A stretch of DNA of 64,000 nucleotides. Origin: a virus. A program made the position numbers and the translations under genes. Below, in pieces: positions 1 through 64,000 of the stretch. The notes below the pieces were generated by a model. The model did not search any database. It was not told the origin of the DNA and saw only the letters and a program-made list of their open reading frames with translations. The DNA is taken from IMG/VR virus record IMGVR_UViG_3300033553_000338, positions 64,001 through 128,000 of that record; one strand, given 5' to 3'. Numbering within the stretch: position 1 is the first letter of the stretch; each line of letters starts with the position of its first letter.

Positions 1-2645
1 ACTGTTCCACTCGATAAAATATTCCCAGATACATCAAGAACACTATCTGTAGGAACAACGGCATCAGACTCCCCATACCCAACGCGGATACCTCTAGCTA
101 CTGTGAGAAGCCCGCTAGTCGTAAGTGCCATGGCACCACTACCTTGACCATGTGAGGAGTCGCCCCACCAGAAACCTCTTGTATCCATATTACTCATCTG
201 GAAGGTCATAGCGTATTCATTAACAAGACCCCCAAATGTGAACCCACCCTGCATACCAATCGTGTACTCATTTGAAGTCCATACTCTAAGATGATCCCGA
301 GAGGATGTAGCAAATGAGGTAATAGGTGAGCTAAATGTCTTAGCTCCGGAAATCGTTTCAGTTCCTGACTTGTGGACAATATCAGAGTCATTACTTGGGG
401 TACGTGCGTTTGTTAGCCTAGAGTCATCAGTCTTTACTACAGCCTGTCCACCCACATATAGCGTGTTTGAAACTAATTTCATCCACTCCTGAAATGTTCC
501 AGTACCTTCCATACCGACATCATAAGCTCTCCACACAAATGGCTCAGTATAGTCGTCTGATGTCCAAAACTCCATTGCCCCATCGTTGTTGGAGTAAGTG
601 TACCGAATGCCGCCTGCATCATTTGCTGAGGTAGGAAGAAAGCGTATCTCCGGATTTGTGCCTGTTAAAGTTCCCCCGGTTAAAGGTAGATATGGATGAG
701 AATGTGCAGGTGCTGCCCCTACTTCAGTGTAAGTATAGGAAGGCTTCGTTGCAGCTTTTGCCCATGTAGAAATAGCAGTCGAATCTAATTTAGTTGAGGG
801 ATCAAAGTTCCCAGCATGCCACAATTTGAGCCAAGCCCCAAAGCTATTTGCAGTAATCCGTCTTATGTATAAATCATCGTTATCCGCAAAAGCAATCTGT
901 TTCCCGTACGGTCCCGAATGGGATGTCATAGAGATTACCCCGTTTGCATTGTTTCCCGCAGTAGGTTTATTCAGTGCAGTTCCTGAAAAATTCCTATAGT
1001 CCAGACCGCCTACTGTGGATGGTAGCGTATTTAAGTCAGCTAGTCCGCTTCCTCTTATTTCTCCATGATAATGAACCGAGAGAGAGTATAAACCTGAATG
1101 ATCCCCCCAACCGTAGGCTGTATTCCATGCACTAATATTTGATAGGGTAACCCCTCTCCTATCGGCCCAGGAATTTAACCTCCTACCGGTGATCAGTCTC
1201 CCGGTGGCCGAGGTTGTACTGTCCGATTCCGCTTCACTTATTTCGGAATAAGTTGTATTGTTATCCGTACTGGAGATCGTAACCTTTTTAGTCGTAGCAT
1301 CGAAGCTAACACTGGTTGCACCGCTACCTTCAAATCGGATGCTGTCGTTGTTTGACCCCGCGCTAAACTGGGTAGTTCCAGCAGAGTTTGAGATGTTTTT
1401 GAAAATACTTTGCGAAGATCCCTTATCCGCATTGGTTATGGTGATATCCCCGGTACCGTAAAGCCGGCCAGTTAATGTACCGGCTAAGGTAACCCCTGAT
1501 CCCTGGATGATGGACCCCTTATTGAAAATAGGCTCATAAACTCCGGAGTGATTATGTGTAGAGCTGGCATAGCTCCCTGCAATTTGGTTACGGATATCCC
1601 TTGGATGCGCGTCAGATAATAAGGTGTGTGTAGCAAGTCCATGATCTCCATGGGATAAGGCTGCATAAAGCGTACTGTGACTATGGTTGCCCTCAGATAT
1701 AGTGCCAGCAGCAGTCCCAAAATCCTTATTAAACGCTGTGTTTTTTGTGAATGAGATTTCATTCCTAGTATCCCTTGGATGAGCAGTAGAAGATGCTGCA
1801 TGAGTGGCTAATCCATGATCCCCATGATCAACCGCAGCTGCACCTATATCCCCTGCTGTGAGATTTCGGGTGCTCCAATTTATAAGGTGCCCAGAGGCAT
1901 CAATACTAAGATTGGATACTATACTGGCAGCAGAAAGATTAGGCTTATCAACCCACGCCTTAACTGGGTGGAGATAATTATTTGCATACTCCTCAACCCC
2001 ATCTAATTTACCCTTATCCATTGAACTCATAAATCCGGACTGAAGAGGTGTAGCCGAGGAATGGACACTACCCCCGGATCCTACGTGGCTAATAGGGGCA
2101 TATAGTCCCGCGTGATCACCCCATGAAAATGCCTCATCCCACTCTGTTTGCTTTGTAGTTAGTGGGATACGGTACCCAGGAGACTCAGCAAATATACCAG
2201 TAAGTTTATCGTAAGTTATTCCGGTTACAGTTGCGTGCAGAGCAGCTTTGGCCCTGCCCTCGATATCATGGTCGTGATTACCAAAAGCCAATTGATTTGC
2301 CTCTGTACCAACACTCTTATTGGCCTGGAGAACATCAAACTTGATATCGTCCAGTACAGCAAACCCGGAAGGCTTGTTTTTAATGTAAGACTTAGATTCC
2401 GGATCGTACTCCTCAAAATCCGTCTGCACTTGATTGGCCACGTTAATTGTCCCATCTTCCCCAAAGGTGACATTTGTTCCAGGTTTCAGCTGTACAATAT
2501 CACCACCGGCACCCTCAGTGGAACCACCAGATGAAATTAGTCCAAGATCCTTCCAGGAAGATCCGGTCCAATAGTAAAGGTGTCGGTCCGAAGCAACGTA
2601 AGTCAGCCCTACACTTGGGTTATTTGGAAATACAATTTTAGCCAC
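1..2645 (-). CDS. Tail fibre / receptor-binding protein, 3' end outside the window (>880 aa)
   Basis: Missing from the ORF track because it runs off the left edge. GTG at 2645 (MAKIVFPNNPSVGLTYVAS...). The frame was spot-checked by hand and is still in register at the edge (...VLDVSGNILSSGT). G/S/T-rich, with repeated WGDHxGLY and SGFMSSMDKGKLDGV motifs typical of phage fibres. Confidence 0.75.
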   Translation of the reverse strand, partial: MAKIVFPNNPSVGLTYVASDRHLYYWTGSSWKDLGLISSGGSTEGAGGDIVQLKPGTNVTFGEDGTINVANQVQTDFEEYDPESKSYIKNKPSGFAVLDDIKFDVLQANKSVGTEANQLAFGNHDHDIEGRAKAALHATVTGITYDKLTGIFAESPGYRIPLTTKQTEWDEAFSWGDHAGLYAPISHVGSGGSVHSSATPLQSGFMSSMDKGKLDGVEEYANNYLHPVKAWVDKPNLSAASIVSNLSIDASGHLINWSTRNLTAGDIGAAAVDHGDHGLATHAASSTAHPRDTRNEISFTKNTAFNKDFGTAAGTISEGNHSHSTLYAALSHGDHGLATHTLLSDAHPRDIRNQIAGSYASSTHNHSGVYEPIFNKGSIIQGSGVTLAGTLTGRLYGTGDITITNADKGSSQSIFKNISNSAGTTQFSAGSNNDSIRFEGSGATSVSFDATTKKVTISSTDNNTTYSEISEAESDSTTSATGRLITGRRLNSWADRRGVTLSNISAWNTAYGWGDHSGLYSLSVHYHGEIRGSGLADLNTLPSTVGGLDYRNFSGTALNKPTAGNNANGVISMTSHSGPYGKQIAFADNDDLYIRRITANSFGAWLKLWHAGNFDPSTKLDSTAISTWAKAATKPSYTYTEVGAAPAHSHPYLPLTGGTLTGTNPEIRFLPTSANDAGGIRYTYSNNDGAMEFWTSDDYTEPFVWRAYDVGMEGTGTFQEWMKLVSNTLYVGGQAVVKTDDSRLTNARTPSNDSDIVHKSGTETISGAKTFSSPITSFATSSRDHLRVWTSNEYTIGMQGGFTFGGLVNEYAMTFQMSNMDTRGFWWGDSSHGQGSGAMALTTSGLLTVARGIRVGYGESDAVVPTDSVLDVSGNILSSGT

Positions 2646-2667
2646 AGTTTTTAATGATTAAGGTCTA

Positions 2668-4974
2668 TTATACGATGTCTTTCCGAACCAATCGTTGCTG
2701 AGCATTGTCTGACATATACATCTGCTTCTCCTCAAGGTCAAGTGACCGGTCTTTTAGTTCCAGGACCCGGTCATTGTAATCTGTACGGCTGTCAAGATCC
2801 TTCTCTTTCAGCTCCAGATCTTTTTGATGTTTTTCTTTCTGTAACTGAAGCTCGGCCTGTTTAATATCAGACTGTACCTTATTCAAGCGTTCAATTTCTT
2901 TCTTGGCTTTCTCCACAACTTTGGTAAGCTCCTCCATCTCTTTATTCTTTTCTTCCAGAGCCTTGGAAAGATCACCATGTTTTTCTGCAATCTCAGCAGC
3001 GTATTCGATGATTTCGGAAGGATTGTCCATCATGACAATTCTCAGTCCGACCTCAACCGGCACAGCCCCTGTATTCATCGCAGCAGATACAATAGCCTTG
3101 GCCTCTTCCAACTTCGCTTTCTCAGCAGATGAATTGACCACCTTGATGCGGTAATTGGTGAAGCTAAAATATTTTGGAATGATGGAAAAGATAACTTTAC
3201 CCTCATTATATGTTCCTCTGTAATTATCATCCAGCGTAGTTTTCGACAAATTGATAAGATCTGTCAGCAAGTACTTCATCAGAACGTCATGTTCGTCATA
3301 CAAGTGCTTCAACACCAGTGATGAGTTGTTCATCCCTACCCTAACATTTGATACGGCTTCTCTTTGTTGGATCTCCCCGATCATTGCCGGGGTTACACCG
3401 GTGACCTTGGTGGCTTCCCCATCCAGATCCAGGATAGTTTGGTTGATCGCACTCAGCGACTCCCCGTTCACGGTCATATCAAAAGTACCATGAGTAGCCC
3501 CACTAACCGCAGCAGATCCTTCCTGGGTTGTATCCACCAAGTTTAGCCCGTTCTTGAGCATCTTGGAAGCTTTCAAAGCCCGTTCCATCTCGTTAACTCC
3601 ATAGAATTCCGGAATAGCAGAGTACTCTAGGGTCAGCCCACGGACACCGCTGTTAGCCAGCAGGTTGTCACGGTGAAAAACCATGATGTCATGTGTATCC
3701 TGGATATCCTTGCACTTCCAAAGGATGCTGTAGGTGCTGCCCCCACGATCTGAATGACGAACTCCGTTGAATGACAGGTAAACTTTATCAGGATCGGTAT
3801 CATGACGAACAGCGTCCTCAACAAGTCCCATGTCCAGGTAGATGCTGTCATCAACCCTGACGGACCGGAACAGGTGTTCCTTGATACGGGTTTTCCGGAT
3901 CTTCTCCGGGCCAACCACTACCCTACCCTCGCGGACATCATTTGGATCAATTTCGTATTCCGACAATCCGATCCATTCCGTCTCATAGACTTTGATCACT
4001 TCGGAATCATCACCAATCCCGTAGCGGTCCGGAGATGACTTTGCTAATTCAACATCCCGTTCCCCTTGCTGGTTGTATTCAGCTACAGTCATGTTGCTGG
4101 CCCAGGTCTCAGAAAACTTAACGGTACTGCACTGCATCAGCTCCTCACGCTCCTCATCTCCCATGAGATGTCCGTATTTCTGAAGAATGTCCCGTCTGCT
4201 CATGTAGCGGATGTAAACAAACTCCATCGCCTCGTTCATCATCATCTGATCCCTGCGCTTGGTGTAGTAAGCATTTTCCGGGATAAGAGCTTCCGGTTTT
4301 GGTTTCCTTCCTTTCTCAGTAGAGTACACGCGGTAAACCGCTTCCCCTACCACAGTCAGATCCATAAACAGGAGTGAACGAAGCATTGCCAAGTTAGCTA
4401 CCGGGCAATCGCGGTAATCCTCAATCAGGTTCACGGCACTCTCAAGGAACTTGTTACGCCATTTCCTGTTGGTTTCCGTCTTGGCCTGTTCGATTAAACG
4501 ATCAATAGCGGTAGGCTCCTCCCCCTCTTTCTTGGGTTTGACAGACTTTCCAAGACCTGCGTACAGGCTTGAAAGCAATTCAACAGATTGTTCCTGCTCC
4601 GCTAAGAACAGGGATTTATTGTCGGTTACTGTAACTTTGTAATCAAACTCGGTGGCTGACAAAAGGCCTACAAGCACATCAATCCGGTTACGAATAAGTG
4701 GAGTAAACTTGATTGCAGACGGTGACCCTACCCCGTAGTTATCTTCGAGGTATGCGAATTCCTTTTTATCGCGCAAACCGCTATAAAAATCCCGTTGTTT
4801 GAACATCAACTTTCTCCGTCTGGAGTTCTCGTCAACATTCCGATTGATCACCGCATCGGTCATCATCATCAGATAATCAAGGCTATCCCTTTTTTCTTCC
4901 AGGGACAGATTGAATTCATCAAATGCATCCCCTGGTTCGCCCAGGGAATCATTTCCTACGTCTTTGAAAGCCAT
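2668..4974 (-). CDS. Portal protein (crAss-like)
   Basis: 768 aa. IKFTPLIRNRIDVLVG, GVTPAMIGEIQQREAVSNV and a C-terminal coiled coil resemble Crassvirales portals; lies near TerL. Confidence 0.85.
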   Translation of the reverse strand: MAFKDVGNDSLGEPGDAFDEFNLSLEEKRDSLDYLMMMTDAVINRNVDENSRRRKLMFKQRDFYSGLRDKKEFAYLEDNYGVGSPSAIKFTPLIRNRIDVLVGLLSATEFDYKVTVTDNKSLFLAEQEQSVELLSSLYAGLGKSVKPKKEGEEPTAIDRLIEQAKTETNRKWRNKFLESAVNLIEDYRDCPVANLAMLRSLLFMDLTVVGEAVYRVYSTEKGRKPKPEALIPENAYYTKRRDQMMMNEAMEFVYIRYMSRRDILQKYGHLMGDEEREELMQCSTVKFSETWASNMTVAEYNQQGERDVELAKSSPDRYGIGDDSEVIKVYETEWIGLSEYEIDPNDVREGRVVVGPEKIRKTRIKEHLFRSVRVDDSIYLDMGLVEDAVRHDTDPDKVYLSFNGVRHSDRGGSTYSILWKCKDIQDTHDIMVFHRDNLLANSGVRGLTLEYSAIPEFYGVNEMERALKASKMLKNGLNLVDTTQEGSAAVSGATHGTFDMTVNGESLSAINQTILDLDGEATKVTGVTPAMIGEIQQREAVSNVRVGMNNSSLVLKHLYDEHDVLMKYLLTDLINLSKTTLDDNYRGTYNEGKVIFSIIPKYFSFTNYRIKVVNSSAEKAKLEEAKAIVSAAMNTGAVPVEVGLRIVMMDNPSEIIEYAAEIAEKHGDLSKALEEKNKEMEELTKVVEKAKKEIERLNKVQSDIKQAELQLQKEKHQKDLELKEKDLDSRTDYNDRVLELKDRSLDLEEKQMYMSDNAQQRLVRKDIV

Positions 4975-5054
4975 ACTATTTCACGTTTACTATAAGATAC
5001 GAAAAAAATGGAACAGATACTAGCCCCCGAGCTTCGATGAGCTTGTTACTTTAT

Positions 5055-5240
5055 AACAAACTTTTAATGTCAGAAACATTGTAAGTTTCTTTTAAGATTT
5101 CAAACTTTAAAAGTTTCTTTCAATGTAAGTTTCTTTTGTTGTTGCTTTGTAACAAACTTTGCAAGTTTCTTTTATTGTAACAAATATTGTAACAAACTTC
5201 AAAAGTTTCTTTTATTGTTGCTTTATTTGAAAGTTTCTTT
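5055..5240. repeat. Centromere-like (parC/parS) iteron array
   Basis: Six exact copies of AAGTTTCTTT at 5083, 5111, 5127, 5163, 5203 and 5231, interleaved with AACAAACTT-like motifs, directly upstream of parA. Confidence 0.75.
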
Positions 5241-5249
5241 TAATATTTC

Positions 5250-5280
5250 TTGCTTTTTTGAAATGCCTCACCTAGATTTG
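5250..5280 (+). promoter_or_regulatory. Bacteroidota housekeeping-type promoter of the par operon
   Basis: TTG (5250-5252), N20, TAGATTTG (5273-5280); matches the -33/-7 TAnnTTTG consensus. Confidence 0.6.
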
Positions 5281-5305
5281 CCTTATCTATCAATTTATCT
5301 ATCAC

Positions 5306-6088
5306 ATGAGAACACTAATTTTCAGCAACAACAAAGGGGGAGTGAGGAAAACTACCCTTGCTTACCACTCTGCCAGAGTATTGTCAGATAGGGGATTTAA
5401 GGTGCTTGGAATTGATTTAGATGAGCAATCCCAGTTTGTAGACCCTTTTGACATTTCCCCGGAGGATCGGGTTACCTTAAAGGATGTAATTGTTCGTCAA
5501 AAGCCCTTAGAGAAATGCCTTACACAGATTAATGAAAACCTATACATGCTCTACTCTAATACGGATATAGGGGAGATAGATGGGTACCTGCACTCCATTA
5601 ATTTCAATTTTCAGAATGTTATTTACAAGCAGTTAGAGGATCTGATCAAGTTATTTGACTTCGTTATCATCGACATGCCCCCAGGAACTACCAAACGATC
5701 TGCCTGTGGGTACGCATTCCCGGATGGCGAAATTATAACTCCTGTATCCACTGAGATTAATAATATCAAATCCCTAAAGCTTCTGATAGATAATGTTGAA
5801 TTTGCTAAGGAAGTGTTTAACCCAAGTCTGGCTATACGTAAAGTCATAATGAACCACACTGGCCCTGCGTTGAGCAAGGACGGGCAGATGGTTATTAAGT
5901 TTGTCAAAGATAAGTTTGATGGGCTTATATGCCCTGTGTGGTTCCGTCATTCTACTGACTATGCAGGATCCGCTGCCCGGGGAAAAACAATTAAGGAGCA
6001 CCTCACAGATGAAAAGAAAATGAATACAAAGGGTGGTGAACTTATTGAGGAATTAGATGCTATTGTAGATTTTATAATTACCAAGTGA
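5306..6088 (+). CDS. parA: ParA/Soj-family partition ATPase (type Ib, no N-terminal HTH)
   Basis: NNKGGVRKTT deviant Walker A, VLGIDLDEQ, FDFVIIDMPP Walker B. Confidence 0.9.
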   Translation: MRTLIFSNNKGGVRKTTLAYHSARVLSDRGFKVLGIDLDEQSQFVDPFDISPEDRVTLKDVIVRQKPLEKCLTQINENLYMLYSNTDIGEIDGYLHSINFNFQNVIYKQLEDLIKLFDFVIIDMPPGTTKRSACGYAFPDGEIITPVSTEINNIKSLKLLIDNVEFAKEVFNPSLAIRKVIMNHTGPALSKDGQMVIKFVKDKFDGLICPVWFRHSTDYAGSAARGKTIKEHLTDEKKMNTKGGELIEELDAIVDFIITK

Positions 6089-6387
6089 TGACTGAAAATA
6101 AAAAAGACAACGATTCGTTCGAAGACAGGATTTCAAGAAGTGTAAGCAAAGGAGCTATGTCATCAATCCTCAAATCAGAAGAGGGTAGGGGAGAGATGCC
6201 TGAAACACTTCCAAAAATTGATACCTCTAAACTAAAAAAGCCCACGAACTACCGTAGGCCTGTTTCTATTCGCGCAGATATTGTGGGATTCTATGAGAAC
6301 TATGCCACCAAGAGAGGGTTCAAGTTTACAACCTTGATCAACCTCATCCTGGAGGAGTACATGAAAGAGCTGTCCGGCAAAAAATAA
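6085..6387 (+). CDS. Small ribbon-helix-helix centromere-binding protein (ParG/omega-like)
   Basis: Overlaps the parA stop. Flexible N-terminus followed by RRPVSIRADIVGFYENYATKRGFKFTTLINLILEEYM (beta-alpha-alpha pattern). Confidence 0.65.
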   Translation: MMTENKKDNDSFEDRISRSVSKGAMSSILKSEEGRGEMPETLPKIDTSKLKKPTNYRRPVSIRADIVGFYENYATKRGFKFTTLINLILEEYMKELSGKK

Positions 6388-6399
6388 CCGGACAACCTT

Positions 6400-6561
6400 C
6401 TATTCAAACAGGTCTTCCAAGTCGTTTTCTGAAATCTCTTCCGGGGTTATCCCGAGGGATTTCAGCTCTTCAACTTTCTTGTCAATCTGGGTTTCCAGAT
6501 AATCCCTCTCCAGGCAATCCTGGACAAGGTGACTAATTAGCTTCGTTCGTTGCTGGCTCAT
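6400..6561 (-). CDS. Small acidic hypothetical protein (53 aa)
   Basis: ATG at 6561 (MSQQRTKLIS...), overlapping the end of the GroES-like gene. Confidence 0.5.
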   Translation of the reverse strand: MSQQRTKLISHLVQDCLERDYLETQIDKKVEELKSLGITPEEISENDLEDLFE

Positions 6562-7192
6562 TATCAACAATCTTTGCAAGCAACTCATCCACCTGGACCA
6601 TCCGGTAGGTTTCGTCTCCAATCAGTATCTCCGAACCGATGTAAGAATCAAAACGAATCTTGTCACCGGGAACAACCCAATCAACATTTTTGGCCACAGA
6701 AATTACCACACCACCAAGGGTAGGGGCTTCAAACTTAATGTTGTCCTCCATTCCCACGTTGGTAATTACCTCACTGTCTTCCATATCCAGCTCTTCCACC
6801 TTGGTGCTTGTGATACGTACCAATGCCCGGCCTTCACCTGGCACAATTGTTTTTTCGTTGAATACTTTTGTCTTCGAGCTCATTAGCAACATACTTTCAT
6901 GAATCATTTTAATGTACCCTTTCTCGTGTGTAGGGATACCAAAACCGGATAATTGGAACACAATTGCATAGCCACTATCCGGGGTAATGTCCATACATTC
7001 TTTTGATTTCTCAAGGACCTCAACTATATACAGCTTATCCTCTTTGAACCTTACCTGGTGTCCAAAGTCATCGCTTCCTTCGGCCAGTAAAATCCCATCT
7101 TCAGTCTTCTGGCTATCTTCGCGGATAACCATCGTCTTTACATTCTTGTTAAGCGGCCTGATGGAATCACGCCTCTCATTAGTATCAATCAT
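6533..7192 (-). CDS. groES: Tandem double-domain GroES/Cpn10 co-chaperonin
   Basis: IRPLNKNV...KTEDGILL near the N-terminus. A second unit runs IVPGEGRALVR...GGVVISVAKNVDWVVPGDKIRFDSYIGSEILIGDETYRMVQVDELLAKI. 219 aa, about twice GroES. Confidence 0.7.
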   Translation of the reverse strand: MIDTNERRDSIRPLNKNVKTMVIREDSQKTEDGILLAEGSDDFGHQVRFKEDKLYIVEVLEKSKECMDITPDSGYAIVFQLSGFGIPTHEKGYIKMIHESMLLMSSKTKVFNEKTIVPGEGRALVRITSTKVEELDMEDSEVITNVGMEDNIKFEAPTLGGVVISVAKNVDWVVPGDKIRFDSYIGSEILIGDETYRMVQVDELLAKIVDNEPATNEAN

Positions 7193-7237
7193 ACATTAAA
7201 GGTTTTTATTAATAAAGTACTAATATACGAAATATTG

Positions 7238-9523
7238 TTATAAATCGAATTCAAGTAGCTTCTCTTTTTCTTCAACAACCCAATTAAAAGGTGTTTTCTC
7301 TACAGATTCCTCAAAACCCGGAGCATCCATTGGGTTAGAGTAAGAGAGGTTTAACTTCTCATGAGCGCTTCGGGCATCTTTGGACTTTTCTGTGATCACC
7401 CCAAACTCCCGATACCCTTCCTCATTGATGAAGTACCCCAGGTATTTTATCTCTTTGGACTTCCGAACTTCCTTCTGTACGTTCACATTTAATGCAGCAT
7501 CGTCCTCGTCCAGCAATTCACACATACCCATGGCCACCACCAAGTCAAATTTTCCCTTCAGCTCATAGCTGAAATTGATCAGGTTCTCGACCATCTCCAG
7601 AAAGAAAATATTCTCTCCGTAGTCGATGATGTAATCCTTGATCAGTCCGATGTAGTGCTGAATTGTTTTGACCTTGATACTGGTACCTTCAATCCGGGCC
7701 ATTTTCTTGGCTTTGGCCGGGTTCACGTTGTTGGTATTGATGGAAACTTCCTTGGCGATGTACCGGAGCATCTTTCTTCTCCGGAAATAGCTGATCACTT
7801 CCTTACGCGTTCTCTCTACGTTCAGTCGTGCATTGTAATACACCGCAAGTTTCAGTGCCCGTTCATAAGCTTCCCGTTCATCGTTGGGCCGGTCCATATA
7901 GTAGGCCACGTAAATGTTGTTGGTCTTTTCCGAAGACAGGTATTTTTTCTTGATGGCTATGGCGAATTTAGATCCTTTCTCTCCAACCAGGGAGTTTGCC
8001 ACACCATAGTCGATACCATCGACTCCACCAATGTATAAATTTGCAGGTACTTTGCCCCCAGGAGCTTTCTCAGGTTCTTCAATGATGTGGACCTTGCCAC
8101 CGGCCATCTCTTCAAACTTAACGCCTGTAATGACCCCCTTTTCGTTTTTTATCCAAAATAAATCCCCAACGCGATCTTCGGGAATTCCTTTTACGGTCCG
8201 GATATTTCGTTTGACTCCCTCCAGCTTAATCTTATCAAAGTCGTTTGTACCTGATTTGCTAAAAGCTTCGCGGGGCCAGAACGGGTATTCGGCAGCATGA
8301 TCCGTTAATCCTTTTACGTTACCAGCATCTTCCTGCTTTTTCCGTTCCCGGACTTCCTCCTCTAATACCTTGGCACAATCAACTACGCCATGCTTATCTA
8401 TGTATTTAAACGAGAACGCATAAGCTGGAAAAAAGAATCCCTGGAATTCCGGTTCCCCGGAGTCTGTGAAAGGAGAGTGGAGTCCCAGCATCCCAGCTGC
8501 CTCGGGCTGATAAAAAGCCTCCATCAAGCCGGCAAGGTTCTCACCATTACTTCCTTCGTCTCCTCCGGTGCCCCAAACGACCATTGTGCCCATTTTGATT
8601 CCACCAGTTTTAATCAACCCCCTTGCGGCAGAGATAACTTTGCCCAGTCCTTTAAAGGATCCGGCCTCTTCCAGGAACACATATCGGCAACGTGATCCCC
8701 TCAACTTGCTGGGTTTGTCGATCACTTTGGCCATGATGGTCGATAACCACCCGGATGCAGTCCCTTCCTTATCTTTGGTACCTGCAGTTTTTACCGCTGC
8801 AGTATCACTGACATGCCTCAGCTTCTTCATCCCACGCTGGGTATTGGAGTTCAGCCAGTCTAGCTGGGTACTGGCCTTATTCATTACACCATCACCTCCC
8901 AGCAGGTAACCCTCAAAGGAAGCACAGAACATGACCTTACTCCCTTTCTGTACCGTATAAGTATTTGTGGCACAGGACGCTGCATACTCAGACATACCAC
9001 ATCCACGGGGCTTAACACAAACAGCATCGTCCTCTTTATGCCAACTCCATTCCAGGTAGTGTGACCATGCGTAGTGGTATTCAATAAATTTGGGGTGTTT
9101 AATTTCCTCGGTAACAACGGAGCCTTCCTTTTCGCGGACCGGTAGGTTGTAATAGTTCAGCCAGTAGTAAAGATCCCCCGGACATCGGAACCCGTTAATT
9201 TCGTATCCTTGTGTACACCTGCGGTATTCTTCATCCCAGTAGGCTTTGTACTTTGCAGTTTTAAACGGGGCTTTTGTGTAATACTTGTTTTTTTCATGGA
9301 AGATTGCCGCAGGACGGAACCAGTTAGAATCAAATCGCTCAGTTAGCTGTTTATACTTCGAGAGTTTCCATAGATCCTTATTCATGTCCATCCAGGTGTT
9401 GATGGACCCATCCATCAAGCCTTCATCGATAGCTCTTTTATTCTTCTGAATATTTGACCGATAACTCTTGGAGTTAAACTTTTCAAGAAGTTCTAACCAT
9501 TCTGTATACGTGTACTTTTGCAT
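7238..9523 (-). CDS. terL: Terminase large subunit (crAss-like)
   Basis: VKPRGCGMS Walker A, FLEEAG Walker B, WGTGG motif, nuclease YIGGVDGID and FDLVVAMG. Confidence 0.93.
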   Translation of the reverse strand: MQKYTYTEWLELLEKFNSKSYRSNIQKNKRAIDEGLMDGSINTWMDMNKDLWKLSKYKQLTERFDSNWFRPAAIFHEKNKYYTKAPFKTAKYKAYWDEEYRRCTQGYEINGFRCPGDLYYWLNYYNLPVREKEGSVVTEEIKHPKFIEYHYAWSHYLEWSWHKEDDAVCVKPRGCGMSEYAASCATNTYTVQKGSKVMFCASFEGYLLGGDGVMNKASTQLDWLNSNTQRGMKKLRHVSDTAAVKTAGTKDKEGTASGWLSTIMAKVIDKPSKLRGSRCRYVFLEEAGSFKGLGKVISAARGLIKTGGIKMGTMVVWGTGGDEGSNGENLAGLMEAFYQPEAAGMLGLHSPFTDSGEPEFQGFFFPAYAFSFKYIDKHGVVDCAKVLEEEVRERKKQEDAGNVKGLTDHAAEYPFWPREAFSKSGTNDFDKIKLEGVKRNIRTVKGIPEDRVGDLFWIKNEKGVITGVKFEEMAGGKVHIIEEPEKAPGGKVPANLYIGGVDGIDYGVANSLVGEKGSKFAIAIKKKYLSSEKTNNIYVAYYMDRPNDEREAYERALKLAVYYNARLNVERTRKEVISYFRRRKMLRYIAKEVSINTNNVNPAKAKKMARIEGTSIKVKTIQHYIGLIKDYIIDYGENIFFLEMVENLINFSYELKGKFDLVVAMGMCELLDEDDAALNVNVQKEVRKSKEIKYLGYFINEEGYREFGVITEKSKDARSAHEKLNLSYSNPMDAPGFEESVEKTPFNWVVEEKEKLLEFDL

Positions 9524-9529
9524 CTCACA

Positions 9530-9757
9530 TTACCCTTTAAGCATGTCGTATGCAGCTTGTAGGTGGAGCATTGCTAAGTATTTTTTCATATCCCCCGTTT
9601 TCCGGTGTCCCTGCTGCATACGATCAATCATAATATCTAGGACAACCTCATCTGTTGTGCCGGGGTAATTGCCTTCGGCAAATCTAACTATCTGATCCTT
9701 AACCCCGGTTTCGGAATCTCCTAGACCGTATACCCGGCCAGCTTTAATTATTTCCAT
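9530..9757 (-). CDS. Short protein resembling Tad1/Acb2-type nucleotide-signal sponge helices
   Basis: GTTDEVVLDIMIDRMQQ and AMLHLQAAYDML resemble the two Tad1 helices as I recall them; the C-terminus is shortened. Confidence 0.35.
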   Translation of the reverse strand: MEIIKAGRVYGLGDSETGVKDQIVRFAEGNYPGTTDEVVLDIMIDRMQQGHRKTGDMKKYLAMLHLQAAYDMLKG

Positions 9758-10404
9758 TATTTTACTTTATAAGTGTCTGTAATATAATCAACTATGGCAT
9801 CAAAATGCATCGCTGCAACATCACTTTCCCCCTGGGGAGACATAATATATCTGCAGTCGCGCTCCGTGTCCATAAAAAAATTCTCTGTTAAAACTGCAGG
9901 ACATTGGGTATTGGTGAGCATATAGAATCTTGCTTCCTTGTCATGGTCACCATCACTCAAATCAAACCGCATCCTCCAGTCTTTACCCCATTTCTCCTGG
10001 GCATTGTAGCACAGAAAAGAGGCAATGTCGTCACTCCGAGTTTTACCAGGGGAAGTGTAGCATTCCCATCCGGTTCCTCCCCCAGCATTGGCATGGATGG
10101 AGATTAAAAATGAGTCCGGAAATCTTGTGTATAGTGAGTTTGCCCTGCGTACCCGTTCCCCCAGTGAGTTATCCAGGGTAGGGAGGTGGGTGAAATAAAC
10201 CGTTGCACCGGCCATATCCAAAAGATATTTGAGCTTCATGCAGACCGTTCTGTTAAACCCCCATTCAAGAAGTTGTTTCCCATCACTCCAGACAGGGGAT
10301 CTTTTCCCTGGAGTATCCGATCCGTGACCGGCATCCAGCATAATGATTCCTTTAAAGTGTCCCAGTGGGCCATCACCACCTCTGTAGTTTCCTAATAAGT
10401 CCAT
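9757..10404 (-). CDS. N-acetylmuramoyl-L-alanine amidase (Amidase_3), probable endolysin
   Basis: MLDAGHG, LEW, ISIHANA and PAVLTENFFMD zinc-binding/catalytic motifs. Confidence 0.92.
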   Translation of the reverse strand: MDLLGNYRGGDGPLGHFKGIIMLDAGHGSDTPGKRSPVWSDGKQLLEWGFNRTVCMKLKYLLDMAGATVYFTHLPTLDNSLGERVRRANSLYTRFPDSFLISIHANAGGGTGWECYTSPGKTRSDDIASFLCYNAQEKWGKDWRMRFDLSDGDHDKEARFYMLTNTQCPAVLTENFFMDTERDCRYIMSPQGESDVAAMHFDAIVDYITDTYKVK

Positions 10405-10754
10405 ACCACCTCCGAATCAAATTCATCTTCATACAGAAACCCGTCATTCGCCAGGACCTCCGGGCTACTATCGTCACTGCTGTCGTAACAAAACCGGCAC
10501 TTAAATTTTTCTTTACCCTTCTCCAGACGATCCCTAAAGAGCCTTCGCATATCCTTTAATTTCCAGTTGTCCGGAAATTTGCTACTCTCTTTGTAAGAGT
10601 ATCCAGCCTCTGCACTCCACACTTCAAATGAGACCCACGTAGTTCCATTGAACTGGTAAATCTTCTCGGTGTATACCGCATCGGCAGCAAGTGTCTTTGC
10701 GAACTTTCTTAAATCATTTTTAAGCATTTTCTTCAATTTTATCAATAATCTCAA
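10392..10754 (-). CDS. Hypothetical protein
   Basis: ORF in operon order, preceded by the phage promoter motif at 10808-10827. Confidence 0.55.
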   Translation of the reverse strand: MRLLIKLKKMLKNDLRKFAKTLAADAVYTEKIYQFNGTTWVSFEVWSAEAGYSYKESSKFPDNWKLKDMRRLFRDRLEKGKEKFKCRFCYDSSDDSSPEVLANDGFLYEDEFDSEVVWTY

Positions 10755-10839
10755 TTGATCGAATGTATCTTCCTTTCTGCAGATCTTATTCTTACTCTAA
10801 TTTAATGATTAAATTCTATTATACGAAACTTATCTGTAT

Positions 10840-13047
10840 TTATTCTAGGGGCATAAATTCTAAATCAGAGAAAGGTACAAGGACGAATGCCGGACTTTTC
10901 CCTTGCACGTATCCCCCCGGTAATACAGCTGTGTCAAAGAACCCTGCCATTTTCCGTGTCACTGGGCCTTTGTAGGCTGTCATAGTTACAGAACTCATGT
11001 TATCTCCTTTACGAAGGGATATAAGGAATTCTTCCCTTGAACCATCATTGAGTCGTTTAGTTATAACTGCATGAATAACTATGTTTTGTGGAGCTACACC
11101 GTTAAGAACAGTAGCCCGTAATTCAGTGGTAATTGATGATTCATACTGGCCAGTTGTTACGAATCTTAAATCTACAGTAGGAGATTCCATGCCACTTGGC
11201 GTAAGCTCGCTATCGTAGTAGGTCACTCCGGACGTTTCGTAGATCAGGACAATGGCCCCTGCCGGGGTGATTAGAACATTCCCGAAATAAATGTTGGTTG
11301 CCGGCTTTGGGGTACCTTCAGATAATCCACCTACCGGTTCCTGTCCGTTGGTTCCCCGGGTGGTTGTACCCGATACCAGGTACTTGCCGGTCATGGGCAT
11401 GTACTTAACGGTGAGCCCTATATTGGTCTCTGAAAGAATTGGAAAAGCGTTATCGTATTCAAGTATTTTGATATTTTTCATATCCCCTCCAAACATTGCA
11501 AGCGTTGGAGTCTTAGGGTATGCTGTGGCGGCTCTCAAGTGATACTCAATCGTGTTGGGGATTCCGGGGATTCCAGAGTACCTGACAAAGAGGTAAAATT
11601 GATAGTTATCAGGTACATTCACATCTACCTTATCCTTAACGTACAATACCTGATTCGGGACATTGGCTGGATTGAATAGTTGAACAGTCTTGACCTTGGT
11701 TAACTCGGTATCGTAACGCACGAGTACAGGAGTGATTGTAACAGTGCCACCACCCTGATAGAATGAGGTAGTATCATCGTATCCGAAAAAGAAGGCGGCA
11801 TCTTCCTGAATATCACCACTTATTGATGATCCCTGAATTGAGGTTACCACCACACTACTATCAGTGCCCAGCAGCGGATTCTCTTCAGGGTTAGGTATAA
11901 TTATTTCCTCAGCTATCTCTGAAACAACCAAAGGTGTCAGGGCCGCGAAGTTTACTACATCCTGATTGAACACCAAATCCCCAGAAGGGGTAAAGGTTCG
12001 GTCCCCCTGGCCAAAAATGTTACGGGCATATTGCTTTGTGACGATATCGATCTCCACCACATCTTTGGATAACACCAAGGTCTTCCATTCCAGAATACCC
12101 GAATTACTAGGGATTCCTACGCGAACGCTCACATCATCATCCCAGGAACCTGCGGGGATACTCTTCTGGATCTTCCAGGTTACCGTGATGTCCGTATCCG
12201 AACTTACTGCATTGACCAGATCCGGGAAAACCGAAAAGTCCAGCTTACCCCCGGTGGATCCAATCTGCAGGTAATCGCTATTGCCGGCATACACTCCTTT
12301 ATCTGAGTGCTCCCCAAAGTGCAGGTAGGAAAATGTTCCCTGGCTTCCGGGGCTCTTCCGAAGACATACAATTGTTGAGGCTACTGCTCCGGGGAGTAAT
12401 TCCCCGTTGGCAGCATCAAATGCAAGGATTACTCCTCTGCGTCCTTTGATCTCAGCAAGATCTTCCGCAGCCCGGTCATAGTTCCCAAGGGAATCCAATA
12501 TCCTCAAGGCCGTAGGGATCTGCTCCACATCATCAACCAGAACTTCCATTTCAATACGCTCACCTGCCGGGATTACACCGGTTTCTGTGGTTGCGCTCAC
12601 CAACCATTTCTGGAACTTTGCGCTCTCACCAGCTGCTAGGGCAGGGGGGTTGATCTGGGTTATTACCCAGTAGTTGTACCATGTTACATTAAATGTGTAA
12701 CTGGTTTCCAATCCCGGGAAGTATAAAGAGAAAGTTGCCTCGTTTCCGAAGTTATCGATGCCCGGTGACCCAATGGCCCGGTCCATGACATTTACGGTAA
12801 CGGTGAGTGGCTTGTCCGGCAGGACAGCATCATCACTCAAAACCACATCATACCGGGACTCGGTATCACTCAGCTGCAGATTCACAGCCTGGCCCAGCTC
12901 CCCGGTAATGTTTACCTGGAACTCAATACGGGCAGCACCGGCAATGGTACTACGTCTTCCTTGAAATAAATTTCCGAAATTCAGACTGTAACTTGACTCA
13001 CCTGCTAATGAAAACCTTCCATCCGCAGAACTTACTGATAATACCAT
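10840..13047 (-). CDS. Large beta-rich protein, probably virion-associated
   Basis: 735 aa, V/T/G/S-rich, in the late arm; family not recognised. Confidence 0.55.
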   Translation of the reverse strand: MVLSVSSADGRFSLAGESSYSLNFGNLFQGRRSTIAGAARIEFQVNITGELGQAVNLQLSDTESRYDVVLSDDAVLPDKPLTVTVNVMDRAIGSPGIDNFGNEATFSLYFPGLETSYTFNVTWYNYWVITQINPPALAAGESAKFQKWLVSATTETGVIPAGERIEMEVLVDDVEQIPTALRILDSLGNYDRAAEDLAEIKGRRGVILAFDAANGELLPGAVASTIVCLRKSPGSQGTFSYLHFGEHSDKGVYAGNSDYLQIGSTGGKLDFSVFPDLVNAVSSDTDITVTWKIQKSIPAGSWDDDVSVRVGIPSNSGILEWKTLVLSKDVVEIDIVTKQYARNIFGQGDRTFTPSGDLVFNQDVVNFAALTPLVVSEIAEEIIIPNPEENPLLGTDSSVVVTSIQGSSISGDIQEDAAFFFGYDDTTSFYQGGGTVTITPVLVRYDTELTKVKTVQLFNPANVPNQVLYVKDKVDVNVPDNYQFYLFVRYSGIPGIPNTIEYHLRAATAYPKTPTLAMFGGDMKNIKILEYDNAFPILSETNIGLTVKYMPMTGKYLVSGTTTRGTNGQEPVGGLSEGTPKPATNIYFGNVLITPAGAIVLIYETSGVTYYDSELTPSGMESPTVDLRFVTTGQYESSITTELRATVLNGVAPQNIVIHAVITKRLNDGSREEFLISLRKGDNMSSVTMTAYKGPVTRKMAGFFDTAVLPGGYVQGKSPAFVLVPFSDLEFMPLE

Positions 13048-13053
13048 ATATTT

Positions 13054-13602
13054 TTAGTTGTTATATCCTTCTTCGTTATCCCCTCGAATTCCGCGATCCA
13101 ATCCCATCTCCATCTGAACCTTACGCTCAAGCTCGGAGATGCCATCGTCCAGGAATCCCAGGTCTTTAATCTGTTTGATTGCATCCCCAACCTTATACTT
13201 TTGCCGTCCATGATCGTCTGTTGCCATAAAATCAATCGCATCGTAGTGCTCTCGAATCTTATGCACAACATTACGGGCAGACATCAAAAGCAATGATAGG
13301 GATGTATGTAGCAATGACTTGTACTTGTACGCGGCCATGGCCATGATTGGAAAATCTACATCCTCAATAGTGAACCCACAATCCGATAAAGAGGCCATCA
13401 CTGCTTCGATCTCTGAAATATCCCGGTAAGGACCTCCATAGTTATAGGCCAGGTAGAGGAACTTGAAATACTTAAAAGGCATATCATCATTGATCGCCTT
13501 CCCATATTTAAAAAGATTCTCAAACTCTGTAACCAGCAGGATCTCGGGTACGTTGAGCTTAAACTCATCACCGGTCCACTCAAAGAATTGTACTTTTGCC
13601 AT
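13054..13602 (-). CDS. Conserved Crassvirales-type protein upstream of terL (small-terminase candidate)
   Basis: FKFLYLAYNYGGPY...LLLMSAR...ISELERKVQMEM...IRGD pattern that I recall from crAss-like packaging regions. Confidence 0.5.
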   Translation of the reverse strand: MAKVQFFEWTGDEFKLNVPEILLVTEFENLFKYGKAINDDMPFKYFKFLYLAYNYGGPYRDISEIEAVMASLSDCGFTIEDVDFPIMAMAAYKYKSLLHTSLSLLLMSARNVVHKIREHYDAIDFMATDDHGRQKYKVGDAIKQIKDLGFLDDGISELERKVQMEMGLDRGIRGDNEEGYNN

Positions 13603-14075
13603 TATTCTAAATTTCGTGCATACGTAGCGATTCCGATGCTCAACACGTCCAGCTGGCCTTCAGGGTACAAGTACTCTTCCATCCACAGCAAAGAAGTGTT
13701 CAATGTTGACAGATCCGTTCTCGGAGCCACATACGCTTTCTTTGATTTAATATTCCGGATCACTTGCCTGGACTCCGTATTCTCCAGGTTGATAAACACA
13801 TCCACATAAGTAGGGGTACCTTCTCCGGGTACTTCGAAATAAAAAACTACCCCCCGGGCACCTGGATGAGCCGTACCAGCTAACAGCAGATTTACTTCCA
13901 ACTGTAGTTTGGCCAGTACGTCAACAAAGAGCAGGTCAACTAAGACTTCCTTGGTCCACACGTAGTAGACAATTCCGGAGCCCCGTAAGGTACCGGCCTC
14001 ATCAGCTACCAGTTGCAGCTCATTGAAGTTAGTTGTTGCTATCGGATTTAGAAGCTCGGGTCTTTGTAATTTCAT
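13602..14075 (-). CDS. Hypothetical protein
   Basis: 157-aa ORF coupled to its neighbours. Confidence 0.6.
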   Translation of the reverse strand: MKLQRPELLNPIATTNFNELQLVADEAGTLRGSGIVYYVWTKEVLVDLLFVDVLAKLQLEVNLLLAGTAHPGARGVVFYFEVPGEGTPTYVDVFINLENTESRQVIRNIKSKKAYVAPRTDLSTLNTSLLWMEEYLYPEGQLDVLSIGIATYARNLE

Positions 14076-14346
14076 TTTTCAGTCGTGTGTATTCGTAGTT
14101 ATTCTCACTCAGATCTTCCTGCTCTACCAGGTCAAGATCTTTAAAGTTGAAGCGCATCTTTTGGATGGCCTCCGTGGGGGTGAACCAGATACAGTCAATC
14201 CCAATCAGCAATTTACTAAAAGGGGATTTGCCAGCCTCATCCTTTGGGTCTTCCCGCACAATCTCGTACACCATCATCAGTGGACGGTTGGGCAGTTCTT
14301 TGTTCAGCTGAACTATGTCTCCTTCTTTTAGGTACGTTGTGGCCAT
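14029..14346 (-). CDS. DUF2158/YodC-like small SH3-type protein
   Basis: EGDIVQL...PLMMV...IDCIWF...FNFKDL. Confidence 0.6.
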   Translation of the reverse strand: MATTYLKEGDIVQLNKELPNRPLMMVYEIVREDPKDEAGKSPFSKLLIGIDCIWFTPTEAIQKMRFNFKDLDLVEQEDLSENNYEYTRLKNEITKTRASKSDSNN

Positions 14347-14672
14347 AGCTCTACAGGTTCAAAGGTGAATACTAAACTTGCTGGTTCCTTGGGTACAGTG
14401 ACGTTCGACCGGTAAGTCCGGGCATACACATCATGGAGAATCAACCTCTTCTTTTTTAAAGCCGAAAGCACATTATTAAATGAGTAGGTTGACAACCCCA
14501 GTTTATTGCGTATTTCTTTACGCTCTTCACACCCAATTAAATCGTGCTTGACTATTTCACTAAGTACCATGTATTGAGTCTCCGAGAGGATATTGAAAGT
14601 TCGCAACTTCAAATACCTTAAGATGTACTCCTGCCTTGTAGCTACTGGTACTTTCACTACGTCATTAAGCAT
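14328..14672 (-). CDS. Winged-helix protein (crAss RepL-like)
   Basis: RKEIRNKLGLSTYSFNNVLSALKKKRLI HTH; typical position near the packaging genes. Confidence 0.6.
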   Translation of the reverse strand: MLNDVVKVPVATRQEYILRYLKLRTFNILSETQYMVLSEIVKHDLIGCEERKEIRNKLGLSTYSFNNVLSALKKKRLILHDVYARTYRSNVTVPKEPASLVFTFEPVELWPQRT

Positions 14673-14731
14673 CGTTTTATTTTTAATCGTTTATATTAAT
14701 ATAACGATTATATACGAAAACCCAATGGTCC

Positions 14732-15478
14732 CTACCAATATTTCCTTACAGTACGCTCGGATATCATTAAAAGCTCTGCAATATCACTCTTCCCCTTGTT
14801 CGGAAATTCAATCCTGGCCCTCTTGATGCGCTCGAAGTTGTTGAGCTTCGTGCCTACATACAGCCCCTTACCATGCTTGATGATTGTGTTCTTGGTCATG
14901 GTGCCAATCTCCCGGTCCAGGTACCCAATAGTGGGCAGCACATCGTAGTTGTGGATCCGGTAATCAAAGGAGCTCTCAGCAATCTCTTCCCTCTTCTCCG
15001 TAGAGTCCCTTAAACTCCTTGCCGCAGCCTTGGCCTTACTACGCTCGACTCCCACAAGACGCTCGATTTCATCGCTGTACCAAGTCTTCCTGAATTCACA
15101 GATAGGCTCGACTAAACGTTCACCTTCCTCAACCCACCAGATAGCAGTGTCCAGTAGACCGGGGTTATTGATCAGGGCACGTTGTACCAGGTTGTTACCC
15201 CTCCAGTTGATGATCCTCTGTCTGATTACCATGGACAGCATGAATGAATCCGCTTCCGGGTTGTTCAGCTTGAGGATCTTGAACTGCTCGGCTAGGTACA
15301 GGGTGATCGCTTCCTGGTTAATCTTGGACTCCCAACGCAGGTATGGGTAGTTCTCATAGTAGGGTAAGCCTCTCCCAATAATGGTGGTCACAGGTTCTGT
15401 AGGGTAGGGGCTCCGTGTTTTGAACCATACCGATTCTATAGATGTCTGAAGGTCTTTGTACTTAGCGGTTAAACTCAT
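14732..15478 (-). CDS. DNA-binding protein with C-terminal HTH; candidate plasmid-type replication initiator
   Basis: C-terminal SDIAELLMISERTVRKYW. Has its own host-type promoter and an adjacent inverted repeat. The Rep role is an inference. Confidence 0.4.
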   Translation of the reverse strand: MSLTAKYKDLQTSIESVWFKTRSPYPTEPVTTIIGRGLPYYENYPYLRWESKINQEAITLYLAEQFKILKLNNPEADSFMLSMVIRQRIINWRGNNLVQRALINNPGLLDTAIWWVEEGERLVEPICEFRKTWYSDEIERLVGVERSKAKAAARSLRDSTEKREEIAESSFDYRIHNYDVLPTIGYLDREIGTMTKNTIIKHGKGLYVGTKLNNFERIKRARIEFPNKGKSDIAELLMISERTVRKYW

Positions 15479-15508
15479 GTAGAGGGTTGTTTTAAAGTAG
15501 ATTACATG

Positions 15509-15539
15509 CAAATATACGAAGGAATTTCATCACTACAAA
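15509..15539 (-). promoter_or_regulatory. Consensus Bacteroidota sigma-A promoter
   Basis: Minus strand reads TTTG-N19-TATATTTG exactly. Confidence 0.75.
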
Positions 15540-15548
15540 ACACCTTTT

Positions 15549-15609
15549 GGAAAATTTGTGCAAGGTTCCCTATTAGTAATATAAATAGAGACGATTGCAC
15601 AAGTTTTCC
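15549..15609. repeat. 15-bp inverted repeat around an AT-rich core; candidate origin/operator
   Basis: GGAAAATTTGTGCAA (15549-15563) and TTGCACAAGTTTTCC (15595-15609), 1 mismatch, flanking CTATTAGTAATATAAATAG. Confidence 0.6.
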
Positions 15610-15922
15610 GGAGCCTGTTTCGGAGCATCTACCACCGTCATACCTGTCCCTTGGTTAAGTCGATAGGAGGTTAGGAGTTGGTCCATTCCGAAGCCATTTT
15701 AAAAAATGTGTGTGTTACGGCTGTGAGGAGCCCATATACCTGTAAAAACTGATTTTCGAAAATGGGAAAACACCCCCCGGGGTCTTCCCAAATAATATAC
15801 GAACGTCAACGAAAAAAAAAAACAAAGAACATAAACCCTCATGACAGGCAAGATCGCTACGCTCATAAACCCAACTCACCTTCGGTAAATAAATTTATTA
15901 ATAACCTTAAAATTAGCATGTT

Positions 15923-16540
15923 ATGAAAAAGCAAATGGAGTTTATTGCAGCGTACAACACAAGAGTTGAAGAACGTTCTTTCTCAGAAAAACTGAACGGC
16001 CTTATGCCGGGTGCAGAGTATCCGATGAAAGAGTTCTTGAGCTTTCCTGTTTCAGATGACGGGACAACAGTCCTGGACACGATGCCTTCGGGTGGTAAGG
16101 AACGGGAGTATGTGGAGTACGCTGGCAGCAAAATCTTTCTGGAATGGTTCGCAAAGAATCTCACGGAGAAGCCTGGTCAAATCATCAATGCAGACAAGGG
16201 CATCATCCATCGATGTGTACTGACTGCAGCACAAGACCTGACTGCACTTCCCGTTGGAGAGTACGTTGCAGAATTAGCAAAAGGGCCTGTGAAGGACTAC
16301 CCTACCAAGTTCATCGTATCTACTAAGCTACCGGCAGCAATCACTTGTGGTCAAGTCCTTACGGGGGGTTCACCACACTCTATTGTTGAGAGGTATAAGG
16401 AGTACTTCGGAGATGGCACAGACATCAGTCTGTTACCTCCCGAGACTTACATACCTCACGTAGTAAAGCGGGTCAATGGAGTGACGGGCAAATCATTCTT
16501 CGCTCCGGTCAACAGAGTTGCGATCATCAAATTTCAGTAG
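15923..16540 (+). CDS. Hypothetical protein, first gene of the plus-strand arm
   Basis: 205-aa ORF with AT-rich leader and a downstream terminator. Confidence 0.8.
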   Translation: MKKQMEFIAAYNTRVEERSFSEKLNGLMPGAEYPMKEFLSFPVSDDGTTVLDTMPSGGKEREYVEYAGSKIFLEWFAKNLTEKPGQIINADKGIIHRCVLTAAQDLTALPVGEYVAELAKGPVKDYPTKFIVSTKLPAAITCGQVLTGGSPHSIVERYKEYFGDGTDISLLPPETYIPHVVKRVNGVTGKSFFAPVNRVAIIKFQ

Positions 16541-16550
16541 ACTCTAAATA

Positions 16551-16583
16551 GGACTCTCACCTTCGGGTGGGAGTTTTATTTTT
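16551..16583 (+). terminator. Rho-independent terminator
   Basis: ACTCTCACC-TTCG-GGTGGGAGT stem followed by a T-run. Confidence 0.8.
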
Positions 16584-16786
16584 AGTGCAAGAACATACCT
16601 AAACCCGAACCTATCTAAACCCCTACATTCCACACAAGAACACACCCAAACCCAGCTCAACTCCGCAAGCTCCGTTGGGTACTTTATATAACCAACAGTT
16701 GTGATAGCCGATAGGCCCTACTTGCAAGGGTTTAGCCGATAGGCGTTAGGCATTAGTTATTAATCTTTAATCTGGAGGACATCAAT

Positions 16787-16993
16787 ATGTTTTACCAATT
16801 CAGACTTTCATTCTTCGTACTCTTAACAGTAGTCTTTTGTGTCGCTGCTGTAGTCCTTATGGATATCTCAGACACATTGTTTTACAGGCCTTGGGTCTCA
16901 ATCTTTCTGTTTTTGTTTGCAGTGATATTGCCCTTAGTCCCGGGAGTTATTTACGCTCTCACTTGTTCTAAAACCTTTGGAGTTAGCCGATAG
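16787..16993 (+). CDS. Small two-TM membrane protein
   Basis: Two hydrophobic stretches; GGAGG upstream. Confidence 0.6.
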   Translation: MFYQFRLSFFVLLTVVFCVAAVVLMDISDTLFYRPWVSIFLFLFAVILPLVPGVIYALTCSKTFGVSR

Positions 16994-17036
16994 GCTGCTC
17001 CTTTTTTATAATTATTTATTAAATAAATTTTTCAAG

Positions 17037-17699
17037 ATGAACAAAAATCCTTTTAGTGCATTAGCACTCGGTACTGAATTTGATCCTACAGCGGCTGGAA
17101 CTGGTTCTTATTCAAACACATTTCTTCCAGGAAGTTCTTACAAATTTTATGAGTCGAACTTGGAGGATGCTCCTTGGGGTAGAACAACGACTCCGATCAT
17201 GTTGCTGGATAACGGTGACATTTCTCATGCACGGTATGTAGCTGAGTGTATGGTTGAAGGACCTGGTGTTGTGATCAATGGTGATCATGATAATGCAAAG
17301 ATGAAGTGTTTACGCACTCCTTCATTGGCCGTTAAAGACGGTATCCCTTTCCAGTGTATGTGGGACTTTGTGTCTGCTGACATTGACAACGGAGCTTTTC
17401 CGGAAGTCATTTGTGTTGAGACCCTTCCTGTAGCTCGTCCGGTGGCTTCTATCCGTACTACCGAAGACGGTAATGCTGATTGGAATAACCTGCGTGAATT
17501 CACTGGTTTGTCTAAGGAGGAGATCCTTGCATCTGGTGTTGAGTATGTACCTGCAGTTTTACGCGCAAAGACTGGCTCGAACCCTGACAGCGTGTTTGCG
17601 AGAACTCGTACAACTTTCAAAATTGCTGATGCCAAACGTCTGCCCGTCATCGAACGTGGTGCTGATGGTAAAGCGATTGAGGTTGCAAAAGTTGAATAG
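17037..17699 (+). CDS. Hypothetical protein
   Basis: ATG 17037 (MNKNPFS) after an AT-rich leader; followed by a terminator. Confidence 0.8.
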   Translation: MNKNPFSALALGTEFDPTAAGTGSYSNTFLPGSSYKFYESNLEDAPWGRTTTPIMLLDNGDISHARYVAECMVEGPGVVINGDHDNAKMKCLRTPSLAVKDGIPFQCMWDFVSADIDNGAFPEVICVETLPVARPVASIRTTEDGNADWNNLREFTGLSKEEILASGVEYVPAVLRAKTGSNPDSVFARTRTTFKIADAKRLPVIERGADGKAIEVAKVE

Positions 17700-17739
17700 A
17701 CTTACCTCATAATGTGTTAATTCTTTATTTACCACTGAT

Positions 17740-17772
17740 AGGAGATCCTTTATTGGGTCTCCTTTCTTTTTT
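17740..17772 (+). terminator. Rho-independent terminator
   Basis: AGGAGATCC-TTTATT-GGGTCTCCT plus T-run. Confidence 0.75.
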
Positions 17773-17860
17773 AACTCAGATGATGTTCCTTTGGCCTGAG
17801 TATAAATTAGCCATAAATACAAGGAGTGCATGGTATCTTAAACTCAAAAACTTATTTGTT

Positions 17861-18052
17861 ATGGAGAAATTCAGGTTTCATTTAGACGTAGAGGATCCCA
17901 AAGATTTAGAATTGATATCCTCTGTGTACCTTCACCCTGATGTGAAAAAGGGATTTTCGGATAGGGATTGTGCCAACATCTTTATATCTAAGAGAAAACC
18001 CTACCTATATGGATTTAACGAGAGTGGTTGTGTACGATGTGACCACAAGTAA
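17861..18052 (+). CDS. Hypothetical protein
   Basis: ATG 17861 within the track ORF. Confidence 0.5.
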   Translation: MEKFRFHLDVEDPKDLELISSVYLHPDVKKGFSDRDCANIFISKRKPYLYGFNESGCVRCDHK

Positions 18053-18058
18053 AAACTT

Positions 18059-18349
18059 TTGAGTTTCCCCGGAGATAGTATCAATGGGTGGATTCTCTTT
18101 AATACCTTTGCAGATATGGAAAATAAAAAACGTTTAGGTTTCACCAGCTTCATCCCTGAGGCCTTTTTAGGTGAGGATGGAAAGGTGTGGAATAAGGTAC
18201 AAGGTGGTAACTGGTTACTCAAAGATAATTGGATTCGTGGTGTTATTAAGATCGAACCCTTGGCCGATAGCACCATTAAGGTATGGTGGTTGAATGAAGG
18301 TGAACCAGATTGGGAACCGTTCACCATTTACCGTGGCATTCTGGAGTAA
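18059..18349 (+). CDS. Hypothetical Trp-rich protein
   Basis: ORF in operon order. Confidence 0.6.
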   Translation: MSFPGDSINGWILFNTFADMENKKRLGFTSFIPEAFLGEDGKVWNKVQGGNWLLKDNWIRGVIKIEPLADSTIKVWWLNEGEPDWEPFTIYRGILE

Positions 18350-18492
18350 TTTTGTATAAAACTTCTTAATCTACAACATCGATAGAGATATTTTTATATC
18401 TTCGCAACCATCAATCAAAATGGTGTGTTTTCGATGTTGTTGATTATGAAGTAATTGACGAAACACAGTTTTTACACACTAAGACGTATCGT

Positions 18493-18675
18493 ATGGAATC
18501 GAATGATAAGAAGTTTCAAGAATCCGTTATGGAGGACATTCTGGAGTTGCAAGATTACCCAGACCACCCAATGTGGGATCATCTGTTACTCCGAAACGCT
18601 TTTTGGGCTAAGTCATATAGAGCCAATGCGTTAGACGGTGGTAGAGAGAAGTTAATTTGTGTGAGTGTGAATTGA
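18493..18675 (+). CDS. Hypothetical protein
   Basis: Short ORF. Confidence 0.45.
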   Translation: MESNDKKFQESVMEDILELQDYPDHPMWDHLLLRNAFWAKSYRANALDGGREKLICVSVN

Positions 18676-18941
18676 ATGTGTGGTGACGGTGCTTACACGG
18701 GCTCCCAACACCCCTAATTCACCAATTCCGAAACAACCCTCAAAATAGCTGTAAGGCTGTAATACAACCTTGCATAGGCCATTAAAGTGGGTAGTTATTC
18801 TGGGCACAATATTCAGGTGTGTGTACACAAAAGTCAAACGGGTTCGCGGGCTTTTGACGAGTTTTCGACTGTTTTTGACACACCTATAATGGAGCGTAAT
18901 TATACCAGTATTAATAAGCAAACTTCCCTTAATAGGGTAGA

Positions 18942-19151
18942 ATGCTCAACCAATCGACTATGAAACAATTGAACACTTGCACTGACGTTAATCGTAACAA
19001 GTCTTTGACGGAGATCGAGGATGAAAGTCGTACTCATATTATCCATGCACCTTACATGCAGGAGGATCAGTATTACTCTCTTAAGCAAAAGCGGACCAAC
19101 CACGAGAGGCAACCTTCAAGGTTTGGTAAACGCAACAACAGGAAGAAATAG
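18942..19151 (+). CDS. Hypothetical basic protein
   Basis: Short ORF with a basic C-terminus. Confidence 0.5.
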   Translation: MLNQSTMKQLNTCTDVNRNKSLTEIEDESRTHIIHAPYMQEDQYYSLKQKRTNHERQPSRFGKRNNRKK

Positions 19152-19167
19152 TTTTACATCAATCACA

Positions 19168-19187
19168 TTTGTATAACACTTCTTAAT
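19168..19187 (+). promoter_or_regulatory. Recurrent phage promoter motif TT(T/C)GTATAA-N6-TTAAT (representative copy)
   Basis: Copies at 2657-2676(-), 10808-10827(-), 18351, 19168, 28327, 29347, 38660, 46011 and 60139, all upstream of gene or RNA starts. Confidence 0.7.
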
Positions 19188-19229
19188 GCCTAAAACTTTT
19201 TGGTGTTTCGGAGTTAAATCCATCACATT

Positions 19230-19670
19230 ATGGAATCAATCGTACAGTTAGAAAGCGTAGTCTCAAGGACTGAACTTTCAAATGCTTTGGCATATTTAAT
19301 TGCGGCCAATCGGAAGGTCGAAGTTTCCGATGAGTTAATTAATGACATTGCTGATTTTACTGACTTGCTTTGTGAGGGTAAGATCGTAGAGGTTAAACCT
19401 AACGAAGGACGTGCTAAGCGTAGCCTTTCAGATACCAAGGATTATTGGCTGTTTAGTTTGAAACGGGATAATGGGCAACCCCTCATTATTCGTGGCAAAG
19501 ATTCTCTAGGTAACCCAATAGCCTATCTTGCATTTGGGCTTGCGTTGGATACTGGTGGTCCTCACCTTAGGGATATTGTCCGGATGATTCGATTTGTCAT
19601 CAACGGACGGACCAACAAGCTGAAAAGAGAATTCTTTAACGAATCCTCACCACTGATAATATGGGAATAG
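19230..19670 (+). CDS. Hypothetical protein
   Basis: ORF downstream of the promoter motif. Confidence 0.7.
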   Translation: MESIVQLESVVSRTELSNALAYLIAANRKVEVSDELINDIADFTDLLCEGKIVEVKPNEGRAKRSLSDTKDYWLFSLKRDNGQPLIIRGKDSLGNPIAYLAFGLALDTGGPHLRDIVRMIRFVINGRTNKLKREFFNESSPLIIWE

Positions 19671-19990
19671 ACGAAATACAATATGGCAAGGGCTCTTATG
19701 CTCTTGCCCTTACCATTCACGGGTCTCTGGGTCAATCAGCTACACAGTTTTATGCAATTGTAGAGGACAAGATGTTATTCTTTAGGCATAACAAATCAAT
19801 CCGCATTACTCAGAATCCTACAAAGGAAAAGTTTACGGAGTTCATTGACAGTCTTCGTGATATTACCTCGACTGAAGGTATTAATACTGAACTGCTCATT
19901 GAGGAAATTGAGGATGGTCGTGAAATTGTTCGGAAGCTCAAGAAGCTAACGAGAGTATTAACCCTTGATCTGGTAAACCATGGTAGCTGA
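19661..19990 (+). CDS. Hypothetical protein
   Basis: Coupled ORF. Confidence 0.7.
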   Translation: MGIDEIQYGKGSYALALTIHGSLGQSATQFYAIVEDKMLFFRHNKSIRITQNPTKEKFTEFIDSLRDITSTEGINTELLIEEIEDGREIVRKLKKLTRVLTLDLVNHGS

Positions 19991-20273
19991 GTTCATCAAG
20001 GATGCCACAGGCATTCTGGTATCGGAAGATATCGCAAAGTTCTGTTCTGATGAGTTGGTATGTGAGGTTTGTGATATTTTACAGTCTCGTGACCTTTCAG
20101 ACGCAGGGGAGTTGGACATCAAGATCGTGTGTTTGTCTACCTCGTTACATCTGCTAATAAAGGATGAATCGTGCAAGGTTGTATTAGATGAGGAGATCCC
20201 TTATGCTGATATGAGACATTCAAGGGTACATCTTCAGTTTTCAGATAATTGCTTAACCTTAAAATCAAAGTGA
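19980..20273 (+). CDS. Hypothetical protein
   Basis: Coupled ORF. Confidence 0.65.
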   Translation: MVAEFIKDATGILVSEDIAKFCSDELVCEVCDILQSRDLSDAGELDIKIVCLSTSLHLLIKDESCKVVLDEEIPYADMRHSRVHLQFSDNCLTLKSK

Positions 20274-20680
20274 TGGGACACATAGCTTACTCTAAACGAA
20301 ACAAGCAAGTTTTAACCAACTGTATAGTACCTTACCCACTAGAGCCCGGAGATGTTGAGTTCGAGGTGAATGAGCGTGGCTTCATAAAAGTGGCTGTTGA
20401 TGGTACTTCTTTCAAAGGAACCGTTGAACAGTTCAAAGACTTGATAAGCAAACCTTCAGCCAGTCAACCTTCAAACACTGTATATTTCCTGCTGGGTGAA
20501 ATCGCTGTACGAACTTATCGTATGGGTGGTGCCGGGCAGGTGATCTCTCAAAACATCCCTTACAAAGTCTCTGCATTTACGGAGAAGGTGACGGATGTTG
20601 CCCAGTTACTCAACCTGGTGTTTTCGTATCGTTTTTACGTGAACATTACCGAGAGTGAGTTTAACCTTCTTAGTGAATAA
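20273..20680 (+). CDS. Hypothetical protein
   Basis: ATG overlaps the upstream TGA. Confidence 0.7.
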   Translation: MGHIAYSKRNKQVLTNCIVPYPLEPGDVEFEVNERGFIKVAVDGTSFKGTVEQFKDLISKPSASQPSNTVYFLLGEIAVRTYRMGGAGQVISQNIPYKVSAFTEKVTDVAQLLNLVFSYRFYVNITESEFNLLSE

Positions 20681-20737
20681 CTCTGACATAATACCCCTGG
20701 AGCCTTTAAGGTGAAGGGGGCTATAAATTAGCTGGTT

Positions 20738-21460
20738 ATGGAATACAATGACTTAATATTTTTTGATGGGAAAGTTTTCCCACGTTTTCGAGCACCTTCT
20801 GGTAAATTAGGGGGTACTTGTATGTTACGGCTTCATAAGGAGGTCTGGTATTTGTGCAATTATGGTGAAGGTATTAAAGATCACTTCCCCGATATGTTGG
20901 GATTTACTCATGCCCTTCACGTAGCACCCTACCTGAATCTGATGGACTTCCTCCATAAGTTTGCACTTGACACTGACGATGCCCGTCAATTATCTGTCAT
21001 CACACGCGCAGTCTTGATGAATAATCGTCAGATTATCCTGGATTTTTTCGGGGAAAACAATGAGTTTGACGGGAAACCTTTGACTGTTTCTCAAATATTT
21101 ACCCGGTACATGAATGGGAATGTTCACCAGTGTATGGCGCACTTAGATGGTCGATACTGCGATAACGAGTTTATGGACATTGAGCTTAATGGAGTTTATC
21201 CGCTTAAGGGATTTAAAGTCAATAAGATTGATATAGATGTCCCTTGCAGTGCATGTCCATTTTTTTCCAAAGATAATTTTGCGGACTTTTTTGGAATTAC
21301 CCAGGAGCAAACATACCTGTCCTTAAAGGCACTGAATGCCCCGGGAACAGTCACTGTGGAAACCTTCAATGAGATTCTGGGTATAGATCTTCCTGGAAAG
21401 CCAGAGTTCGATTCTCATTTATCTTCATCAAGTATGCTTTTTAACGTCCCTAAAATTTAA
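20738..21460 (+). CDS. Hypothetical protein with CxxC, ends LFNVPKI
   Basis: 240 aa; likely paralog of the next gene. Confidence 0.75.
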   Translation: MEYNDLIFFDGKVFPRFRAPSGKLGGTCMLRLHKEVWYLCNYGEGIKDHFPDMLGFTHALHVAPYLNLMDFLHKFALDTDDARQLSVITRAVLMNNRQIILDFFGENNEFDGKPLTVSQIFTRYMNGNVHQCMAHLDGRYCDNEFMDIELNGVYPLKGFKVNKIDIDVPCSACPFFSKDNFADFFGITQEQTYLSLKALNAPGTVTVETFNEILGIDLPGKPEFDSHLSSSSMLFNVPKI

Positions 21461-21464
21461 ACCT

Positions 21465-22247
21465 ATGATAACAACTCCCAAGGAAATCTTAAAATTGGAC
21501 GGGTCTCATGTTACATTTGATTTTGCAGAAGCTAAAGATATTCCAGGTATACTGATCTTTGGAGAAGGTGAAATTGTAATTGCAAATAATCAATTTCAAT
21601 CTGGCTTCACTTCAAATGACCTTGGTGGATATAAGTACACTGTACTTGTGTTTAGTTATCTTCACCCTGATATAGAACGTGCTAATACCGCTGAGAAATT
21701 CAAGGATGTCTTGAGTAATGCTTACAATATTAAATTTGTTGACCGTCCCCGGATGGCTGCAGTTGAACGGGCACATGCTACCAGAAGGTTATGGGAATTG
21801 ACATCCTATGATGCCTTTCTTGCAAATGAGGACTATTCAGATTCAGAGTACTACATGGCTGAGTTCTTTATAGGACATCTGGATCTTAAGCCAGTAGGTA
21901 AATGTTCATTGAAGGATACTGAATTGATCTGTGATAAGTCTTTCTGCCATAAGTGTGTATTTCAGGGAAGCATAGATACCTTGTGTAACAAGTTTCTTCT
22001 GAATCCATCAATTTTACTGGAGCTGGATGATATGGCCGTAATGACCAGGGGAGGAGCTTCTTACCTTGAGGATATGCATAACTTGATGATAGGCTCAGAC
22101 TTTTTTGACTGGGCTGTACCTCTGCCCGTGGACCCTTCAGGAATTGGAGATCCTGTAATAATGCACAGCTCTCCTGAGTGTGATCTGATCACATCCCCAG
22201 GATCTGAACAACCAGAAATTAAACTATTTAATGTCCCAAAATTATAA
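21465..22247 (+). CDS. Hypothetical protein with CxxC, ends LFNVPKL
   Basis: 260 aa; likely paralog of the previous gene. Confidence 0.75.
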   Translation: MITTPKEILKLDGSHVTFDFAEAKDIPGILIFGEGEIVIANNQFQSGFTSNDLGGYKYTVLVFSYLHPDIERANTAEKFKDVLSNAYNIKFVDRPRMAAVERAHATRRLWELTSYDAFLANEDYSDSEYYMAEFFIGHLDLKPVGKCSLKDTELICDKSFCHKCVFQGSIDTLCNKFLLNPSILLELDDMAVMTRGGASYLEDMHNLMIGSDFFDWAVPLPVDPSGIGDPVIMHSSPECDLITSPGSEQPEIKLFNVPKL

Positions 22248-22253
22248 TTTGTT

Positions 22254-22691
22254 ATGGAAAATTTAAAATTAGTAGATGCCGTATGTACTCAGCTTGAGGA
22301 CATCTCAACCAAAGCATTGGTTAACAAGTTTTTTGAAATTCAGATTCAGGAGTTTGATCGTGGTTTAGTCATGCTGGAGGCAAACCTGAAGTCCATGAAG
22401 ATCCTTCACACTACCCAGCTTGCAAGTACTGAGTATGATATCGAGGATGCTGAGAAAGCCCTCACACAATCGTACCTGCATGTGGATCTAGACAGAATTG
22501 GTACAAACGCTGATGCCAAAAAGTACATGAGTGCTTACTGGGCAAGTGTCAACGCTGCGAAGGATTCCTTGAAAGCCTTGAAATTAGCGAAAAAGGAAGC
22601 TATCGCTACCTACGAACAGGAGGTCAAGGAAGTTGAGGAAAACATTAAAAATCACAAGGAACGTATCCTGATTATCAAATCTTGGAAATAA
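22254..22691 (+). CDS. Coiled-coil hypothetical protein
   Basis: Helical, K/E/A-rich. Confidence 0.75.
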   Translation: MENLKLVDAVCTQLEDISTKALVNKFFEIQIQEFDRGLVMLEANLKSMKILHTTQLASTEYDIEDAEKALTQSYLHVDLDRIGTNADAKKYMSAYWASVNAAKDSLKALKLAKKEAIATYEQEVKEVEENIKNHKERILIIKSWK

Positions 22692-22754
22692 AACTTAGAG
22701 AGTCCACCGGCTGTATGGTTGGTGGTCTCACTTAGTAACCCCAATTAGACTGAT

Positions 22755-22928
22755 ATGAACTACCTAGATATTGCAATTAATGTGGCTAAGCTGTACGGGG
22801 ATTTACATCCTGGTAAAACTCAGTATACCTACATAAGGGAAGGTAAGAAGGCAGATCGTAATGGGCCATGCCCCTGTGGGAGTGGAAAGAAGTATAAAAG
22901 ATGCTGTAGGGGCAGCAACAAAAAATAA
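22755..22928 (+). CDS. SEC-C motif (SecA-type metal-binding) microprotein, 57 aa
   Basis: Hand translation ends ...RNGPCPCGSGKKYKRCCRGSNKK; below the ORF-track length cut-off. Confidence 0.85.
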   Translation: MNYLDIAINVAKLYGDLHPGKTQYTYIREGKKADRNGPCPCGSGKKYKRCCRGSNKK

Positions 22929-22933
22929 CAATT

Positions 22934-23305
22934 ATGGAACTATCTGAAAGAGATGAAAATAGGGGGATAACAAGGGTAATGGTTGTTGGGAGCCCTACAT
23001 GCGGGTCACACTTAGCACATTTGGGTAGAGTTTTGGAAACTGAGGGAATGTTACTTGTTGGTTGTTGTTTAGACCCCGATGATATGAGGATGAAATCATT
23101 ACATTACACAGAACCTCAAGTTGCTCCTGGTGATTTACAAACAGCTTTAATTGACTTAGGATTAAGGGACGTTCCTATCGAATCTGCACCTCCTGCTAGT
23201 GGGTCATTGGAACCCCTGATGCCAAAGATGATTACCCTGAATCCGTACCCATTAACCCGTGCCCAGCGCAGAAAAAATGCAAGGAGTACCAAGAAAAGAA
23301 AATAA
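22934..23305 (+). CDS. Hypothetical protein
   Basis: ORF with basic tail TRAQRRKNAR. Confidence 0.65.
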   Translation: MELSERDENRGITRVMVVGSPTCGSHLAHLGRVLETEGMLLVGCCLDPDDMRMKSLHYTEPQVAPGDLQTALIDLGLRDVPIESAPPASGSLEPLMPKMITLNPYPLTRAQRRKNARSTKKRK

Positions 23306-23329
23306 CACATCACAAAAATAACCAACACA

Positions 23330-24322
23330 ATGGAAAACGATAAATTAAAGCAATTGTGCGACATCGCATTAGTACTTAACCCGGTTAAATCCCTTGAAAG
23401 GAATGATGTCCGGCTTACCGTCCTGGAAATTCTAGTAGCTGAGAAGCTGGGAATTTCTGGATTTGAGCTTCTTGGAACTGCCCGTCTCCACGATGGGGGT
23501 ATTCTTTTTGACAACCTTCGTTATTGGGAAATTTTGATGGAACGTACCGGGTTCAAGTACACCTACATTCATGACTTTGAGAAGAAAGTTCACAATCCTA
23601 GAACACGCTACACTGTTATGAAAGTGATCAATGACTGTTATGACTTAGTGAGTACCCATTCTCATTTGGTGACCAGCGAGTTGATTGAAAATACAACAAT
23701 GGATGTTGCCAGGTATTTAAGAAGAGTATGCCTTCAGGACTTTATTGACTCCAATGTCAAGCTCCATGAATTTCATACTAACCTAGTCAGCCCGATCATT
23801 GAGATGGTTTTTGCAACTAATCTCACCGAACCCAACCCTGTTGACAAGGTAAGTATTGACGAATTGTCCAAACTCCCGGGAACTAAAGTTACAGAGCCGG
23901 TAGCTGTGGAGAAGGAAGTAAAAGGCAAGCGGAAGTATACCCCTAGAAAATCTAAAGGTGGCCAGCTGGACCCTATTACCTCAGATATAGTACCCGGTAT
24001 ACCCGGTGATACCAAACCTGCTAATGAAGGTCCACCGATATTCTGCACTACGTCATTGGTGAATAAGCCCAAAGCAACCCCTGCAGAACCTCCGGCACCT
24101 GTACGTGGGATCCCAGGTGAGCGTAATGAAGTCATTACAGAAGTTGATGTGTCTTCCCCAGACGCTGAACTCCCTCAACCCCCAACAATAGGGACTGCAC
24201 AGGAACTACATGAGGAAACGGTAGGATTTGGTAGAGCATCTGGTAGGATTAACAGCCGGGCCAATCGTATAAAACAACTTAGCAAGCACCCATCGGTGTT
24301 TCTCTCTTTAAACCCACAGTAA
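23330..24322 (+). CDS. Hypothetical protein with Pro-rich disordered C-terminal half
   Basis: 330-aa ORF. Confidence 0.75.
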   Translation: MENDKLKQLCDIALVLNPVKSLERNDVRLTVLEILVAEKLGISGFELLGTARLHDGGILFDNLRYWEILMERTGFKYTYIHDFEKKVHNPRTRYTVMKVINDCYDLVSTHSHLVTSELIENTTMDVARYLRRVCLQDFIDSNVKLHEFHTNLVSPIIEMVFATNLTEPNPVDKVSIDELSKLPGTKVTEPVAVEKEVKGKRKYTPRKSKGGQLDPITSDIVPGIPGDTKPANEGPPIFCTTSLVNKPKATPAEPPAPVRGIPGERNEVITEVDVSSPDAELPQPPTIGTAQELHEETVGFGRASGRINSRANRIKQLSKHPSVFLSLNPQ

Positions 24323-24507
24323 TGACCGACTACGGAGTACAAAGACTGGCTTTGGTACTTGCTGTTCAAGCAGAGGTAGAAGGTATGAAGGCTGAAAATT
24401 TAATCCGGGAGCAGCAGAATCTCTCACCTGCCTACGGAAGAGATAATTTTGAAGAAATGTCTGGAAGATTAACCAATTTAGCTTATTCAAATGATGACCA
24501 ACTTTAA
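24322..24507 (+). CDS. Small phage hypothetical protein
   Basis: EVEGMKAEN...AY motif; coupled ORF. Confidence 0.65.
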   Translation: MTDYGVQRLALVLAVQAEVEGMKAENLIREQQNLSPAYGRDNFEEMSGRLTNLAYSNDDQL

Positions 24508-25483
24508 TGCATTTGATTACGACCGCTATATTGTAGCATTTTCCGGAGGTAAAGACAGTGTAGCGTGTTTTTTACATTTGATTCAACTCGGTATCCCTTT
24601 GGAAAAAGTTGAACTTTGGCACCATCGGATCGATGGGCATGAGGGATCCAACTTAATGGATTGGCCGGTGACCGATGACTACTGCCGAAAGTTTGCAAAA
24701 GCTTTTGGGGTACCTATCTACTATTCTTGGAAAACTGAAGGATTTGAAGGGGAGTTACTTCGGGAAAACCGGAAGACTCTGCCCAATCGATTTGAGTATC
24801 CTGCGGAAGATTCCATTGTTGAGTGTGGATTGGTTGGAGGTGTTCGGGGAAAGGACTCCACCAGGAGATTGTTTCCCCAAGTTACCGCGAACCTGTCACA
24901 ACGTTGGTGCAGTGCCTATCTGAAAATCGATGTTGCTTCAGCTGCGCTGAATAACCAGAAACGATTCCACAACAAGCGGACCCTATTTATTACCGGGGAA
25001 CGTGCTGAGGAATCAACTGCCCGGGCACATTATGCAGTGTTTGAACCACATCGATGTGATGCCCGTAATGGAGTGAAGAAACGATGGGTTGACCATTGGA
25101 GACCGGTACATTCCTGGGGTGAGCCTCAGGTTTGGGATATTATAGAACGTGCCAATGTTTTACCACATCCGGCTTACCGGCTAGGGTGGGGGAGACTATC
25201 TTGTATGTTCTGTATCTTCGGATCTGATAACCAGTGGAAGTCTGCTCACGAGGTTGACCCTCAACGAGTGCAACGGATTATCCAGTATGAACAAGAATTC
25301 GGTAAAACCATTCATCGCAAGCTGAGTGTTATCGAACGAATATCTAAAGGAGTAGCCCACTGTAAAGATTGGGATCGAGAGCTTATCGCTCTGGCCTTGT
25401 CGGATACTTACACTGAAAGCATCTTTGCTGAAGAGTGGGAACTTCCCATTGGAGCCTATGGTGAGAACGCTGGACCTACTTAG
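24491..25483 (+). CDS. PAPS-reductase-family (PP-loop) protein
   Basis: VAFSGGKDS, RWCSAYLK, GERAEESTARA, HPAY and RLSCMFC. Confidence 0.88.
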   Translation: MMTNFNAFDYDRYIVAFSGGKDSVACFLHLIQLGIPLEKVELWHHRIDGHEGSNLMDWPVTDDYCRKFAKAFGVPIYYSWKTEGFEGELLRENRKTLPNRFEYPAEDSIVECGLVGGVRGKDSTRRLFPQVTANLSQRWCSAYLKIDVASAALNNQKRFHNKRTLFITGERAEESTARAHYAVFEPHRCDARNGVKKRWVDHWRPVHSWGEPQVWDIIERANVLPHPAYRLGWGRLSCMFCIFGSDNQWKSAHEVDPQRVQRIIQYEQEFGKTIHRKLSVIERISKGVAHCKDWDRELIALALSDTYTESIFAEEWELPIGAYGENAGPT

Positions 25484-25516
25484 TTATCAGGTATAACCTC
25501 TAATATTACAGAATTC

Positions 25517-25798
25517 ATGATCTTTCGATACGCATTAAGGAATCAGCAGAAGATTGCTCAGAAGCTGGGAAACCACGTTCTTTTGGACCTTCGTAAGTCC
25601 CTTGACGGGTACTTTTCCAAGGATCAGGAATTGGTGGTTAAGGAGTTCCCTGACATTAAACCTGGGGTAGCTATGAAAGGACTTCTGGTAAAGTCATCTA
25701 AAGATGAACCAGTTACCCATACTTTTCTGATTACACGAATTACTTTTAACGTATATAATTTAGCCTATTATGGTACAAACAGCAATATTGGCGGGTAA
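25517..25798 (+). CDS. Hypothetical protein
   Basis: ORF in operon order. Confidence 0.65.
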   Translation: MIFRYALRNQQKIAQKLGNHVLLDLRKSLDGYFSKDQELVVKEFPDIKPGVAMKGLLVKSSKDEPVTHTFLITRITFNVYNLAYYGTNSNIGG

Positions 25799-26453
25799 AA
25801 CAGTTGCCCTGAAGATCGTCCCTGATAATGACTGCAGAAGCCCTCGGGAAGATGATGAGGGTATTTTGGGGACAATGGTGTACACTTCCTCAGACTATGT
25901 GCTTGGAGATAAGAGGATATCTGATCCCATTGAATTTCTCATCGATATCTTAGGGTACAGCTATGACACGTATAGTGAGTACCTTTCCTCAAAGTTTGAG
26001 AGGGCTAGTGATATACTGGCATATCTGGAGGATAAGTTTGAAAAGAAATTTGTTGTTCATAAGTTGTATCTGTATGATCATTCAGGGATAACCATGAGTA
26101 CAAGTCCTTTCTCCTGCCGCTGGGACTCTGGCCAGGTAGGTTACATTTATGCTTCTCTGGAACGATACAATGAGTTGACCTGCAATAAGCATAAACGATT
26201 GACCAAAACTTTACGCAATAAAATCCTTGAGGAATTGAAGGGGGAGGTAAAAACTTTTGACGACCACCTCACAGGTAGCGTCTATGGATTTGAAATCAAT
26301 GAGGTTGATGAGGATGGGGATGAATTAAACTTCATCGATTCCTGTTACGGCTTCTACGGAGATGAGTGGTTTAAAAATGGGATGTCTGATTATGTCCCGG
26401 ACGAGCTTCACCAACTTCTGAAAGATGTTGAAATAACTTATAGCAATAGCTAA
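25770..26453 (+). CDS. Conserved phage hypothetical protein
   Basis: LYLYDHSGIT...WDSGQVGYIY...DSCYGFYG motifs. Confidence 0.75.
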   Translation: MVQTAILAGKTVALKIVPDNDCRSPREDDEGILGTMVYTSSDYVLGDKRISDPIEFLIDILGYSYDTYSEYLSSKFERASDILAYLEDKFEKKFVVHKLYLYDHSGITMSTSPFSCRWDSGQVGYIYASLERYNELTCNKHKRLTKTLRNKILEELKGEVKTFDDHLTGSVYGFEINEVDEDGDELNFIDSCYGFYGDEWFKNGMSDYVPDELHQLLKDVEITYSNS

Positions 26454-26635
26454 TGACAGTCAATGAATTGATTACAGCCCTGCAACTCCTTAAGCCCAGC
26501 TTACGGGATAAACCGGTGTTTATCGTTGCTCCTAATGGACTGAAGTTTGAGCCAAAGCCAAAATGTCTTTTAGGTAAAGGTAAAAACTACTGGGATGAAG
26601 ATGCAGTTGAAAGTGTTCTACTAACTTACGAATAA
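26453..26635 (+). CDS. Small hypothetical protein
   Basis: MTVNELITALQ start typical of small phage proteins. Confidence 0.65.
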   Translation: MTVNELITALQLLKPSLRDKPVFIVAPNGLKFEPKPKCLLGKGKNYWDEDAVESVLLTYE

Positions 26636-26637
26636 TG

Positions 26638-26671
26638 GAGAGGGGTATAATTTCCCCTCCCCACTTATTTT
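26638..26671. terminator. Hairpin between convergent genes
   Basis: GAGGGG-TATAATTT-CCCCTC stem. Confidence 0.5.
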
Positions 26672-28282
26672 CTATAGGTCACTGAAGGCATCATCGCTGG
26701 TCTCCATTTCCTCCTTACCGGTGATCATACACTCTGTAGTGAGGATCATCCCTGCAACTGAGGAAGCATTGAGTAAAGCATTCTTTGCAACCAATGAAGG
26801 GTCAATTACTTTGGTGATTAGCATATCTCCAAAGTCACCAGTCCGTAGGTTCAGGCAAGAATGTATATCTCCCTTAAGAATCATTTCAGCAGCAGAGCCG
26901 ATGGCGTTCTTTTTGCCGGCATTTGTAAGAATGCACTGAAAGGGAGCATGTAATGCTTGCTTCATGATTTCCCAGGCGATAACGTCATGGGTGTTTGAGC
27001 TATTGTAGCTTAATACTGAAGCAGCTCTCAGGTAAGTGGCACCACCACCGGGCACAACTCCGTCTTGGATAGCCGAACGACAGGCCGCGAGAGCATCGTC
27101 AATCCGGTCAATCTTTTCGCGGATCTCAAATTCGGAGTATGCTCCAACATTGATTGTTGCAATACCCCCGGTGAACTTCGCGTAACGCTGACGGTTTTTC
27201 TTCAAGTCAAACTCATCATCTGATGAGGCTACTTGTTTTTCGATAATCTCTTTACGCAGAGCCTTAAGCTCATTGCTACCATGTCCACCAATAATGGTGG
27301 TTGAGTTTTCGGTAACGATTACTTTCTCAGCTGATCCCAGGTACACAGATTTAAAGGATCCCAACAGATAACCTCTGTCCGGGGCAAATACAGTTGCACC
27401 GGTCATAGCTGCTATGTCATCCAAAGTCTCAACGCGGTAGGAACCGTGTTCCGGTGTATGAGTAGCACAAATTTCTACAGCTCCTTTCATCCGGTTTAGG
27501 ATAAGGTTGTTTAATACTTTCTGATCGTACTCATTGGCAATGATCAGTATAGGTCTTTTTTGCTCTTTGGCATAAGTAAGTACCTGGACAATTTCAGCTA
27601 CCTTTTCAATCTTTGCCTGGCACACTAAGATCAATGGGTCTTTAAGGATACACTGTTTTTTGTCCGGAGTATTGGAAAACTGACTGTTAAGGAATCCTTT
27701 CATGTACTCCAGACCATCGGTGAAGGTCACAGTTGTTTCAAAAGATGAGGATTCACCCAGTTCAATGACCCCCTGGTATCCAATACGGGAATAGGCCTGG
27801 TAGATTAGGTTTCCGATCTCTGTATCATTGTTCGCGGATATTGTGGCCACTTCACGCAGGATGTCCAGGTCTACCGGACGTTTTACACGGTCGATAAACT
27901 CTACAATCTCCTGAACTCGCAGGTCGATGCAACGCTTAAGCTCGACAGGATTGACATCTTTTTTCAGTGCCTCCATGCCCAGCTTGGTGATTGCATGTGC
28001 TAAAACCGTAGCAGTGGTTGTACCGTCACCGGCATCATCGGAAGTCCTGGAAGCTACCTCCTTTACAATGTTAGCTCCAAGGTTCTCAAAGGGATCCTCA
28101 AGGGTAATACTTCGGGCCACAGTCACACCGTCTTTGGTAATGTGGGCTTTTCCGGAGTTTCTTTCAATAATCACATTTCGTCCCATAGGCCCTAAGGTGA
28201 CTGAGACTGCCTTTGCAAGGATGGTCAATCCACGAAGGATTGCTTCCCTTGACTCATCGTTGAATTTAATTTGTTTTGCCAT
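26672..28282 (-). CDS. groEL: Chaperonin GroEL (Cpn60), 536 aa
   Basis: MAKQIKF...VTLGPMGRNV, ITKDGVTVA, GDGTTTATVLA, GVVPGGG; no GGM tail. Confidence 0.96.
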   Translation of the reverse strand: MAKQIKFNDESREAILRGLTILAKAVSVTLGPMGRNVIIERNSGKAHITKDGVTVARSITLEDPFENLGANIVKEVASRTSDDAGDGTTTATVLAHAITKLGMEALKKDVNPVELKRCIDLRVQEIVEFIDRVKRPVDLDILREVATISANNDTEIGNLIYQAYSRIGYQGVIELGESSSFETTVTFTDGLEYMKGFLNSQFSNTPDKKQCILKDPLILVCQAKIEKVAEIVQVLTYAKEQKRPILIIANEYDQKVLNNLILNRMKGAVEICATHTPEHGSYRVETLDDIAAMTGATVFAPDRGYLLGSFKSVYLGSAEKVIVTENSTTIIGGHGSNELKALRKEIIEKQVASSDDEFDLKKNRQRYAKFTGGIATINVGAYSEFEIREKIDRIDDALAACRSAIQDGVVPGGGATYLRAASVLSYNSSNTHDVIAWEIMKQALHAPFQCILTNAGKKNAIGSAAEMILKGDIHSCLNLRTGDFGDMLITKVIDPSLVAKNALLNASSVAGMILTTECMITGKEEMETSDDAFSDL

Positions 28283-28354
28283 ATTATAACTAGAATTATT
28301 ATCTAGTAAGAATATAATCAAAAATTGTCGTATAATCAATCTTAATTATTACTT

Positions 28355-29014
28355 TTGAAGCATTTTATCATGGAATATAAAGAACTCGAAGAACTTGTAA
28401 AAGCCGAAAAGGTTGAGTATATCATCATGGCTGATGGGACTAAAGCCAGGTTATTCATTTCAAACATGGATCGCCTTTGCAGATTTAAACCCAAATCTTC
28501 CAGAAGAGGGTATGTCCTATCCGAAGTTGATGTTAACACACTTCAGGCAATTGTGTACCTGAAAGAAAAAACCCAGGAGGATCTGGATAAAGATGAATTC
28601 AAGCTCATCTCAAAATACCGGAAGCTTGCGGAGAAATCCAGCTTCACAAATCCCTTTATTGAGGATTGTCGGTTTCTTCCTGCCACTTTGGAAGAGTGGG
28701 TTAAGCAAGGTAAGAAGAGCCTGTATGACTATCGTATCACCACTGGAAACCGGATTGATGGGAAGGTTATTACGCTTGACAAAATTTTCAGACTGTACCC
28801 AGAGGCAGTAAACTCCTTCAGGGATGCCATTAGAAAGAAAAGGGAAAGTAGGCATTCAGGTCCTATGGATGGGTATGATATGACAATCAGTACCCAGAAG
28901 AGGGGAGATGGTACCTTTGTAGGGTACCTTGCTATGGAGTTCAAGGGATGTGCCAATGGTTATTACTATGCCCTAATCAATGACAATACTTTTATAGGTG
29001 TTGATGTTGATTAA
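28355..29014 (+). CDS. Hypothetical protein
   Basis: 219-aa ORF after a promoter with a TACTTTTG box. Confidence 0.75.
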   Translation: MKHFIMEYKELEELVKAEKVEYIIMADGTKARLFISNMDRLCRFKPKSSRRGYVLSEVDVNTLQAIVYLKEKTQEDLDKDEFKLISKYRKLAEKSSFTNPFIEDCRFLPATLEEWVKQGKKSLYDYRITTGNRIDGKVITLDKIFRLYPEAVNSFRDAIRKKRESRHSGPMDGYDMTISTQKRGDGTFVGYLAMEFKGCANGYYYALINDNTFIGVDVD

Positions 29015-29023
29015 TTTTAGGGT

Positions 29024-29326
29024 ATGGATAGGATAAAAGAGTTAGTAGAACTTATAGCTATTTCAATTTTTCTTAGCCCTTGTACAGATGAAGAATTATG
29101 TGATAGGGAATTTCTAAATAATATATGCCTGGGCAATGTGCAAAGGCTTATTATGAGGTTAGAAAAAGAGAAAGCAATTTATTATAAAGGGGAAACTATG
29201 CACATTTACAGATCCTGGGCCAAGAAAAACTTAAAAGGACATGATCTTGATTTCCGCACAGAGAAGGAAAAATACTTGGATGGTATGACTACTTTTGCAC
29301 GTGAAGTTTATAAGGGTAACTTTTGA
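29024..29326 (+). CDS. Hypothetical protein (possible winged helix)
   Basis: ORF in operon order. Confidence 0.6.
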   Translation: MDRIKELVELIAISIFLSPCTDEELCDREFLNNICLGNVQRLIMRLEKEKAIYYKGETMHIYRSWAKKNLKGHDLDFRTEKEKYLDGMTTFAREVYKGNF

Positions 29327-29346
29327 GAAACTATTGCAAATTTTTA

Positions 29347-29377
29347 TTTGTATAATAGTTTTTAATGATTAAATTCG
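29347..29377 (+). promoter_or_regulatory. Promoter of the RNA island
   Basis: TTTG-N19-TAAATTCG containing the GTATAA-N6-TTAAT motif. Confidence 0.65.
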
Positions 29378-29382
29378 TGTAT

Positions 29383-29752
29383 TGTATGGCGTAAGCTATT
29401 CGATATAGTTCAATGCTACATTAAGTCGCATGTTTGGACCCGGGTTCGATTCCCGGCATCTCCACTCGTAGTCCAATTAAAAGAAGAAGTTGTCCGGGTA
29501 ATTCCCGGCTGATCTTAGGAGATTTTTGGGGTAGCCTAAGAAAGAATGACAAAAACATTTTCGGAAGTACTATAGGTACGTTATACCGGATTTGCCCATC
29601 CACGGGGATGACTGGTTTTGACAGGTGTGTAGAAGTGATGTAGGGAACACAAGCAGTTTTTTAAACGGCAAAACAATTCCATTATTTAGCAACGCGCAGG
29701 TCAGACTTGCAGCGTAGTTAACGGTTTCTCCTGGCTCCGTAATGCCGGGAAA
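29383..29752 (+). ncRNA. ssrA: Circularly permuted (two-piece) tmRNA: acceptor piece ~29383-29464, intervening segment, coding piece 29604-~29752
   Basis: The 3' module GGAC-CCGGG-TTCGATT-CCCGG-CATCTCC-A comes before the 5' module GGGGATG-ACTGGTTTTGAC. They form a 7-bp acceptor stem with G3:U70. P2 pairings TGATGTAG/CTACATTA and GAAC/GTTC. Tag 29667-29717 = GKTIPLFSNAQVRLAA*. Confidence 0.88.
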
Positions 29753-29753
29753 T

Positions 29754-29893
29754 GGGAAAGTAGCTCAGTTGGTAGAGCTGGAGGCTGAACGCCTCTGGAG
29801 AGCCTCGGAAACACGGATGCGTGTTTTGTCAGTAAAGGCCAACGAATCGGGGGACATCCCGAAAGTGCGTAGGTTCGAGTCCTACCTATCCCA
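29754..29893 (+). ncRNA. Oversized tRNA-like RNA (140 nt; GAA at the anticodon position; ~70-nt variable domain)
   Basis: Acceptor GGGAAAG/CTATCCC, D arm GCTC-AGTTGGTA-GAGC, GGAGG-CTGAACG-CCTCT, T arm GTAGG-TTCGAGT-CCTAC. Confidence 0.75.
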
Positions 29894-29912
29894 CAACTAA
29901 AATCAGCTATTA

Positions 29913-30100
29913 TGGTAGTTTACCCTTTAGTAGCGGATGTGCCGAATGTGACAATCTTTGCGAAATGCATTGAGATCCGGTGGTTCTATAAAATCGAAAA
30001 ACCACTGGGTAAATTAACCAAGAACACTTGCCTTAGGCCGAATTTGGGGTTCGGTAACTAAGCAAAGCACATTCGTAATCCCGGGATGGTTTATCCCGGG
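29913..30100 (+). ncRNA. Unassigned structured RNA (~190 nt)
   Basis: Multiple nested stems plus a long-range CGAATGTG/CACATTCG pairing; lies between two tRNA-like genes. Confidence 0.55.
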
Positions 30101-30105
30101 TACAA

Positions 30106-30194
30106 GGAGAGTTGGGTAAGAGGCTTAAGCCACCGGTTTGCTAAACCGGCGTACAGATTAAACTGTACCGGGGGTTCGAATCCCTCACTCTCCG
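30106..30194 (+). tRNA. tRNA-Ser(GCT)
   Basis: Acceptor GGAGAGT/ACTCTCC, G73, CCGGT-TTGCTAA-ACCGG, long variable arm, T arm with TTCGAAT loop. Confidence 0.93.
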
Positions 30195-30205
30195 CTGAAA
30201 TGTAT

Positions 30206-30333
30206 AGGGATATGACGGAATTGGTAGACGCTAAAGATGGAGGTATGAAACAATCAAGCTGCATTGTGCATGATGTGTAGAGCATGTTAGTAATATCTGT
30301 GAAGTCGTGCAGGTTCGAATCCTGCTATCTCTT
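30206..30333 (+). ncRNA. Oversized tRNA-like RNA (128 nt) with expanded anticodon domain
   Basis: Acceptor AGGGATA/TATCTCT, Leu-type D region ACGGAATTGGTAGACG, T arm GCAGG-TTCGAAT-CCTGC; no canonical anticodon arm. Confidence 0.7.
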
Positions 30334-30345
30334 AAAATTAAACAT

Positions 30346-30519
30346 GTATGTCTGTCCCAGTTGGGGGAGCATCTGGAGCACAAGGAAAGGGAGTCATGCC
30401 CCGGAACTTGTGTTCATGTACAATACCTGGAGTTTTTGTAAAAGTGTACATATTACACAAACTCCAATCATTGTCTTATGGAAACAAAAGGATGTAGGGT
30501 TCGAATCCCTGGATATACT
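30346..30519 (+). ncRNA. Oversized tRNA-like RNA (174 nt) with multibranched, pseudoknotted insert
   Basis: Acceptor GTATGTC/GATATAC, D arm TCCC-AGTTGG-GGGA, T arm TAGGG-TTCGAAT-CCCTG. Confidence 0.65.
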
Positions 30520-30526
30520 CTGATAC

Positions 30527-30615
30527 AAAAGACGGAAACAGGCATCGGTCCGGATTTGAATGGAGATACCATAGGCTTTCAGCGTAGGCTGATGATGCGG
30601 AAAACTAAGTCTTTT
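30527..30615 (+). ncRNA. Unassigned structured RNA (~90 nt)
   Basis: AAAAGAC/GTCTTTT, GCATC/GATGC, TCAGC/GCTGA and TGG/CCA stems. Confidence 0.45.
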
Positions 30616-30620
30616 TATCT

Positions 30621-30687
30621 GGACCTCTATCACTTTAGAATGGTTGCCCTTGGCTCAAGGGTTCAGGTTCGATTCCTGAGAGGTCCG
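30621..30687 (+). ncRNA. Minimal tRNA-like RNA (67 nt), non-canonical D and anticodon arms
   Basis: Acceptor GGACCTC/GAGGTCC, T arm TCAGG-TTCGATT-CCTGA, hairpin CCCTTG-GCT-CAAGGG. Confidence 0.6.
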
Positions 30688-30724
30688 CTTAGTTGGTTGG
30701 TTAGTTTTTTAGTGTTGGTTTTTT

Positions 30725-30796
30725 AGGTCTTTAGCTCAGTTGGAAGAGCGTTAGGTTCACCCCTAAAGGTCCCGGGTTCGAGTCCCGGAAGGCCCC
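30725..30796 (+). tRNA. tRNA with a 6-nt anticodon loop (TTCACC; Val-CAC-like, identity uncertain)
   Basis: Canonical D arm GCTC-AGTTGGAA-GAGC and T arm CCGGG-TTCGAGT-CCCGG; stem TTAGG/CCTAA; A1:C72 mismatch. Confidence 0.7.
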
Positions 30797-30810
30797 CAAA
30801 TTTAGTAACA

Positions 30811-31026
30811 ATGTTCACAGATAAAGTAAAGACAATGACACTCTTATCAGTAATTGCAGTAATAGTTCTATACTTAACCGTCTTCTACAGTTTCATACTG
30901 CCTAAGATGATCTACAGTGAGTCTAATTTTATTGCATCAATGGGGAGTTTCCTATTCTTTACCAGTCTGATAGCACTCTTGATTTTAATTAACATTTTTA
31001 AATATTTTCTTTTTATTAATCCTTAA
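30811..31026 (+). CDS. Small two-TM membrane protein
   Basis: Two hydrophobic segments. Confidence 0.6.
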   Translation: MFTDKVKTMTLLSVIAVIVLYLTVFYSFILPKMIYSESNFIASMGSFLFFTSLIALLILINIFKYFLFINP

Positions 31027-31038
31027 ATTTTATCAAAA

Positions 31039-31443
31039 ATGAAGAAGTACATTGTTGTTTTATTGCTAGTACTTAGCGCGTGTTTGATCCCGCAGATTGA
31101 CTGGGATCCTGGAGAAGGCTTGGATAAGCCTATTGTAGAAAATTGTATTGATTGCCCTGCCAGCATGGTTCAGGGGGTTACCGCGTATCAGATGATCCAC
31201 CAGGACATCAATCAGGTAGTGTATGCTCCTTTGGAGTATCAACCTTTGTCAGTGGAATCCACCGGTTTAAATCCAAAGCAAGCGACTCTACCAGAGAGTT
31301 TTCAGCGATTTCGACCCCAGAATAGTCTACAGGCGAAGTACCATCTATACAATACCATAAGCAAATTGAATCCCGAGTACATGGACCAGCATATTGATGC
31401 AACGGTCTTACGACACATTACAACTCAGGAATACCAGGTTTAG
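31039..31443 (+). CDS. Putative lipoprotein/secreted protein
   Basis: MKKYIVVLLLVLSAC signal peptide with an LSAC lipobox-like motif. Confidence 0.65.
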   Translation: MKKYIVVLLLVLSACLIPQIDWDPGEGLDKPIVENCIDCPASMVQGVTAYQMIHQDINQVVYAPLEYQPLSVESTGLNPKQATLPESFQRFRPQNSLQAKYHLYNTISKLNPEYMDQHIDATVLRHITTQEYQV

Positions 31444-31470
31444 CCTACAAAAGAAAGTACAATAAATAAT

Positions 31471-31503
31471 AAAAATCAGGTAGGGTTTTCTCTACCTGAT
31501 TTT
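31471..31503. terminator. Hairpin/terminator
   Basis: AAAATCAGGTAG-GGTTTTCT-CTACCTGATTTT. Confidence 0.65.
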
Positions 31504-31508
31504 CACAA

Positions 31509-31671
31509 GGGGATTAAGCTGTTGGACCAGCCCGGGGAGAATGTACCTGGAGAGTGTTTGTGGAGCGTGAAGCATATCCGAGGATTTAAGATAGCCTAAG
31601 GTAACACATAACGGTGTGTGAAATACAGAATCCTAAAAGTAGCCACTGAGGTTCGAGTCCTCAAATCCCCA
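31509..31671 (+). ncRNA. Oversized tRNA-like RNA (163 nt) with large variable domain
   Basis: Perfect acceptor GGGGATT/AATCCCC, D arm GCTG-TTGGAC-CAGC, T arm TGAGG-TTCGAGT-CCTCA. Confidence 0.7.
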
Positions 31672-31713
31672 CAATAATTCAGTATTTAAAATCAATCTAT
31701 TAAATAAATACTC

Positions 31714-32469
31714 ATGGAAAATCAAATTACTTTAGAATTCCCAGAAAGCACTCACTTCTTAGGCAGGAATGGAATCTCAAAATGTTCCGGCCTATGCCTA
31801 CAAAAGGCAGAGGCTGGAAAGTACCTGGCTATTTTTCCGATTAATTTAAAAAATCTCACGGGAAGCTCTCGTGTGGATATCCCTGAATCAAGTATCTCTG
31901 AATTGAAAGTTGCCTTACACAGGCTGTATCCTGAAATTTCAAATAAACCAGTCCTACCCATTAAGATCTCCCCAGAAAAACTTGAGGAGATGATCAAGCA
32001 AAATCAAGAAGAGCTTCAGAATGAGGGCATTGAGACCCCTGAGTATGACCACAGTTATTTTTGTGAAACTTGCGAAAGTACCTCTGGGGCATGTCATCCT
32101 GTAACTGGGATGTGCTTTATTTGTGGTGCAGATGATTGGGCTCCAGTTACCAGTCCTCCTGAGGTATTGGAATTACATCCTAGTCCACCAGGGCAGGAAA
32201 AAGTTGAGGGGACAATTAAGTGTGCTATTGCTGATCTCGAAGGCATCATGCCAGTACATGACCCTGATGGAGACCGTACTCACCCAGGATGGGGGACTTT
32301 GGCTGACTTGAAGAGGGTCCTTGCCAATCTTACCGGGGACTTCAAGGAACTATTCCAGGAGCTTGAAGATGTCGAATGCGATCATGATAAGATTGCTGAA
32401 GACTTCTATCACTTCAAACCTGGGACTCCCCGCGCAGAAATACACACCTGGATTTGCTCGCCACTTTAA
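31714..32469 (+). CDS. Multidomain hypothetical protein with CxxC zinc-finger motifs
   Basis: FCETC...CHPVTGMCFIC; possible frameshift near the 3' end. Confidence 0.7.
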   Translation: MENQITLEFPESTHFLGRNGISKCSGLCLQKAEAGKYLAIFPINLKNLTGSSRVDIPESSISELKVALHRLYPEISNKPVLPIKISPEKLEEMIKQNQEELQNEGIETPEYDHSYFCETCESTSGACHPVTGMCFICGADDWAPVTSPPEVLELHPSPPGQEKVEGTIKCAIADLEGIMPVHDPDGDRTHPGWGTLADLKRVLANLTGDFKELFQELEDVECDHDKIAEDFYHFKPGTPRAEIHTWICSPL

Positions 32470-32479
32470 ATCAATCAAA

Positions 32480-32908
32480 ATGGAAAAATACCTATTAATT
32501 ACACTTTCTTGTCAAGAGGGGGAAAGAGCCTACACCCAGTATTGTCCCGTCATAACTATGGAAACTGACTTTAGAAAGGTAGCTGAGCAGCATGCCTCAA
32601 CTTTCTGGGGAGAAAGTGGGGTAGAGGAAAACGGCTATTGGTGGTTCTTTGGTGAGACTACAGTTTGTGTTGTGGACGTAATTGAAATCACCAAATCAGA
32701 GTATGAGATCTTCACAACGGTAAAATCCGGACGGTCCAAGCTAGGAAATGCATTGGATGTGTTAATTGAAGCCAGAAGCCTGTTTGAAGAATGGATGCCC
32801 GAGGATGAGACCTCCGCTGCAGAGTTCCAGGCAATCATAGAGAAGATCAATGTTTTAGAAACATCCCTTCCTAAGTATACAGAAATAGACTTTGGTGAAG
32901 ATGAGTAA
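32480..32908 (+). CDS. Hypothetical protein
   Basis: ATG 32480 (MEKYLL). Confidence 0.7.
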   Translation: MEKYLLITLSCQEGERAYTQYCPVITMETDFRKVAEQHASTFWGESGVEENGYWWFFGETTVCVVDVIEITKSEYEIFTTVKSGRSKLGNALDVLIEARSLFEEWMPEDETSAAEFQAIIEKINVLETSLPKYTEIDFGEDE

Positions 32909-33785
32909 ACTAACAGTACTCAGCTACGGAGCCGGTCAGGATAGTACTGCTATCCTGTACAAAATGATCTACGATAGGGAATTTCGGAATAAGTATGTCC
33001 CGGAAGATCTGATTGTCGTGATGGCCGAGACCGGAAATGAGCATCCAGAAACTGAGGATCATGTTGAATTTACACGAGGTCTTTGTAAAACGAATAACAT
33101 CCCTTTCTACCATCTGGGGTATAACTATACTCCGGACGGGTGGAAAGGAGGTTTGATAAAGTTCTATGAACGTACCTCAACAGTAGGATCCAAAGCCTTT
33201 CCCAAAACATGCACGGATAAGCTCAAAATACAGGCCATCTACAGCTTCCTTGAGCAGTATGTCCATAAGACCTATAAAACGGTTGCATTTGGACGGAAAC
33301 GTGCCCTGAAGGAGTTTGCTAACAAGTATGGGAAGATCGATGTATTGATTGGAATCGCAGCAGGGGAGGAGAAGCGGATAGCAGTTGATGGTAGCAGCCC
33401 AAATAAGTGGATGAATCTTGCTATTCGCAGGATCTACCCATTGGTTGACCTGGGTATGGACCGGGGGGCTTGTCAGAAATACATGTCTATGATAGGCATG
33501 CCAATTCCAATCCCATCAAACTGTATCCTCTGCCCATTTATGAGCAAACAGGAACTGTTGTACCTATCGTTAGCTTACCCGGAATGGTATCTGAAATGGG
33601 TAGACCTGGAGCAAACAAAGATCGATGCCAATAAACACATGGGAGCTAAGAATCTGGGAGTATGGGGTAAGAAATTACTACCTGAGATCCTGAAAGAAGC
33701 CCAGGAAAAGTTTGCTGATATGAGCTTTGAGGATCTGAAAGAGTATAAGATGTCCCATGGACATTGTGTTATGTCAAAGTATTAA
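32901..33785 (+). CDS. Second PAPS-reductase-like (PP-loop) protein
   Basis: VLSYGAGQDST, AETGNEHPET, CTDKLKI, YPLVD and SNCILCPF. Confidence 0.8.
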   Translation: MSKLTVLSYGAGQDSTAILYKMIYDREFRNKYVPEDLIVVMAETGNEHPETEDHVEFTRGLCKTNNIPFYHLGYNYTPDGWKGGLIKFYERTSTVGSKAFPKTCTDKLKIQAIYSFLEQYVHKTYKTVAFGRKRALKEFANKYGKIDVLIGIAAGEEKRIAVDGSSPNKWMNLAIRRIYPLVDLGMDRGACQKYMSMIGMPIPIPSNCILCPFMSKQELLYLSLAYPEWYLKWVDLEQTKIDANKHMGAKNLGVWGKKLLPEILKEAQEKFADMSFEDLKEYKMSHGHCVMSKY

Positions 33786-33798
33786 CAATTAGAATATT

Positions 33799-34308
33799 AT
33801 GAACGAATTTACACTTGAAGAGCTGTATGCTGCCATTGCACAATTTATGGGGTATTACCAGCCAGAGGAATTTTCTGAAAATAGACTATTCTCATTCCAG
33901 GTTTACTTCTCAAAAGCGGAATGTCAGGAAGATTTCCCGGATGAGGTTATAAAGACCTATTACGGGAATGATATCGAGGAATTTACCTTTATGGACTCTC
34001 CCTGGGACAAGAAGTCATTAGATGATCTGCTCCCTTGCCTTACTAAATTGATGCAAGAGACAGCTAATGCTTCCGGGATTGGTGCGTCACATGATTTTTC
34101 AATTGGGGCCAGTTCAATGTACCCACCCGGAGTTATTATATCCCGGGCAAGTGCCCGTAATGGTGCCCCAATTGCATTCTCTGTGAAGCCTGTAGACGGG
34201 GAAAATGCCTTCTACAATTCAGTTTTTGAATTATGTGCCGGTTTTGCCTTATCCAAGGTAAGTCCCGATAGTTTTAAACCTTATTTAATAATCAAAAAAG
34301 ATGACTGA
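33799..34308 (+). CDS. Hypothetical protein (distant member of the SWDWL paralog group)
   Basis: AAIAQFMG...SLDDLLPCLTKL. Confidence 0.65.
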   Translation: MNEFTLEELYAAIAQFMGYYQPEEFSENRLFSFQVYFSKAECQEDFPDEVIKTYYGNDIEEFTFMDSPWDKKSLDDLLPCLTKLMQETANASGIGASHDFSIGASSMYPPGVIISRASARNGAPIAFSVKPVDGENAFYNSVFELCAGFALSKVSPDSFKPYLIIKKDD

Positions 34309-34618
34309 GAAAAAATACAGAAACGAAAAAGGTAAGGAAAGCTACATAGGATCCTACCAGTTTGATGACTTTCTGGTTTCCAATACTAAGGAGCATGGTC
34401 ACTGGGCTTTTAGAAAAGCTTTAGAGAGTCCCGGAGAGAAAGTCTTCATTGAATTTGAGGATACTCCGCGCAACAGTGGTAATTGGTATGCCGGATACAT
34501 CAAATTTGACCCTGACACAAAGATTATGACTATGTGGGGAAATGTGCCGATAAAGTGCCCATCATCTTGCCAACATCATCGTGGATCAATCTGTCCGGTG
34601 TGTGGCCTAAACGGATAA
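34301..34618 (+). CDS. Hypothetical protein with C-terminal Cys/His cluster
   Basis: CPSSCQHH...CPVC. Confidence 0.65.
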   Translation: MTEKKYRNEKGKESYIGSYQFDDFLVSNTKEHGHWAFRKALESPGEKVFIEFEDTPRNSGNWYAGYIKFDPDTKIMTMWGNVPIKCPSSCQHHRGSICPVCGLNG

Positions 34619-34621
34619 ACT

Positions 34622-34822
34622 ATGAAATTACGAGATTACATTAAATCGCTGGAAAATTTTGCAAGTAAGCACCCCGGATCCCTGGATCTCCAAGTAGTAA
34701 CCAGCTCGGATGATGAGGGAAACAACTTCAACCCTGTAATTTGTGGTCCCAGTAATGGGCTGTTGGAAGGGAATGACTTTAGCACGAATACTACCAGGTT
34801 CAACGCAGTTTGCGTGAACTAA
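34622..34822 (+). CDS. Small phage hypothetical protein
   Basis: SSDDEGNNF motif. Confidence 0.65.
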   Translation: MKLRDYIKSLENFASKHPGSLDLQVVTSSDDEGNNFNPVICGPSNGLLEGNDFSTNTTRFNAVCVN

Positions 34823-34835
34823 ACCTACTGAAACC

Positions 34836-35130
34836 AACACCGGCCACAGGTCGAGTATAGAAGACGCATTAACTATACGCACTGTTAATTTTAAACTAAA
34901 ATATTATGAAAATCAAATTGATTTATGTGACGACAAAACAAGTTTCTGATTTCATTAATAGGGAAACTGAACGATTGAAAATTAACAAAGGCGAATTATT
35001 AAAAGAGGTTAAATATGTATTGTTGGACTTAAAGCAGTACCCTAACGATAATCGTAATCAGATAAAATACTACACAAGAATTTACAAAGCACTTAATCGT
35101 GCATAACACCGGCCACAGGCCGAGTATAGA
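34836..35130 (+). repeat. 26-bp direct repeats (1 mismatch) bracketing one small gene
   Basis: AACACCGGCCACAGG(T/C)CGAGTATAGA at 34836-34861 and 35105-35130. Confidence 0.85.
34906..35106 (+). CDS. AT-rich hypothetical protein inside the repeat-bounded unit
   Basis: 66-aa ORF whose TAA overlaps the second repeat. Confidence 0.65.
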   Translation: MKIKLIYVTTKQVSDFINRETERLKINKGELLKEVKYVLLDLKQYPNDNRNQIKYYTRIYKALNRA

Positions 35131-35159
35131 GATATTGTTACACATTTAATTATATACCT

Positions 35160-37424
35160 ATGATTTTAAAAGACACCATCCTCCGTGAAGTATCGGGGGA
35201 TATCACCAACACAGTTACAGAGAGTAAAATCAACGCCTCTAAATTCTCAAAGTTATTTGGGATCCTGTCAGGTATGTATGCAGACATCAAGGGGGCAATC
35301 ATTCAGGAGTATGTTTCAAATGCCTGGGATGCCCATAAAGCTAAGGGCAACATGGAAGATCCTATTCTGATCACTTTTGATCTGGAGGATGACATGACTG
35401 AAACGTACTCCCTCACCATTACAGACATGGGAATTGGCATGTCAGATGAGACCATGAACAAGGTGTACTTCAACTACCTGGAAACTACCAAGGAGGATTC
35501 AAATGAGTTCATTGGAGCTTTTGGATTGGGCTGCAAGTGTGCCTTGGCCTATACGGAATCTTTCGAGATTACCACGACTCAGGATGGGGTGAAGAACCAT
35601 TACATTTTTTTCAAGAATGGGTTTGGTATCCCTTCGCATACCCGGGTTTACTCGGAGATCACCGATGAAGGTTCCGGAACATCCATTAAAATCCCTGTAA
35701 AGGGCGCTGATTACATGAGTTTTAAGAGTTTGCTGGAGACTAAGCTGTACTTCTTCCCGAATGTGGTTCTTGAGTCCAATTTCTATACGCCCAGTGTAAA
35801 ATTACCTGTATTTATGGGAAAGAACTTCATGTTCTCGCCAGACTACGTTAAAAGGCCCTATCAGTATAAGAATCACTCTTCTCCGGGTTGCGTAGTTGTA
35901 GGAAATGTAGCTTATCCACGTTTCCCAGGTGACAACATCCACATGGAGATTGCGGTCAAGCTTGCTATTGGGGATGTGACGCTGACTCCTTCACGGGAAA
36001 GCATTGAGGATTCCACGGAAAACCGGGAAATCATCAATACCCGGATTAAGGAGGCCTATGCAGAAATACTGGGACTTAAAAATGCTACGATCCAGGATGC
36101 TTCTACATTTACGGAGTTGGTAGAAATGTACAGAACGATAAGTTTTAGTCAACTTGAATTTAAAGATGTTGTAGGTAATGTAACGTATCTTTTATCAATG
36201 CGGGATGTAAGTAATGGGGTTAAAAGGCCCACCCTTATTGGGGGAGATTCGCGTATTAAGTTTGAGGAACTTGCAGGACGGTATCGGGAATTGCTAAGGC
36301 CTGTACCTCGGGTAATTAACAGTGAAACCCTCCGGGTTAAGAATGCTGACTCCTGTTTAGGCATAAATTCTTGTTTAAGTAACGTTGAACGAACTTACCT
36401 GGTAGATTCTGAAGACTGTGTTGAGGAGATTCCTTTAATCAAGCGAAAATACTTATGTAGAAATGCCTATAATGACATTATGTTTATTACACCGTGTCAT
36501 TACGATTATTTTCTGAAAGGGGAAGTTGGGGGGATAATGAGCATTGCCCAGAAAGCCAGAGTGTTCAAGCCCTACATAGACTACATAAAGGCAGCGTATG
36601 AAGTCAAGCACCTTGATGAGGTGATGGTACCTGAAAAATTTGAGAAGGCTGTCATTGAGGAGGAGATCGAGGACAAGGAAGCACGGGCTGCAAAGTCCCG
36701 AGAACTGAGGAAGGCACGAAAATTCGTGGCCTATAAAGTAGTTAATTGGAATGGCTCTCGGAATAACTACACTACCTTGAGATTATCTGCGGATGAACTG
36801 GTAAGAGAAAATAGGGGAAGAAGGGTTATCTACATCTGTGAAGATGAAAAGTCACAGGGGTTATTGGATGCGTATCAGATAAGCTATTCTATTCCAAGCA
36901 GCTGGCGTAATAAATACGACTTTATCTTTCTTGCAGCTCCCTCCAAACTCTTCCAAAAGGATATCGAAGGACTGGATCACGTAATGTCTATTCAGGAGTT
37001 CTATAACTCCAGATTCGTTCCTCTGAAAGGGTGGGCCAAAAATTATTACTACAGTCAGATTGAGTTTCATAGTGTATCCTACAACTTTAGGAACATCATT
37101 GGCACTCAGTATGATGCATTTGATGCATTGAAGCCAAAGGAGCCAAATTTAAGGCACCCTGATAGTAACTACATCATTAATGCTATGATTAGGGCTGAGT
37201 ATAAGATGGAGGATTTCTATGATCTGAAAGCGTATGACGAAGCTTTCGCTCAAATATCCAAGGTGATTGACAACCTTTGGAGTGTAGCTTCAGTGTTAGG
37301 GGTAGGATCTTTTAACTATCAGAGCTCAAAGGGGATTTACTTAATTGCAAAGCTCCTTATCCGTTTAGGAATTCGAATTGACAATAAACTATACACATTT
37401 TACAACGAAGAAAGGTTTAAATAA
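35160..37424 (+). CDS. rIIA: rIIA-like protein (GHKL ATPase domain)
   Basis: EYVSNAWDAH, DMGIGMS, IGAFGLGCK and TPSRESI; followed by an rIIB-like gene. Confidence 0.88.
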   Translation: MILKDTILREVSGDITNTVTESKINASKFSKLFGILSGMYADIKGAIIQEYVSNAWDAHKAKGNMEDPILITFDLEDDMTETYSLTITDMGIGMSDETMNKVYFNYLETTKEDSNEFIGAFGLGCKCALAYTESFEITTTQDGVKNHYIFFKNGFGIPSHTRVYSEITDEGSGTSIKIPVKGADYMSFKSLLETKLYFFPNVVLESNFYTPSVKLPVFMGKNFMFSPDYVKRPYQYKNHSSPGCVVVGNVAYPRFPGDNIHMEIAVKLAIGDVTLTPSRESIEDSTENREIINTRIKEAYAEILGLKNATIQDASTFTELVEMYRTISFSQLEFKDVVGNVTYLLSMRDVSNGVKRPTLIGGDSRIKFEELAGRYRELLRPVPRVINSETLRVKNADSCLGINSCLSNVERTYLVDSEDCVEEIPLIKRKYLCRNAYNDIMFITPCHYDYFLKGEVGGIMSIAQKARVFKPYIDYIKAAYEVKHLDEVMVPEKFEKAVIEEEIEDKEARAAKSRELRKARKFVAYKVVNWNGSRNNYTTLRLSADELVRENRGRRVIYICEDEKSQGLLDAYQISYSIPSSWRNKYDFIFLAAPSKLFQKDIEGLDHVMSIQEFYNSRFVPLKGWAKNYYYSQIEFHSVSYNFRNIIGTQYDAFDALKPKEPNLRHPDSNYIINAMIRAEYKMEDFYDLKAYDEAFAQISKVIDNLWSVASVLGVGSFNYQSSKGIYLIAKLLIRLGIRIDNKLYTFYNEERFK

Positions 37425-38659
37425 TGAAAGTATCATTAGTACGTATTGGAAGTAACGCCATTGTCTCTTTGGACAAAAAGAGTGTTACCTTACCGATTTC
37501 CAGTGAACTATTTTATAAGGTTCTGGAGGATAAGGTAAGAGAGTATCAACGTGATCTGGATAAGATCCTAAACGTTGGCAGTATTTCAAGATTCCTGGAC
37601 AAGGTATTCCCGGATCGGGTTTCAGAACGGGTTGCGAAAGCATCTTCCCTGATGGTCAATTACCTGGTGGAGCCGGATGTAATCCTGAAAGCTGCCAATG
37701 CACAGATCCTGAAAAATTACTCAAGTGATTTCATAGTGGACTCTTCGGATAATGTGTATTACAAAAATCTTCAAGAGCCATTCCCAAAGATTTTGGTGGA
37801 TACATTGGTCGGTGTGGCTTCAGGAGATGACACTGCTTACACCATTGAGTCTCTGGTGATGTTCTGGCAAGTTCTGTCCCTGAACCCCGATAAACATATC
37901 CGGAATGGACTGTTTACCTGGCTTCTGGATAATGGATTTAGTATTACCCACGAAGGGAACATCATCTCTTACAGGGATGTAGATGAGAAATCTGCTGATG
38001 AAAATCCATTACATCAATTTCTGTTTGAGTACTTCTTAAATGCAAAGCGATGGAAAAAAAATCCAAAAAAATGCCTGATCTACAAAAAACCCGATGAAAG
38101 TTATTACTTTCGCGACATCTCCAAGCCCTCAAACAGGTATAAAAGTTTTGAGCTGTTAGGCACACTGGAGGAATTGTATGAAAAAGCCATTAAGGAATCC
38201 AAAACAATTTACACAGATCAGCGAACTGGATCCATGGATATTCTGATTGGTTCACCAGTGAAGATGAAACGTTCTAATTGTGACAACAACCAGGATAATT
38301 CGTGTTCTGCCGGCTTACACCAGAAGAGCCATAAGTACACTTACAGCTTTGGGGAAATCACGCTGACTTGTTTGGTAAGTCCTTTTCATGTTGTCGCTAT
38401 CCCTATTGGGGAGCCTCAGAAGTTTAGATGTTGCCAGTACCTCCCAGTGGGCCTGACCAAAAAGATAAATGGTTCAGTTGTTCCATTCAAGTCAGGTACC
38501 TTTGAGATCAGCTACAATGGGATTGAGGATATCCAAGAGGAGCTGGAGCATGCAAAAGCTTTAGGAGTAATCTCAGAAGAGCATACCAAAGAGTCTGCCA
38601 TTTCTGTACTGAATCAATACCGGGAGTACATCAAACGTTCTTCTATCGAAGTTCAGTAA
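37424..38659 (+). CDS. rIIB: rIIB-like protein
   Basis: FWQVLSLNP...LFTWL...CDNNQDNSCSAGLH...VSPFHVVAIP...KFRCCQY. Confidence 0.85.
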   Translation: MKVSLVRIGSNAIVSLDKKSVTLPISSELFYKVLEDKVREYQRDLDKILNVGSISRFLDKVFPDRVSERVAKASSLMVNYLVEPDVILKAANAQILKNYSSDFIVDSSDNVYYKNLQEPFPKILVDTLVGVASGDDTAYTIESLVMFWQVLSLNPDKHIRNGLFTWLLDNGFSITHEGNIISYRDVDEKSADENPLHQFLFEYFLNAKRWKKNPKKCLIYKKPDESYYFRDISKPSNRYKSFELLGTLEELYEKAIKESKTIYTDQRTGSMDILIGSPVKMKRSNCDNNQDNSCSAGLHQKSHKYTYSFGEITLTCLVSPFHVVAIPIGEPQKFRCCQYLPVGLTKKINGSVVPFKSGTFEISYNGIEDIQEELEHAKALGVISEEHTKESAISVLNQYREYIKRSSIEVQ

Positions 38660-38698
38660 TTCGTATAATAAAACTGTATCAGCTAATCTTAACATGGA

Positions 38699-39079
38699 TT
38701 GGCTGGTACTTTAAACACTAAAATACCGATGAGTAGTAAAGAGAAAAATTCAAAAGAGGATATTATCAAGGGTAATGTTCAGATGGGCAGGTACCTGACG
38801 GGAGGGACTGGGTTATTCTGGTTACCTCAGTTCACAGAATCTTCAGGCAATGACCAATTCCTGCCCTATGAATTGAAATTCCATGAGGACATCCGGTGGA
38901 TCTGGGCCGTACTGACCAAAGCATCGAATGAGGGGGTTTCTTTCCAGATCCAGAAGCACTTCTGTAAGCTGGATAGACCAGGATTTACAGTCATCTCTCG
39001 GGATGATACGAGTACTGTATTGGCCATGTGGTCCGCTTTAAAGGATTACCTGGCTTATATTGAAGTTAATAATAGATAA
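38699..39079 (+). CDS. Hypothetical protein (SWDWL-like paralog)
   Basis: KGNVQMGRYL...LKFHEDIRWIWAVL. Confidence 0.65.
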   Translation: MAGTLNTKIPMSSKEKNSKEDIIKGNVQMGRYLTGGTGLFWLPQFTESSGNDQFLPYELKFHEDIRWIWAVLTKASNEGVSFQIQKHFCKLDRPGFTVISRDDTSTVLAMWSALKDYLAYIEVNNR

Positions 39080-39326
39080 AATCAAATATATGCCTAACCC
39101 AGTAACAGACCTTCCGCTGCTTAAAAGAATGGAAGCAGACGGCCACATTGAACTCCATGCTCATACCGGAAAGAAAGTAGAAACCCTTTACGGTGCCAAG
39201 ATCACTTGTTGGTACATTCAAGGCATCAAAGATGGAGGCTGGCGATTTACGTATAATCGTAAATCATACGAAGAAAAATATGTAGATGGGAGCTTTTACC
39301 CATATCTAGTTGAATCTAAAAATTAA
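39060..39326 (+). CDS. Hypothetical protein
   Basis: ORF in operon order. Confidence 0.65.
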   Translation: MKLIIDKIKYMPNPVTDLPLLKRMEADGHIELHAHTGKKVETLYGAKITCWYIQGIKDGGWRFTYNRKSYEEKYVDGSFYPYLVESKN

Positions 39327-39331
39327 TTGCT

Positions 39332-39547
39332 ATGAGTTTATCCAAAGTAGTGTGGGAAGGTTGGACAGTTCAGCATTTCGTGGATGACCTGCAACCGACA
39401 CTTGAAATGATCCAGCATAACCGTAGTTGCCACAGGCCACTAAAAACAAAAGCGGAGCTTAAAGAGTGGTGTATGGAGAACCAGCCCTACTATAAAAAGC
39501 ACATTCCAGCTGTGGTTAATCACTTTGCTAAAAAATACAATCTTTAA
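39332..39547 (+). CDS. Hypothetical protein
   Basis: ORF in operon order. Confidence 0.65.
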   Translation: MSLSKVVWEGWTVQHFVDDLQPTLEMIQHNRSCHRPLKTKAELKEWCMENQPYYKKHIPAVVNHFAKKYNL

Positions 39548-39550
39548 GAG

Positions 39551-39758
39551 TATGACAAAAGAATTAAAAATAGCATTTGAAAAAATCAGGGAATACCATC
39601 CGGAAGTAACCATGGTGGTATTCAATGTGATGGGACAATGGTTCTACTCTAACGATAGTTTTGAGGCACCATCGTTTGATGGCATGATAGATCAGGCGAT
39701 ACTGGAAGACGCAGCAGATTCGATTGACACACTTCCAAGCGTATACCGCTATGAATAA
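39551..39758 (+). CDS. Hypothetical protein
   Basis: Likely start MTKELK. Confidence 0.6.
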
Positions 39759-39936
39759 TAACTCAAGACCCTCCTCTGCCGGCAGATGTCGATGCGGTCG
39801 GTACATGACGCTTGGTGAGGAGGCAATGGGAATTCGCGGGATTGGTTATGAATGTCCTAATTGCTTTCACCATAGGCATACAACACCATTAACCAGTGAG
39901 GAATACTATGAACAGATCCGGCGTGTATTTAGGTAA
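39751..39936 (+). CDS. Small zinc-ribbon protein
   Basis: CRCG...CPNC. Confidence 0.55.
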   Translation: MNNNSRPSSAGRCRCGRYMTLGEEAMGIRGIGYECPNCFHHRHTTPLTSEEYYEQIRRVFR

Positions 39937-40007
39937 TTTAAAACTAAGCACAACAGCATCTATTGAATACTTTTCGAAAATTAATTTAATCAGTAAAATC
40001 AAATACT

Positions 40008-41165
40008 TTGGAAACTTTACAACAAACAAAACAAGTATCAATCTACGGCCTGGACACAAAAGGCAACGTAAAAGTAAAAACCTTTCATGCAGAGGATGAT
40101 AAGTTTATCACTCGTTATGGCCGGTTAAGTGGTAAAATGACACCTTCGATCAAGCAGTGCCATGATAAAAACATTGGTAAAGCCAATGAGTCCCTGGCAA
40201 ATGATCAGGCCATTCAAATGGTGGGTCGCGGAGTAAAGAAGGACACTGAGCAGAATGGCTATTCCATCGTTCCGGAACACATTGTTTTGGAAGGGGAGGG
40301 TGCTATTGCTGAGTTCTTGTTGACCAGTGTGGTTGATGATACTCCAATGCTGGCCTATCCTTACAAAAAGGAAAAGGCTGATTACAAAAGAGGGATCCTT
40401 GCTTCCAGAAAACTGGACGGGATCCGGTGTGTTGCTATTTTCCGTAACGGAAAGCTTAAACTGCAATCACGTAAGCAAAAGCCTATTGATACCATGCCCC
40501 ATATCGTAAAGGAGCTGGAACCTGTAATGAGGGCTGTTTGCGTTGCTGGTGGAATCGATGAGCTGCGGTTGGACGGTGAGTTATACAATCACGACTACCG
40601 GGATGATTTTGAGGAACTGGTAAGTGCCGTTAAGAAATACCAGCCCGGAGTCTCTGAACTTCTGCAGTACAACATATATGGCATCATTGACTTTGAGTTA
40701 TGTGCCTTGGACCGTTACGGAGTTCAGAAAATGTTCTTCAACGACCTGGACACCTGTAAGGTTGTTGAGCAAATTGAAGTATCCTCTTATGAGGAACTGA
40801 TGGTACTGCATAAGCAGTGGACATCTGAGGGCTATGAAGGTGCTATGGCACTGGATGCCATGAGCTTGTATGAGCAAAAACGATCATACAACCTGATGAA
40901 GGTTAAAGAATTCATTACCGAGGAATTTAAAATCGTTGATGTCGTTGGAATGGATGCAAGACCTGATCTGGCCATGATGGTTCTGGAAGTTCCTGAGAAA
41001 GGTACTTTCCGTGCAACTCCTAAGTGTGATGAAACCAAGAAAGCCTGGTATTTACAAAACCGAGATCAAATCATTGGTAAGCAAGGAACTGTTCAGTATT
41101 TCAGTTACACCAAATCAGGTATGCCAAGGTTGCCGGTCTTTTTGACTGTCCGTGACTACGAATAG
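40008..41165 (+). CDS. ATP-dependent DNA ligase
   Basis: PMLA, KLDGIR, LDGELY, EGYEGAM, LMKVK and GMPRLPVF. Confidence 0.93.
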   Translation: METLQQTKQVSIYGLDTKGNVKVKTFHAEDDKFITRYGRLSGKMTPSIKQCHDKNIGKANESLANDQAIQMVGRGVKKDTEQNGYSIVPEHIVLEGEGAIAEFLLTSVVDDTPMLAYPYKKEKADYKRGILASRKLDGIRCVAIFRNGKLKLQSRKQKPIDTMPHIVKELEPVMRAVCVAGGIDELRLDGELYNHDYRDDFEELVSAVKKYQPGVSELLQYNIYGIIDFELCALDRYGVQKMFFNDLDTCKVVEQIEVSSYEELMVLHKQWTSEGYEGAMALDAMSLYEQKRSYNLMKVKEFITEEFKIVDVVGMDARPDLAMMVLEVPEKGTFRATPKCDETKKAWYLQNRDQIIGKQGTVQYFSYTKSGMPRLPVFLTVRDYE

Positions 41166-41228
41166 AAAACCAGAGATAAAGCACCATCATTCAGGTGGTT
41201 GCTTTATTCTTTACTTAAAACCAACCAA

Positions 41229-41546
41229 ATGGAAATTGAAAAAACTCTTGTCCTGTCTACTGGACATTTAAGGGACGATGAATACAACTTACTTGAGTAC
41301 TATGCATCAAAGGATTGTCTGGATATACCTTTCCGGATAATGTCGCATGAGTACGGGATTTTGATCTGCATTCTATCTTTTCAAAAAGACGATCCCACGG
41401 ATATGTTGGAGGATCTTCAAACAGTGAAGGAAAACTTCCCTTCGCTTTACCCTATATTCGAATATATGCAGAGTAATGAGATTCGGTATGTAGACTTTGA
41501 TCAGGATGGCCCTGAAGAAAAAGAATTTGAATTTTTTAATTGGTAG
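41229..41546 (+). CDS. Hypothetical protein (DUF5983-like)
   Basis: LVLSTGHL...FDQDGP. Confidence 0.6.
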   Translation: MEIEKTLVLSTGHLRDDEYNLLEYYASKDCLDIPFRIMSHEYGILICILSFQKDDPTDMLEDLQTVKENFPSLYPIFEYMQSNEIRYVDFDQDGPEEKEFEFFNW

Positions 41547-41791
41547 TTATGAGTAAGAATAAACTAAAATATACCACTGCATCCGGTTCGGAAGACTTTG
41601 GCTTAGAGTTCGAAAGTGATGAAGATCTTAGCTACTTCGATCTTGGTCTGGCGTACATCACGCTGCTTCACAAAGATAAATTTGCTGCAAAGCTGTATGT
41701 GTGGTTAGACGCAGAGATGAAAGACCGCCAATATATATTATCATTAATCACACCATCACTTACCTTGATATGCTTACTAAGTTTAAAGTGA
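41540..41791 (+). CDS. Hypothetical protein
   Basis: ORF in operon order. Confidence 0.5.
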   Translation: MVVMSKNKLKYTTASGSEDFGLEFESDEDLSYFDLGLAYITLLHKDKFAAKLYVWLDAEMKDRQYILSLITPSLTLICLLSLK

Positions 41792-42243
41792 CAGATTACA
41801 AGTCTTTGTCAGAGGCGTATAAAGGATGGAAGTATACTCCGGAAAATACTGGAGAGTCTTTAAATATTTGGGACATCCTTGACTTATGTGATGGTAACTT
41901 CAAATATGCTGATTTGGTGGCCTCTCGCGTGGAGTGGCAGCATCCGGCTACTTTGATTGATGAGGATCAATGCGAAGGAGAGGAAATTCCAGGAGCACCT
42001 ACTATTGTAGTTTATATAATTGGAGGTTGCTTGCAGTGGGTATCTAATAATATTCCTGGACTGCGTATTGGAGTTTTGGATGGGGATACCGAAAATTCTG
42101 ATGGTAGTGATGGAGTTCACACTATCGTATTCTCGGATGGTCCGGAAGAAGTGTATTGCTATCACGGGGACGTTAACGAATTCAATCCTGAATATGCAGA
42201 AGACCTATTTAATCAAATTTTTAAAGCTAAAGAAAATGGGTAA
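41701..42243 (+). CDS. Acidic hypothetical protein
   Basis: True start probably MLTKFKV. Confidence 0.65.
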   Translation: MVRRRDERPPIYIIINHTITYLDMLTKFKVTDYKSLSEAYKGWKYTPENTGESLNIWDILDLCDGNFKYADLVASRVEWQHPATLIDEDQCEGEEIPGAPTIVVYIIGGCLQWVSNNIPGLRIGVLDGDTENSDGSDGVHTIVFSDGPEEVYCYHGDVNEFNPEYAEDLFNQIFKAKENG

Positions 42244-42589
42244 CCCAAACATTGCAGATTTTTTAGTACAAAACTGGGAATCTGCTGTAATAGAAGCGCG
42301 TAAATACCTTGCTACAGTTGACGTTGATTTGGAAGCTATAGTAAGAAACGAATTTGATCCTGAGATTGATACTGATTACGGTGATGCAGAAGAGTACTTG
42401 GAAGATAGTTTGCTTGATATGCCAAGAATTACACTCTTTAATCAGTTCAATTATGAGTCCTACACCATCACAAAAATCAAGGATGGTCAAGTTTCTGGAA
42501 TTGGTATCCTTGAAACTGATGGATTGGTAACACAGAAAGTAGAAGAACTGTCCGGGGATACCATTCTTGAAATTCTTAAATACTTATAA
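42236..42589 (+). CDS. Acidic hypothetical protein
   Basis: ATG 42236 (MGNPNIA). Confidence 0.65.
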   Translation: MGNPNIADFLVQNWESAVIEARKYLATVDVDLEAIVRNEFDPEIDTDYGDAEEYLEDSLLDMPRITLFNQFNYESYTITKIKDGQVSGIGILETDGLVTQKVEELSGDTILEILKYL

Positions 42590-42591
42590 AG

Positions 42592-43110
42592 ATGGAGAGC
42601 ATTGTAACTGTAGACCAAGTAAAGGAAGTTTTAATATTTCTAGGGATCTATAAGGAATCTGTGGAAGAGTACGAATTGTACCAGGTCCCTGAGTTTGAGT
42701 TTATTGAGGATACCCCAGAAGCTCAGCATTTCTATACACTGGAAGATATGAAATTTGATTCTTCCTGGGACTGGTTGATGGTACTTATTCAAAAGATTAA
42801 AGGAACAGGAGTCTATGAAGGAGTACTTGGTGATCTTAAAGATTCTTTATGGGATGGAAATTTTGATGCAACCTACCAAGAAGCAATCAAGTTCATTAAA
42901 TGGTATGGGGATACCCGAATAAAAGTTGAAGACCCTAAAGAACGTCTGACTTACTCGGTAGACTACTATAATTCTGAAAATGAGATTATCCATAAGGAGG
43001 AGATTAGTGAAGATTCAGAAGATTTGGCCAAGGAACTTTTTTTAAACTCTGGGTTTGATATTGATGATTTGGAACGGTTGGAGATATTCAGATGTAAAAT
43101 ATACGAATAG
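42592..43110 (+). CDS. Hypothetical protein (SWDWL paralog)
   Basis: MKFDSSWDWLMVLIQKI...FIKWY. Confidence 0.7.
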   Translation: MESIVTVDQVKEVLIFLGIYKESVEEYELYQVPEFEFIEDTPEAQHFYTLEDMKFDSSWDWLMVLIQKIKGTGVYEGVLGDLKDSLWDGNFDATYQEAIKFIKWYGDTRIKVEDPKERLTYSVDYYNSENEIIHKEEISEDSEDLAKELFLNSGFDIDDLERLEIFRCKIYE

Positions 43111-43112
43111 CT

Positions 43113-43378
43113 ATGACAATAAGAGAAATTTTTGAACATCGGCTGGAAGAAGCTGGTGTTAAATATAAGCTGACTGATCTTGAAGACGGTTGGGTGCAGA
43201 CTCAGGTAGTTTATGAAGAGAAAGAAAGCACTAAACAATGGAACCGTGACATCTTAGCAGTTCAAGGCCTTATTTACCACTTCAGTAACCGGAAGTGGAT
43301 TATGGGGATAAATACATGTTTATTGGGCAGAATTTGCATACCTTTCGATTTAATGAAGATAAATCAACTCACGTATGA
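43113..43378 (+). CDS. Hypothetical protein, apparently frameshifted near 43290
   Basis: The alternative frame after AACCGG ends in a TGA overlapping the next ATG. Confidence 0.5.
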
Positions 43379-43731
43379 CACTCAGAGAAAGCACAAAACA
43401 CAAGGATGTAATCAAAGAAGGGAACAATCTGATAGCTGTATTCCTAGAATGGAAAATAGAAAAACTCCCTGCCTCATTAGGGGGTAATGATGGGTGGTTT
43501 TGTGATGGGGCTTATATGTGTGAGCTAGGTTTAGAGATGTTTAATACCTCTTGGGATTTGCTAATTCCTGTCATTGACGAAATCACATCGATGAAGGAGT
43601 ATTTTGAGTATAAGGATTACTCGACCGGAGTATTTTCAGAAGGTGGCATCCACATAAATACGAAGCACATCATTGAGACCTGGAAAGATGTTGTAAACTT
43701 CCTGAAATGGTATAATAAAAGAAAGGAGTAA
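43375..43731 (+). CDS. Hypothetical protein (SWDWL paralog)
   Basis: EGNNLIAVFL...FNTSWDLLIPVIDEI...FLKWYN. Confidence 0.7.
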   Translation: MTLRESTKHKDVIKEGNNLIAVFLEWKIEKLPASLGGNDGWFCDGAYMCELGLEMFNTSWDLLIPVIDEITSMKEYFEYKDYSTGVFSEGGIHINTKHIIETWKDVVNFLKWYNKRKE

Positions 43732-43734
43732 ACT

Positions 43735-44082
43735 ATGGAAAAGTCAAAAATAATTGAAGGAAACTGCCTGATTGCCAGGCACGGGGATGTACCCGAGAAA
43801 GATGGGATGTTTTACGTGCTGGAGGGTGAGTTACCCTTTGAAGAAGATGCATTGGAATACCACATGTCCTGGTGCTGGTTAATTCCCGAGGTAAGAAGGT
43901 TTCTCAATGATCTGGACTACTACAAAGTATTGACAAGACCTGCCCGTGACCTGATTTTTTCAAAGATACACAGAGCTCTGGGGGCATTGGATATTGTCCC
44001 CTTATGGAAAGAGCTGGTGGATGGTATTGAGCAATTCAATAAAGGTAAAACACAGGTTGGGACAGTATGGGATACTTTATAG
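43735..44082 (+). CDS. Hypothetical protein (SWDWL paralog)
   Basis: EGNCLIARH...YHMSWCWLIPEV. Confidence 0.7.
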   Translation: MEKSKIIEGNCLIARHGDVPEKDGMFYVLEGELPFEEDALEYHMSWCWLIPEVRRFLNDLDYYKVLTRPARDLIFSKIHRALGALDIVPLWKELVDGIEQFNKGKTQVGTVWDTL

Positions 44083-44267
44083 TGAAGAACAAGAAAGGAA
44101 AGCACAGTTCCCGGTCAGACTACAGAGGTAAGTTTACCTTGGAAGCTGAGGGGCTGGAAGTCCATACCCACTTTGGAAGAGAAGACTACGCAAATGCATG
44201 GGCAGGGTATTATAACAATGAATTTGGACAAGCTGAATTACGCAAACGTTTAGGATTAACACCATGA
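44067..44267 (+). CDS. Hypothetical protein
   Basis: Coupled ORF. Confidence 0.55.
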   Translation: MGYFIVKNKKGKHSSRSDYRGKFTLEAEGLEVHTHFGREDYANAWAGYYNNEFGQAELRKRLGLTP

Positions 44268-44857
44268 AATCAATAAAAAATTATACTGTACAAGCACAGA
44301 ATTGTCATGAGTTTCCTTTAGATCATGGCACGTTGCTGCACAAGGCAATGGAGCATATCCTAAAGAAGGAATATCAAGGCCTATTTGATAATACCCTACG
44401 AGAGACAAAAGGAACCGTGGAATCCACTCAGGGAGATCTGGATACGGTTTATTCCGTTGCATCATTGTATGCTAATTTTGCGGAGGATCCCAAAAAGGCA
44501 GAAGCATTTCTGTTAAAGTGTTTTGAAAGTGTTTACCCTGATCACTTTGATATCAATTGGAAATGTACCGATCCTGACTCAAAACAATATCTACTTGAAG
44601 TCTCCCCGAAAGTTTTCAAGTTCCAGGAATGGAGACTTGTAAATCCTGACACTGAGGAGTGTGCTTTCTACTCTACTGAGATTGACCTCAACGATTATGA
44701 AATTGAGGAGATGTGGGAAGCTGTCCGAACATTTGGGTATCCTAAAGATACTTTCAATCAATGGATGCAGGATGGATCTCAAAATGCTCTTATTGCAGAG
44801 TGTATCTTTGAATTGGATGAAGATCAAGATTATAATGAACCCTATTTAAAATTTTAA
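44264..44857 (+). CDS. Hypothetical protein
   Basis: WKCTDPD...IDLNDY...IAECIFE. Confidence 0.7.
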   Translation: MKSIKNYTVQAQNCHEFPLDHGTLLHKAMEHILKKEYQGLFDNTLRETKGTVESTQGDLDTVYSVASLYANFAEDPKKAEAFLLKCFESVYPDHFDINWKCTDPDSKQYLLEVSPKVFKFQEWRLVNPDTEECAFYSTEIDLNDYEIEEMWEAVRTFGYPKDTFNQWMQDGSQNALIAECIFELDEDQDYNEPYLKF

Positions 44858-44862
44858 ATTTC

Positions 44863-45243
44863 ATGAAAAAAGCTATCGACAAATTGGATGACCCTAAGCT
44901 GTACAAAGGGTTACACACCAGCACATTAATCAAGTCTTGTCAGGATTATAAGGATGCCCAGGGAGAGGCTGATCGTTGCTTCCTAATTACCACAAAGTAT
45001 CTGAGATCCCTTAACATTGACTTCATTGAAGCCTTTGGGAGTAATTACTCTAAGCTGGTTCAGGTGAAGGATCCGATGGGTACCGAAAGTGAAGAAACTT
45101 ATTACGTCACCGGGATCTCCGGGGGTGCGTTTCAACTTCAGTCAAAGGAAGATCCCAGTGATACCCCTACCAGAAGGATCCTTATGGATGAAGGCTTACT
45201 TCTTGAGGTTTTTGAGTTGGTAATCCAAACACGGTCAAAGTAA
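44863..45243 (+). CDS. Hypothetical protein
   Basis: ORF in operon order. Confidence 0.65.
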   Translation: MKKAIDKLDDPKLYKGLHTSTLIKSCQDYKDAQGEADRCFLITTKYLRSLNIDFIEAFGSNYSKLVQVKDPMGTESEETYYVTGISGGAFQLQSKEDPSDTPTRRILMDEGLLLEVFELVIQTRSK

Positions 45244-46010
45244 TGGAAAGACCATTAGTTATATTTGACTTGGAAACCACAGGTACGGATATCTCTGAGG
45301 ACCGGATTGTCCAGATTGGGGTGATTAAGGTTAACACCGATGGTACAACAATCTCCAAGAAAAGCCTGGTCAATCCAGGAAGAGCAATTCCCAAGGAAGC
45401 CACGGAAGTTCATAAAATCACTGATGCTATGGTGTATGAAGCTCCAAAGTTTAAGCAGATTTCCAGTAGTTTTCATGCCTTTATCCAAGACTGTGATGTT
45501 GCTGGGTACAACTCCAACCAATTTGACGTTCCCCTGCTGATGGAGGAGTTTGAACGGGTGGGCATTACCTGGGATCTTTCAAAGGTTTCTCTGGTAGATG
45601 TTCTGGAGATTGAGCGCAAACTGAACAGCCATAAGCTTGGGGAAACCTATAAGCGGTACACAGGTAAGGAGTTGGAAGGAGCACACGATGCTTTAGCTGA
45701 TGTTGCAGCTACCCGGGATATCCTGGTACACCAGATCCTTGAAATTCGGAAACTTCTTAAAAAGAATAGTCTCTCCCTGGTAGAACTTACTAATTTTATC
45801 CAAGCAGATGGTCCCAGGAAATTCGACCTGGCCGGTAAGATGATTATTGATGAAGGGGGAGTTGTCCGATGGACATTCGGAAAATACAAAGGAAAGAATA
45901 TCAAGACTTACCCGGACTACGCAAAATGGTTCTTGTCAGGAAGTTTTCCAACAGAATCTAAAGCGAAGCTTAAAGAACATTTTTCTACGGGTGCTCTAAA
46001 GTTGATTTAA
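45243..46010 (+). CDS. DEDDh 3'-5' exonuclease (DnaQ/Pol III epsilon-like)
   Basis: FDLETTG, GYNSNQFD, AHDALADV and C-terminal FGKYKG. Confidence 0.92.
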   Translation: MERPLVIFDLETTGTDISEDRIVQIGVIKVNTDGTTISKKSLVNPGRAIPKEATEVHKITDAMVYEAPKFKQISSSFHAFIQDCDVAGYNSNQFDVPLLMEEFERVGITWDLSKVSLVDVLEIERKLNSHKLGETYKRYTGKELEGAHDALADVAATRDILVHQILEIRKLLKKNSLSLVELTNFIQADGPRKFDLAGKMIIDEGGVVRWTFGKYKGKNIKTYPDYAKWFLSGSFPTESKAKLKEHFSTGALKLI

Positions 46011-46135
46011 TTCGTATAACACTTTTGAATATACAAATTAGTTACTACCTTTAGACTCGCTTTTCAATCGAGTTATGTGTCTATTTTTAAACTGGTAAGT
46101 GTCGTTAACCCGGCACTTACTTTAAAACTCCAACT

Positions 46136-47641
46136 ATGGAAGATTCATTCAATCCCGATGATATACAATTCATCGTTGTTGATTTATTTGCCGGTGCCGG
46201 TGGTGTTACCACGGGTATTGAACGGGCAAGTTTTCTTGACAAAAAAGTCGCGGTGGTGATTGCTGCCGTAAATCATGACATACTGGCCATTGAAAGTCAT
46301 AAGGCCAATCATCCTCATGCCCATCATTTTATCGAGGATGTACGGACGCTGGAAATGTGCAAATTAATCCCCATTATTGATACATATCGAAAGGTATATA
46401 AGAATGCCAAGCTAATCCTATGGGCCTCTGCTGAGTGTACTCATTTTAGCGTAGCCAAAGCCGGGCCGAAGGATGAGGGTAGCAGGACACTTCCGGAAGC
46501 TTTGTACAAGTACATTGATGCCATTAACCCCAGCTATGTTCTGGTAGAGAACGTAAAGGAATTCAAAGATTGGGGCCCCTGTGATGATAACCTCTGCCCA
46601 ATTAAGGATAGGAAAGGGGAATACTTTAAGGCCTGGAAGAATGAGATCCGATCACGCGGCTACAAATACTCCAGCACGATTGACAACGCTGCGGATTTTG
46701 GTGGATACACCAGTCGTATTCGATACTTTGGAGGTTTTTACAGACCGTTTGAGAAGATGGTTCACCCCAAGCGAACCCACAGTAATAAAGCTGATGAAGG
46801 TTTAAAACCACATCTTCCTGTTAAGGATGTTCTGGACTTGGAAGATCACGGGAACTGTATTTTTGCAAAGCAGAAGAGTGACAACACGTATCGAAGGATC
46901 TACGAGGGACTGCAGAAGCATACCCCACAGGAGTCAACCTTCTTAACCCAGTACAACGGGGCCAGCGGAAGTCACAACATCCTGAAGCCTTGCGGGACCT
47001 TGACCACCAAAGACCGGTTTGGGAAAATTGCCGTGAGTTTTTTGGATAAGCAGTATGGTACCGGAGTTGCACAAAGCTTGGACAGACCGTCACCAACGCT
47101 GACCACCAATCCAAAAGTTCGGTTGGTGACAGCTCAGTTCATGGACCAGCAGTATGGTAATAGTAAGCCAAGGAGCTTGGACGTACCCAGTGGATCACTG
47201 ACTACAACACCCAAGCAAAACCTGGTGACAGCTCAATTCCTGGATAACCCTCAATGGGGAGGAAACTCCTGGTCCATTGACCGGCCATGTTTCACACTGA
47301 TTGCCCGGATGGATAAAGCTCCTGCGGGAATGGTTACAGTAGAGCAGCAGGAAAGTAGGCCTGACATTCCATTTTTGGATAATGACACCCCTTATCAACG
47401 GAAGATCAAGGAGTTCATGATCCTCAACTATATTGCCAAGATTTCAATGAGAATGCTGAATATTCCTGAAATGCTGCGGATCATGGGGTTTGGTGCAGAT
47501 TATATCCTGAAAGGGGGAGTTACCGCACAGAAGCGATTTATCGGAAATGCCGTGCATTGTGATTACGCTGAGGCTTGGTTTGAAGCATTGGCTGAGGTGA
47601 ATACCCCGGTCAAAGTTGAAGAATTACAGTTAGCAAGCTAA
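46136..47641 (+). CDS. C5 DNA cytosine methyltransferase with repeated target-recognition segments
   Basis: DLFAGAGG, SAECTHFS, ENV, RIR and IGNAV motifs. Confidence 0.92.
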   Translation: MEDSFNPDDIQFIVVDLFAGAGGVTTGIERASFLDKKVAVVIAAVNHDILAIESHKANHPHAHHFIEDVRTLEMCKLIPIIDTYRKVYKNAKLILWASAECTHFSVAKAGPKDEGSRTLPEALYKYIDAINPSYVLVENVKEFKDWGPCDDNLCPIKDRKGEYFKAWKNEIRSRGYKYSSTIDNAADFGGYTSRIRYFGGFYRPFEKMVHPKRTHSNKADEGLKPHLPVKDVLDLEDHGNCIFAKQKSDNTYRRIYEGLQKHTPQESTFLTQYNGASGSHNILKPCGTLTTKDRFGKIAVSFLDKQYGTGVAQSLDRPSPTLTTNPKVRLVTAQFMDQQYGNSKPRSLDVPSGSLTTTPKQNLVTAQFLDNPQWGGNSWSIDRPCFTLIARMDKAPAGMVTVEQQESRPDIPFLDNDTPYQRKIKEFMILNYIAKISMRMLNIPEMLRIMGFGADYILKGGVTAQKRFIGNAVHCDYAEAWFEALAEVNTPVKVEELQLAS

Positions 47642-47831
47642 ATATTTAATAATGAACTACAAAGAGAATGTTTCTTATGTATCAATATGGGTGATTATCA
47701 TTTTGGTAACCCTAAGTTGGTCCGCATTTATCACGGTGTCCTTGTTGGACTTCTTCAATGTAATCAATGTGGCTAAAGCCCTTGAAAGTCTGAAGTGCTT
47801 ATCTATATTTTTAAATAAATAAATAAAAAGA

Positions 47832-48257
47832 ATGAACAAATTTGAAGTGAAGATATCCTATTTAGGGATAGATGAAAAAGGTAATGCAAAACAACAGGCA
47901 GTTGTTATGTTGGTTGATGCAGTGAGTTTCGGGGAAGCCGAAGAAAAGGCTTATAAAAAGTATGATGGTTTTGATCTTCTTTCGGTGAAGGCTATCAAGT
48001 TTTCAAAAATTTACGAGGTCTCTGCCGTTGAGGAGAGTGAGGATGAAGAAACATCAAGCTTTTTCGAGTGTACAGTTCAATTTGTAAGCATTGATGAGAA
48101 TGGTAAAAAACCAAAGGTTATCAAGCAAATCATTCTTGTCCCTGCATTGACCAATGATGATGCCAGCATCAAGCTGAAAGAGCACTTATCAGGTATGATG
48201 GTTGACTACGATGTAGTCCGGGTTTCTTTCTCCCAGATTAAAGAGATTGTCGCTTAG
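47832..48257 (+). CDS. DUF4494-like protein
   Basis: LVDAVSFGEAEE...FVSIDENGKKPK...MMVDY; Bacteroidota-type family. Confidence 0.75.
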   Translation: MNKFEVKISYLGIDEKGNAKQQAVVMLVDAVSFGEAEEKAYKKYDGFDLLSVKAIKFSKIYEVSAVEESEDEETSSFFECTVQFVSIDENGKKPKVIKQIILVPALTNDDASIKLKEHLSGMMVDYDVVRVSFSQIKEIVA

Positions 48258-48274
48258 TTTTTATTTTGAAGAAT

Positions 48275-48305
48275 AGGAAGGCCATGTCATGTGGCCTTCC
48301 TTTTT
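48275..48305 (+). terminator. Rho-independent terminator
   Basis: AGGAAGGCCAT-GTCAT-GTGGCCTTCCT plus T-run. Confidence 0.75.
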
Positions 48306-48333
48306 AATGGTCATTGTTAACAATAACATAATC

Positions 48334-48840
48334 ATGAAAGAATTTAATATTGGTGTAACCCGAATTGGGTACGCTTCAAAAACCATTTCAGTCTATACTG
48401 ACACGGAAGCAGAGGCTGTAAATACGGCCATGGAGATTGCCGGCAACCTTGAATTTTCAGAACAGACAGCGGAGTACTCAGCTCCTGGAAACCTCTCTGG
48501 GGAAGACCAGAGACATGAGCAGTTTATCCGGATGTTGGATCATAACCGGGAGCTGTCCAGCTTTCTACGCGAGACCGTTAAAGCTATCCAAAGTGGTAAC
48601 CTGAGAGAACTACTCAAATCCGTGAAGGGTGAAGAGTATGGCAGTAGGGTAGATACCGCAAAACCTCAGGAATGGGTCCACACAATGAGGGATGAGTGCA
48701 ATTACTCCCCGGAATACTTTGTCTGGGATTACAACGGTAATTCCATAGGTGGAGAGCCTTTCAATGTTGCTGCCGCAGTAATACGAAGAGCCTTCAACAT
48801 TTGCAATAACGTTAAAATCGAAGAGCATGAGCAAAACTAG
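48334..48840 (+). CDS. Hypothetical protein
   Basis: Likely start MKEFNIG. Confidence 0.65.
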   Translation: MKEFNIGVTRIGYASKTISVYTDTEAEAVNTAMEIAGNLEFSEQTAEYSAPGNLSGEDQRHEQFIRMLDHNRELSSFLRETVKAIQSGNLRELLKSVKGEEYGSRVDTAKPQEWVHTMRDECNYSPEYFVWDYNGNSIGGEPFNVAAAVIRRAFNICNNVKIEEHEQN

Positions 48841-49765
48841 AAAGTTGGTTGATGTCTACCAAATGATTACGGACATGATCATTGAACAGCTCGAAAAAGG
48901 AACTGTGCCTTGGGCTCGTCCGTGGAATGGCCCGGGAGGATTTCCCAAAAACCTGATTTCGGGAAGAGGGTATCGTGGGATCAACCTGTTTGTACTGGGG
49001 CATTTTGCCTCTGTGTACGGGAGTCCTTATTTCTTAACCTTCAACCAGGCCAAGCGTCTGGGTGGGAATGTAAAGAAAGGATCCAAAGGAATTCCGGTGG
49101 TCTACTGGAAATTTCTCATCTATAAAGATAAGAATGGGGATGATGATGCTGATGGCAAAACGATTCCCATGCTGAAACACTTTACGGTGTTTAACCTGAA
49201 CCAGGTGGAGAATATGCCTGAGAAGTACCTACCCAAGGAAGAGGAAGAAAGCACCATTGTATTCAATCCAATCGCAGTAGCAGAGGATTTTGTCAATGGA
49301 TGGACGGACTGCCCCGAGATCCGGCACGGAGGCAATAGAGCGTATTACTCCGCTGCCAATTATGTGCAGATGCCTGACCAGGAATCTTTTAAAGCTTCCG
49401 AAAGGTACTACAGCACACTTTTTCACGAGCTGGTCCATGCTACCGGGCATTCTGACCATCTGGGCAGACATGCTATGCAAGCCAGTCACCAATTTGGCTC
49501 CAAGGATTATTCATTCGAAGAGCTTGTGGCCGAGATGGGATCAGGTTATGTAGCTGGCTTGTTGGGGATTGACAATGATATTGAGCAGTCTGCTTCTTAT
49601 ATCAATGGATGGTTAAAAACATTCAAAGCGGATAAGAAAGTCTTGATGAAAGCAGCTACCCAGTCCCAAAAGGCTGTGGAGTATATGGTGGATCACCAGA
49701 AAAACCCGGAGCTGTTTAAGGAATTGTTTAACATGGACATTGAAGAAATGGAGGAAGTAAAGTGA
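48827..49765 (+). CDS. ardC: ArdC-like ssDNA-binding antirestriction protein with zincin domain
   Basis: PWARPW, YRGIN, TFNQA, VFN, HELVHATGH and EELVAE. Confidence 0.9.
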   Translation: MSKTRKLVDVYQMITDMIIEQLEKGTVPWARPWNGPGGFPKNLISGRGYRGINLFVLGHFASVYGSPYFLTFNQAKRLGGNVKKGSKGIPVVYWKFLIYKDKNGDDDADGKTIPMLKHFTVFNLNQVENMPEKYLPKEEEESTIVFNPIAVAEDFVNGWTDCPEIRHGGNRAYYSAANYVQMPDQESFKASERYYSTLFHELVHATGHSDHLGRHAMQASHQFGSKDYSFEELVAEMGSGYVAGLLGIDNDIEQSASYINGWLKTFKADKKVLMKAATQSQKAVEYMVDHQKNPELFKELFNMDIEEMEEVK

Positions 49766-50190
49766 ATGTAATATCATTAAATAAAGACCCGGAACGGGAA
49801 GAGGAAAGTTTATTGAACTCACTGGTTCCAATAGACCTGGTGGTTGTCAGAGACTGTAGTCTGATTTCAATTACCCCGATGTATAAACGCAAAAAACAAG
49901 GAGATCCTATCGTGATTCCTGTGGAGAATGCCAGAGCATTGGCCAGAGCACTGGAGCTTGCCGTGGATCCTAACCAAAGGATGTATGAAAAAGCGGGTAT
50001 GTTTCTCTGTGAACCAGACGATCCGGATAACCCTGACTTTACACTTCGGGATGTTGTGGACCGTATCATTGATTTCGATGGGGACGGGGAAACCCCAATT
50101 GAAAATATCGATGGGGTGGTTCTATGGGAAAAAATGTCCAGTAATATTACAGTTGATGAATTTCTGGAGATGATTGAGTATGGAAGTTAA
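49762..50190 (+). CDS. Hypothetical protein
   Basis: Coupled ORF. Confidence 0.65.
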   Translation: MNVISLNKDPEREEESLLNSLVPIDLVVVRDCSLISITPMYKRKKQGDPIVIPVENARALARALELAVDPNQRMYEKAGMFLCEPDDPDNPDFTLRDVVDRIIDFDGDGETPIENIDGVVLWEKMSSNITVDEFLEMIEYGS

Positions 50191-51553
50191 ACTAACCAAT
50201 GACCAGGCAGTAGCCAAAAAGGAAGTTGTTAACTTCCTGAGGAGTAAGGATATCAATAAGATTGAACGTACTCTGATTGGATATGCCGGTACCGGAAAGA
50301 CTTTCCTGATCAATGATATCCTTAAAGAGTTCAATCACCTGCGGGTAGCAGCAGCTACGATCAGTCACTCTGCAAAGAACATTCTCAAAGAGCATGTCGG
50401 ACCCCATGTGGATTGTTATACGATTGCTCAGCTACTGGGCCTTCGTCAGACATACCGATATGGGAAGGAGGTATTTGTGCAGCAGCAGGGGATTGATATG
50501 ACACGGCTCCCCATTTACAACGCAAACATCCTGATCATCGATGAGTGTTCCATGATTGATGAGGAGTTCCATCAAATGATCCTAAATGCGATTCCCCCGG
50601 ATGGGGAGATGAAAATTCTTTACTCCGGGGATTCTGCCCAGTTGCCTCCCGTGAATGAAGACCGGTCTGGGAAAATTGAGATATCCCCAACATTTAAAAT
50701 AGCGGATGTCTCAGAACTTCGTGAGATTGTCCGGTATGGGGAAATTATTGGAACGGTTGCTAAATTTTACAGGGAGCTGATTGAATACCTGGATAAACGG
50801 GGTAATCCCCAGCTGGCCCTTCAGCAGATACACTCCTTCTACCCCAATTGGAATAATGGATCGGAGAGTATTGTGTACACCAATAATTCCAGGTGGTTTT
50901 TGGAACAGGCTATCCACGATTTTTCAGAGGATACACTAGGTACCCGGATCATCACGTATCGGAATGAGACCATCGATGTGAACAACAAGGTCATCCGGGA
51001 ATACTTTTATGCTGAGGATATCCCCTATGCTGTAGGTGAAGTTCTGATCCTCAATAGGCCTTTCAAACTGGCCGGAAGAGGGATGCCCAATGGTACGGTA
51101 TTTCAGATTAGCCAGGTGCATGAGAATTTTACGATCATCCCCAATATTGAGCCTTTACGTGGAGAGAAGAATGAAAAAGTTATCATTCCATCTTACCATG
51201 TCTGGGGGAACATCGTCAACCTGACAACCTTGGAAGCTGGGGAACCTTTTGAGTTCAACGCCATGCATCCAAATGGCAGGGAGTACTATGATGCCTTGAT
51301 GGATGAGTACAAACACCGGGCAAAAATCAGTGGCTCCTACTACAATGATATTTCGACATTGAGGGGAGCATTTATTGATGCCAATCGCTTTTACTGTGTG
51401 TCAGCCTATAAATCCCAGGGGCAGAGTATTCGAAACACCTATGTGATGTTATCAGACATCATGGACGTTCACAATCTGGATGTTGCAACCAAGCTGCGAA
51501 GCCTATATGTTGCAGTCACCAGGGCTAAGAAAAAATGTATCGTACTAATCTAA
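50174..51553 (+). CDS. Dda/RecD-like SF1B helicase
   Basis: GYAGTGKT, IIDECSM, GDSAQLPPV, KSQGQS and YVAVTRA. Confidence 0.92.
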   Translation: MSMEVKLTNDQAVAKKEVVNFLRSKDINKIERTLIGYAGTGKTFLINDILKEFNHLRVAAATISHSAKNILKEHVGPHVDCYTIAQLLGLRQTYRYGKEVFVQQQGIDMTRLPIYNANILIIDECSMIDEEFHQMILNAIPPDGEMKILYSGDSAQLPPVNEDRSGKIEISPTFKIADVSELREIVRYGEIIGTVAKFYRELIEYLDKRGNPQLALQQIHSFYPNWNNGSESIVYTNNSRWFLEQAIHDFSEDTLGTRIITYRNETIDVNNKVIREYFYAEDIPYAVGEVLILNRPFKLAGRGMPNGTVFQISQVHENFTIIPNIEPLRGEKNEKVIIPSYHVWGNIVNLTTLEAGEPFEFNAMHPNGREYYDALMDEYKHRAKISGSYYNDISTLRGAFIDANRFYCVSAYKSQGQSIRNTYVMLSDIMDVHNLDVATKLRSLYVAVTRAKKKCIVLI

Positions 51554-51557
51554 AACT

Positions 51558-53771
51558 ATGATCTATTTAATTTCAAACCGGACGTATCCGGTATCTTCAA
51601 AGTATCAAATGTGTGCCTTCAGCGACTTTAAGCAGTGGGTATTGCAACAGCAAGGTTATGAACTGGACATTGAGACCAACCTGGAGGAAGACATCCTTTT
51701 AAAGGAAATTCATGTTATCCAGTTTGGTTCCCTCTGTGGCCAATACCAGTTTGTGCTGGATGTTGAGGGGCTTACCCCGGAACAACTTGAAGAGCTGAAG
51801 GAAGTTCTTAGGAACGACAATCAAACCAAGGTAGGTTTCTATCTCCTGTTTGAGTATTCTGTCATCCTTCAGTGCTGGGGTGTCCGTATCAACAACCTGT
51901 TTGATGTGATGATCATGTTCAAGCTCTTGCTAAATGGGAGAGATCTGGAAGAGAACAATGATTTGAAGTTGGTAGACTGTTTACGCGAATACCTGGGGAT
52001 TGAAATCTCTAAGGATGAGCAAACAACATTTACCAAGTTACCCATGTCCGAACGTCAGATTATCTATGCAGCAACGGATGTGATGCACCTGACCAAGTTG
52101 ATAAATCTCGCGTATTCCTGGGAGTTGGAAGAGCCTTACTTTGAATGGGACCCCATGCGGAAAGCCTATCAGAATATGGGCACCCGGAGGTTTAAGCCTG
52201 CAGAGGAGATCCATGAATCCATTAAGCTTCGGATGAGGGCCTTACCTGCAATGGGTGAGATTCTGGTTAATCCGTTCAAGTTCAATAAGGAGACCTGGGA
52301 TCGAAACATCGTGTGGGCACAAGGAGAAGCTGACAAGGAGTATGCTATTATGGCCGGATACATCCGCGAAAACCTTTGGGATGAGTCAGTTGCGCTGGGA
52401 TTCCTTGTTCCAGAAGATCAGATCACCATCAAGTGGACCTCAACCAAGCAACGAGCTGAGGTCTTGAAGCTCCTTTATCCGGACCTGAACAACTTCAAAA
52501 TGCCGGCACTGCGGATCTACGAGAAAACCCTGGGTGAAAAGAACTACCTGAAGTATGTTCTGGACAAACAGTTTTCCGCGCTGAATGCCAGGCTGATTAG
52601 TGAGGTTCCTAACCTTTTCGAAGGTACTCCTTACTTTCAGAAGAAAGGGGAATTACTAATCAACTTCGGCTCACCTCCGCAACGATTAAAGTTGTTGCAA
52701 GTTGAGAACCCGGAATTAACATTCACCAATAAGGAAGCCTTGGAAAAAGTTGAGGGTCCTTTGGTGAATGCCTACAAAAACTGGGTTAAGAAAACCAAGC
52801 TGGTGTCCAGCTACGGAGAGAATTTCTACAAGTACATCTGTGTGGATGGTAACATCCGTGCCCGTAGCATTGACCCTGTACTGGTAACCGGACGAATAGC
52901 CATTAAGAAACCTGGGATGCAGACCATTCCAGCAGATGAAGGGTATTACATTGGTGACCGGTACCGGGAAGCTTTTGAAGCTCCAATTGATGACGAAGGG
53001 TACCAGTGGTGGGTGTCTGCCGTGGACTTTGGCTCACAGGAGTTAAATATTATTGCGGACATCTCGGAATGTAATGCCTGGATCTATGCCAACCAGAATG
53101 ACCTGGACATCCACTCCATATCTTCGGGACTTATTTTCAAAGATAAGTGGGTAGCCGCTGGGGGAGACCCGGGTGGAGACAAGGCCAAGGTAAAGCAGTA
53201 CAGCATGGATGCCAAGGAAATGCGTGGTAAGTCCAAGACCTGCTCTTTTGGGCTGGCCTTTGGACTGGGAGCTACGGGAGCTTCAAAAAAGATGGATGTT
53301 CCAATCCCTGAGGCTAAGCAGATTATCCATAGTTTCTTCACAGGTTTACCTGAGTTGGACGTTTATTTTGATAAAGCTGCTAAATTTGGACAGGCTAACG
53401 GATGGATCGCAACCATGCCTCCGTTTAATTTCAGAAGGTATTTTCCGGAATGGAATGAGTACCGGATGAGCAACAAGGCCTTTGGCAGTATTTCCAGGGA
53501 GAGTAAAAACTTCCGAATTCAGTCCATGGGTGGGGAACAGAGCTTACAAGCTTTGTACCTGATTTACCAAGCCATCAAAGAGAGGAATGAATGGGGAAGA
53601 GTTAAGATTGTATTCTCACTCCATGATGCCACTCAATGTTTGGTGAGGGATGATTACAAAGAAGAATGGGGGCAGCTCCATGTCAAAGCGATGGAAGAAG
53701 GGGCAATGATTAACATGAAGCATGTTAAAATCCCCGGGGACCTGACTATGACAAAAACCTGGACTAAGTAG
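51558..53771 (+). CDS. polA: Family A DNA polymerase with 3'-5' exonuclease domain
   Basis: LDIET, YAATDV, TGR, DFGSQEL (motif A), RGKSKTCSFGLAFG (motif B), NFRIQS and LHDA (motif C). Confidence 0.92.
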   Translation: MIYLISNRTYPVSSKYQMCAFSDFKQWVLQQQGYELDIETNLEEDILLKEIHVIQFGSLCGQYQFVLDVEGLTPEQLEELKEVLRNDNQTKVGFYLLFEYSVILQCWGVRINNLFDVMIMFKLLLNGRDLEENNDLKLVDCLREYLGIEISKDEQTTFTKLPMSERQIIYAATDVMHLTKLINLAYSWELEEPYFEWDPMRKAYQNMGTRRFKPAEEIHESIKLRMRALPAMGEILVNPFKFNKETWDRNIVWAQGEADKEYAIMAGYIRENLWDESVALGFLVPEDQITIKWTSTKQRAEVLKLLYPDLNNFKMPALRIYEKTLGEKNYLKYVLDKQFSALNARLISEVPNLFEGTPYFQKKGELLINFGSPPQRLKLLQVENPELTFTNKEALEKVEGPLVNAYKNWVKKTKLVSSYGENFYKYICVDGNIRARSIDPVLVTGRIAIKKPGMQTIPADEGYYIGDRYREAFEAPIDDEGYQWWVSAVDFGSQELNIIADISECNAWIYANQNDLDIHSISSGLIFKDKWVAAGGDPGGDKAKVKQYSMDAKEMRGKSKTCSFGLAFGLGATGASKKMDVPIPEAKQIIHSFFTGLPELDVYFDKAAKFGQANGWIATMPPFNFRRYFPEWNEYRMSNKAFGSISRESKNFRIQSMGGEQSLQALYLIYQAIKERNEWGRVKIVFSLHDATQCLVRDDYKEEWGQLHVKAMEEGAMINMKHVKIPGDLTMTKTWTK

Positions 53772-53804
53772 TTTACATTAACTCACTTTAATACCATTAA
53801 ACAC

Positions 53805-54722
53805 ATGTCACGATCAATTAAATTCAAGATTACTCAAGTAGAACCATTCACTAAGGCACAGCTAAGGAGACTGTATAATATTTCAGAATTTTTCTCCAGC
53901 AGCTTTGAGTGGTCTATTGATAAGTTTTGGGTCGGGCCGGGACCTATTGAACCTGTCCCTATACCTGGGAAGGACCCTAAGGAAGTAGCATTGACTATTT
54001 CCAAATCCATTGAAGCCTTAATGATAACAGGGTCTCACATGATTGATGCCATTGAATCATTGGAGCAGCAGGGAGTTCTAAAAAGTATTGTTCCGCTTCG
54101 ATCCAATACCTACATAGGAATATGTAGGGTAGGGGGCAATGAATCCAATGCCCGTCAAGTTGTCAAAGCACTCTCAGAAGTATCCATCATGTTGAGGGAT
54201 TCTTGTGTGTTTGTAGAGGATGAGGGGCATTACCTCAAAACGGATATCATCCTGAGGGAGGGTTCGGCTTTGCCAAATCCTCAATGGATCCGTAAATTAA
54301 TGAACGAGGTAGGAATATTCCTAACATCTTTTAATCAGGATGTTAGGGTGATGTCCTACTCAAAAACCTTAATGAAATATTTTATCCAGGATTGTGAAGT
54401 TCGGTTTAAAACTTACCAGCAAGTTCTCGCTTTATTGAATAGAGAGTACGGTATCAGCTTAAAGGCCATGGATGACTACAAAAACGTGGACACCATTCTT
54501 TGGCCAAGCTTCAACATGTTCACCCGATCAATCAAGGTAACTGACTTTGCTGAGTACACACCATCAATGGAAAACCTTATCGGGGGATATCTGGGGGAAT
54601 ACTGGGATCTTATTCCTGGGTATGACCCGGAAACCGAAAGCTACAGACTGTTGACGGAGATTCATCAAAAGCTGAAAAACCACAATCCTAAGATCAACGT
54701 GTTTCGTAGGGTGAGTGATTAA
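53805..54722 (+). CDS. Hypothetical protein
   Basis: 305-aa ORF. Confidence 0.75.
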   Translation: MSRSIKFKITQVEPFTKAQLRRLYNISEFFSSSFEWSIDKFWVGPGPIEPVPIPGKDPKEVALTISKSIEALMITGSHMIDAIESLEQQGVLKSIVPLRSNTYIGICRVGGNESNARQVVKALSEVSIMLRDSCVFVEDEGHYLKTDIILREGSALPNPQWIRKLMNEVGIFLTSFNQDVRVMSYSKTLMKYFIQDCEVRFKTYQQVLALLNREYGISLKAMDDYKNVDTILWPSFNMFTRSIKVTDFAEYTPSMENLIGGYLGEYWDLIPGYDPETESYRLLTEIHQKLKNHNPKINVFRRVSD

Positions 54723-54736
54723 CCAAAAATCTTACA

Positions 54737-55300
54737 ATGCAAATAATTAAAGGATTGGCAATCTTATGCCTGGTGTTATCCACCATAACTGTAAACTCCG
54801 GAACTATTGACCGGGATTATAAGTATGAACGGTACCATGAGGCTCAGGAGTATTGTCAAATTGAAGCGTTCCATGACCTTTTTATCAGTTCAATAGCATA
54901 CTTAAAGGAGGCCGAAGGTTTTTCTTCAGAGCTTTACCTGTGCCCAGCTGGGCATCTTACTATTGGATACGGTAAAAGTGTTCAGGACAGCAGTATCAAC
55001 CATGTCACAGAGGAAGTGGCAGAGGTTATGTTATACCTCCACTTTGAGGATGAAATTCAATACATCGAAAGGGATCTTCAAATGTCAAGGTATGACTCAC
55101 CAGGTAAGGTACTCGCATGTGCTTTATTTATTTACAACGTAGGGAGAGGTTCGTGGACAAAGAGTGCTATCAGAAAAAGTGTAAAACATGATTTGGATAT
55201 CTCAGGTGAGATTATGAAATGGGTACATATTAAGAAGAAAAAATCAAAAAGTCTTTTGAAAAGAAGGCAATTTGAACTAAATTTGTATATCGGTTCTTAA
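54737..55300 (+). CDS. GH24 phage-type lysozyme with N-terminal signal/anchor
   Basis: EAEGF...YLCPAGHLTIGYG, FIYNVGRG, LLKRRQFE; hydrophobic N-terminus. Confidence 0.85.
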   Translation: MQIIKGLAILCLVLSTITVNSGTIDRDYKYERYHEAQEYCQIEAFHDLFISSIAYLKEAEGFSSELYLCPAGHLTIGYGKSVQDSSINHVTEEVAEVMLYLHFEDEIQYIERDLQMSRYDSPGKVLACALFIYNVGRGSWTKSAIRKSVKHDLDISGEIMKWVHIKKKKSKSLLKRRQFELNLYIGS

Positions 55301-55335
55301 TTTACAGGTATCCAATATTTAAGAGGAAGGATTAT

Positions 55336-55857
55336 ATGAGCAACGTTGTTTATTCGTACAAATTTAATATCCCTCTGGGGATCACAGAATTTCTGGGGTA
55401 CCGGAGTAAGGATCAAATTAAATTTTACACCCTATACTTGGAATCGTTAAGAGATGACCGGCTGGAAGTCGTAATTTTCAAAAAGCTGTTAAGACGATTA
55501 GGTAGTCTGGGGATTATTCAGTTTCGGAAGGTGTCCAGGATCCTAAATATCCTGGAAGAGTATGAAGAGGAGAATATCCCAATGACCAATGGGTTCCGTA
55601 CTGTGACGTACAATGACACAACACCGGTAGTTTCTACCAATTTAGTGACTAAAGCCAGAAGGCTTGGGTTACAAGGGGCAAATTGTCAGTCTTCTTTCCA
55701 CCACCGTCTCATCAAGCTAATTACTTATCCTGCTGTGCTGATTGACATCAGCCGTACTGTGATGCTGAAATTAGTGACTATGGGGGCAATGGATCAAGAG
55801 ACTTTTAATGAGCTTGATCATGACTTTGTTAATTATCAATTAGAGGAGTTGATATAA
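55336..55857 (+). CDS. Hypothetical protein
   Basis: 173-aa ORF. Confidence 0.7.
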   Translation: MSNVVYSYKFNIPLGITEFLGYRSKDQIKFYTLYLESLRDDRLEVVIFKKLLRRLGSLGIIQFRKVSRILNILEEYEEENIPMTNGFRTVTYNDTTPVVSTNLVTKARRLGLQGANCQSSFHHRLIKLITYPAVLIDISRTVMLKLVTMGAMDQETFNELDHDFVNYQLEELI

Positions 55858-55858
55858 C

Positions 55859-57139
55859 ATGGAAAGAGATGAGCTGAGAAATTACGTACAGAATTACACC
55901 TTGGACCAATGGGTTCTGAACGGTTATCGTGGGTTCGGACTGATTAGTATGGGGGTAGGGAAGTCTCGCATTATGGCGATGGCCATTGTCCGCTACCTTC
56001 AGGATCATCCGGAATTCGATTATCTGGCCTATGACCATCCTATTGTGATTGTGGTAAACTCTTCGGACCTTCGGGACCGGGAAATACCTAAAGAGCTTAA
56101 GAAGTGGAAGGTTCGGATCAAGGTGAAGATGGTATGTTATCAAACAGCTTATCGATGGAAAAAGAAAATTGGGTTACTCCTTGCGGATGAAGTTGACTTT
56201 GCCTTATCGGAAGGTCAGCGGTACCTTCAAGTCTTTACAAAGTGTACCTATGATGCGTATTTGGCCCTCACAGGCACATTGGTAGAGAAAAAACAAGACA
56301 TTCTCACCAGTGTATTTGGCTTACAGCCGTTCGTGCATTTTCCTTTAAGTGAAGCACAGCGGTATGGCCTGATCAATCAAACATCAATATGGGTTCATGA
56401 AGTTCCTTTAACTCATGAGAAATATCCGGGGGCACCCTACGGAGAAGTAAGTAAGTACAAATGGATCTCTCAAAAGATCCAGGAGATGAAAGATAATCTT
56501 TCAGCCTTCTACGATTACTTGCGTGGCAGTAAATTATCCTATGAGCAGCGGGCCGCTGTCTCGGACAAACTTCAGATCCTCCGAAATCAAAAGGAGTATT
56601 GGGAATCCCGTAAAAGCAATCCGAATAATCGGATGTCAATGATGCACACGGCAAGGTCATTGTCTGACTATGCAAAACTTTTGAAAGATATGATCCTTGC
56701 AAGTTCAATTAACTGTAAGGTGATCGTTTTTGGGGAGCTGACTTCAGAGATTGACAAGATTACCGGGTACGCGTACCATGGTAAGAAAAGTGACGGAGAC
56801 ATCATTGAGCTATTTAATTCCGGGGAAGTCCGGGAAGTGGGAGTCGTTAGGAAAGTGAACAGGGGAGTTAACTTCGAAGACCTAAACAATGCCATCATTC
56901 ATTCCTACACCTCATCGGTGACGAATGCAGCACAGGCATACATTGGCCGGTTAGTCCGGTTGGATCCTTCAGAAGTTGCATCCATTCATTTTTTAGTGAG
57001 CTACTACCTGGATGAAGATGGGGAGAAAATTTATTGCCAAAATCATGAGTGGGTTACAGGGATCTTTAACAGTAAAGAACTGGAACACCTAACACTTAAT
57101 TACTTTGATGGAGCAAGCCTCCAGAAAAATTTATCTTAA
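55859..57139 (+). CDS. SF2 (DExD) helicase
   Basis: MGVGKS, LADEVD, LTGT and QAYIGRLVR. Confidence 0.82.
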   Translation: MERDELRNYVQNYTLDQWVLNGYRGFGLISMGVGKSRIMAMAIVRYLQDHPEFDYLAYDHPIVIVVNSSDLRDREIPKELKKWKVRIKVKMVCYQTAYRWKKKIGLLLADEVDFALSEGQRYLQVFTKCTYDAYLALTGTLVEKKQDILTSVFGLQPFVHFPLSEAQRYGLINQTSIWVHEVPLTHEKYPGAPYGEVSKYKWISQKIQEMKDNLSAFYDYLRGSKLSYEQRAAVSDKLQILRNQKEYWESRKSNPNNRMSMMHTARSLSDYAKLLKDMILASSINCKVIVFGELTSEIDKITGYAYHGKKSDGDIIELFNSGEVREVGVVRKVNRGVNFEDLNNAIIHSYTSSVTNAAQAYIGRLVRLDPSEVASIHFLVSYYLDEDGEKIYCQNHEWVTGIFNSKELEHLTLNYFDGASLQKNLS

Positions 57140-57974
57140 AAGTATGGTTTTAGAAGAATTTGTCAAGACTTGTAAGAAGCTTGGCATCACATTAGACACT
57201 GGTTACGTGCTTTATCGCAACTACCAGAATGGCTACGGGCATATTGCTTCACTGGACACCTCGGTATATAATCAATTGATTGTTGCTGAGATTATTGTGA
57301 ATAGCAAATTGTCACGGAACGCCAAGGAGCTTTTTGAGACTGCGGAGAAAGCTTCCGGTGGCGATACCTTTGATAAGTCAAAAGCAAAGAAGCAAGCCAC
57401 CGCAAAGATCATTAACCCCATAAAAATCAAGGAGATGAAGCCAAGTCCGTTGCTTGATACTATCGTTGAGGCCTTGTACGGGATTTTGATTACAGAGGAT
57501 ATCGCGAAATCTGCAGAGCATAAGAAGCTTCAGGACCGACTACATAAAGGGTTCAACAACTGTGGGGAGATCATTAAATTTTACACCATCTGGCATTATT
57601 TATGGCCGGCTCAGAAGGAGTCGTATAACCAGTCGTGGGCAGACCTGTACCAGGTACGTTATGATAATGTTCCCTTACGGATTGACACTGAAGGAAAACG
57701 GGCAGATTTCAAATACATGGTTGCAAAGCTGGATGCGAGGATCTACCTGTTAACGACCTTCCTCTTCATTAAGAGTGGGGTTAAGTACGCGGAGAAGAAA
57801 ACCTTCATCAAAAAGTATGAACGTTTCAAAACAGAACGGGACCATTGGGTTGAGTATACCCTGGGTCTGATCACAGATCAGGGGGATTCAATCATTAACG
57901 TGTTTGACCCTAACTTTAATCTGGCAAACAGCTCTAACGCACAGGAGAGCTACATCTCCGGAATTACAGTTTAA
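57105..57974 (+). CDS. Hypothetical protein in the replication module
   Basis: Lies between two helicase genes. Confidence 0.7.
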   Translation: MMEQASRKIYLKSMVLEEFVKTCKKLGITLDTGYVLYRNYQNGYGHIASLDTSVYNQLIVAEIIVNSKLSRNAKELFETAEKASGGDTFDKSKAKKQATAKIINPIKIKEMKPSPLLDTIVEALYGILITEDIAKSAEHKKLQDRLHKGFNNCGEIIKFYTIWHYLWPAQKESYNQSWADLYQVRYDNVPLRIDTEGKRADFKYMVAKLDARIYLLTTFLFIKSGVKYAEKKTFIKKYERFKTERDHWVEYTLGLITDQGDSIINVFDPNFNLANSSNAQESYISGITV

Positions 57975-57976
57975 CT

Positions 57977-59104
57977 ATGGTACAATCGCTATTCAAGAAA
58001 AATGTAATTGACTGGATCAATCATGCAAAGAACAACCCCGGGATCCCCTTATCCAGGTCCCCCAAGTTACAGAAGTATATCAATGCTTTACAACAAGGGA
58101 AATCATACCTGGTAGGTGGGAGAGAGTCCGGGGGCAAGCGGTCCTTTGCAGATATGTTCTTTGTGCTGGATGCGTACATCAATTGGCTGGCCCTGCCTGA
58201 AGCAACCCGTCCACCGCTGAAAATCATTTACTTTAACATGGATAAGCCGTTGCACATCAAGATGCAAAAATGGGTTTGCACCTGTATGTGGTTCTTCTAT
58301 GCGGAATTTATTGATATCAATACCTTAACTGGAGGTGCAGGAAGGATTTATGATCTTGATGCAGACACGATCACCAAGATTGAGTCTATCCAGTCCATGT
58401 TTGATACCATGATCAGCTCCGGTATTCTGAGCATTGTGGACGGACGGAAGCGGCCCATCAGTATTTATTCTGAAATTGTGGAAACTGTCAAGCCGTATGG
58501 AGTCCTGGAACAGACCGATTATGCAGAAGCCAAGTTTGTTTACTCGCAGGGGTATGAGAATATGATTACCCTGGCCATCATTGAAAACGTGGATAAACTA
58601 AGTAATGAAACAAAGTCCGGAGAAGCAGGAAATGATTTCCAGCTCCACACTTTGATGAGTAGTTACATGGAATCTGTGAAACGAGTCTACAAGGTGAGTC
58701 CGGTCATTATCATTCCGTCCTTCAAGTTTACAGGAGCAACCCTGAAGAAGGATATGGTACCTGATTACCGGGAGTTTCAGAATTACTACAGGGATGCGGA
58801 TGTTGCAATCAATTGCTTCAACCCCTCCATGTACCGAGACATTGGCTCTGACTGGCATGGGTACTCTATTGTGGACCTGATCACCAAGCCGGATAACATC
58901 GGCAGGTTCCGGACCATCCACATTCTTCGCAACACCAACGGGGTGGATAACATTGTTATCCCTTATCTGTTCTACCCGGAGAATGGAGTCTTTGAAGAGC
59001 TTATTTCTCCCAACGATCCCAGGTACCCAGAGTTCCAGCAAAACTTATCGAAGTTCAAAGTCGATTACATTAATTACAAAAATTCATTAACCGTAAATTC
59101 ATAA
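57977..59104 (+). CDS. Divergent DnaB-like helicase
   Basis: GIPL...YLVGGRESGGKRSF, IIYFNMD, RDADVAI..FNP and ILRN; catalytic motifs degenerate. Confidence 0.65.
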   Translation: MVQSLFKKNVIDWINHAKNNPGIPLSRSPKLQKYINALQQGKSYLVGGRESGGKRSFADMFFVLDAYINWLALPEATRPPLKIIYFNMDKPLHIKMQKWVCTCMWFFYAEFIDINTLTGGAGRIYDLDADTITKIESIQSMFDTMISSGILSIVDGRKRPISIYSEIVETVKPYGVLEQTDYAEAKFVYSQGYENMITLAIIENVDKLSNETKSGEAGNDFQLHTLMSSYMESVKRVYKVSPVIIIPSFKFTGATLKKDMVPDYREFQNYYRDADVAINCFNPSMYRDIGSDWHGYSIVDLITKPDNIGRFRTIHILRNTNGVDNIVIPYLFYPENGVFEELISPNDPRYPEFQQNLSKFKVDYINYKNSLTVNS

Positions 59105-59108
59105 TTGA

Positions 59109-60137
59109 ATGGATCTAAAATTAAATGGAACAGTTAATTCTGTTCAAGAAACCCCTCAGAAACCTGCAGGTGGTTTAAAGTTATTGTTGGAGACAGCTCC
59201 TCAAACCACTCAGGCTACCGAAGAAGTACCTGTTAAGGAAGAGGCACCTGTTAAGGAAGAAACACCCGTTCAAGTAGAAGCACCGGTACAGGAGAAGGCC
59301 CCTGAGCCCCAGGTGGAGACTGTGGTGAAAGAGCCGTTAACGATGACTGGAAATCTATCTGCAAAGAAGATCTCAGCAATCCCACCGGCCCAGACATTTC
59401 AGCAGGAACAGAACAAGGAGCTTGCCGTGAGGGAAACCTCCAATGAGCTTGTCGAGCTGAAGCCGGATGATATCAGCAACATTGAGTTTGACCCGGGCAT
59501 GGGACTGGGCAAGCTGACCTTTGTGGCCAGACAAATGTTGGACAGTGGGTTACTGCCTAAAAACATCACAGAGCCTGGTCAGGTGATTGCTATTGGCCAG
59601 ATGGGACATGACTTGAAGATTAGCTGGATGTCTGCCCTACAGCATATTGATAACATCCAGGGGAAGCCTACACTATCGTATCGCCTGGTCATCGCCCTGC
59701 TGAACCGTGCAGGGTATCGTGTCAAGTTGCTGAAGAATTATGCGACTGAGAAGTATGATGATGGTAATTGGGACATCGTTACAGAAATGGAGCTGATCGA
59801 TATGAACCTCTTTGAGAAGATGAAGAAGGAAGCCACAGAGATCGCGAAGCTTCCCGAGGATGTACGCACCTTCATGGCCCCGATGCTTGCAAACATGGCC
59901 ACCGTATTTAGTCGGAAGTTTGAGTTCCGGTATACCGATGCCATTTCTGCAAAGCTAATGGATAAGAAGAATTACCAGGAGCGTCCCCGTGACATGTTTC
60001 GGGCAAGATGTGTGACAGGGATGGTTAGGATGTATATTCCTGAGGTAACCATGGCCTTTTACGAAACTTCGGAGATCCATCCCGATGTTTACCCTGAAGG
60101 ATCCGCTGAGGATACTTTATACGAAGAGGTGAATTAA
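59109..60137 (+). CDS. RecT/Bet-like single-strand annealing protein with disordered N-terminus
   Basis: IQGKPTL...FRYTDA...NYQERPRDMFRAR...PEV. Confidence 0.7.
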   Translation: MDLKLNGTVNSVQETPQKPAGGLKLLLETAPQTTQATEEVPVKEEAPVKEETPVQVEAPVQEKAPEPQVETVVKEPLTMTGNLSAKKISAIPPAQTFQQEQNKELAVRETSNELVELKPDDISNIEFDPGMGLGKLTFVARQMLDSGLLPKNITEPGQVIAIGQMGHDLKISWMSALQHIDNIQGKPTLSYRLVIALLNRAGYRVKLLKNYATEKYDDGNWDIVTEMELIDMNLFEKMKKEATEIAKLPEDVRTFMAPMLANMATVFSRKFEFRYTDAISAKLMDKKNYQERPRDMFRARCVTGMVRMYIPEVTMAFYETSEIHPDVYPEGSAEDTLYEEVN

Positions 60138-60248
60138 ATTCGTATAACACTTCTTAATCACCATTATTTTCTTAAATTTGTATCCCCCTCATGAGAGTAT
60201 GAGTGGGGATACCTTTTGTATTTAAAACCAATTTTAAATTTTTATAGT

Positions 60249-61169
60249 ATGTCAAATTTATTTAGGAACTGGAAAGACACCAACACTTCAAATCGTTTAG
60301 AGTATGGAATTCACGAGAACGTAGCAATCAAAGATATTGATACAAAGGCTCGTAAAAAGAATGACGGTTCTGTCATGCGCGTTGCAATGTTTATCACGTA
60401 CACCAAGGTGGACGAGCAACGTAGACCTCTCGCGGAGATTGAGGAATTTTTGTTCTGGCCAAAGTTTGATTCGAAGCTTGGAGCTTTGAAATCGCTGTTC
60501 TTGTACATCAATCACCTGTCAATGATCCTGTCATGTTATTATAACCCTGACGAGGTTACCGATGCTTTTGATAAGCTAATCTCAGATGAGGGCTTCAAAA
60601 CACCGGAGGATGTTGAAAAGAAGTTGAACTCAGAGAAGGCAATGAAAGCGATTGTACTGAAGATCAACGAAGCATTTGAATCTTTTGGAACACCATTGAC
60701 TGGCCTTACATCGGAGTATTTGTTCCGTCTGAAGGTAACGTGTCAGGACAACGGTCTGGGAGTGGAGATCCCAAATAGTGGCTTCATTGAAGCTATGAAA
60801 GTCCCGGTTGCACAGTCTACCCTGCAGATGACTCAGCGGGACGTTCGTGCGAAACAGGAAGCGGACAAGCCAAAGGTTAATAATAACCTTGCCCAAGGTT
60901 CGATGCCGGGTATGCCAGGAATGCCGGGTATGCCTAATATTCCAGGATCGGCTCCCGGGGTTGTTCCCGGAGCAGTACCCGCTGCCCCACCAGCAGCAAC
61001 AGTACCTCCAGCAGGAGTGCCTACAGCAATCCCCGGAGCAGTAGCTCCATCGATTCCACAGGCCACGCCAGCAGCACCGGTACAGGCTACCATGCCTATG
61101 CCTGATACTGTGACACCGGTAGCCCAAGTAGCACCACCGACACAGCCTTTTCTGAACGCAGGAGCTTAA
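60249..61169 (+). CDS. Hypothetical replication protein (SSB-like candidate) with Pro/Ala tail
   Basis: Own promoter motif (60139) and terminator; MPG repeats. Confidence 0.6.
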   Translation: MSNLFRNWKDTNTSNRLEYGIHENVAIKDIDTKARKKNDGSVMRVAMFITYTKVDEQRRPLAEIEEFLFWPKFDSKLGALKSLFLYINHLSMILSCYYNPDEVTDAFDKLISDEGFKTPEDVEKKLNSEKAMKAIVLKINEAFESFGTPLTGLTSEYLFRLKVTCQDNGLGVEIPNSGFIEAMKVPVAQSTLQMTQRDVRAKQEADKPKVNNNLAQGSMPGMPGMPGMPNIPGSAPGVVPGAVPAAPPAATVPPAGVPTAIPGAVAPSIPQATPAAPVQATMPMPDTVTPVAQVAPPTQPFLNAGA

Positions 61170-61183
61170 TCACTTAAAACAAT

Positions 61184-61216
61184 GCCCCTCAGTGCAATTA
61201 CTGAGGGGCTTTTTTA
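61184..61216 (+). terminator. Rho-independent terminator
   Basis: GCCCCTCAGT-GCAATT-ACTGAGGGGC plus T-run. Confidence 0.85.
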
Positions 61217-61219
61217 CCT

Positions 61220-62296
61220 ATGCTTACTCTAAAAGACATACAACAATACGTTTACGAGTCAAGCGATGTAAGGCTTTCCCTGTTACAGGACACCAATGAT
61301 TATACCATTTTCTGTCATTTCATCGGCAGGAACATATTGCCCGGAGAGTTTATTCATTCCCCTATCAGGCATGACAATACTCCCTCTTTTAACATCTATT
61401 ATTCAAGAGATCCTAAATGGGATGATCAGATGATGTTTAAAGATTATAGTGGGCCATCTGGAAATGTTTTTCAGTTTGTTCAACATTGGGCCATGTACCA
61501 TGAGGGGATTCCACTGGGATCCAATCAGGAGATTGTAATGTATATCAAAGGGAAACTTGGGATATCTACTGGCGTAATTTCCAGAAAGATAACAACACCT
61601 GAAAAACCGGAGTCTTCCGAGTATTTGATCTCTGTGTATCCAAAGTATCAGACACAGCATTTGGAATACTTGAATGATCTTGGGATTGATCTTGAGCTTG
61701 CAGAACATGTGTATTTCACGAAAGCCTGTGAATCCCTTATGGATGAATACCAAAGGGTTATACAGCAATTCCGTGGAACAACAACGTTTGCTTACATTAT
61801 TTACAATAAATTTAAACTGTACCAACCTTACGAAGAGAACTTCAAGAAGTTCTTTAACCATTGCCCTGCAAACTATGTACAGGGGTTTCCCCAGTGCAGA
61901 GTTATTGGCCAGGACACTTTGATGATCACCAAATCCTTTAAGGATATTCTGGTAGTCCAAAGCCATATAGAGGAATGGTTAGACATCATTGCCCCACACG
62001 GAGAAGGGTATAACATTTCCCCGGAGTGGATCGAATGGTACTTGCAGTATAAGCGAATCATTATCATGTATGACCCGGATTTAGCTGGACTGAAGGGGTT
62101 GAACCGGATCAGGAAAGCAATTCTGAGCCATCCAAAGTACTCCGGGCAAGAGGTCCTGGTAAGATTTATCTGGGAAGGTGCCAGAACACTTAGGGATGGG
62201 AAGATGGTTGTACCTGTTAAGGACCCCGCAGAGTATCGATTAATATATGGACGTACAAAAACTGAAGAAAGACTAAAACAAATCATTTATGGGTAG
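61220..62296 (+). CDS. DNA primase (crAss-type, TOPRIM)
   Basis: SPIRHDNTPSF, ITKSFKD, MYDPDLAG and KDPAEY. Confidence 0.85.
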   Translation: MLTLKDIQQYVYESSDVRLSLLQDTNDYTIFCHFIGRNILPGEFIHSPIRHDNTPSFNIYYSRDPKWDDQMMFKDYSGPSGNVFQFVQHWAMYHEGIPLGSNQEIVMYIKGKLGISTGVISRKITTPEKPESSEYLISVYPKYQTQHLEYLNDLGIDLELAEHVYFTKACESLMDEYQRVIQQFRGTTTFAYIIYNKFKLYQPYEENFKKFFNHCPANYVQGFPQCRVIGQDTLMITKSFKDILVVQSHIEEWLDIIAPHGEGYNISPEWIEWYLQYKRIIIMYDPDLAGLKGLNRIRKAILSHPKYSGQEVLVRFIWEGARTLRDGKMVVPVKDPAEYRLIYGRTKTEERLKQIIYG

Positions 62297-62690
62297 CAAA
62301 AGGAACAGACAGGCTGGCAATAAGTATGAAGTTGACCTGGTGAATGAACTTAAGAGCATGGCGTATAGTGTAGTAACCTCTCGTAGCGAGAGCCGAAACA
62401 TGGATAACAAGAAGGTGGATGTTTTTTCTCCACCAGGTACAGCGGAGAGTGAGGTATTTCCTTACTATATTCAGGCAAAATTTACCAGTGTGAGTCCATC
62501 GTATGCAACCTTACTTTCAACAATGCCCAGTGACCGGCCAGGCCTGGTGTTCCATAAGAAAGCAGAATCCTATAAGTGTAAGGATGATAAAGTACGTCAT
62601 CGTAGTGTTGGAGAATTTGTAATTATGACAAAAGAATTATTTTATGAGCTACTCAAGCGCAAAACTGGAGAAAGCGAAGAAGCTGTTTGA
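62289..62690 (+). CDS. PD-(D/E)xK nuclease / Holliday junction resolvase-like
   Basis: GNKYE...SRSESRNMDNKKVD...IQAK. Confidence 0.78.
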   Translation: MGSKRNRQAGNKYEVDLVNELKSMAYSVVTSRSESRNMDNKKVDVFSPPGTAESEVFPYYIQAKFTSVSPSYATLLSTMPSDRPGLVFHKKAESYKCKDDKVRHRSVGEFVIMTKELFYELLKRKTGESEEAV

Positions 62691-62883
62691 CTTCGTTATT
62701 CAAGGGAATGAAAAAGTAGAAGATCTAAACCTGCTTCGCGGGGAACTGAAAGCTTCTGTAGATGCACTGTCGTCTGCGGAAGTTGTCGAACTAGGTGCCT
62801 ACGTGTTCCCTAAACTCTTATCAGACAGAGACGACAATATTGTTGAAGCATTAATTTATAAACTAAAAATTCAAAATGAGTAA
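62644..62883 (+). CDS. Hypothetical protein
   Basis: Coupled ORF. Confidence 0.55.
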   Translation: MSYSSAKLEKAKKLFDFVIQGNEKVEDLNLLRGELKASVDALSSAEVVELGAYVFPKLLSDRDDNIVEALIYKLKIQNE

Positions 62884-64000
62884 TCCTGTATTGAATTTTA
62901 TCAACCGTACACAAACGGCACAACCTGTTGATCCCGGTAATACCCCACAAGGTCCCCAGGACAGCACACCATTACCAACCCTTCGGTTGCCTGGGATGAA
63001 GATAAATCCTATAGAAAGTCAGGATGCCGGAAGCCCCGTTATGGGTGTTCCCGGAAGCCCGTCAGGAGCTACACAGCTTCCCTCCATGGGGAGCAAGCCT
63101 ACTGTTCAGGTACCCGTTCAGGAAACTCCTGCACCAGCTCCTGTTAAAGAGGAACCCGCTGTATTACCCGTAGTTGAGAAAAAAGCCCCGGAACCTGTTG
63201 TAGAAGCTAAGGCCATCCCTGCACTGGAAACATTGATGAACGCCCCTGAAAGCTTTAACAGTATTTCTGATTTCATGGATACCACGGAAACCGTGCCGGC
63301 AGAAGCCGTAGAACACCCTGAGGTTGAGGCTGTAGAAAAACCTGAGCCCGTGGAACCCCCGGTTGTTGAGGTTCCTGCACCTGTTGAAGAAGTTAAAACA
63401 GCTGCCCCGAAATTACCCTTCTTAAAGCTTGGTAACTCGGGACCAATCCCCAAAGGGATTCCCGGGCTAAGTGTTGAACAAGAAGGGATCCCCGGACTGA
63501 ATGTTTCGGATACTCCCAAAGCACCCGGACTGCTTGCCTCTATGAAAAATCCTTTTGGCCAAGGGCCAGTAGGAAAGTACAAGATTGAGCTGACAGCCGA
63601 TGCTACAGAGGAACAGAGGGCAATCGCGAACTCGGGCAAGGATATCGAAAGCATGTCCCAGGATGAACTTAGGGGGGTGTACTTCATGATCAATGCTGGT
63701 CATGCTGCTCAGCACATCTATTCTGCCTCAACAATTAACCACATTGCAAAAACCGGCAGACACCCGAGTGAAGAGGACAAGGAGTTCAATAAAACGGAAT
63801 GGACCTTTATTGGCAATGGTGTGCATAATGCTGTGGAAACTAAAGGTAAGAGCCTGAAGAAGCTGTTCCACTTTGGCAACATTGGAGAAGTTCCTGTAAA
63901 GCCTGAAACAAGTTTGTCCAAGGATCACCAGGACATGATGCGTGAAATGATTGTCAATGGACTGAGTTCCGTGGAAGCTTACATCAAAGTGAAGGACAAC
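62876..64000 (+). CDS. Partial CDS: long Pro-rich N-terminus followed by a probable RecE/PD-(D/E)xK exonuclease domain
   Basis: ATG 62876, open to the window edge; YSASTI...IGNGVHNAVE resembles the start of RecE-like nucleases. Confidence 0.55.
   Translation, partial: MSNPVLNFINRTQTAQPVDPGNTPQGPQDSTPLPTLRLPGMKINPIESQDAGSPVMGVPGSPSGATQLPSMGSKPTVQVPVQETPAPAPVKEEPAVLPVVEKKAPEPVVEAKAIPALETLMNAPESFNSISDFMDTTETVPAEAVEHPEVEAVEKPEPVEPPVVEVPAPVEEVKTAAPKLPFLKLGNSGPIPKGIPGLSVEQEGIPGLNVSDTPKAPGLLASMKNPFGQGPVGKYKIELTADATEEQRAIANSGKDIESMSQDELRGVYFMINAGHAAQHIYSASTINHIAKTGRHPSEEDKEFNKTEWTFIGNGVHNAVETKGKSLKKLFHFGNIGEVPVKPETSLSKDHQDMMREMIVNGLSSVEAYIKVKDN

Follow-up and report, generated by a model that had tools for sequence, protein, structure and literature searches.

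The locus under study lies in a 64,000-nucleotide stretch (the window) of the IMG/VR virus record IMGVR_UViG_3300033553_000338, and consists of two overlapping genes, parA and a gene for a 99-aa protein, preceded by an array of short repeats and flanked by the portal and large terminase (TerL) genes of a phage (Table 1). The cassette is the sole clear plus-strand unit within a 70-kb minus-strand block, which bears out an earlier reading made from the sequence only, in which the cassette was described as running opposite to portal and GroES/TerL. The GC content of parA and the small gene is 41%, compared with 46% in the flanking portal and TerL. In a tblastn search with TerL, the named matches were mostly crAss-like (28–34% identity) and included cr*_1 genomes and phages of Bacteroides, Flavobacterium, Cellulophaga and Azobacteroides; by the sequence of TerL and the type of portal, the phage is assigned to the crAss-like group. 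The genome record is complete (157,880 bp) with a terminal repeat of 141 bp; since a widely used assembler has this length as its highest default k-mer, the repeat represents an assembly overlap and not measured ends.

Table 1. Features of the putative partition cassette and its flanks, in window coordinates.
Feature	Position	Strand	Basis or remark
Portal, left flank	2668..4974	-	PHROG 6547 (4e-38); divergent from parA across the repeat array
Centromere-like repeat array (parS/parC analogue), predicted	5040..5250	+	Repeat content and position
Candidate host-RNAP promoter, CTTG-N20-TAGATTTG	5249..5280	+	Positional match only
parA, 260-aa small type Ib-like deviant Walker A ATPase	5306..6088	+	Family matches and motifs
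Gene for candidate centromere-binding protein, 99 aa	6088..6387	+	Fold prediction; coupling to parA
GC-rich hairpin, GTCCGG...CCGGAC	6368..6397		Covers the stop of the 99-aa gene and the convergent junction with the minus-strand genes
Small conserved ORF, right flank marker	6400..6621	-	Convergent with the 99-aa gene; homologue at the same position in relative L012
GroES-like protein, 219 aa, right flank	6533..7192	-	Domain match (Cpn10 C-terminal domain)
Large terminase TerL, right flank	7238..9523	-	PHROG 6681 (4e-63); 30–34% identity to crAss-like TerL proteins

The product of parA matched Pfam AAA_31 (4e-25) and CbiA (7e-11), as well as PHROG 164, 'ParA-like partition protein' (2e-30). Its Walker A motif, KGGVRKT, occupies residues 10–16 (5333–5353), and since the motif begins at residue 10 of 260 the protein has no N-terminal HTH extension. 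Walker A' (IDLDEQ) and Walker B (FDFVIIDMPP) were also recognized, and the conserved residues K10, G11, G12, K15, T16, D37, D39 and D123 are in place, with the signature Lys intact. The Arg in place of the usual Gly in Walker A, pointed out in the sequence-only reading, was confirmed; this position lacks Gly in 40 of 142 homologues as well, and none of the 142 has Arg there. Given that the position is naturally variable, the Arg is not evidence that ParA is inactive. The best NCBIfam match, NF041546 ('ParA family partition ATPase'), scored 53 bits, far under the cut-off of 180, and the protein is therefore a member of the ParA superfamily rather than an NF041546 equivalog. Homologues annotated as ParA were present in 2,169 plasmid records, the best annotated phage match was from Halobacterium phage phiH, and the nearest ParA was that of relative L011 (34% identity). 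A word-based homologue search with ParA gave nothing useful (best 25% identity), and a search of IMG/VR loci with ParA as the single query gave no match. A defence function of the cassette was considered and rejected, as no PADLOC family was matched.

The small gene most likely starts at ATG 6088, which overlaps the parA stop codon (TGATG) and would couple the two genes translationally; GTG 6085 is the less likely start. The N-terminal ~55 residues of the 99-aa protein are charged and probably disordered, while the C-terminal 44 residues (6253–6384) were modelled as an extended strand followed by two helices (AF2, pLDDT 87). The best Foldseek matches of the modelled domain were nearly all ribbon-helix-helix (RHH) proteins (CopA-SO, CopG, omega, ParG and Arc) with probabilities of 0.9–0.99 and E-values of 0.04–1, the latter being weak because the RHH domain is tiny. 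The C-terminus is accordingly predicted from the model to be an RHH domain, and the pair of parA and an RHH gene proposed from the sequence only is upheld by the ParA family matches and by this model. No match to the 99-aa protein was detected in Pfam, PHROG or NCBIfam, Pfam scans of five RHH domains gave only noise up to E ≤ 10, and a word-based homologue search gave nothing useful. When a profile of the small-protein family was compared with PDB sequences, there was one marginal match to an RHH protein (3kk4, E 0.064) and otherwise noise. Prediction of a complex between a ParA dimer and residues 1–55 of the 99-aa protein scored 0.18 (mark 0.32), and was taken as 'no answer'.

The repeat array has a GC content of 25% and is situated between the divergent starts of portal and parA. 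By exact-match count the window contains exactly six copies of AAGTTTCTTT, starting at 5083, 5111, 5127, 5163, 5203 and 5231, in agreement with the six iterons reported earlier. All six are on the plus strand within 158 bp (5083–5240), with irregular spacing (28, 16, 36, 40 and 28 bp). Elsewhere in the genome there are just two copies on the plus strand and one on the minus strand, and the clustering is thus far beyond chance. The array is also richer than had been stated: the inverted half-site AAACTT occurs four times, at 5058, 5102, 5154 and 5194, the last three copies preceding a AAGTTTCTTT repeat by 9 nt to form AAACTT-N3-AAGTTT palindromes, and TGTAACAAA occurs three times.

The last AAGTTTCTTT repeat ends 9 nt before the –33 element of the candidate parA promoter. 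Of the host-type promoter claimed in the sequence-only reading, the –7 box holds well, with TAGATTTG at 5273–5280 being a perfect Bacteroidota-type box located 25 nt ahead of the parA ATG, while the –33 element is imperfect (CTTG, N20). Across the genome, relaxed –33/–7 motifs are not enriched (15, compared with ~9.7 in shuffles), the full –33/–7 pattern is at chance level (5 versus 4.1), and the –7 motif TAnnTTTG is found upstream of ORFs 9 times in sense and 9 times in antisense orientation, showing no enrichment. Because this class of motif is not enriched genome-wide, the parA promoter is called by its position. As it abuts the last repeat, a repeat-bound protein could autoregulate the operon. 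At the opposite end of the cassette, the GC-rich hairpin is a possible bidirectional terminator or insulator.

A gene for a Rep_3 plasmid initiator is located at 151463–152464 of the whole genome (G000; minus strand), 82 kb from the cassette and antisense to its neighbours (Rep3_N, 6e-12; Rep3_C, 1e-16). The protein has both WH1 and WH2 and is similar to RepM/RepE. It is associated with six to eight iterons in 21-bp phase, six of them with a TGTCGTAG core, accompanied by an A-rich tract, and a nearby 133-aa ORF has no Pfam match. The portal and TerL thus share one replicon with a Rep_3 initiator and its iterons, the combination by which a phage-plasmid is recognized. Since the phage encodes a PolA and a helicase of its own, lytic replication has no obvious need of Rep_3. 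The GC skew (minimum at ~79 kb, maximum at ~4 kb) follows gene orientation, and so cannot locate or confirm the Rep_3 origin.

No tyrosine or serine recombinase was detected in a six-frame search of the whole genome using Phage_integrase (PF00589) and Resolvase (PF00239), models which both matched control genomes; the absence of an integrase, previously noted for the window, therefore extends to the entire phage. A scan for repressors, which the sequence-only reading had suggested, found no HTH_3 at E ≤ 1 in six frames of the whole genome, most small ORFs of which are without annotation. Ten strand-switch ORFs matched no Pfam family, and no repressor, anti-repressor or toxin-antitoxin gene was recognized. 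A search of the genome with ParB_N (PF02195) gave no match at E ≤ 1.

Every relative found, from independent metagenomes and with portals 36–39% identical to that of this phage, has an antisense ParA and a small RHH-type gene at the same spot between portal and TerL. The cassette, previously described as inserted, should therefore be regarded as conserved in a clade. In L001, L002 (together with L005 and L007) and L006, the antisense ParA and small gene lie between GroES/TerL and portal, and the small genes encode the same strand-helix-helix C-terminus. In L012, ParA is accompanied by an RHH protein (E 1e-5) and by the conserved convergent gene (E 5e-11). L011 has five copies of TTACTTA upstream of its ParA; at its left flank, a 30-aa fragment failed to confirm as a portal N-terminus. 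L001 contains Rep_3 and six 21/22-bp-spaced iterons beside ParA, inside the portal–TerL gap, and in both L002 and L006 a Cro/CI-type HTH gene is directly upstream of parA. A survey run with a positive control covered 78 crAss-like TerL loci from more distant phages and five complete crAss-like genomes and detected ParA in none of them; among the crAss-like loci surveyed the cassette is a clade-specific trait.

The ParAs of the clade form at least three divergent groups. Their tree resolves the pairs window and L011, and L002 and L006, and nothing deeper, with L001 on a long branch; with regard to a single origin, we rejected both the claim that vertical descent is shown and the claim that repeated replacement is shown. 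The Rep_3 proteins of this genome and L001 gave no BLASTP alignment, and thus offer no evidence of a common ancestral replicon. Searches of 185,579 species genomes and of the PLSDB plasmids gave no member of this phage clade, and neither the par nor the Rep_3 module of this genome has a near relative on plasmids.

The features of a type Ib partition system that can be looked for in a sequence are all present at this locus: a small ParA, a predicted RHH protein encoded downstream, and repeats upstream. We consider, with moderate confidence, that the cassette functions as a type Ib-like partition locus in a crAss-like phage, and that with Rep_3 included the clade would consist of phage-plasmids. 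Several observations speak against this reading: no repressor, anti-repressor or toxin-antitoxin gene was recognized, the species genomes and PLSDB yielded no clade member, ParA has a low NF041546 score and a Walker A Arg unmatched among 142 homologues, the repeat spacing is irregular, the ParAs of the clade are divergent, and GC skew does not mark the Rep_3 origin. In the mechanism that we infer, dimers of the 99-aa RHH protein would bind the AAGTTTC-based repeats at 5040–5250, building a partition complex on the phage genome, and the charged N-terminal tail would contact and activate the small ParA ATPase. ParA would in turn ride the host nucleoid, separating sister copies at cell division, and RHH binding beside the promoter may also autoregulate the operon. 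Together with Rep_3 and its 21-bp iterons, and without an integrase, the cassette would equip the phage to replicate and segregate in the manner of a low-copy plasmid. The par and Rep_3 modules are transcribed against the phage genes, which could keep their expression separate from the lytic programme.

A partition cassette and a Rep_3 origin in a genome without an integrase make it probable that the phage can be maintained as a low-copy plasmid while its host cells divide, and the clade would comprise phage-plasmids or, as a minimum, phages in a stable episomal 'carrier state'. The low-copy plasmid prophage proposed in the sequence-only reading is strengthened by Rep_3 and its iterons, by the lack of a recombinase and by conservation in the clade, with the lifestyle itself still deduced from gene content. 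A bolder version, to which we give a fairly low chance, is that the whole environmental crAss-like clade consists of true phage-plasmids that switch states without a classical repressor. With par in the late/packaging block and Rep_3 in the early block, antisense phage transcription might silence plasmid maintenance; the RHH protein, by occupying the repeats from which portal and parA diverge, might restrain the late genes; and the portal–TerL gap might serve specifically as a site where lineages swap ParA/RHH/Rep modules.

The array occupies precisely the interval from which portal and parA diverge, and this placement would also suit a mainly regulatory cassette, in which the RHH protein represses the portal/late promoter region as an omega-like global regulator (that of pSM19035), with ParA as a co-factor, in a strictly lytic phage that forms no stable plasmid. 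RHH proteins are classic repressors, two relatives have a Cro/CI-type HTH gene upstream of parA (L002 and L006), and no lysogeny repressor was found elsewhere in the genome. A repressor, however, could act without a ParA ATPase, whereas the ParA here is intact and every relative retains one, and a Rep_3 iteron replicon is not obviously needed by a purely lytic phage with PolA. Regulation and partition are in any case not exclusive in type Ib systems, and we regard a mainly regulatory role as rather unlikely. A direct role in the lytic cycle, with ParA and the RHH protein positioning assembly sites or phage DNA (replicating or concatemeric) within the cell, or with the RHH protein and repeats acting as a pac/TerS-like packaging element, appears quite improbable. 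Transcription of the cassette opposes the packaging genes, the 99-aa protein with its tail and RHH domain is unlike ring-forming small terminases, and ParA, RHH protein and upstream repeats constitute the canonical partition triad. The cassette is kept between TerL/GroES and portal in all relatives, a placement that a packaging element would account for, and no small terminase was identified here, but the Rep_3 replicon of L001 in the same gap argues for plasmid functions rather than packaging.

It is very unlikely that the cassette is a selfish or decaying passenger that came from a host plasmid and does nothing for the phage: neither ORF is disrupted, every catalytic motif is preserved, the six repeats are exact, and the architecture is kept at one site in spite of the low identity of the portals. 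The lower GC content of parA and the RHH gene relative to their flanks would fit a passenger, as would the lack of close homologues and the strong divergence of the relatives' ParAs. As the record is a metagenome assembly, with an assembly overlap for its terminal repeat, a plasmid fragment might also have been misjoined into a phage contig, but the order TerL, GroES-like, antisense small gene, antisense ParA, portal recurs in independent contigs from several metagenomes, making such a chimera extremely unlikely.

For the long-term persistence of crAss-like phages in their hosts without integrases, the sole experimental proposal, that the prototypic crAssphage is a phage-plasmid, draws on RepL genes without a partition system. 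The present clade offers a textbook plasmid-maintenance set in a crAss-like genome, comprising ParA, a predicted RHH adaptor, a centromere-like array and Rep_3 with iterons, and each part is separately testable through binding, stabilization and autonomous replication. Plasmid-like persistence would then not be confined to gut Crassvirales, and the portal–TerL gap provides a conserved site usable in metagenome screens for similar phages.

The partition systems of TP228 (ParF-ParG-parH) and pSM19035 (delta-omega) likewise consist of a small ParA without an N-terminal HTH, a small protein whose N-terminal tail is flexible and whose C-terminus is an RHH, and short upstream repeats overlapping the promoter region. 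The best structural matches of the modelled domain include ParG (1p94) and omega (1irq, 2bnz), although the 99-aa protein has no detectable sequence similarity to either. The phage array is built of 10-bp units with irregular 16–40-bp spacing and partial palindromes, in contrast to the tightly phased, contiguous heptads or tetramer boxes of TP228 and pSM19035. Arg for the usual Gly in Walker A, and a location antisense in the packaging module of a 158-kb phage genome, further distinguish the present locus from these two.

Carjivirus communis, the prototypic crAssphage, has been proposed as a phage-plasmid (PMC10983915; also flagged in PMC7969092). Like the present phage, it is crAss-type and has plasmid-type initiator genes and no integrase; its genes form two oppositely oriented blocks, and a plasmid-like persistent state was proposed. 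The plasmid evidence there comprises two RepL genes, a toxin-antitoxin pair and mobC, with no ParA system described, whereas the present phage has Rep_3 with iterons and a full ParA/RHH/repeat cassette, and its TerL is only ~30% identical to those of gut Crassvirales. For the epsilon crAss-like phages, the authors speculated that the genome is kept as a plasmid (PMC11054128). By genome traits these resemble the present phage, being large (~150–190 kb) and lacking an integrase; that paper reports a repressor and anti-repressors and no ParA or Rep, the reverse of what is seen here. The phage-plasmids P1, N15 and SSU5 (PMC7969092) combine structural and packaging genes of a phage, an initiator/origin and ParA partition without an integrase, as in the present phage. 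The partition systems of P1 and N15 are of type Ia, with ParA and ParB(HTH), and both phages have defined immunity repressors, in contrast to the type Ib-like system here, in which no such repressor is recognizable. The present phage would add to this known class, with its partition genes set in a crAss-like virion module.

The window spans bases 64001-128000 of a complete genome record (157,880 bp, 43% GC). The six upstream iterons named in the sequence-only reading were recovered as exactly six copies of AAGTTTCTTT in the window, starting at 5083, 5111, 5127, 5163, 5203 and 5231, all on the + strand, within 158 bp and between the divergent portal and parA starts. This clustering is far beyond chance, since the whole genome adds only three copies, two on the + strand and one on the - strand. 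The array (25% GC) is richer in structure than six direct repeats: an inverted half-site AAACTT lies 9 nt ahead of three repeats, creating AAACTT-N3-AAGTTT palindromes at 5102, 5154 and 5194, TGTAACAAA is present three times, and a ~32-bp unit is repeated at 5148 and 5188. A host-type promoter ahead of parA, also proposed in that reading, is plausible by position only: its -7 box is perfect, whereas the candidate -33 element (CTTG, spacer N20) is imperfect, and in genome-wide motif counts neither the -7 box nor the bipartite -33/-7 motif was enriched. A full Bacteroidota-type match, TTTG-N19-TATATTTG, occurs at 15509-15539 (-), upstream of a 247-aa ORF without Pfam family (14732-15478); the genome has just five such full matches, no more than expected by chance.

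Features of the par cassette, its surroundings and the corresponding gaps of relatives (window positions, except those marked G000, which refer to the whole genome)
Feature	Position	Strand	Description
Portal	2668-4974	-	
Candidate Bacteroidota -7 box	5273-5280		TAGATTTG; perfect match at the right distance from the parA ATG
parA	5306-6088	+	260 aa; Pfam AAA_31 (4e-25); PHROG 164 'ParA-like partition protein' (2e-30)
Small gene	start most likely ATG 6088		Overlaps parA stop (TGATG); encodes 99 residues
GC-rich hairpin	6368-6397		Convergent end of the par unit
GroES-like	6533-7192	-	219 aa; Cpn10 domain in C-terminal third only, long N-terminal extension
TerL	7238-9523	-	
GroEL/Cpn60 homologue	26672-28282	-	Full, 536 aa
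Rep_3 plasmid initiator	G000 151463-152464	-	333 aa; Rep3_N 6e-12, Rep3_C 1e-16
Rep_3 iterons	G000 152581-152782		Six, directly upstream of the Rep_3 gene; TGTCGTAG core, 21 bp apart within pairs
L002 gap (also fragments L005, L007)			Cro/CI-type HTH, ParA (270 aa), 153-aa small protein
L006 gap			HTH, ParA (263 aa), 125-aa small protein
L001 gap			ParA (218 aa), two small RHH-like ORFs, Rep_3 initiator, six 19-nt iterons spaced 21-22 bp

The identification of parA was upheld by its family matches. The best NCBIfam match is 'ParA family partition ATPase', but far under the equivalog cut-off. As Walker A begins at residue 10, the protein is a ParA of the short form, which has no N-terminal HTH. 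Its signature Lys, Walker A' (IDLDEQ) and Walker B (FDFVIIDMPP) are all intact and line up with those of 46 homologues. The substitution of Arg for the usual Gly in Walker A (KGGVRKT) had been pointed out before; across 142 homologues with KGGxxK[ST], 102 have Gly at the fifth position of the motif, 40 have Ala, Ser, Leu, Thr, Cys, Gln or Asn, and none has Arg. The position is tolerant, and the Arg is unusual yet no sign of inactivity.

The product of the small gene has no family match in Pfam, PHROG or NCBIfam, and no word-level homologue. The C-terminal layout is shared by small ORFs 3' of the relatives' parA genes: a short strand, then two helices, with an I-L-E-E-Y/F-L-like motif at the end. 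The 44 C-terminal residues were modelled (pLDDT 87) on a five-sequence alignment of these small proteins, and the model has an extended N-terminus and helices at 8-21 and 25-42. The modelled segment is shaped like a single RHH chain, in which the strand finds its partner only on dimerisation. The best Foldseek matches in the PDB are nearly all RHH proteins (CopA-SO, CopG, omega, ParG, PutA, Arc, NikR and MazE), with probabilities of 0.9-0.99 and TM-scores of 0.6-0.77; the E-values (0.04-1) are weak, a result of the domain's very small size. A sequence profile gave one marginal match, to the RHH protein 3kk4 (E 0.064). The earlier assignment of an RHH gene after parA is thus supported at the level of the predicted fold. 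The N-terminal half, charged and of low complexity, is a putative ParA-contacting tail; among relatives it begins with a basic patch, after which comes an acidic patch containing Phe.

Structural and packaging genes occupy a - strand block at 7.7-79.5 kb, and the remainder of the genome is a + strand block. As first read, the par unit runs opposite to portal, GroES-like and TerL, and it is the sole clear + strand element within the - strand block. Named tblastn matches of TerL are mostly crAss-like phages at 28-34% identity, and the phage is therefore crAss-like, as proposed, if the term is taken broadly, and lies far from the gut Crassvirales. The GroES-like gene adjoins TerL in all relatives, and the phage carries a full GroEL/Cpn60 homologue as well. 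A small ORF (6400-6621, -) is convergent with the RHH gene and overlaps the 3' end of the GroES-like gene. A thymidylate synthase gene (355 aa) towards the left genome end adjoins an HNH/NUMOD4 homing-endonuclease-like gene (G000:C1:5515-7582), with a PD-(D/E)XK nuclease gene nearby. The genome ends (1-141 and 157740-157880) form an exact 141-bp terminal repeat. One common assembler has exactly this length as the largest of its default k-mers, and the repeat is probably the assembly overlap of a circular, permuted or terminally redundant genome, not a physical DTR.

Portal-based searches returned few relatives (36-39% identity), two from IMG/VR (L001, L002) and three from JGI metagenomes (L005, L006, L007). 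Wherever a locus covers the stretch from TerL to portal, genes on the opposite strand lie between GroES-like/TerL and portal; L005 and L007, both short fragments, hold only part of this stretch. The cassette had been described as inserted, but antisense genes in the same gap of relatives make it a clade trait, not a one-off. In L002 (4456-4809, 117 aa) and L006 (8436-8768, 110 aa) a Cro/CI-type HTH gene lies on the par strand between portal and parA, a place that in the window genome holds the repeat array alone. In L001 (IMGVR_UViG_3300035698_028364), positions 3874-7045 hold a whole plasmid replicon inside the packaging module; its two RHH-like ORFs are paralogous, and its Rep is not alignable with that of the window genome.

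The window ParA, searched exhaustively with HMMER, gave a single protein below 1e-30 (P0006, 34% identity), whose 1.2-kb contig (L011) has five TTACTTA copies upstream of the gene and a small ORF downstream. The next match (contig L012) comprises a ParA C-terminus, a 109-aa protein with an RHH domain matching that of the window (E 1e-5) and a convergent small gene homologous to ORF 6400-6621 (E 5e-11). With a ParA profile that worked on the window's own genome as positive control, 78 more distant crAss-like loci were all negative for ParA over ~10 kb around TerL, and five complete crAss-like genomes (100-155 kb) were negative over their full length. The cassette is a clade trait without counterpart in the more distant crAss-like phages examined. 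The clade ParAs are very divergent (20-38% identity), and their tree pairs the window with L011 and L002 with L006, with nothing deeper resolved; vertical descent with fast divergence, or module exchange at a fixed slot, may account for this. No phage relatives were found in bacterial genomes or PLSDB plasmids. The sole match of the clade TerL profile in 185,579 species genomes was a 93.6-kb phage-sized contig binned with a Bacteroidota (Sphingobacterium) MAG (JBEBWF010000010.1); its distant crAss-like TerL has 26% identity, and no ParA lies within 10 kb of it.

The integrase noted as missing from the window is missing throughout: six-frame family searches of the whole genome found no tyrosine integrase or serine recombinase. 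Neither an HTH_3 repressor nor ParB_N was found in the genome, and ten ORFs at the strand switch have no family matches. The genome does encode a Rep_3 initiator with both winged-helix domains, NCBIfam relatives RepM and RepE, and matches to 508 plasmid records, the fullest alignment being with a Runella plasmid initiator. Its iterons are accompanied by two degenerate copies and an A-rich tract, and are spanned by a divergent ORF of 192 aa whose only domain is Rep3_C-like (winged helix; region G000:C1:151463-153672). The transcription of rep, as of par, runs opposite to that of the neighbouring genes. Rep3_C scored above cut-off in none of five other complete crAss-like genomes. The phage encodes its own PolA, SF1 helicase and GroEL; given the first two, lytic replication has no obvious need of the Rep_3 origin. 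The direct neighbour of the Rep_3 gene (G000:C1:150902-151228) encodes a protein with a Tad2-like domain (Thoeris anti-defence 2; 6e-21).

Because a Rep_3/iteron replicon is present in the same genome, integrases are absent and retention is clade-wide, episomal, plasmid-like maintenance of the phage is the most economical reading, and probably the right one. A mainly regulatory role of the par locus, at the divergent region between portal and parA, seems unlikely. A part in positioning or packaging during the lytic cycle, suggested by the location of the cassette, is somewhat less likely still, and that the cassette is a passenger is highly improbable. An assembly chimera is very unlikely, as independent contigs of relatives have the arrangement.

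The prototypic crAssphage, earlier flagged as a singleton phage-plasmid (PMC7969092), was proposed as a phage-plasmid with two RepL genes, a TA pair and mobC; unlike for the window phage, no ParA system was described (PMC10983915). Epsilon crAss-like phages were reported to have a repressor and anti-repressors and no integrase, and their plasmid maintenance is speculation only (PMC11054128). A full-text literature search, covering few subscription papers, found no report of a partition cassette in crAss-like/Crassvirales phages. Judged from its genes, the phage would join a known class, phage-plasmids with type Ib-like partition, from a lineage whose lifestyle question is open; two features are uncommon, the fixed antisense slot in the packaging module and the second antisense plasmid module elsewhere in the genome. 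Type Ib partition loci are defined by their layout: repeats, then a small ParA, then an RHH protein that carries a flexible tail. TP228 parFGH and pSM19035 delta-omega have the same triad layout as the window cassette, and both ParG and omega are among the structural matches of the small protein's modelled domain.

Follow-up and report, generated by a model that had tools for sequence, protein, structure and literature searches.

A complete, 157.9-kb distant crAss-like phage genome from a cold spring carries a co-oriented cluster of RNA genes that we read as a tmRNA, one decoding tRNA and six non-decoding, tRNA-framed stable RNAs that would be released by tRNA-like processing. We put the probability of this reading at about 0.55. 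One of the six, module D, is a member of a widespread phage family with the same tRNA-framed build; for modules B, E, F, G and H the reading is based on their anatomy and on the recurrence of similar modules in related phages. The host is probably a member of the Bacteroidota, and the identical island was recovered from two samples.

Within the window (the whole 64-kb stretch of DNA analysed here) a scan for acceptor stems and T arms found eight modules having both elements, all on the + strand between 29.4 and 31.7 kb. The T-arm motif GGTTCRANTCC occurs eight times in the window, always on the + strand and between positions 29443 and 31660, against a chance expectation of 0.37 copies in shuffled sequences, none of which reached eight; the rest of the 157.9-kb genome holds only one further copy. 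Since the modules were detected via their T arms, the perfection of these arms is partly an ascertainment effect. All modules share the orientation of the flanking genes. Six of them, B and D to H, are aberrant, and the other two are a permuted tmRNA and a canonical tRNA-Ser(GCU) (Table 1). This inventory agrees with the initial annotation, which had claimed eight acceptor-plus-T-arm modules, a single normal tRNA (Ser-GCT), a split tmRNA, four modules of 128-174 nt (D, B, H and E) and two with broken anticodon arms (F and G).

Table 1. Features of the RNA island, in window coordinates.
Feature	Position	Strand	Length	Basis
Circularly permuted (two-piece) tmRNA gene	29375..29808	+		ARAGORN; Rfam RF04321 tmRNA_permuted
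Module B	29754..29893	+	140 nt	Rfam tRNA 42.8 bits, insert in variable region
Structured spacer	29960..30105	+		fold z -4.3, 0/200 shuffles
Module C, canonical class II tRNA-Ser(GCU)	30106..30195	+		ARAGORN; Rfam tRNA 50.8 bits at 30106-30194
Module D	30206..30333	+	128 nt	model R1 67.3 bits; acceptor scan
Module E	30346..30519	+	174 nt	acceptor scan
Spacer between E and F, closed-domain fold	30520..30620	+		fold z -1.95
Module F	30621..30687	+	67 nt	acceptor scan; fold z -3.25
Module G	30725..30797	+	73 nt	ARAGORN 'tRNA-??? (ca)'; Rfam tRNA 52.7 bits at 30725-30796
Two small ORFs between G and H	30811..31443	+		ORF list
Perfect 12-bp hairpin, then UUUUCAC	31472..31503	+		inverted repeat I4; terminator scan; fold z -5.6
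Module H	31509..31671	+	163 nt	acceptor scan; fold z -1.75

In the tmRNA gene the acceptor/T-arm piece lies ahead of the coding piece. Positions 29417-29717 match RF04321 at 67.5 bits (gathering score 47), which among the modules holds for the first one only, and ARAGORN reads the tag peptide as GKTIPLFSNAQVRLAA*, with LAA at its end. Module C is the sole ordinary tRNA that ARAGORN finds in the whole phage genome, and ARAGORN and Rfam together give no other normal tRNA in the island. The gaps between modules had been described as filled with structured RNAs, and this is true of some of them. The spacer ahead of the tRNA-Ser folds far better than its shuffles into two elements, a closed multibranch domain and the hairpin CCCGGGAUGGUUUAUCCCGGG, the latter ending 5 nt upstream of that tRNA, and has no Rfam match; the one between E and F also folds, with a lesser z score, and positions 30688-30724 are unstructured. 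The two ORFs between G and H encode a hydrophobic protein of 71 aa and one of 134 aa, neither with a PHROG match, and the hairpin that follows them is terminator-like on both strands and ends 5 nt ahead of module H.

The six aberrant modules all keep the tRNA top half with a 7-bp acceptor stem and a T arm. The acceptor stem is fully paired (7/7) in D, E, F and H, B and G reach 6/7, and a D arm with G18G19 is present in B, D, E, G and H. What would be the anticodon or variable region is swapped for 3 to 118 nt of other sequence. Module B has canonical D and T arms and, directly after the D arm, the hairpin GGAGG-CUGAACG-CCUCU with an anticodon GAA but C37; a ~68-nt insert follows and closes with a second hairpin, UCGGG-GGACAU-CCCGA, that aligns to the anticodon arm of module G. 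Indeed B and G are paralogous (94% identity in the D arm, 75% in the 3' part). Module G is tRNA-shaped with an A1/C72 mismatch, and its anticodon loop UUCACC has 6 nt; its Rfam alignment is one loop position short, and a 7-nt register requires an A/A mismatch and yields C37. Module E combines its acceptor stem with the D arm UCCC-AGUUGG-GGGA and a T arm, has no variable loop, and carries at the anticodon-stem position a 5-bp stem CAUCU/GGAUG enclosing three hairpins (118 nt). Module F pairs GGACCUC with GAGGUCC, has a T arm and a poor D arm, and shows a 6-bp hairpin with a 3-nt loop instead of an anticodon arm. Module H (acceptor GGGGAUU/AAUCCCC, discriminator A73) has the D arm GCUG-UUGGAC-CAGC, A8 and U14 in place of U8 and A14, a stem with a 9-nt loop at the anticodon position and ~97 nt of partly structured insert ahead of the T arm. 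The initial annotation had called the inserts well paired. This is clear for E, whose unconstrained minimum-free-energy fold is exactly the cloverleaf-plus-cargo shape (z -3.2, reached by 0 of 200 shuffles), marginal for B (z -2.0) and H, and does not hold for D, which folds no better than its shuffles (z +0.1).

Among the modules C alone combines an anticodon stem of 5 bp with a loop of 7 nt that has U33 and a purine at position 37. The Rfam tRNA model RF00005 (gathering score 29 bits) places G and B above its threshold together with C, and D below it at 22.2 bits; E and H have no Rfam match and F is called neither by Rfam nor by ARAGORN (Rfam searches at E up to 10). The aberrant modules are mostly absent from Rfam, and they are not ordinary tRNAs. 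Judged from their sequence, the six aberrant modules would be unable to decode. They might instead be functional decoding tRNAs whose inserts are removed as introns or tolerated as extra arms, as the Rfam scores of B and G would allow. Such genes have parallels elsewhere: when we asked if taking out a single contiguous segment gives back a perfect anticodon arm together with a variable loop of 4-5 nt, 44 of 74 unique oversized class-I-type IMG/VR modules (59%) were rescued as perfect tRNAs by a deletion of 40-63 nt, mostly between nucleotides 28 and 29, compared with 1.35% of shuffles, and in phage G014 about ten tRNAs carry an insert in the D loop and have a canonical anticodon arm. The same test fails for D, E and H, which have no canonical 5-bp/7-nt anticodon arm after any single deletion; for B it yields only the GAA loop with its pyrimidine 37. 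In ARAGORN's intron mode B can be read, weakly, as Pro-GGG with a 63-nt intron, but only by accepting mismatch in the stem and a variable loop of 9 nt. The loops of F (3 nt) and G (6 nt) also speak against decoding, and genes for RtcB or an RNA ligase are absent from the phage. A group I intron was considered as well and rejected: at E values up to 10 nothing in the island matches an intron or ribozyme family, and the inserts of 55-118 nt fall short of the ~200 nt or more, or the P3-P9 core, of such introns. We therefore regard decoding by either route as most improbable.

The build of module D recurs widely. Its acceptor stem AGGGAUA/UAUCUCU includes G3:U70, a pair found in no other module of B and D to H, and is followed by the discriminator U73; a Leu-type D loop (GGAAUUGGUAGAC) and the T arm GCAGG-UUCGAAU-CCUGC flank ~75 nt of weakly structured cargo where the anticodon arm would be. 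A scan of IMG/VR for a Leu-type D loop with a T arm 60-90 nt downstream found at least 115 modules on at least 114 contigs. The acceptor pairs 7/7 in 100 of the 115 modules listed, with at least 48 distinct acceptor stems. From 71 of these phage RNAs with dissimilar cargo, chosen among the matches listed, we built the covariance model R1. In their acceptor stems 98.1% of cells pair and 203 cells are changed on both sides, giving a covariation score of 0.585 against 0.175 for shuffles (0 of 500 reached it) and at most 0.11 for slid controls. Module D matches R1 over its full length (E 6e-19) with an acceptor-stem sequence that is absent from the seed, whereas real tRNA-Leu genes from 36 related phages score 30-53 bits and B, E, F, G and H at most 22 bits (B 22, H 18), which makes these five non-members. 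D shares with the family the Leu-type D loop, the T arm, a U before the T stem, the 7-bp acceptor and ~75 nt of cargo, and departs from the norm in U73 (A in 83% of the members listed) and in an A/C mismatch in the D stem. The covariation in this family lies in the acceptor stems, and the tRNA top half is conserved; the cargo (60-90 nt) is hypervariable and mildly structured (mean z -0.94), and the single-deletion test gives an anticodon arm in only 16% of members, which is the chance level. These alignments point clearly to selection on the tRNA top half in the Leu-type family, which is uncatalogued and unnamed and which model R1 delimits here. Among the 114 family loci listed, at most 16 share any one neighbouring protein family, and the pattern is found in only 27 prokaryotic contigs out of 32 million, mostly of Bacteroidota.

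The remaining modules have to be viewed through related phages. In the syntenic interval of L100, whose TerL is 65% identical, there is a degenerate permuted tmRNA with three aberrant tRNA-like modules, a small hydrophobic ORF between these modules, and no canonical tRNA. In G001 (TerL 46%) 4-5 aberrant modules are clustered and ARAGORN calls no tRNA, so that these two syntenic relatives carry odd tRNA-like modules only. L350, a further syntenic relative, has a homologue (43% identical) of the gene upstream of the island, and downstream of it we found four modules with one identical scaffold (acceptor and T arm) and four different cargos, scoring 64-77 bits against R1. The scaffold-plus-cargo pattern claimed at the outset is thus borne out by L350 and by the family of D, with its covarying top half and hypervariable insert. 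An alternative is that most of the odd modules (B, E, F, G, H and possibly D) are left over from an earlier tRNA array of the phage and are decaying; indels would have wrecked the anticodon region, and the intact top halves would reflect recent damage or a bias of recognition. As the cargo of the window is not conserved in the closest syntenic relative, modules B, E, F, G and H, for which no homologues were detectable elsewhere, may indeed be decaying. The unstructured cargo of D and the difference of the paralogues B and G by one large insertion would also fit, as would the L100 tmRNA and modules, which score under the Rfam thresholds as expected of decaying genes, and one G001 module with only 4/7 acceptor pairs. 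Related phages have 15-29 good tRNAs, which makes loss in this lineage plausible, and T-arm-based detection favours intact top halves. Neutral damage, however, would be expected equally in acceptor stems, yet four modules pair 7/7 and two 6/7. In the family of D the same "damage" coexists with compensatory covariation across at least 48 stem variants, aberrant modules with intact acceptors recur in lineages down to 46% TerL identity, L350 retains four copies of one scaffold with differing cargo, and the 118-nt insert of E folds far above chance inside an intact four-way junction. On balance we consider decay unlikely, although it is an explanation to be taken seriously.

The layout of the island raises another alternative, namely that the modules serve mainly as processing punctuation, where cuts by RNase P and RNase Z at the tRNA elbows free and stabilise the neighbours (flanking mRNAs, tmRNA pieces and structured spacers) and the modules themselves are by-products. 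The modules are co-oriented with the flanking genes, the first small ORF begins 13 nt past G, H terminates 42 nt upstream of the next ORF, one L100 module lies 26 nt upstream of a small ORF, and stable hairpins end 4-5 nt ahead of B, C and H; the mechanism is known from mitochondria and plant t-elements (PMC1920247). But punctuation has no need for 60-120 nt of cargo or for an array in which four copies of a scaffold bear different cargos, D, E and F lie in a row without an intervening ORF, and a terminator-like hairpin stands directly ahead of H. As the main function we hold punctuation to be very unlikely; it is compatible with the reading that we favour and not exclusive of it.

Several known systems resemble the island. 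One is tmRNA, of which the island itself has a two-piece form; it is processed by tRNA enzymes and likewise consists of an acceptor/T-arm frame with a large functional insert. It differs in having a resume codon, a tag reading frame, pseudoknots and the G3:U70 alanine identity, an organisation that B and D to H do not have. Engineered tRNA scaffolds and polycistronic tRNA-guide arrays also use the tRNA elbow as a processing signal and stabilising frame, here for a foreign stretch of RNA placed at the anticodon position, and mitochondrial tRNA punctuation, plant t-elements (PMC1920247) and mascRNA are natural tRNA-like processing elements with a similar elbow logic; the former are laboratory constructs and the latter eukaryotic or organellar, whereas the island belongs to a phage. 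YrlA-type Y RNAs (RF02553), to which Ro60/Rsr binds, are likewise non-decoding, have a tRNA-like acceptor/T/D domain and occur in bacteria and phages, and at least the M. smegmatis YrlA is a substrate of RNase P and the CCA enzyme (Chen et al. 2014, PMC4201824). The stem that Ro60 binds is built from the RNA ends in YrlA, which is encoded beside a Ro60 gene, whereas in the island modules the ends form the acceptor stem. YrlA identity was rejected: the best RF02553 match in the island (30662-30749) has 19 bits against a gathering score of 69, and a search of the complete 157.9-kb genome for TROVE/Ro60 (PF05731) gave nothing.

The initial annotation had recognised no described system, and here it has to be corrected, since RNA C of phage T4 (species 1 RNA, rnaC; 139 nt), encoded within the T4 tRNA cluster, has the same build as the island modules. 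Directly after its canonical T arm CCGGG-UUCGAAU-CCCGG comes the 3' side of an acceptor-like stem, a strongly folded insert of ~90 nt (z -4.6) takes the place of the remaining tRNA and, as for most island modules, there is no Rfam family. RNA C differs in having no D arm, in an acceptor that pairs 5/7 on the annotated ends and in showing no detectable sequence relation to the island; T4 moreover has one or two such RNAs (RNA C and RNA D) beside eight good tRNAs, compared with six beside one in this phage. Going by this shared architecture, T4 species 1 RNA would be the closest known relative of the family of D. In work of the 1970s and 80s RNase P and CCA addition were reported to act on RNA C. 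It is expressed late in infection (PMC9697503) and its function is still unexplained (PMC3014915). Our literature search found no natural phage array of tRNA-framed RNAs that has been characterised.

The tRNA top half is the part read by RNase P, by the enzymes of 3'-end trimming and CCA addition, and by those modifying the T loop and D loop. In the reading that we favour, the host tRNA-processing machinery would cut the six RNAs from longer transcripts. None of the six encodes CCA, so that a host enzyme would add it; no CCA-enzyme gene and no Ro60 gene is present in the phage genome. The matured RNAs would then build up as stable small RNAs like T4 RNA C, and the tRNA-like body, the variable cargo or both may act on a host tRNA-binding factor; no phage protein partner for the modules was found. 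The interpretation given in the initial annotation is partly supported; its further proposals, a common transcript for all the RNAs and roles as decoys, aptamers or synthetase ligands, are candidate readings. One may also speculate that the tRNA frame itself is the business end, with the anticodon-less bodies acting as sponges, decoys or amino-acid donors while the cargo diversifies in an arms race. Host enzymes that ignore the anticodon would mature and possibly aminoacylate these bodies (LeuRS for Leu-type frames, AlaRS for the G3:U70 of D, or SerRS), and the targets could be host tRNA-directed immunity or tRNA-sensing factors, with donors serving outside translation. We think this rather improbable; if true, it would provide a function for the 50-year-old puzzle of T4 RNA C.

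The usual view of phage tRNA clusters is that they help with codon usage or supply spares against anticodon nucleases. Here a complete 158-kb phage has kept one decoding tRNA against six tRNA-shaped RNAs that would not decode. The presence of the family of D on at least 114 phage contigs and its rarity in prokaryotic contigs point to small phage RNAs of a widespread, still uncatalogued class, which would exploit host tRNA processing. Such genes are currently missed in annotation or mislabelled as pseudo-tRNAs. T4 RNA C is the sole studied example, and a tractable host-phage pair would make the old question testable and could reveal tRNA-binding proteins as a new front between phage and host.

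The T-arm motif GGTTCRANTCC occurs eight times in the window, always on the + strand and always between 29443 and 31660, compared with 0.37 copies in shuffled sequence, and the whole genome holds one further copy. ARAGORN and Rfam together recognised four of the eight modules: the permuted tmRNA, C, G and B. The other four, D (128 nt), E (174 nt), F (67 nt) and H (163 nt), came from a search for T arms whose next seven nucleotides can pair with a heptamer further upstream, and their acceptor stems all pair 7/7. B, D, E, G and H also possess a D arm whose loop contains GG. T-arm count, ARAGORN and Rfam calls and acceptor scan agree with the number, sizes and classes of modules in the initial annotation. 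The match of all eight T arms to the exact motif, against 59% of the real tRNAs of relatives, was dropped as an argument because it is circular, the modules having been found by that very motif. The inserts that replace the anticodon or variable region (cargo) on the frame of acceptor stem, D arm and T arm had been called well paired: against shuffled sequence this holds for E (z -3.2), is marginal for B (-2.0) and H (-1.75) and fails for D (+0.1). The spacers, likewise described as structured, are so in the 146-nt spacer of the table and mildly at 30520-30620 (z -1.95), the remaining ones not. Stable hairpins similar to those of the 146-nt spacer end 4-5 nt before B, C and H.

Coordinates of the island modules, of neighbouring features and of the tmRNA in the related phage locus L100
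Feature	Position	Strand	Description	Score or basis
PAPS-reductase-like paralogue, flanking island	24491-25483	+		
GroEL-type chaperonin	26672-28339	-		PHROG 5725, E 3e-142
219-aa protein, function unassigned	28355-29014		C-terminal C-x-NGYYY-x-LIND	conserved across crAss-like phages
Permuted tmRNA		+	first module	67.5 bits
Module B	29754-29893	+	140-nt "tRNA", ~68 extra nucleotides	42.8 bits
Spacer, 146 nt	29960-30105		closed three-hairpin domain, without Rfam match	z -4.3
Module C	30106-30195	+	tRNA-Ser(GCU)	50.8 bits
Module D	30206-30333	+		
Module E	30346-30519	+		
Module F	30621-30687	+		
Module G	30725-30797	+	abnormal anticodon loop; ARAGORN gives 2-letter anticodon	52.7 bits
Module H	31509-31671	+		
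PAPS-reductase-like paralogue, flanking island	32892-33785	+		
Permuted tmRNA of L100	9708-9940 (of L100)		T arm degenerate	28.9 bits, below gathering score

The source genome is a 157,880-bp IMG/VR phage with direct terminal repeats (bases 64001-128000 in the window), rated complete by CheckV, whose terminase (TerL) has ~30% identity with its counterparts in crAss-like phages of Bacteroides, Flavobacterium and Cellulophaga. Its DNA comes from a cold-spring metagenome and the stretch is present in two mutually identical DNA runs of one study, with no RNA run listed as containing it. The "joints" reported in those two runs turned out to be ordinary tRNAs of other organisms, with common D-arm and T-arm words. 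The island lies within a co-oriented block of small genes, after the gene of the 219-aa protein, and a homologue of this protein is encoded in 119 of 120 metagenome loci picked by its back-translated motif (identity 30-51%). In most gut relatives tRNAs are absent downstream of the homologous gene. The downstream 251-aa ORF is an orphan in a homologue search for close relatives. In one relative (L098) a Cpn10 domain protein is encoded beside the terminase.

The six aberrant modules are built in different ways. B and G are paralogous, their D arms being 94% identical and the 3' hairpin and T arm of B 75% identical to the anticodon arm and T arm of G, so that B is a G-like gene extended by ~66 nt downstream of its D arm. 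At the start of this extra stretch stands a hairpin resembling a Phe-GAA anticodon arm except for the C at position 37. Forms like G recur in phage tRNA arrays, since 32/1,051 (3%) of the ARAGORN tRNA calls in sampled phage loci have 6- or 8-nt anticodon loops. D combines a D loop typical of bacterial tRNA-Leu with an acceptor stem that contains G3:U70. The unconstrained fold of E gives acceptor stem, D arm, T arm and, at the anticodon position, a 5-bp stem opening into three hairpins, the variable loop being absent. A 49-codon ATG ORF (30348-30497) overlaps E almost entirely and is probably fortuitous, because about 1 in 10 stretches of equal length are open. In H the anticodon position is taken by a stem capped by a 9-nt loop, and ~97 nt separate it from the T arm. 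The U8/A14 tertiary pair is near-universal in tRNAs; H has A8 and U at the first D-loop position (U14) in their place (31517-31523), a single observation that may represent a swapped tertiary pair. F is the minimal form, with a hairpin loop of 3 nt.

The main rival explanation is that the odd modules are decayed tRNA genes. The damage is one-sided, since acceptor stems pair 7/7 in four modules and 6/7 in two while every anticodon region is abnormal, although detection by T arms favours intact top halves. Against decay stands also the fact that D has counterparts elsewhere. In IMG/VR at least 114 contigs carry a Leu-type D loop with GGTTCGAATCC 60-90 nt downstream and, among the matches listed, acceptor pairing was 7/7 in 100 of 115 modules with 48 different acceptor stems. 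For the 71 members whose cargos are dissimilar, pairing holds in 98.1% of cells and both-side changes occur at all seven acceptor pairs. Their covariation score of 0.585, in a set pre-filtered for at least 6/7 pairs (passed by 109/115 among the matches listed), was reached by 0/500 shuffles (0.175), and slid controls gave at most 0.11. Under a covariance model (R1) built from the 71 phage RNAs, D reaches 67.3 bits in a full-length match and genuine tRNA-Leu of 36 related phages no more than 53 bits. For D-type RNAs, comparison of the members shows selection at family level on acceptor stem, D arm and T arm. Cellular genomes seldom carry the pattern: across 185,579 species it occurs on 27 contigs, mostly Bacteroidota and MAG contigs, with matches in Sphingobacterium, Flavobacterium and Capnocytophaga genomes. 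Among the matches listed no neighbouring protein family was common to more than 16 of the 114 loci, and cultured phages offered an informative match neither for the island nor for a typical family member.

Relatives of the island itself were harder to come by. A single-sequence search of IMG/VR with TerL yielded nothing, the search with GroEL led to one unrelated locus without tRNAs, and a first metagenome scan using flanking-protein alignment gave nothing. TerL relatives of 64-68% identity were short contigs save one of 37.5 kb, which we followed to its island. In BLAST of the island against relatives, matches were limited to the tmRNA tag region, tRNA-Ser and T arms. The closest syntenic relative (L100, TerL 65% identical) nevertheless presents the same picture, which again speaks against decay: its homologous interval holds a degenerate permuted tmRNA, whose tag-frame end is conserved with that of the window, as well as three modules (81-106 nt) that resemble tRNAs but are abnormal in the anticodon region, and no canonical tRNA. 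So does a more distant genome (G001, TerL 46%), where four or five aberrant modules cluster and ARAGORN finds no tRNA. A third locus (L350), in which a homologue of the island's upstream gene (43% identical) precedes the modules, shows a scaffold-and-cargo pattern that also counts against decay, its four modules (2775-4301) sharing one acceptor stem (AGTCAGG/CCTGACT) and one T arm with four unrelated cargos; three of the four score 64-77 bits with the family model. Each L350 module is preceded, a few nucleotides upstream, by a repeated leader ending in the hairpin GAGGACUUCUCAUCCUC. In favour of decay, the window and L100 show no conservation of cargo, the cargos of the Leu-type family are on average only mildly structured (mean z -0.94), and B, E, F, G and H are without homologues for a covariation test. 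Weighing these points, we consider D well supported as a real RNA gene and the other five probable ones. What the sequences show is the anatomy of the genes, a loss of decoding features in the six modules and the recurrence of aberrant modules in relatives.

The inserts could alternatively be introns whose removal gives ordinary tRNAs. We asked if one contiguous deletion restores a canonical anticodon arm, the 17-nt arm being supplied from sequence after the D arm and sequence before the variable loop and T stem, with every combination tried. The control set consisted of oversized IMG/VR modules in which the common D arm TAGCTCAGTTGGTAGAGC precedes a T arm by 60-90 nt (7/7 acceptor stems in 87/114 matches). 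One deletion rescued 44 of the 74 unique control modules to a perfect tRNA compared with 1.35% of internally shuffled versions, so the test works and intron-like inserts exist in phage tRNA genes. D, E and H were not rescued by any single deletion, relaxed settings included, and B solely as the C37 form; an ARAGORN intron-mode reading of B as Pro-GGG was rejected, as it requires a mismatched stem and a 9-nt variable loop. In the Leu-type family only 16% of members are "spliceable", which is the chance level given the wider variable-loop range. Since D, E and H are not rescued, no Rfam intron or ribozyme family matches the island at E up to 10 and genes for RtcB or an RNA ligase are absent from the phage, the island modules are unlikely to be spliced to ordinary tRNAs.

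The rescued control modules represent a widespread class of oversized phage tRNAs (IMG/VR L216-L329, e.g. L230, L216, L220, L306), perfect apart from a single insert of 40-63 nt that usually lies two nucleotides into the 5' strand of the anticodon stem (nt 28/29). These inserts form a covarying hairpin with an invariant CAGC(A) or end in AGTTACTT, and for them we found no Rfam family and no description in the searchable literature. A 179-kb crAss-like relative (L087, genome G014) has ~10 tRNA genes of 104-133 nt on the minus strand (1540-6256 and 14208-14311), with canonical anticodon arms (Ile-GAU, Asp-GUC, Met-CAU) and inserts of ~50 nt in or next to the D loop that consist of a hairpin and GTTACTTACAAYA, a genome-specific motif (14 copies vs a background of ~3). 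The word ACTTAYAAYA, common to these inserts and half-matched in E, is specific to G014 and at most a weak lead. A long variable arm is normally a class II feature; four further loci from related phages (L088, L089, L090 and L093 of genomes G031, G033, G009 and G023) carry class I tRNAs (Pro, Lys, Asn, Thr, Arg) of 82-92 nt with long variable arms.

Membership in the bacterial Y RNAs was rejected: the top YrlA match on the island scores 19 bits vs a threshold of 69, the complete genome has no Ro60/TROVE gene, and the RNA ends build the acceptor stem in the modules, whereas in YrlA they form the Ro60-binding stem (PMC4201824). A closer likeness is RNA C of phage T4 (rnaC, species 1 RNA). Encoded inside the T4 tRNA cluster, this RNA ends in a perfect T arm and then the 3' strand of an acceptor-like stem, carries an insert of 90 nt that folds strongly (z -4.6) and has no Rfam family. 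It is a late transcript (PMC9697503) and its role is still given as unknown in reviews (PMC3014915). By their build the island RNAs would work like the T4 rnaC class. The initial annotation had not recognised the arrangement as a described system; the class has a 50-year-old precedent in T4, but it is absent from Rfam and the searchable literature did not yield an account of it.

In established tRNA processing the acceptor/T-arm elbow is what RNase P, 3' trimming enzymes and the CCA enzyme recognise, and the island RNAs are therefore probably cut out of longer transcripts and made stable in the same way as tRNAs. CCA is encoded by none of the modules, and a gene for a CCA-adding enzyme is absent from the phage. 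The frame could be what acts, as a non-decoding tRNA mimic engaging a host tRNA-binding factor, an option favoured by hypervariable cargo on a conserved frame and by the prominence of Leu-type frames. The anticodon is not known to be read by LeuRS, nor by AlaRS or SerRS. The insert could instead be the acting part, as favoured by the different cargos on identical frames in L350 and by the elaborate fold of E; a search for antisense targets of the cargos in the phage genome returned only chance-level 12-14-mer complementarity. What is new in the island is its density: in a crAss-like phage, one tRNA and a phage tmRNA are accompanied by six tRNA look-alikes that do not decode and that represent at least four builds.

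Follow-up and report, generated by a model that had tools for sequence, protein, structure and literature searches.

The 212-nt spacer between two tRNA-type genes of a crAss-like phage (29894-30105, plus strand) may be a phage-specific small non-coding RNA, which would be co-transcribed with the adjacent tmRNA and tRNA genes and released by tRNA processing. We put the probability of this reading at about 45%. The stability of the fold, the size of 212 nt, the G.U pairs of the plus strand, the plus-strand orientation of the flanking genes and the lack of a promoter or terminator inside the spacer speak for it. Against it stand a minus strand that is also structured, an unstructured spacer at the analogous position in a related phage and seven genome windows that are as stable; in addition, a lone well-folded sequence is weak evidence of function.

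The spacer was analysed within a window of 64,000 nucleotides, the stretch from base 64001 to base 128000 of a virus record that is 157,880 bp long and has direct terminal repeats; all positions given here are those of the window. An earlier note had described most of the spacer as an unrecognised, pseudoknotted RNA between tRNA-like genes and had proposed that it is a novel structured RNA or a ribozyme. This observation was largely correct: the location between tRNA-type genes holds and "unrecognised structured RNA" is a fair description, but "pseudoknotted" and "ribozyme" are unsupported. The element and the genes that surround it are the following.

29417-29717, plus strand: circularly permuted (two-piece) tmRNA gene that opens the island (RF04321, 67.5 bits, gathering threshold 47; ARAGORN tmRNA*)
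29754-29893, plus strand: tRNA-like gene of 140 nt, the upstream flank of the element (RF00005, 42.8 bits)
29894-30105, plus strand: the whole inter-tRNA spacer, candidate small RNA, 212 nt
30106-30195, plus strand: tRNA-Ser(GCT), the downstream flank of the element (ARAGORN; RF00005, 50.8 bits)

Folding stability and helices of the spacer

The spacer begins with the base after the discriminator of the upstream gene and ends with the base before tRNA-Ser. Its MFE is -68.2 kcal/mol, as compared with -49.7 +/- 4.5 kcal/mol in dinucleotide shuffles (z -4.10), and none of the 200 shuffles was equally stable; the coordinates of the earlier note, 29913-30100, give a z of -3.38. When windows of 212 nt were tiled across both strands of the 157.9-kb genome and the MFE was regressed on GC, the spacer ranked 8th among 2976 (top 0.3%). 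Seven other windows, mostly coding, match or exceed it in GC-corrected stability, so that the folding of the element is clearly unusual for its genome but not unique. The signal comes from the 3' two-thirds, since 29975-30066 alone has a z of -3.35 and the 5' 85 nt a z of -0.76. The fold is retained when the flanking tRNA-type genes are included (centroid, 442-nt context).

Most helices are inverted repeats with Watson-Crick pairs only, and for this reason the minus strand of the spacer folds well too (z -3.32); the plus strand is more stable by 9.6 kcal/mol, and seven of the 63 MFE pairs are G.U. Such symmetry would be expected of a DNA-level inverted-repeat element acting as a protein-binding, replication or recombination site, and two CCCGGG palindromes in the terminal repeat fit the same idea. 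We regard it as extremely unlikely, since the G.U pairs favour an RNA of the plus strand, the neighbours are RNA genes, and the strand switch and the GC-skew minimum are found near 14-18 kb of the window, away from the element.

Inspection of the sequence located at their positions all the helices that had been named before. These are AGTTTACCC (29917-25) with GGGTAAATT (30007-15), which form 9 bp with one G.U and can be extended to 10 bp at 29916/30016; CGGAT (29934-38) with ATCCG (29975-79) and GTGGTT (29980-85) with AACCAC (30000-05); the CTTAG/GCCGAAT hairpin (30032-30064); the perfect 8-bp pair of CGAATGTG (29943-50) and CACATTCG (30068-75); and the terminal hairpin of CCCGGGAT (30080-87) and ATCCCGGG (30093-30100). 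According to the folding model, the stable core of the element is nested, not pseudoknotted, and consists of three hairpins and one long-range helix. The parts of the model are listed below.

29902-29938, plus strand: 5' hairpin of the MFE model (AUC/GAU, GCUAUUA/UAGUAGC, GGUA/UACC), the weak part of the fold
29943-29950, plus strand: 5' strand of the long-range helix, CGAAUGUG (CGAATGTG), pairing with 30068-30075
29975-30010, plus strand: hairpin AUCCGGUGGUU / AACCACUGGGU, 11 bp with two G.U and a 14-nt A-rich loop
30028-30065, plus strand: hairpin UUGC-UUAG-GCCGAAUU / GGUUCGGU-CUAA-GCAA, within the segment with z -3.35
30068-30075, plus strand: 3' strand of the long-range helix, CACAUUCG (CACATTCG)
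30080-30100, plus strand: terminal hairpin CCCGGGAUG / UAUCCCGGG, pair probability 0.98

The long-range helix is made of eight perfect Watson-Crick pairs, with a mean pair probability of 0.82 and a duplex energy of -9.1 kcal/mol, and the GUGGUU core of the 29975-30010 hairpin reaches a pair probability of 0.94. The 30068-30075 strand has an alternative partner, GCGGAUGUGC at 29933-42, with which it forms 10 bp including two G.U (-14.0 kcal/mol), and the fold of exactly 29913-30100 uses this alternative. The tandem repeat GGAUGUG-CC-GAAUGUG (29933-29950) thus offers two mutually exclusive partners for GCACAUUCGU (30067-30076), which possibly represents a conformational switch or a mere small duplication. 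The terminal hairpin was not called in the terminator scan and, having no U tract 3' of it, is not an intrinsic terminator. We also observed UAUGG and CCUUAG together with a GAAAU loop in the element (29911-29915, 29962-29966 and 30031-30036, plus strand); CCUUAG is one base off what we take to be the CCUAAG half of the 11-nt GNRA-tetraloop receptor.

Crossing helices and the possibility of catalysis

The pseudoknot that had been claimed involves a further helix, which crosses the long-range helix 29943-50/30068-75 and whose 5' strand is overlapped by the 5' hairpin (29902-29938).

29916-29925, plus strand: 5' strand of junction helix A, pairing with 30007-30016, 10 bp with one G.U

In the nested ensemble, junction helix A and the CGGAT/ATCCG pairing have a pair probability of about 0, and forcing helix A raises the free energy from -68.2 to -59.0 kcal/mol. 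If the pseudoknot were formed in addition to the long-range helix, nested pairs worth 20.9 kcal/mol would be lost: 11.6 kcal/mol from the 5' hairpin and 9.3 kcal/mol from the five base pairs that extend the 29975 hairpin. In return, about 15.2 kcal/mol of duplex energy would be gained, with no pseudoknot penalty yet counted. Near-perfect stems of at least 8 bp number three in the spacer, where 1.06 are expected from shuffles (P = 0.08), and 9.7% of shuffles contain two such stems that cross. Given these two frequencies, the pseudoknot is possible but carries no evidential weight.

The same helices bear on whether the element could be a pseudoknotted catalytic RNA, that is, a self-cleaving ribozyme that helps to cut the precursor. 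Two crossing helices do exist, one (A) of 10 bp with one G.U and one (B, the long-range helix) of eight perfect pairs; helix A has a G.U close to its start, and the 3' strand of helix B is preceded by CAAA. The strand order A5'-B5'-hairpin-A3'-hairpin-B3', in which two crossing helices flank two hairpins, is what we take to be the topology of HDV-like nested double pseudoknots. HDV-like ribozymes are nested double pseudoknots with P1 at the cleavage site, a 3-bp P3 with a short L3, a 2-bp P1.1 and a catalytic C in J4/2. The element differs from them in having no compact P3/L3, no P1.1 and no clear catalytic C in J4/2; its would-be P3/L3 is a stem of 7-11 bp with a 14-nt loop instead of a compact 3-bp P3. 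The HDV-type Rfam models did not match the element, and only the strand order fits. No other ribozyme family matched it at E <= 10 either, and no conserved core can be defined. Together with the unfavourable energy balance, the frequency of crossing stems in shuffles and the fact that RNase P and RNase Z already account for the processing, this makes a ribozyme very unlikely.

Searches for known families, homologues and a coded protein

A slice of 1.9 kb (29300-31200) was compared by cmscan with the 4227 models of Rfam 15 at E <= 10, a set that includes RNase P, group I/II introns, self-cleaving ribozymes, 6S, SRP, GOLLD, ROOL, pRNA and Y RNAs. This check, which the earlier note had proposed, yielded 12 matches in the slice and none inside 29894-30105; at gathering thresholds, tmRNA_permuted and three tRNAs were all that turned up in the whole window. 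The lack of RNase P and group I signatures was confirmed by the same run. Bacterial RNase P RNA carries the regions CR-I to CR-V, which form the long-range helix P4, and is usually about 330-400 nt long; no such model matched the element at E <= 10, and the element has 212 nt. Group I introns have a P3-P9 catalytic core with a G-binding P7 and are inserted within a host gene. Intron_gpI had no match in the element at E <= 10, and the element lies between two complete tRNA-type genes and inside neither. For tRNA- or tmRNA-like RNAs, the 7-bp acceptor stem and a T arm with a GTTCRANYC loop are diagnostic; neither ARAGORN nor Rfam (E <= 10) found a match within 29894-30105, where the T-loop word is absent. 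Of the proposed novel structured RNA, the unusually good folding and the absence from any described RNA family stand, and the RNA itself stays a candidate.

Bacterial Y RNAs (YrlA; PMC4201824) invite comparison, as they are structured, measure about 100-200 nt, come with tRNA-like modules and are in some cases found in phages. Their marks are the tRNA-like module, a helix that binds Ro60 and a Ro60 (TROVE) gene in the genome. The element differs from them in having no tRNA-like module, the phage has no Ro60/TROVE gene, and YrlA did not match within the element at E <= 10. The one weak YrlA match lies outside the element, at 30662-30749 (19 bits, gathering threshold 69).

No homologue of the element was found by BLAST, by pattern scans or with a covariance model, and hence there were no compensatory changes to compare. 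When 29300-31000 was searched by blastn against 50,697 GenBank phages, only the tRNA-Ser matched; MT835817, which gave one nearby match, was rejected as a bacterial-type fragment and not a homologue. The covariance model, derived from this one sequence and its MFE fold (201 positions, 63 pairs), scored 254.9 bits on itself; in all, about 8 Mb was searched with it, made up of related phages and of phage tRNA/tmRNA islands. It recovered only itself in the genome of the phage, with no paralogue, and its best scores among 50 TerL-related IMG/VR records (about 6 Mb) were 8-11 bits. Nothing was found with filters off on the tmRNA islands of TerL-related relatives, nor in the two crAss-like GenBank records nearest to the phage or in one phage that bears GroEL. 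The same was true, by blastn or with the model, for 66 IMG/VR loci collected by a tmRNA T-arm pattern and 80 collected by a tRNA-Ser 3' pattern. A pattern of the element's hairpin had no match in IMG/VR, and the scans of JGI metagenome contigs with two 19-mers of the element yielded 0 matches and 9 chance hairpin matches.

Synteny anchors were equally negative. With GroEL, the two best-scoring non-self matches were cellular contigs and no RNA island was found; the contigs of RIIA relatives had no RNA island; and the homologues (40-50%) of a 219-aa neighbour had no adjacent RNA genes. The TerL, 219-aa and 134-aa proteins as single queries in IMG/VR gave nothing, and scanning GTDB genomes for GroEL opened no way into the Bacteroidota. 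Since a covariance model made from a single sequence is insensitive, the null result indicates that the element has no recognisable relatives and not that it has no function; with no homologue in the collections searched, neither conservation nor covariation is available for it. Pairing with possible antisense targets in the phage genome, or with the other RNAs of the island, did not exceed chance level. We conjecture that the RNA, if active, more likely acts through shape than through base pairing.

The statement that the spacer holds no credible open reading frame needs a correction, as an ATG-initiated ORF of 49 codons spans 29912-30061 on the plus strand and covers most of the element; the ORF has no protein relatives. 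It could be that this 49-residue protein is what the DNA encodes and that the RNA structure is incidental, and an identical 49-aa entry exists in a protein collection, i.e. a gene caller had called it. A HMMER search of 1.84 billion representative proteins returned only this entry and one marginal match (E 2e-4) to a 30-residue stretch of a 906-aa protein. By our estimate, chance alone would produce an ORF of such length fairly often in a 212-nt sequence of 42% GC, and this one is enclosed by RNA genes that leave no room for translation signals. A coded protein is thus hardly probable, and all available tests predict that the element is non-coding.

The RNA gene island, its phage and related systems

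All the RNA genes that flank the element are on the plus strand. The gaps between the other RNA genes of the island measure about 10-35 nt, apart from a single one of about 100 nt, as compared with the 212 nt of the element. The other spacers fold ordinarily (z -0.03 for the intervening segment of the tmRNA and z -2.39 for 30520-30621). No consensus promoter or terminator was found between the genes that flank the element, and for the neighbouring ORFs neither Pfam nor PHROG gave a match related to RNA. TROVE (Ro60), RtcB, SmpB and reverse transcriptase are absent from the phage genome; the positive controls for TROVE worked.

The island is opened by the permuted tmRNA, whose tag peptide is GKTIPLFSNAQVRLAA. 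The upstream neighbour of the element, the tRNA-like gene 29754-29893, has an insert of about 70 nt in the variable region and C at position 37. Aberrant tRNA-like genes continue 3' of tRNA-Ser up to the last one, a tRNA at 30725-30797. Oversized tRNA-like genes, which retain acceptor and T arms and carry inserts of 55-120 nt, were seen at 29754-29893, 30206-30333, 30346-30519 and 31509-31671 (plus strand); as a tRNA, 30239-30333 scores 22.2 bits, under the threshold. The tRNA at 30725-30797 (plus strand, 52.7 bits) has an anticodon stem UUAGG/CCUAA around only six bases (UUCACC), and the "anticodon" that ARAGORN reports for it has two bases. Directly 3' of it lies a small ORF, 30811-31026 (plus strand; MFTDKVKTMTLLSVIAVIVLYL...), the product of which looks hydrophobic and membrane-protein-like by eye. 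Within the 100-nt spacer 30520-30621, the hammerhead-core words CUGAUGA ... GAAA occur at 30586-30606 (plus strand); no Rfam hammerhead model matched this spacer by cmscan at E <= 10.

Such an arrangement suggests how the element could be released. A plus-strand precursor would carry the permuted tmRNA, the tRNA-like genes, the spacer RNA and tRNA-Ser together. Host RNase P, by cutting at the start of tRNA-Ser (30106), would create the 3' end of the spacer RNA. Its 5' end would come from the 3' maturation of the upstream tRNA-like gene, by RNase Z or exonucleases after 29893, and what is left would be a free RNA some 200 nt long with a nested core. The release by processing of the flanking tRNAs that had been proposed before agrees with the location, which fits RNase P and tRNA 3' processing; the processing itself, like the transcription of the spacer RNA, its persistence as a discrete RNA and any function, is what we infer. 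Its most probable function would be that of a protein-binding or decoy RNA tied to the translation and tRNA theme of the island.

The spacer could also be an inert processing spacer or the decayed remnant of a tRNA-like or cargo gene, the hairpins of which arose by chance or serve the stability of the precursor. We consider this unlikely, though it deserves serious weight. The several aberrant tRNA-like genes of the island would provide a source for such a remnant, and the element has neither homologue nor paralogue. Its 5' third is unstructured (z -0.76), its long stems are only mildly enriched, and the positional analogue in the relative L282, a spacer of similar length between tmRNA and tRNA-Cys, is unstructured (z -1.10). 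However, a z of -4.1 and a rank in the top 0.3% of the genome are hard for decay to produce, and no trace of a T arm or acceptor and no tRNA/tmRNA match at E <= 10 are left in the spacer. The small RNA thus remains our preferred explanation.

The phage that carries the island has only distant relatives in the collections searched. Its TerL (7238-9523, minus strand) matches the crAss-type PHROG 6681 and has 27-34% identity to GenBank Crassvirales and unverified gut phages; in IMG/VR, the closest relative is 45% identical, on a 27-kb fragment, and dozens of crAss-like genomes of 130-190 kb have 31-36% identity. Among 5.8 billion protein clusters, no relative of the phage GroEL or RIIA exceeded 44% identity (RIIA at most 42%). 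Since TerL, GroEL and RIIA are all remote from their nearest relatives, the phage represents an orphan crAss-like lineage. Read with the standard code, its terminase is open, as is that of MT835470. The Suoliviridae relatives cr130_1 and cr124_1 have 6-7 in-frame TAG codons within their terminase genes, which points to TAG recoding there.

The 219-aa protein encoded beside the island (28355-29014, plus strand) has no Pfam or PHROG family. Homologues with 40-50% identity were found in Acidobacteria (Pyrinomonadaceae) genomes and in phage-like contigs, which hints at a gene shared between cells and phages and at a soil or freshwater origin. Just 5' of the island, two overlapping windows of the genome ranking (28857-29174, plus strand; 31-38% GC) are 2nd and 7th of 2976 in GC-corrected folding; they reach from the last part of the 219-aa ORF into the first part of a 100-aa ORF.

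The distant TerL relatives (31-36% identity; L282-L291) also have tmRNA/tRNA islands, in which the tmRNA is one-piece (RF00023, 57-81 bits), and the tag of the L282 tmRNA, GKNNVSFAITSYRVAA, resembles that of the studied phage. From these two observations, the permutation of the tmRNA may have arisen within the lineage of the studied phage. The tmRNA matches of L283, L285, L286, L288 and L291 span about 535-565 nt instead of the usual ~360, which suggests big insertions in the tmRNAs of these large crAss-like relatives.

Other phages provide parallels for an RNA in such a place. The tRNA region of T4 gives rise to RNAC and RNAD, two small RNAs for which no role is known (PMC3014915). Like the element, they are non-tRNA segments in a phage tRNA gene cluster, on the strand of the tRNAs, and their release is presumably by the tRNA-processing machinery. 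However, T4 is unrelated to crAss-like phages, so that no sequence relationship is expected, and the element is known from its sequence alone; by position it is of the RNAC/RNAD type, which is a functional kind and not a sequence family. The GOLLD and ROOL RNAs are found near phage tRNA islands, GOLLD sometimes with embedded tRNAs (PMC12286853), and resemble the element in being elaborately folded RNAs of unknown function in such a location. They differ from it in being ~3-4 times larger (about 580-800 nt or more) and in having multi-pseudoknot structures supported by covariation; their Rfam models did not match the 212-nt element even at E <= 10. It is quite unlikely that the element founds a new class of compact, tertiary-folded and possibly pseudoknotted or catalytic phage RNA, which would be released from tRNA/tmRNA precursors and act on host translation or tRNA-targeting defence, for example as a decoy or inhibitor; the element is seen in one orphan crAss-like lineage only.

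At present the element is a lone sequence without relatives, and its main value is that of a defined target. The island, with its permuted tmRNA and oversized tRNA-like genes, is more remarkable than the element itself. If the RNA is real, its place beside these genes suggests a coordinated RNA-based takeover of translation or an evasion of tRNA-directed defences. Few viruses of Bacteroidota are as abundant as the crAss-like phages, and to our knowledge almost nothing is known about the non-coding RNAs of these phages. If real, the RNA of the spacer would be a compact addition to the few structured RNAs of phage tRNA islands, namely RNAC/RNAD, GOLLD and ROOL.

Follow-up and report, generated by a model that had tools for sequence, protein, structure and literature searches.

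The window analysed here, a stretch of 64,000 nucleotides, runs from base 64001 to base 128000 of a phage genome in IMG/VR, which is complete at 157,880 bp and has direct terminal repeats. The portal protein and the large terminase match PHROGs of the crAss type, and a tblastn search of the terminase against the GenBank phages gave crAss-like phages as the best matches, at 27-34% identity. A GroEL-type chaperonin is encoded on the - strand (26672-28339; Cpn60_TCP1, 2e-62). It is 44% identical to the GroEL of Bacteroidales, which points to a host within the Bacteroidota. In relatives of the phage a Cpn10 gene adjoins the terminase gene (L018:12348-12968 and L022:13372-13986). Between the chaperonin gene and the region of interest lies a gene for a 219-aa protein (28355-29014) without a match in Pfam or PHROG. 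Its family comprises 195 clusters at E<=0.001 and 31 at E<=1e-30, and also occurs in an unrelated mobile element that carries resolvase and DUF932 genes. Since the family is widespread in unrelated mobile elements, it is no marker for the region that follows.

An island of tRNA-like modules beside a permuted tmRNA

Downstream of this gene an island of 2.3 kb without convincing protein genes was found (29375-31672, + strand), which carries a tmRNA and tRNA-like elements with a total of eight T-arm modules. For the T-arm motif GGTTCGANTCC, 0.13 copies would be expected in the window and eight are present; the rest of the genome has none, and the eight lie between 29443 and 31660, all on the + strand. 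The first module, E1, belongs to a circularly permuted tmRNA (29417-29717; Rfam RF04321, 67.5 bits), of which it is the acceptor piece. The permuted tmRNA region (29375-29752) encodes the tag GKTIPLFSNAQVRLAA and has a G3.U70 pair between GGGGATG and CATCTCC. The second, E2 (29754-29893), scores 42.8 bits as an Rfam tRNA and has a GAA anticodon arm and an insert of about 72 nt in the variable region. It resembles a Phe(GAA)-type tRNA with a C at position 37, and its insert is structured (z -1.97). ARAGORN can alternatively build a one-piece tmRNA model in which the 3' half of E2 supplies the 3' end. E3 (30106-30195) is a normal tRNA-Ser(GCU) and the only fully canonical module in the island; a blastn search of the island against 50,697 GenBank phages returned matches to tRNA-Ser only. 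E4 (30206-30334) has a T arm, and its fold is no better than that of its shuffles (z +0.39), which suggests that some members of the island may be decaying. The spacers between E3 and E4 and between E4 and E5 measure 10-12 nt and are AT-rich.

E5, the subject of the following sections, is separated by an unassigned 102-nt spacer (30520-30621) from E6 (30622-30691), a 70-nt tRNA stub with a perfect 7-bp acceptor stem, a T arm, a weak D arm and no variable loop. At its anticodon position E6 can form either a hairpin of 7 bp with a 3-nt loop or a 5-bp stem with the loop TGGCTCA. E7 (30725-30797) scores 52.7 bits as a tRNA, and its anticodon loop, TTCACC, is 6 nt long. The anticodon given by ARAGORN has 2 bases ('ca'), there is an A1.C72 mismatch, and opening of one stem pair gives an alternative 8-nt loop that contains TCA. 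Long ORFs are open in translation table 11, so that no obvious stop-codon recoding is indicated. Two small ORFs for membrane proteins or lipoproteins (30811-31026 and 31039-31443) then interrupt the RNA island, followed by a 15-bp hairpin (31469-31506) that has U tracts on each strand and looks like a terminator in either direction; it lies directly upstream of the last T-arm module, E8 (31509-31672). The island shows no conspicuous promoter signal of the sigma-70 or Bacteroidetes type.

The inserts of E2, E4, E5 and E8 open with T|GGAG (at 29796, 30238, 30374 and 31548), which is also present at 30561, in the spacer before E6. From its frequency in the window, the string TGGAG would be expected about 4 times in the 2,451-nt island, where 10 copies are present. 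Candidate readings of this signal are that the inserts have a common origin, that it marks a processing site, or that it provides a U(-1)/G(+1) context of the RNase P type.

The tRNA frame and the insert of E5

E5 is a 174-nt element (30346-30519, + strand) in which the ends and the elbow of a tRNA are kept around an insert of 127 bases (30369-30495). The acceptor stem consists of 7 bp including one G.U, formed by GTATGTC (30346-30352) and GATATAC (30512-30518) with a mean pair probability of 0.96; the 3' strand continues into the discriminator T (30512-30519 together), and CCA is not encoded. The D arm (30355-30368; TCCC/AGTTGG/GGGA) has a 4-bp helix with a probability of 0.60, and A14, G15 and the elbow-contact GG can be read from its sequence. 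The T arm (30496-30510; AGGG/TTCGAAT/CCCT) forms with a probability of 0.95, and a fifth pair, T30495-G30511, is possible. The element thus has the 7-bp acceptor stem, the TTCRANY T loop and the GG in the D loop by which a tRNA frame was defined, and the + strand fits both the orientation of the T loop and the G.U pairs of the acceptor stem and of arm A (see below). The insert is closed by a helix of GCATC (30369-30373) with GATGT (30491-30495), which has a probability of about 0.67, encloses 115 nt and directly abuts the T stem, leaving no variable region. An earlier note on this DNA had placed a CATCT/GGATG helix at the anticodon-stem position. Its CATCT strand is the GCATC strand in a register shifted by one. 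The helix itself is present; the positional label holds only approximately, because there is no variable region and the closing helix abuts the T stem.

Within the insert two long arms are predicted. Arm A (30376-30415) has a 9-bp stem with one G.U, formed by GAGCACAAG (30376) and CTTGTGTTC (30407), followed by an internal loop GAAA/CGGAA and a GGG/CCC cap with an 8-nt loop, AGTCATGC; both helices pair with a probability of 0.99. Arm B (30428-30466) consists of 8 bp between TGGAGTTT (30428) and AAACTCCA (30459), with a probability of 0.97, an extension of 5 bp past a U.C mismatch (TGTAA/TTACA, 0.90), and an 11-nt loop, AAGTGTACATA, which contains the palindrome TGTACA. A further helix between ACAAU (30420-30424) and AUUGU (30470-30474), with pair probabilities of 0.75-0.91, stacks under arm B and lengthens it toward the junction. 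A weak, irregular hairpin (30475-30490; 0.6-0.8) completes the insert. The tRNA frame, the closing helix and arms A and B described in the earlier note are therefore borne out, and every string quoted there was found in place, including CATCT at 30370, GGATG at 30490, ATGTACA at 30416 and TGTACAT at 30445. The third arm proposed there, TTGT/ACAA, is disfavoured, with a pair probability of about 0.01; the ACAAU/AUUGU helix forms instead.

The predicted fold is strong. The whole RNA has a minimum free energy of -56.5 kcal/mol (z -3.18), and the insert alone (30369-30495) reaches z -3.86; in either case none of 200 dinucleotide shuffles was as good. The reverse strand of the insert is of nearly equal stability (z -3.21), and inverted repeats at the level of the DNA could thus explain much of the structure. 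This similarity of the two strands, together with the perfect Watson-Crick inverted repeat of arm B, favours the main rival explanation, according to which E5 is a decaying tRNA gene that has acquired hairpin-forming DNA and has no function as an RNA. That explanation fits less well with the intact acceptor, D and T elements, with the extreme stability of the insert relative to its shuffles, and with the G.U pairs of arm A and the acceptor stem, which are mismatches at the DNA level.

The junction segment ATGTACA (30416-30422) and the loop segment TGTACAT had been proposed to form a 7-bp pseudoknot. Their complementarity exists: each segment holds a copy of the palindrome TGTACA, and the flanks are complementary too. 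As evidence for a pseudoknot it is at chance level, since at least one perfect 7-bp Watson-Crick match is found in 39% of 2,000 dinucleotide shuffles of the insert. The proposed pairing competes with the ACAAU/AUUGU helix, which takes up 30420-30422. Unpairing both strands costs 2.4 kcal/mol, because this helix is lost, and the isolated duplex contributes -5.9 kcal/mol, so that the pairing is energetically possible. It is sterically strained: with the extension of arm B intact, the 3' linker would have to span the 7-bp helix with 1 nt and the 5' linker the 13-bp stem with 5 nt. Judged by the usual H-type geometry, we infer that full pairing would need the 5-bp extension of arm B to melt. The pseudoknot thus has no support, though it is possible.

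The same architecture had led to the suggestion that the insert could bind a ligand or a protein, or be catalytic. An aptamer, or a self-cleaving or self-splicing ribozyme, on a tRNA scaffold would be in line with a compact multibranch fold with internal loops, and with nothing more specific. We regard it as very improbable: no riboswitch or ribozyme family matches E5 at E<=5, the pseudoknot match is no better than chance, the third of the proposed arms is thermodynamically disfavoured, there is no conservation that would define a binding pocket, and an RNA of this tRNA-like kind, acting in trans, has no expression platform downstream of it. By-eye checks for the 11-nt GAAA-tetraloop receptor, the sarcin-ricin/loop E motif and a 5S-like reading gave no match in E5. 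A mimic of the initiator-tRNA anticodon stem was considered for arm A, where GGG/CCC surrounds CAU, and was rejected, as it is one position out of register.

E5 lacks a decoding arm, and searches found no homologue

A canonical tRNA was taken to be a sequence that reaches the 29-bit gathering threshold of RF00005 or is predicted by a tRNA caller. E5 does neither: it is not called by ARAGORN, even with the intron search and a 90% threshold, and an Rfam search at E<=5 found no tRNA (RF00005), intron, riboswitch, aptamer, ribozyme or other family. Nor does it contain a decoding arm, as defined by a 5-bp stem, a 7-nt loop, U33, a purine at position 37 and a variable loop of at least 4 nt. Every internal segment of at least 30 nt was removed in turn and ARAGORN was run on each product. 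Calls were obtained for only 53 variants of E5, and 52 of these 53 lack approximately 30367-30470 and have the anticodon AUG. For E2, by contrast, the same scan gave 576 consistent Phe(GAA) calls. The arm that is rescued in E5 (30471-30487; TTGTC/TTATGGA/AACAA) appears only after deletion of 101-103 nt. It has four pairs and a C.A mismatch, its anticodon starts with A34, and the variable loop next to it measures 7 nt.

The rescued arm bears on the view that E5 is an intron-bearing tRNA precursor from which about 100 nt are removed and the halves joined. Such splicing would have a published precedent in the 'enigmatic introns' of the Lak megaphages, unexplained tRNA insertions in phages that infect Bacteroidales (PMC6784885). 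With 30367/8-30468/70 removed, ARAGORN calls a tRNA-His(AUG) in which this arm has U33 and a purine at position 37, and the AAGGATG before the T stem resembles, by eye, an ordinary variable loop such as the AGGTC of E7. Even so, we consider this explanation improbable. Few deletion variants give a call, three of the four pairs of the rescued arm are A-U and are accompanied by the C.A mismatch, and the 7-nt variable loop also speaks against it. An A at anticodon position 34 is rare in bacteria, and the excision site, between positions 26 and 27, is no known bacterial intron site. The insert, at 101-127 nt, is too short for a group I intron (about 200 nt or more), and as no Rfam intron family was found at E<=5 the reading of E5 as a tRNA with a group I intron was rejected. 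Finally, the complete phage genome encodes no RtcB and no RNA ligase with which the halves could be joined.

The genome was also found to lack genes for a CCA enzyme, SmpB and a Ro60/TROVE protein. In the absence of a CCA enzyme, RNA ligase and RtcB of the phage, any maturation of E5 must fall to the tRNA enzymes of the host. The search for Ro60 bears on a further explanation, a Y-RNA mimic of the YrlA type that works with the Ro60/Rsr ring protein of the host. A TROVE control search does match Bacteroides thetaiotaomicron, which belongs to a possible host lineage. The missing TROVE gene in the phage, the absence of an RF02553 match on E5 and the topology of the ends (YrlA ends at the anticodon-side stem, E5 at the acceptor stem) leave this explanation with only a slight chance of being correct. 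Several other assignments were rejected. E5 is not a tmRNA: its pair 3-70 is A3-U70 rather than G3.U70, no tag frame is called, and the only tmRNA that ARAGORN and Rfam find is the permuted one next to it. Nor is an antisense role apparent, as complementarity to the rest of the phage genome is at chance level, the best non-self matches being 12-16 nt long (E ~1.3). E5 was also judged not to code for protein; the ORFs that overlap it have no Pfam or PHROG match.

Searches for relatives were made at the level of the element and of the phage. Exact or degenerate patterns of the T-arm/acceptor anchor of E5 found nothing in IMG/VR, the JGI metagenomes or the GTDB genomes, and the pattern of arm B found nothing in IMG/VR. 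The covariance model of E5 (model R1), run on the window, on L020, L019, L017 and L002 and on the T4 locus, recovered only E5 itself and ordinary tRNAs, with which it shares the frame. One of these loci, L017 (MT835539.1, 3300-7500, - strand), is a fragment of a distant crAss-like phage with an array of about 10 tRNAs. It includes a tRNA of the ochre-suppressor type (UUA), and its Trp, Arg and suppressor tRNAs, of 85-91 nt, have unusually long extra arms. Close relatives of the phage were sought in IMG/VR with GroEL, a PAPS-reductase-like protein, rIIA and TerL, and none was found; the best GroEL matches were Bacteroidales genes (44% identity) or bacterial loci. Relatives of TerL and the DNA ligase at 62-69% identity were present in a collection of 5.8 billion proteins, all but one of them on contigs of 1.5-8.5 kb; at least five relatives, with a TerL that is 64-68% identical, are represented by such fragments. 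The phage is thus almost an orphan.

The exception is a syntenic relative, the 37.5-kb Logan contig SRR29063593_15403 (loci L018-L020), with a TerL that is 65% identical. Its island has the same neighbours: on the upstream side the 219-aa gene is conserved, and of the 251-aa gene on the downstream side the C-terminal domain is present. Between these flanking genes lies a homologous permuted-tmRNA-like gene (L020:9708-9940) with the tag GKTIQMNFAQVRLAA, likewise homologous, compared to GKTIPLFSNAQVRLAA in the present phage; it scores only 28.9 bits and seems to be without a clean T arm. A tag pattern common to both phages found nothing in the JGI metagenomes or IMG/VR. The island of the relative contains three tRNA-like modules that cannot be called by ARAGORN: R1 (10641-10733) resembles E2 at the 5' end, in R2 (about 10991-11097) a T arm is accompanied by two hairpins, of which one has the loop ACUGUACAC, and R3 (11281-11361) resembles E8 at the 3' end. 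R2 and R3 begin with T|GGAG at their 5' ends. The loop ACUGUACAC of R2 (L020:10991-11097) contains UGUACA, as does the loop of arm B in E5, which may be a coincidence, since this genome has a TGTACA roughly every 2.7 kb. No orthologue of E5 was found in the relative by blastn or with the E5 covariance model, from which it follows that E5 is young or turning over quickly. In a more distant relative (a 106-kb contig, TerL 45% identical) no T-arm motif occurs in the 20 kb upstream of TerL.

A tmRNA-adjacent island of non-canonical tRNA look-alikes is thus common to at least two phages, with members that turn over quickly, and its presence in the syntenic relative suggests that the class of elements is maintained. 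The lack of an E5 orthologue in a phage with 65% TerL identity, and the fact that most members of the island are defective as tRNAs while E4 is unstructured, add to the case for decay. Yet a non-coding island of 2.3 kb has been kept in a compact genome, and an equivalent island is found in the relative. Weighing these points together with the fold, we consider it rather unlikely that E5 is a tRNA gene in decay. If it is, the island records an unusually rapid birth and death of tRNA-like genes beside a phage tmRNA.

A non-decoding RNA on a tRNA frame, and its known counterparts

The intact frame, the lack of a decoding arm, the array of modules on one strand and the absence of maturation enzymes in the phage together lead to the reading that we prefer, with about even confidence: E5 is a non-decoding small RNA on a tRNA frame, the cargo of which would bind or titrate some macromolecule. 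It would most likely be transcribed together with the seven other acceptor/T-arm modules. As E5 keeps the acceptor/T-arm stack, the TTCGAAT loop and the GG of the D loop, the tRNA enzymes of the host should process it: RNase P would cut the 5' end, and 3' trimming and the CCA-adding enzyme would finish the 3' end. The tRNA frame would then serve both as a processing handle and as a stabiliser. In place of the anticodon and variable regions E5 is predicted to carry a domain of 127 nt, with the closing helix, two long rigid arms and a multibranch junction, and because of this replacement it probably cannot read codons. By analogy with what has been proposed for the species 1 RNA of phage T4, the cargo most likely binds or titrates a macromolecule of the host or the phage. 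The 6-nt D loop and the missing variable loop, which might impair tRNA-like folding, count against this reading, and the homologue searches, being empty, gave no sign of purifying selection on E5 itself.

A wider reading, bold and in our estimate unlikely, is that the island is a natural toolkit of several stable, tRNA-scaffolded small RNAs that pass through the maturation pathway of the host, with interchangeable cargos that each engage a different host or phage factor, and that it represents a new class of RNA in crAss-like phages. The T|GGAG start is common to the cargos of E2, E4, E5 and E8. In such a toolkit, the three-way-junction cargo of E5, with the palindromic UGUACA in its 11-nt loop, could dimerise by a kissing interaction, or the loop could pair with the copy in the junction. 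The crAss-like phages are among the most abundant viruses of the Bacteroidota, and their non-coding RNAs are almost unexplored. If E5 and its neighbours are made and processed like tRNAs and yet carry folded domains of an unrelated kind, this would show that phages use the tRNA frame as a natural scaffold for expression and stabilisation, a trick that engineers have adopted independently. The whole island is more interesting than E5 alone.

Compared with known systems, E5 takes its place among the non-decoding tRNA-like RNAs of phages, as a real and strongly folded element that is so far an orphan; the predicted branched cargo at the anticodon position is its distinctive feature. The likeness to engineered tRNA scaffolds that the earlier note had pointed out holds only at the level of the architecture: E5 has retained the acceptor, D and T arms, and its cargo opens from a helix at the anticodon position, although E5 is natural and the variable loop is absent. 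The tRNA-like domain of tmRNA, which is represented in the same island, shares the acceptor/T-arm module, the reduced D region and an anticodon stem that has become a helix into a large domain. E5 differs from it in the absence of the G3.U70 alanine identity pair and of a called tag frame, and is far smaller. The YrlA-type Y RNAs (RF02553) also combine tRNA mimicry with a non-decoding function, on a different end topology. The Lak megaphages of Prevotella carry unexplained 'introns' in their tRNA genes that have no Rfam classification (Devoto et al. 2019, PMC6784885). Like the insert of E5, these are insertions in the tRNA genes of phages with a Bacteroidales host (probably, in the case of the E5 phage). 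The Lak inserts interrupt classifiable tRNAs with readable anticodons, whereas no single excision turns E5 into a credible tRNA.

The closest known object is the T4 species 1 RNA (rnaC; NC_000866, 70908-71046, with rnaD), described in the T4 record as a small, stable RNA. It too is located inside a phage tRNA cluster and is of similar size (139 nt). Its T-arm core (GGTTCGAATCC) is identical, with a terminal stem that closes it, and the decoding arm is replaced by two long hairpins of high stability (z -4.57). E5 fits a loose description of this type (a phage tRNA cluster, a T arm with a terminal stem, and hairpins for the decoding arm), the type being no curated family. The covariance model of E5 did not match rnaC or rnaD; its sole match in the T4 locus was an ordinary tRNA gene at E=0.39, which reflects the shared frame. 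Expression is established for rnaC and proposed for E5. E5 also differs in its full 7-bp acceptor stem, its D arm, and its arms, which are placed on a closed multibranch junction. The question of what T4 species 1 RNA does has been open for some fifty years. If E5 and its neighbours are indeed processed like tRNAs, E5 would provide a second and very different system in which to ask what molecules of this type do.
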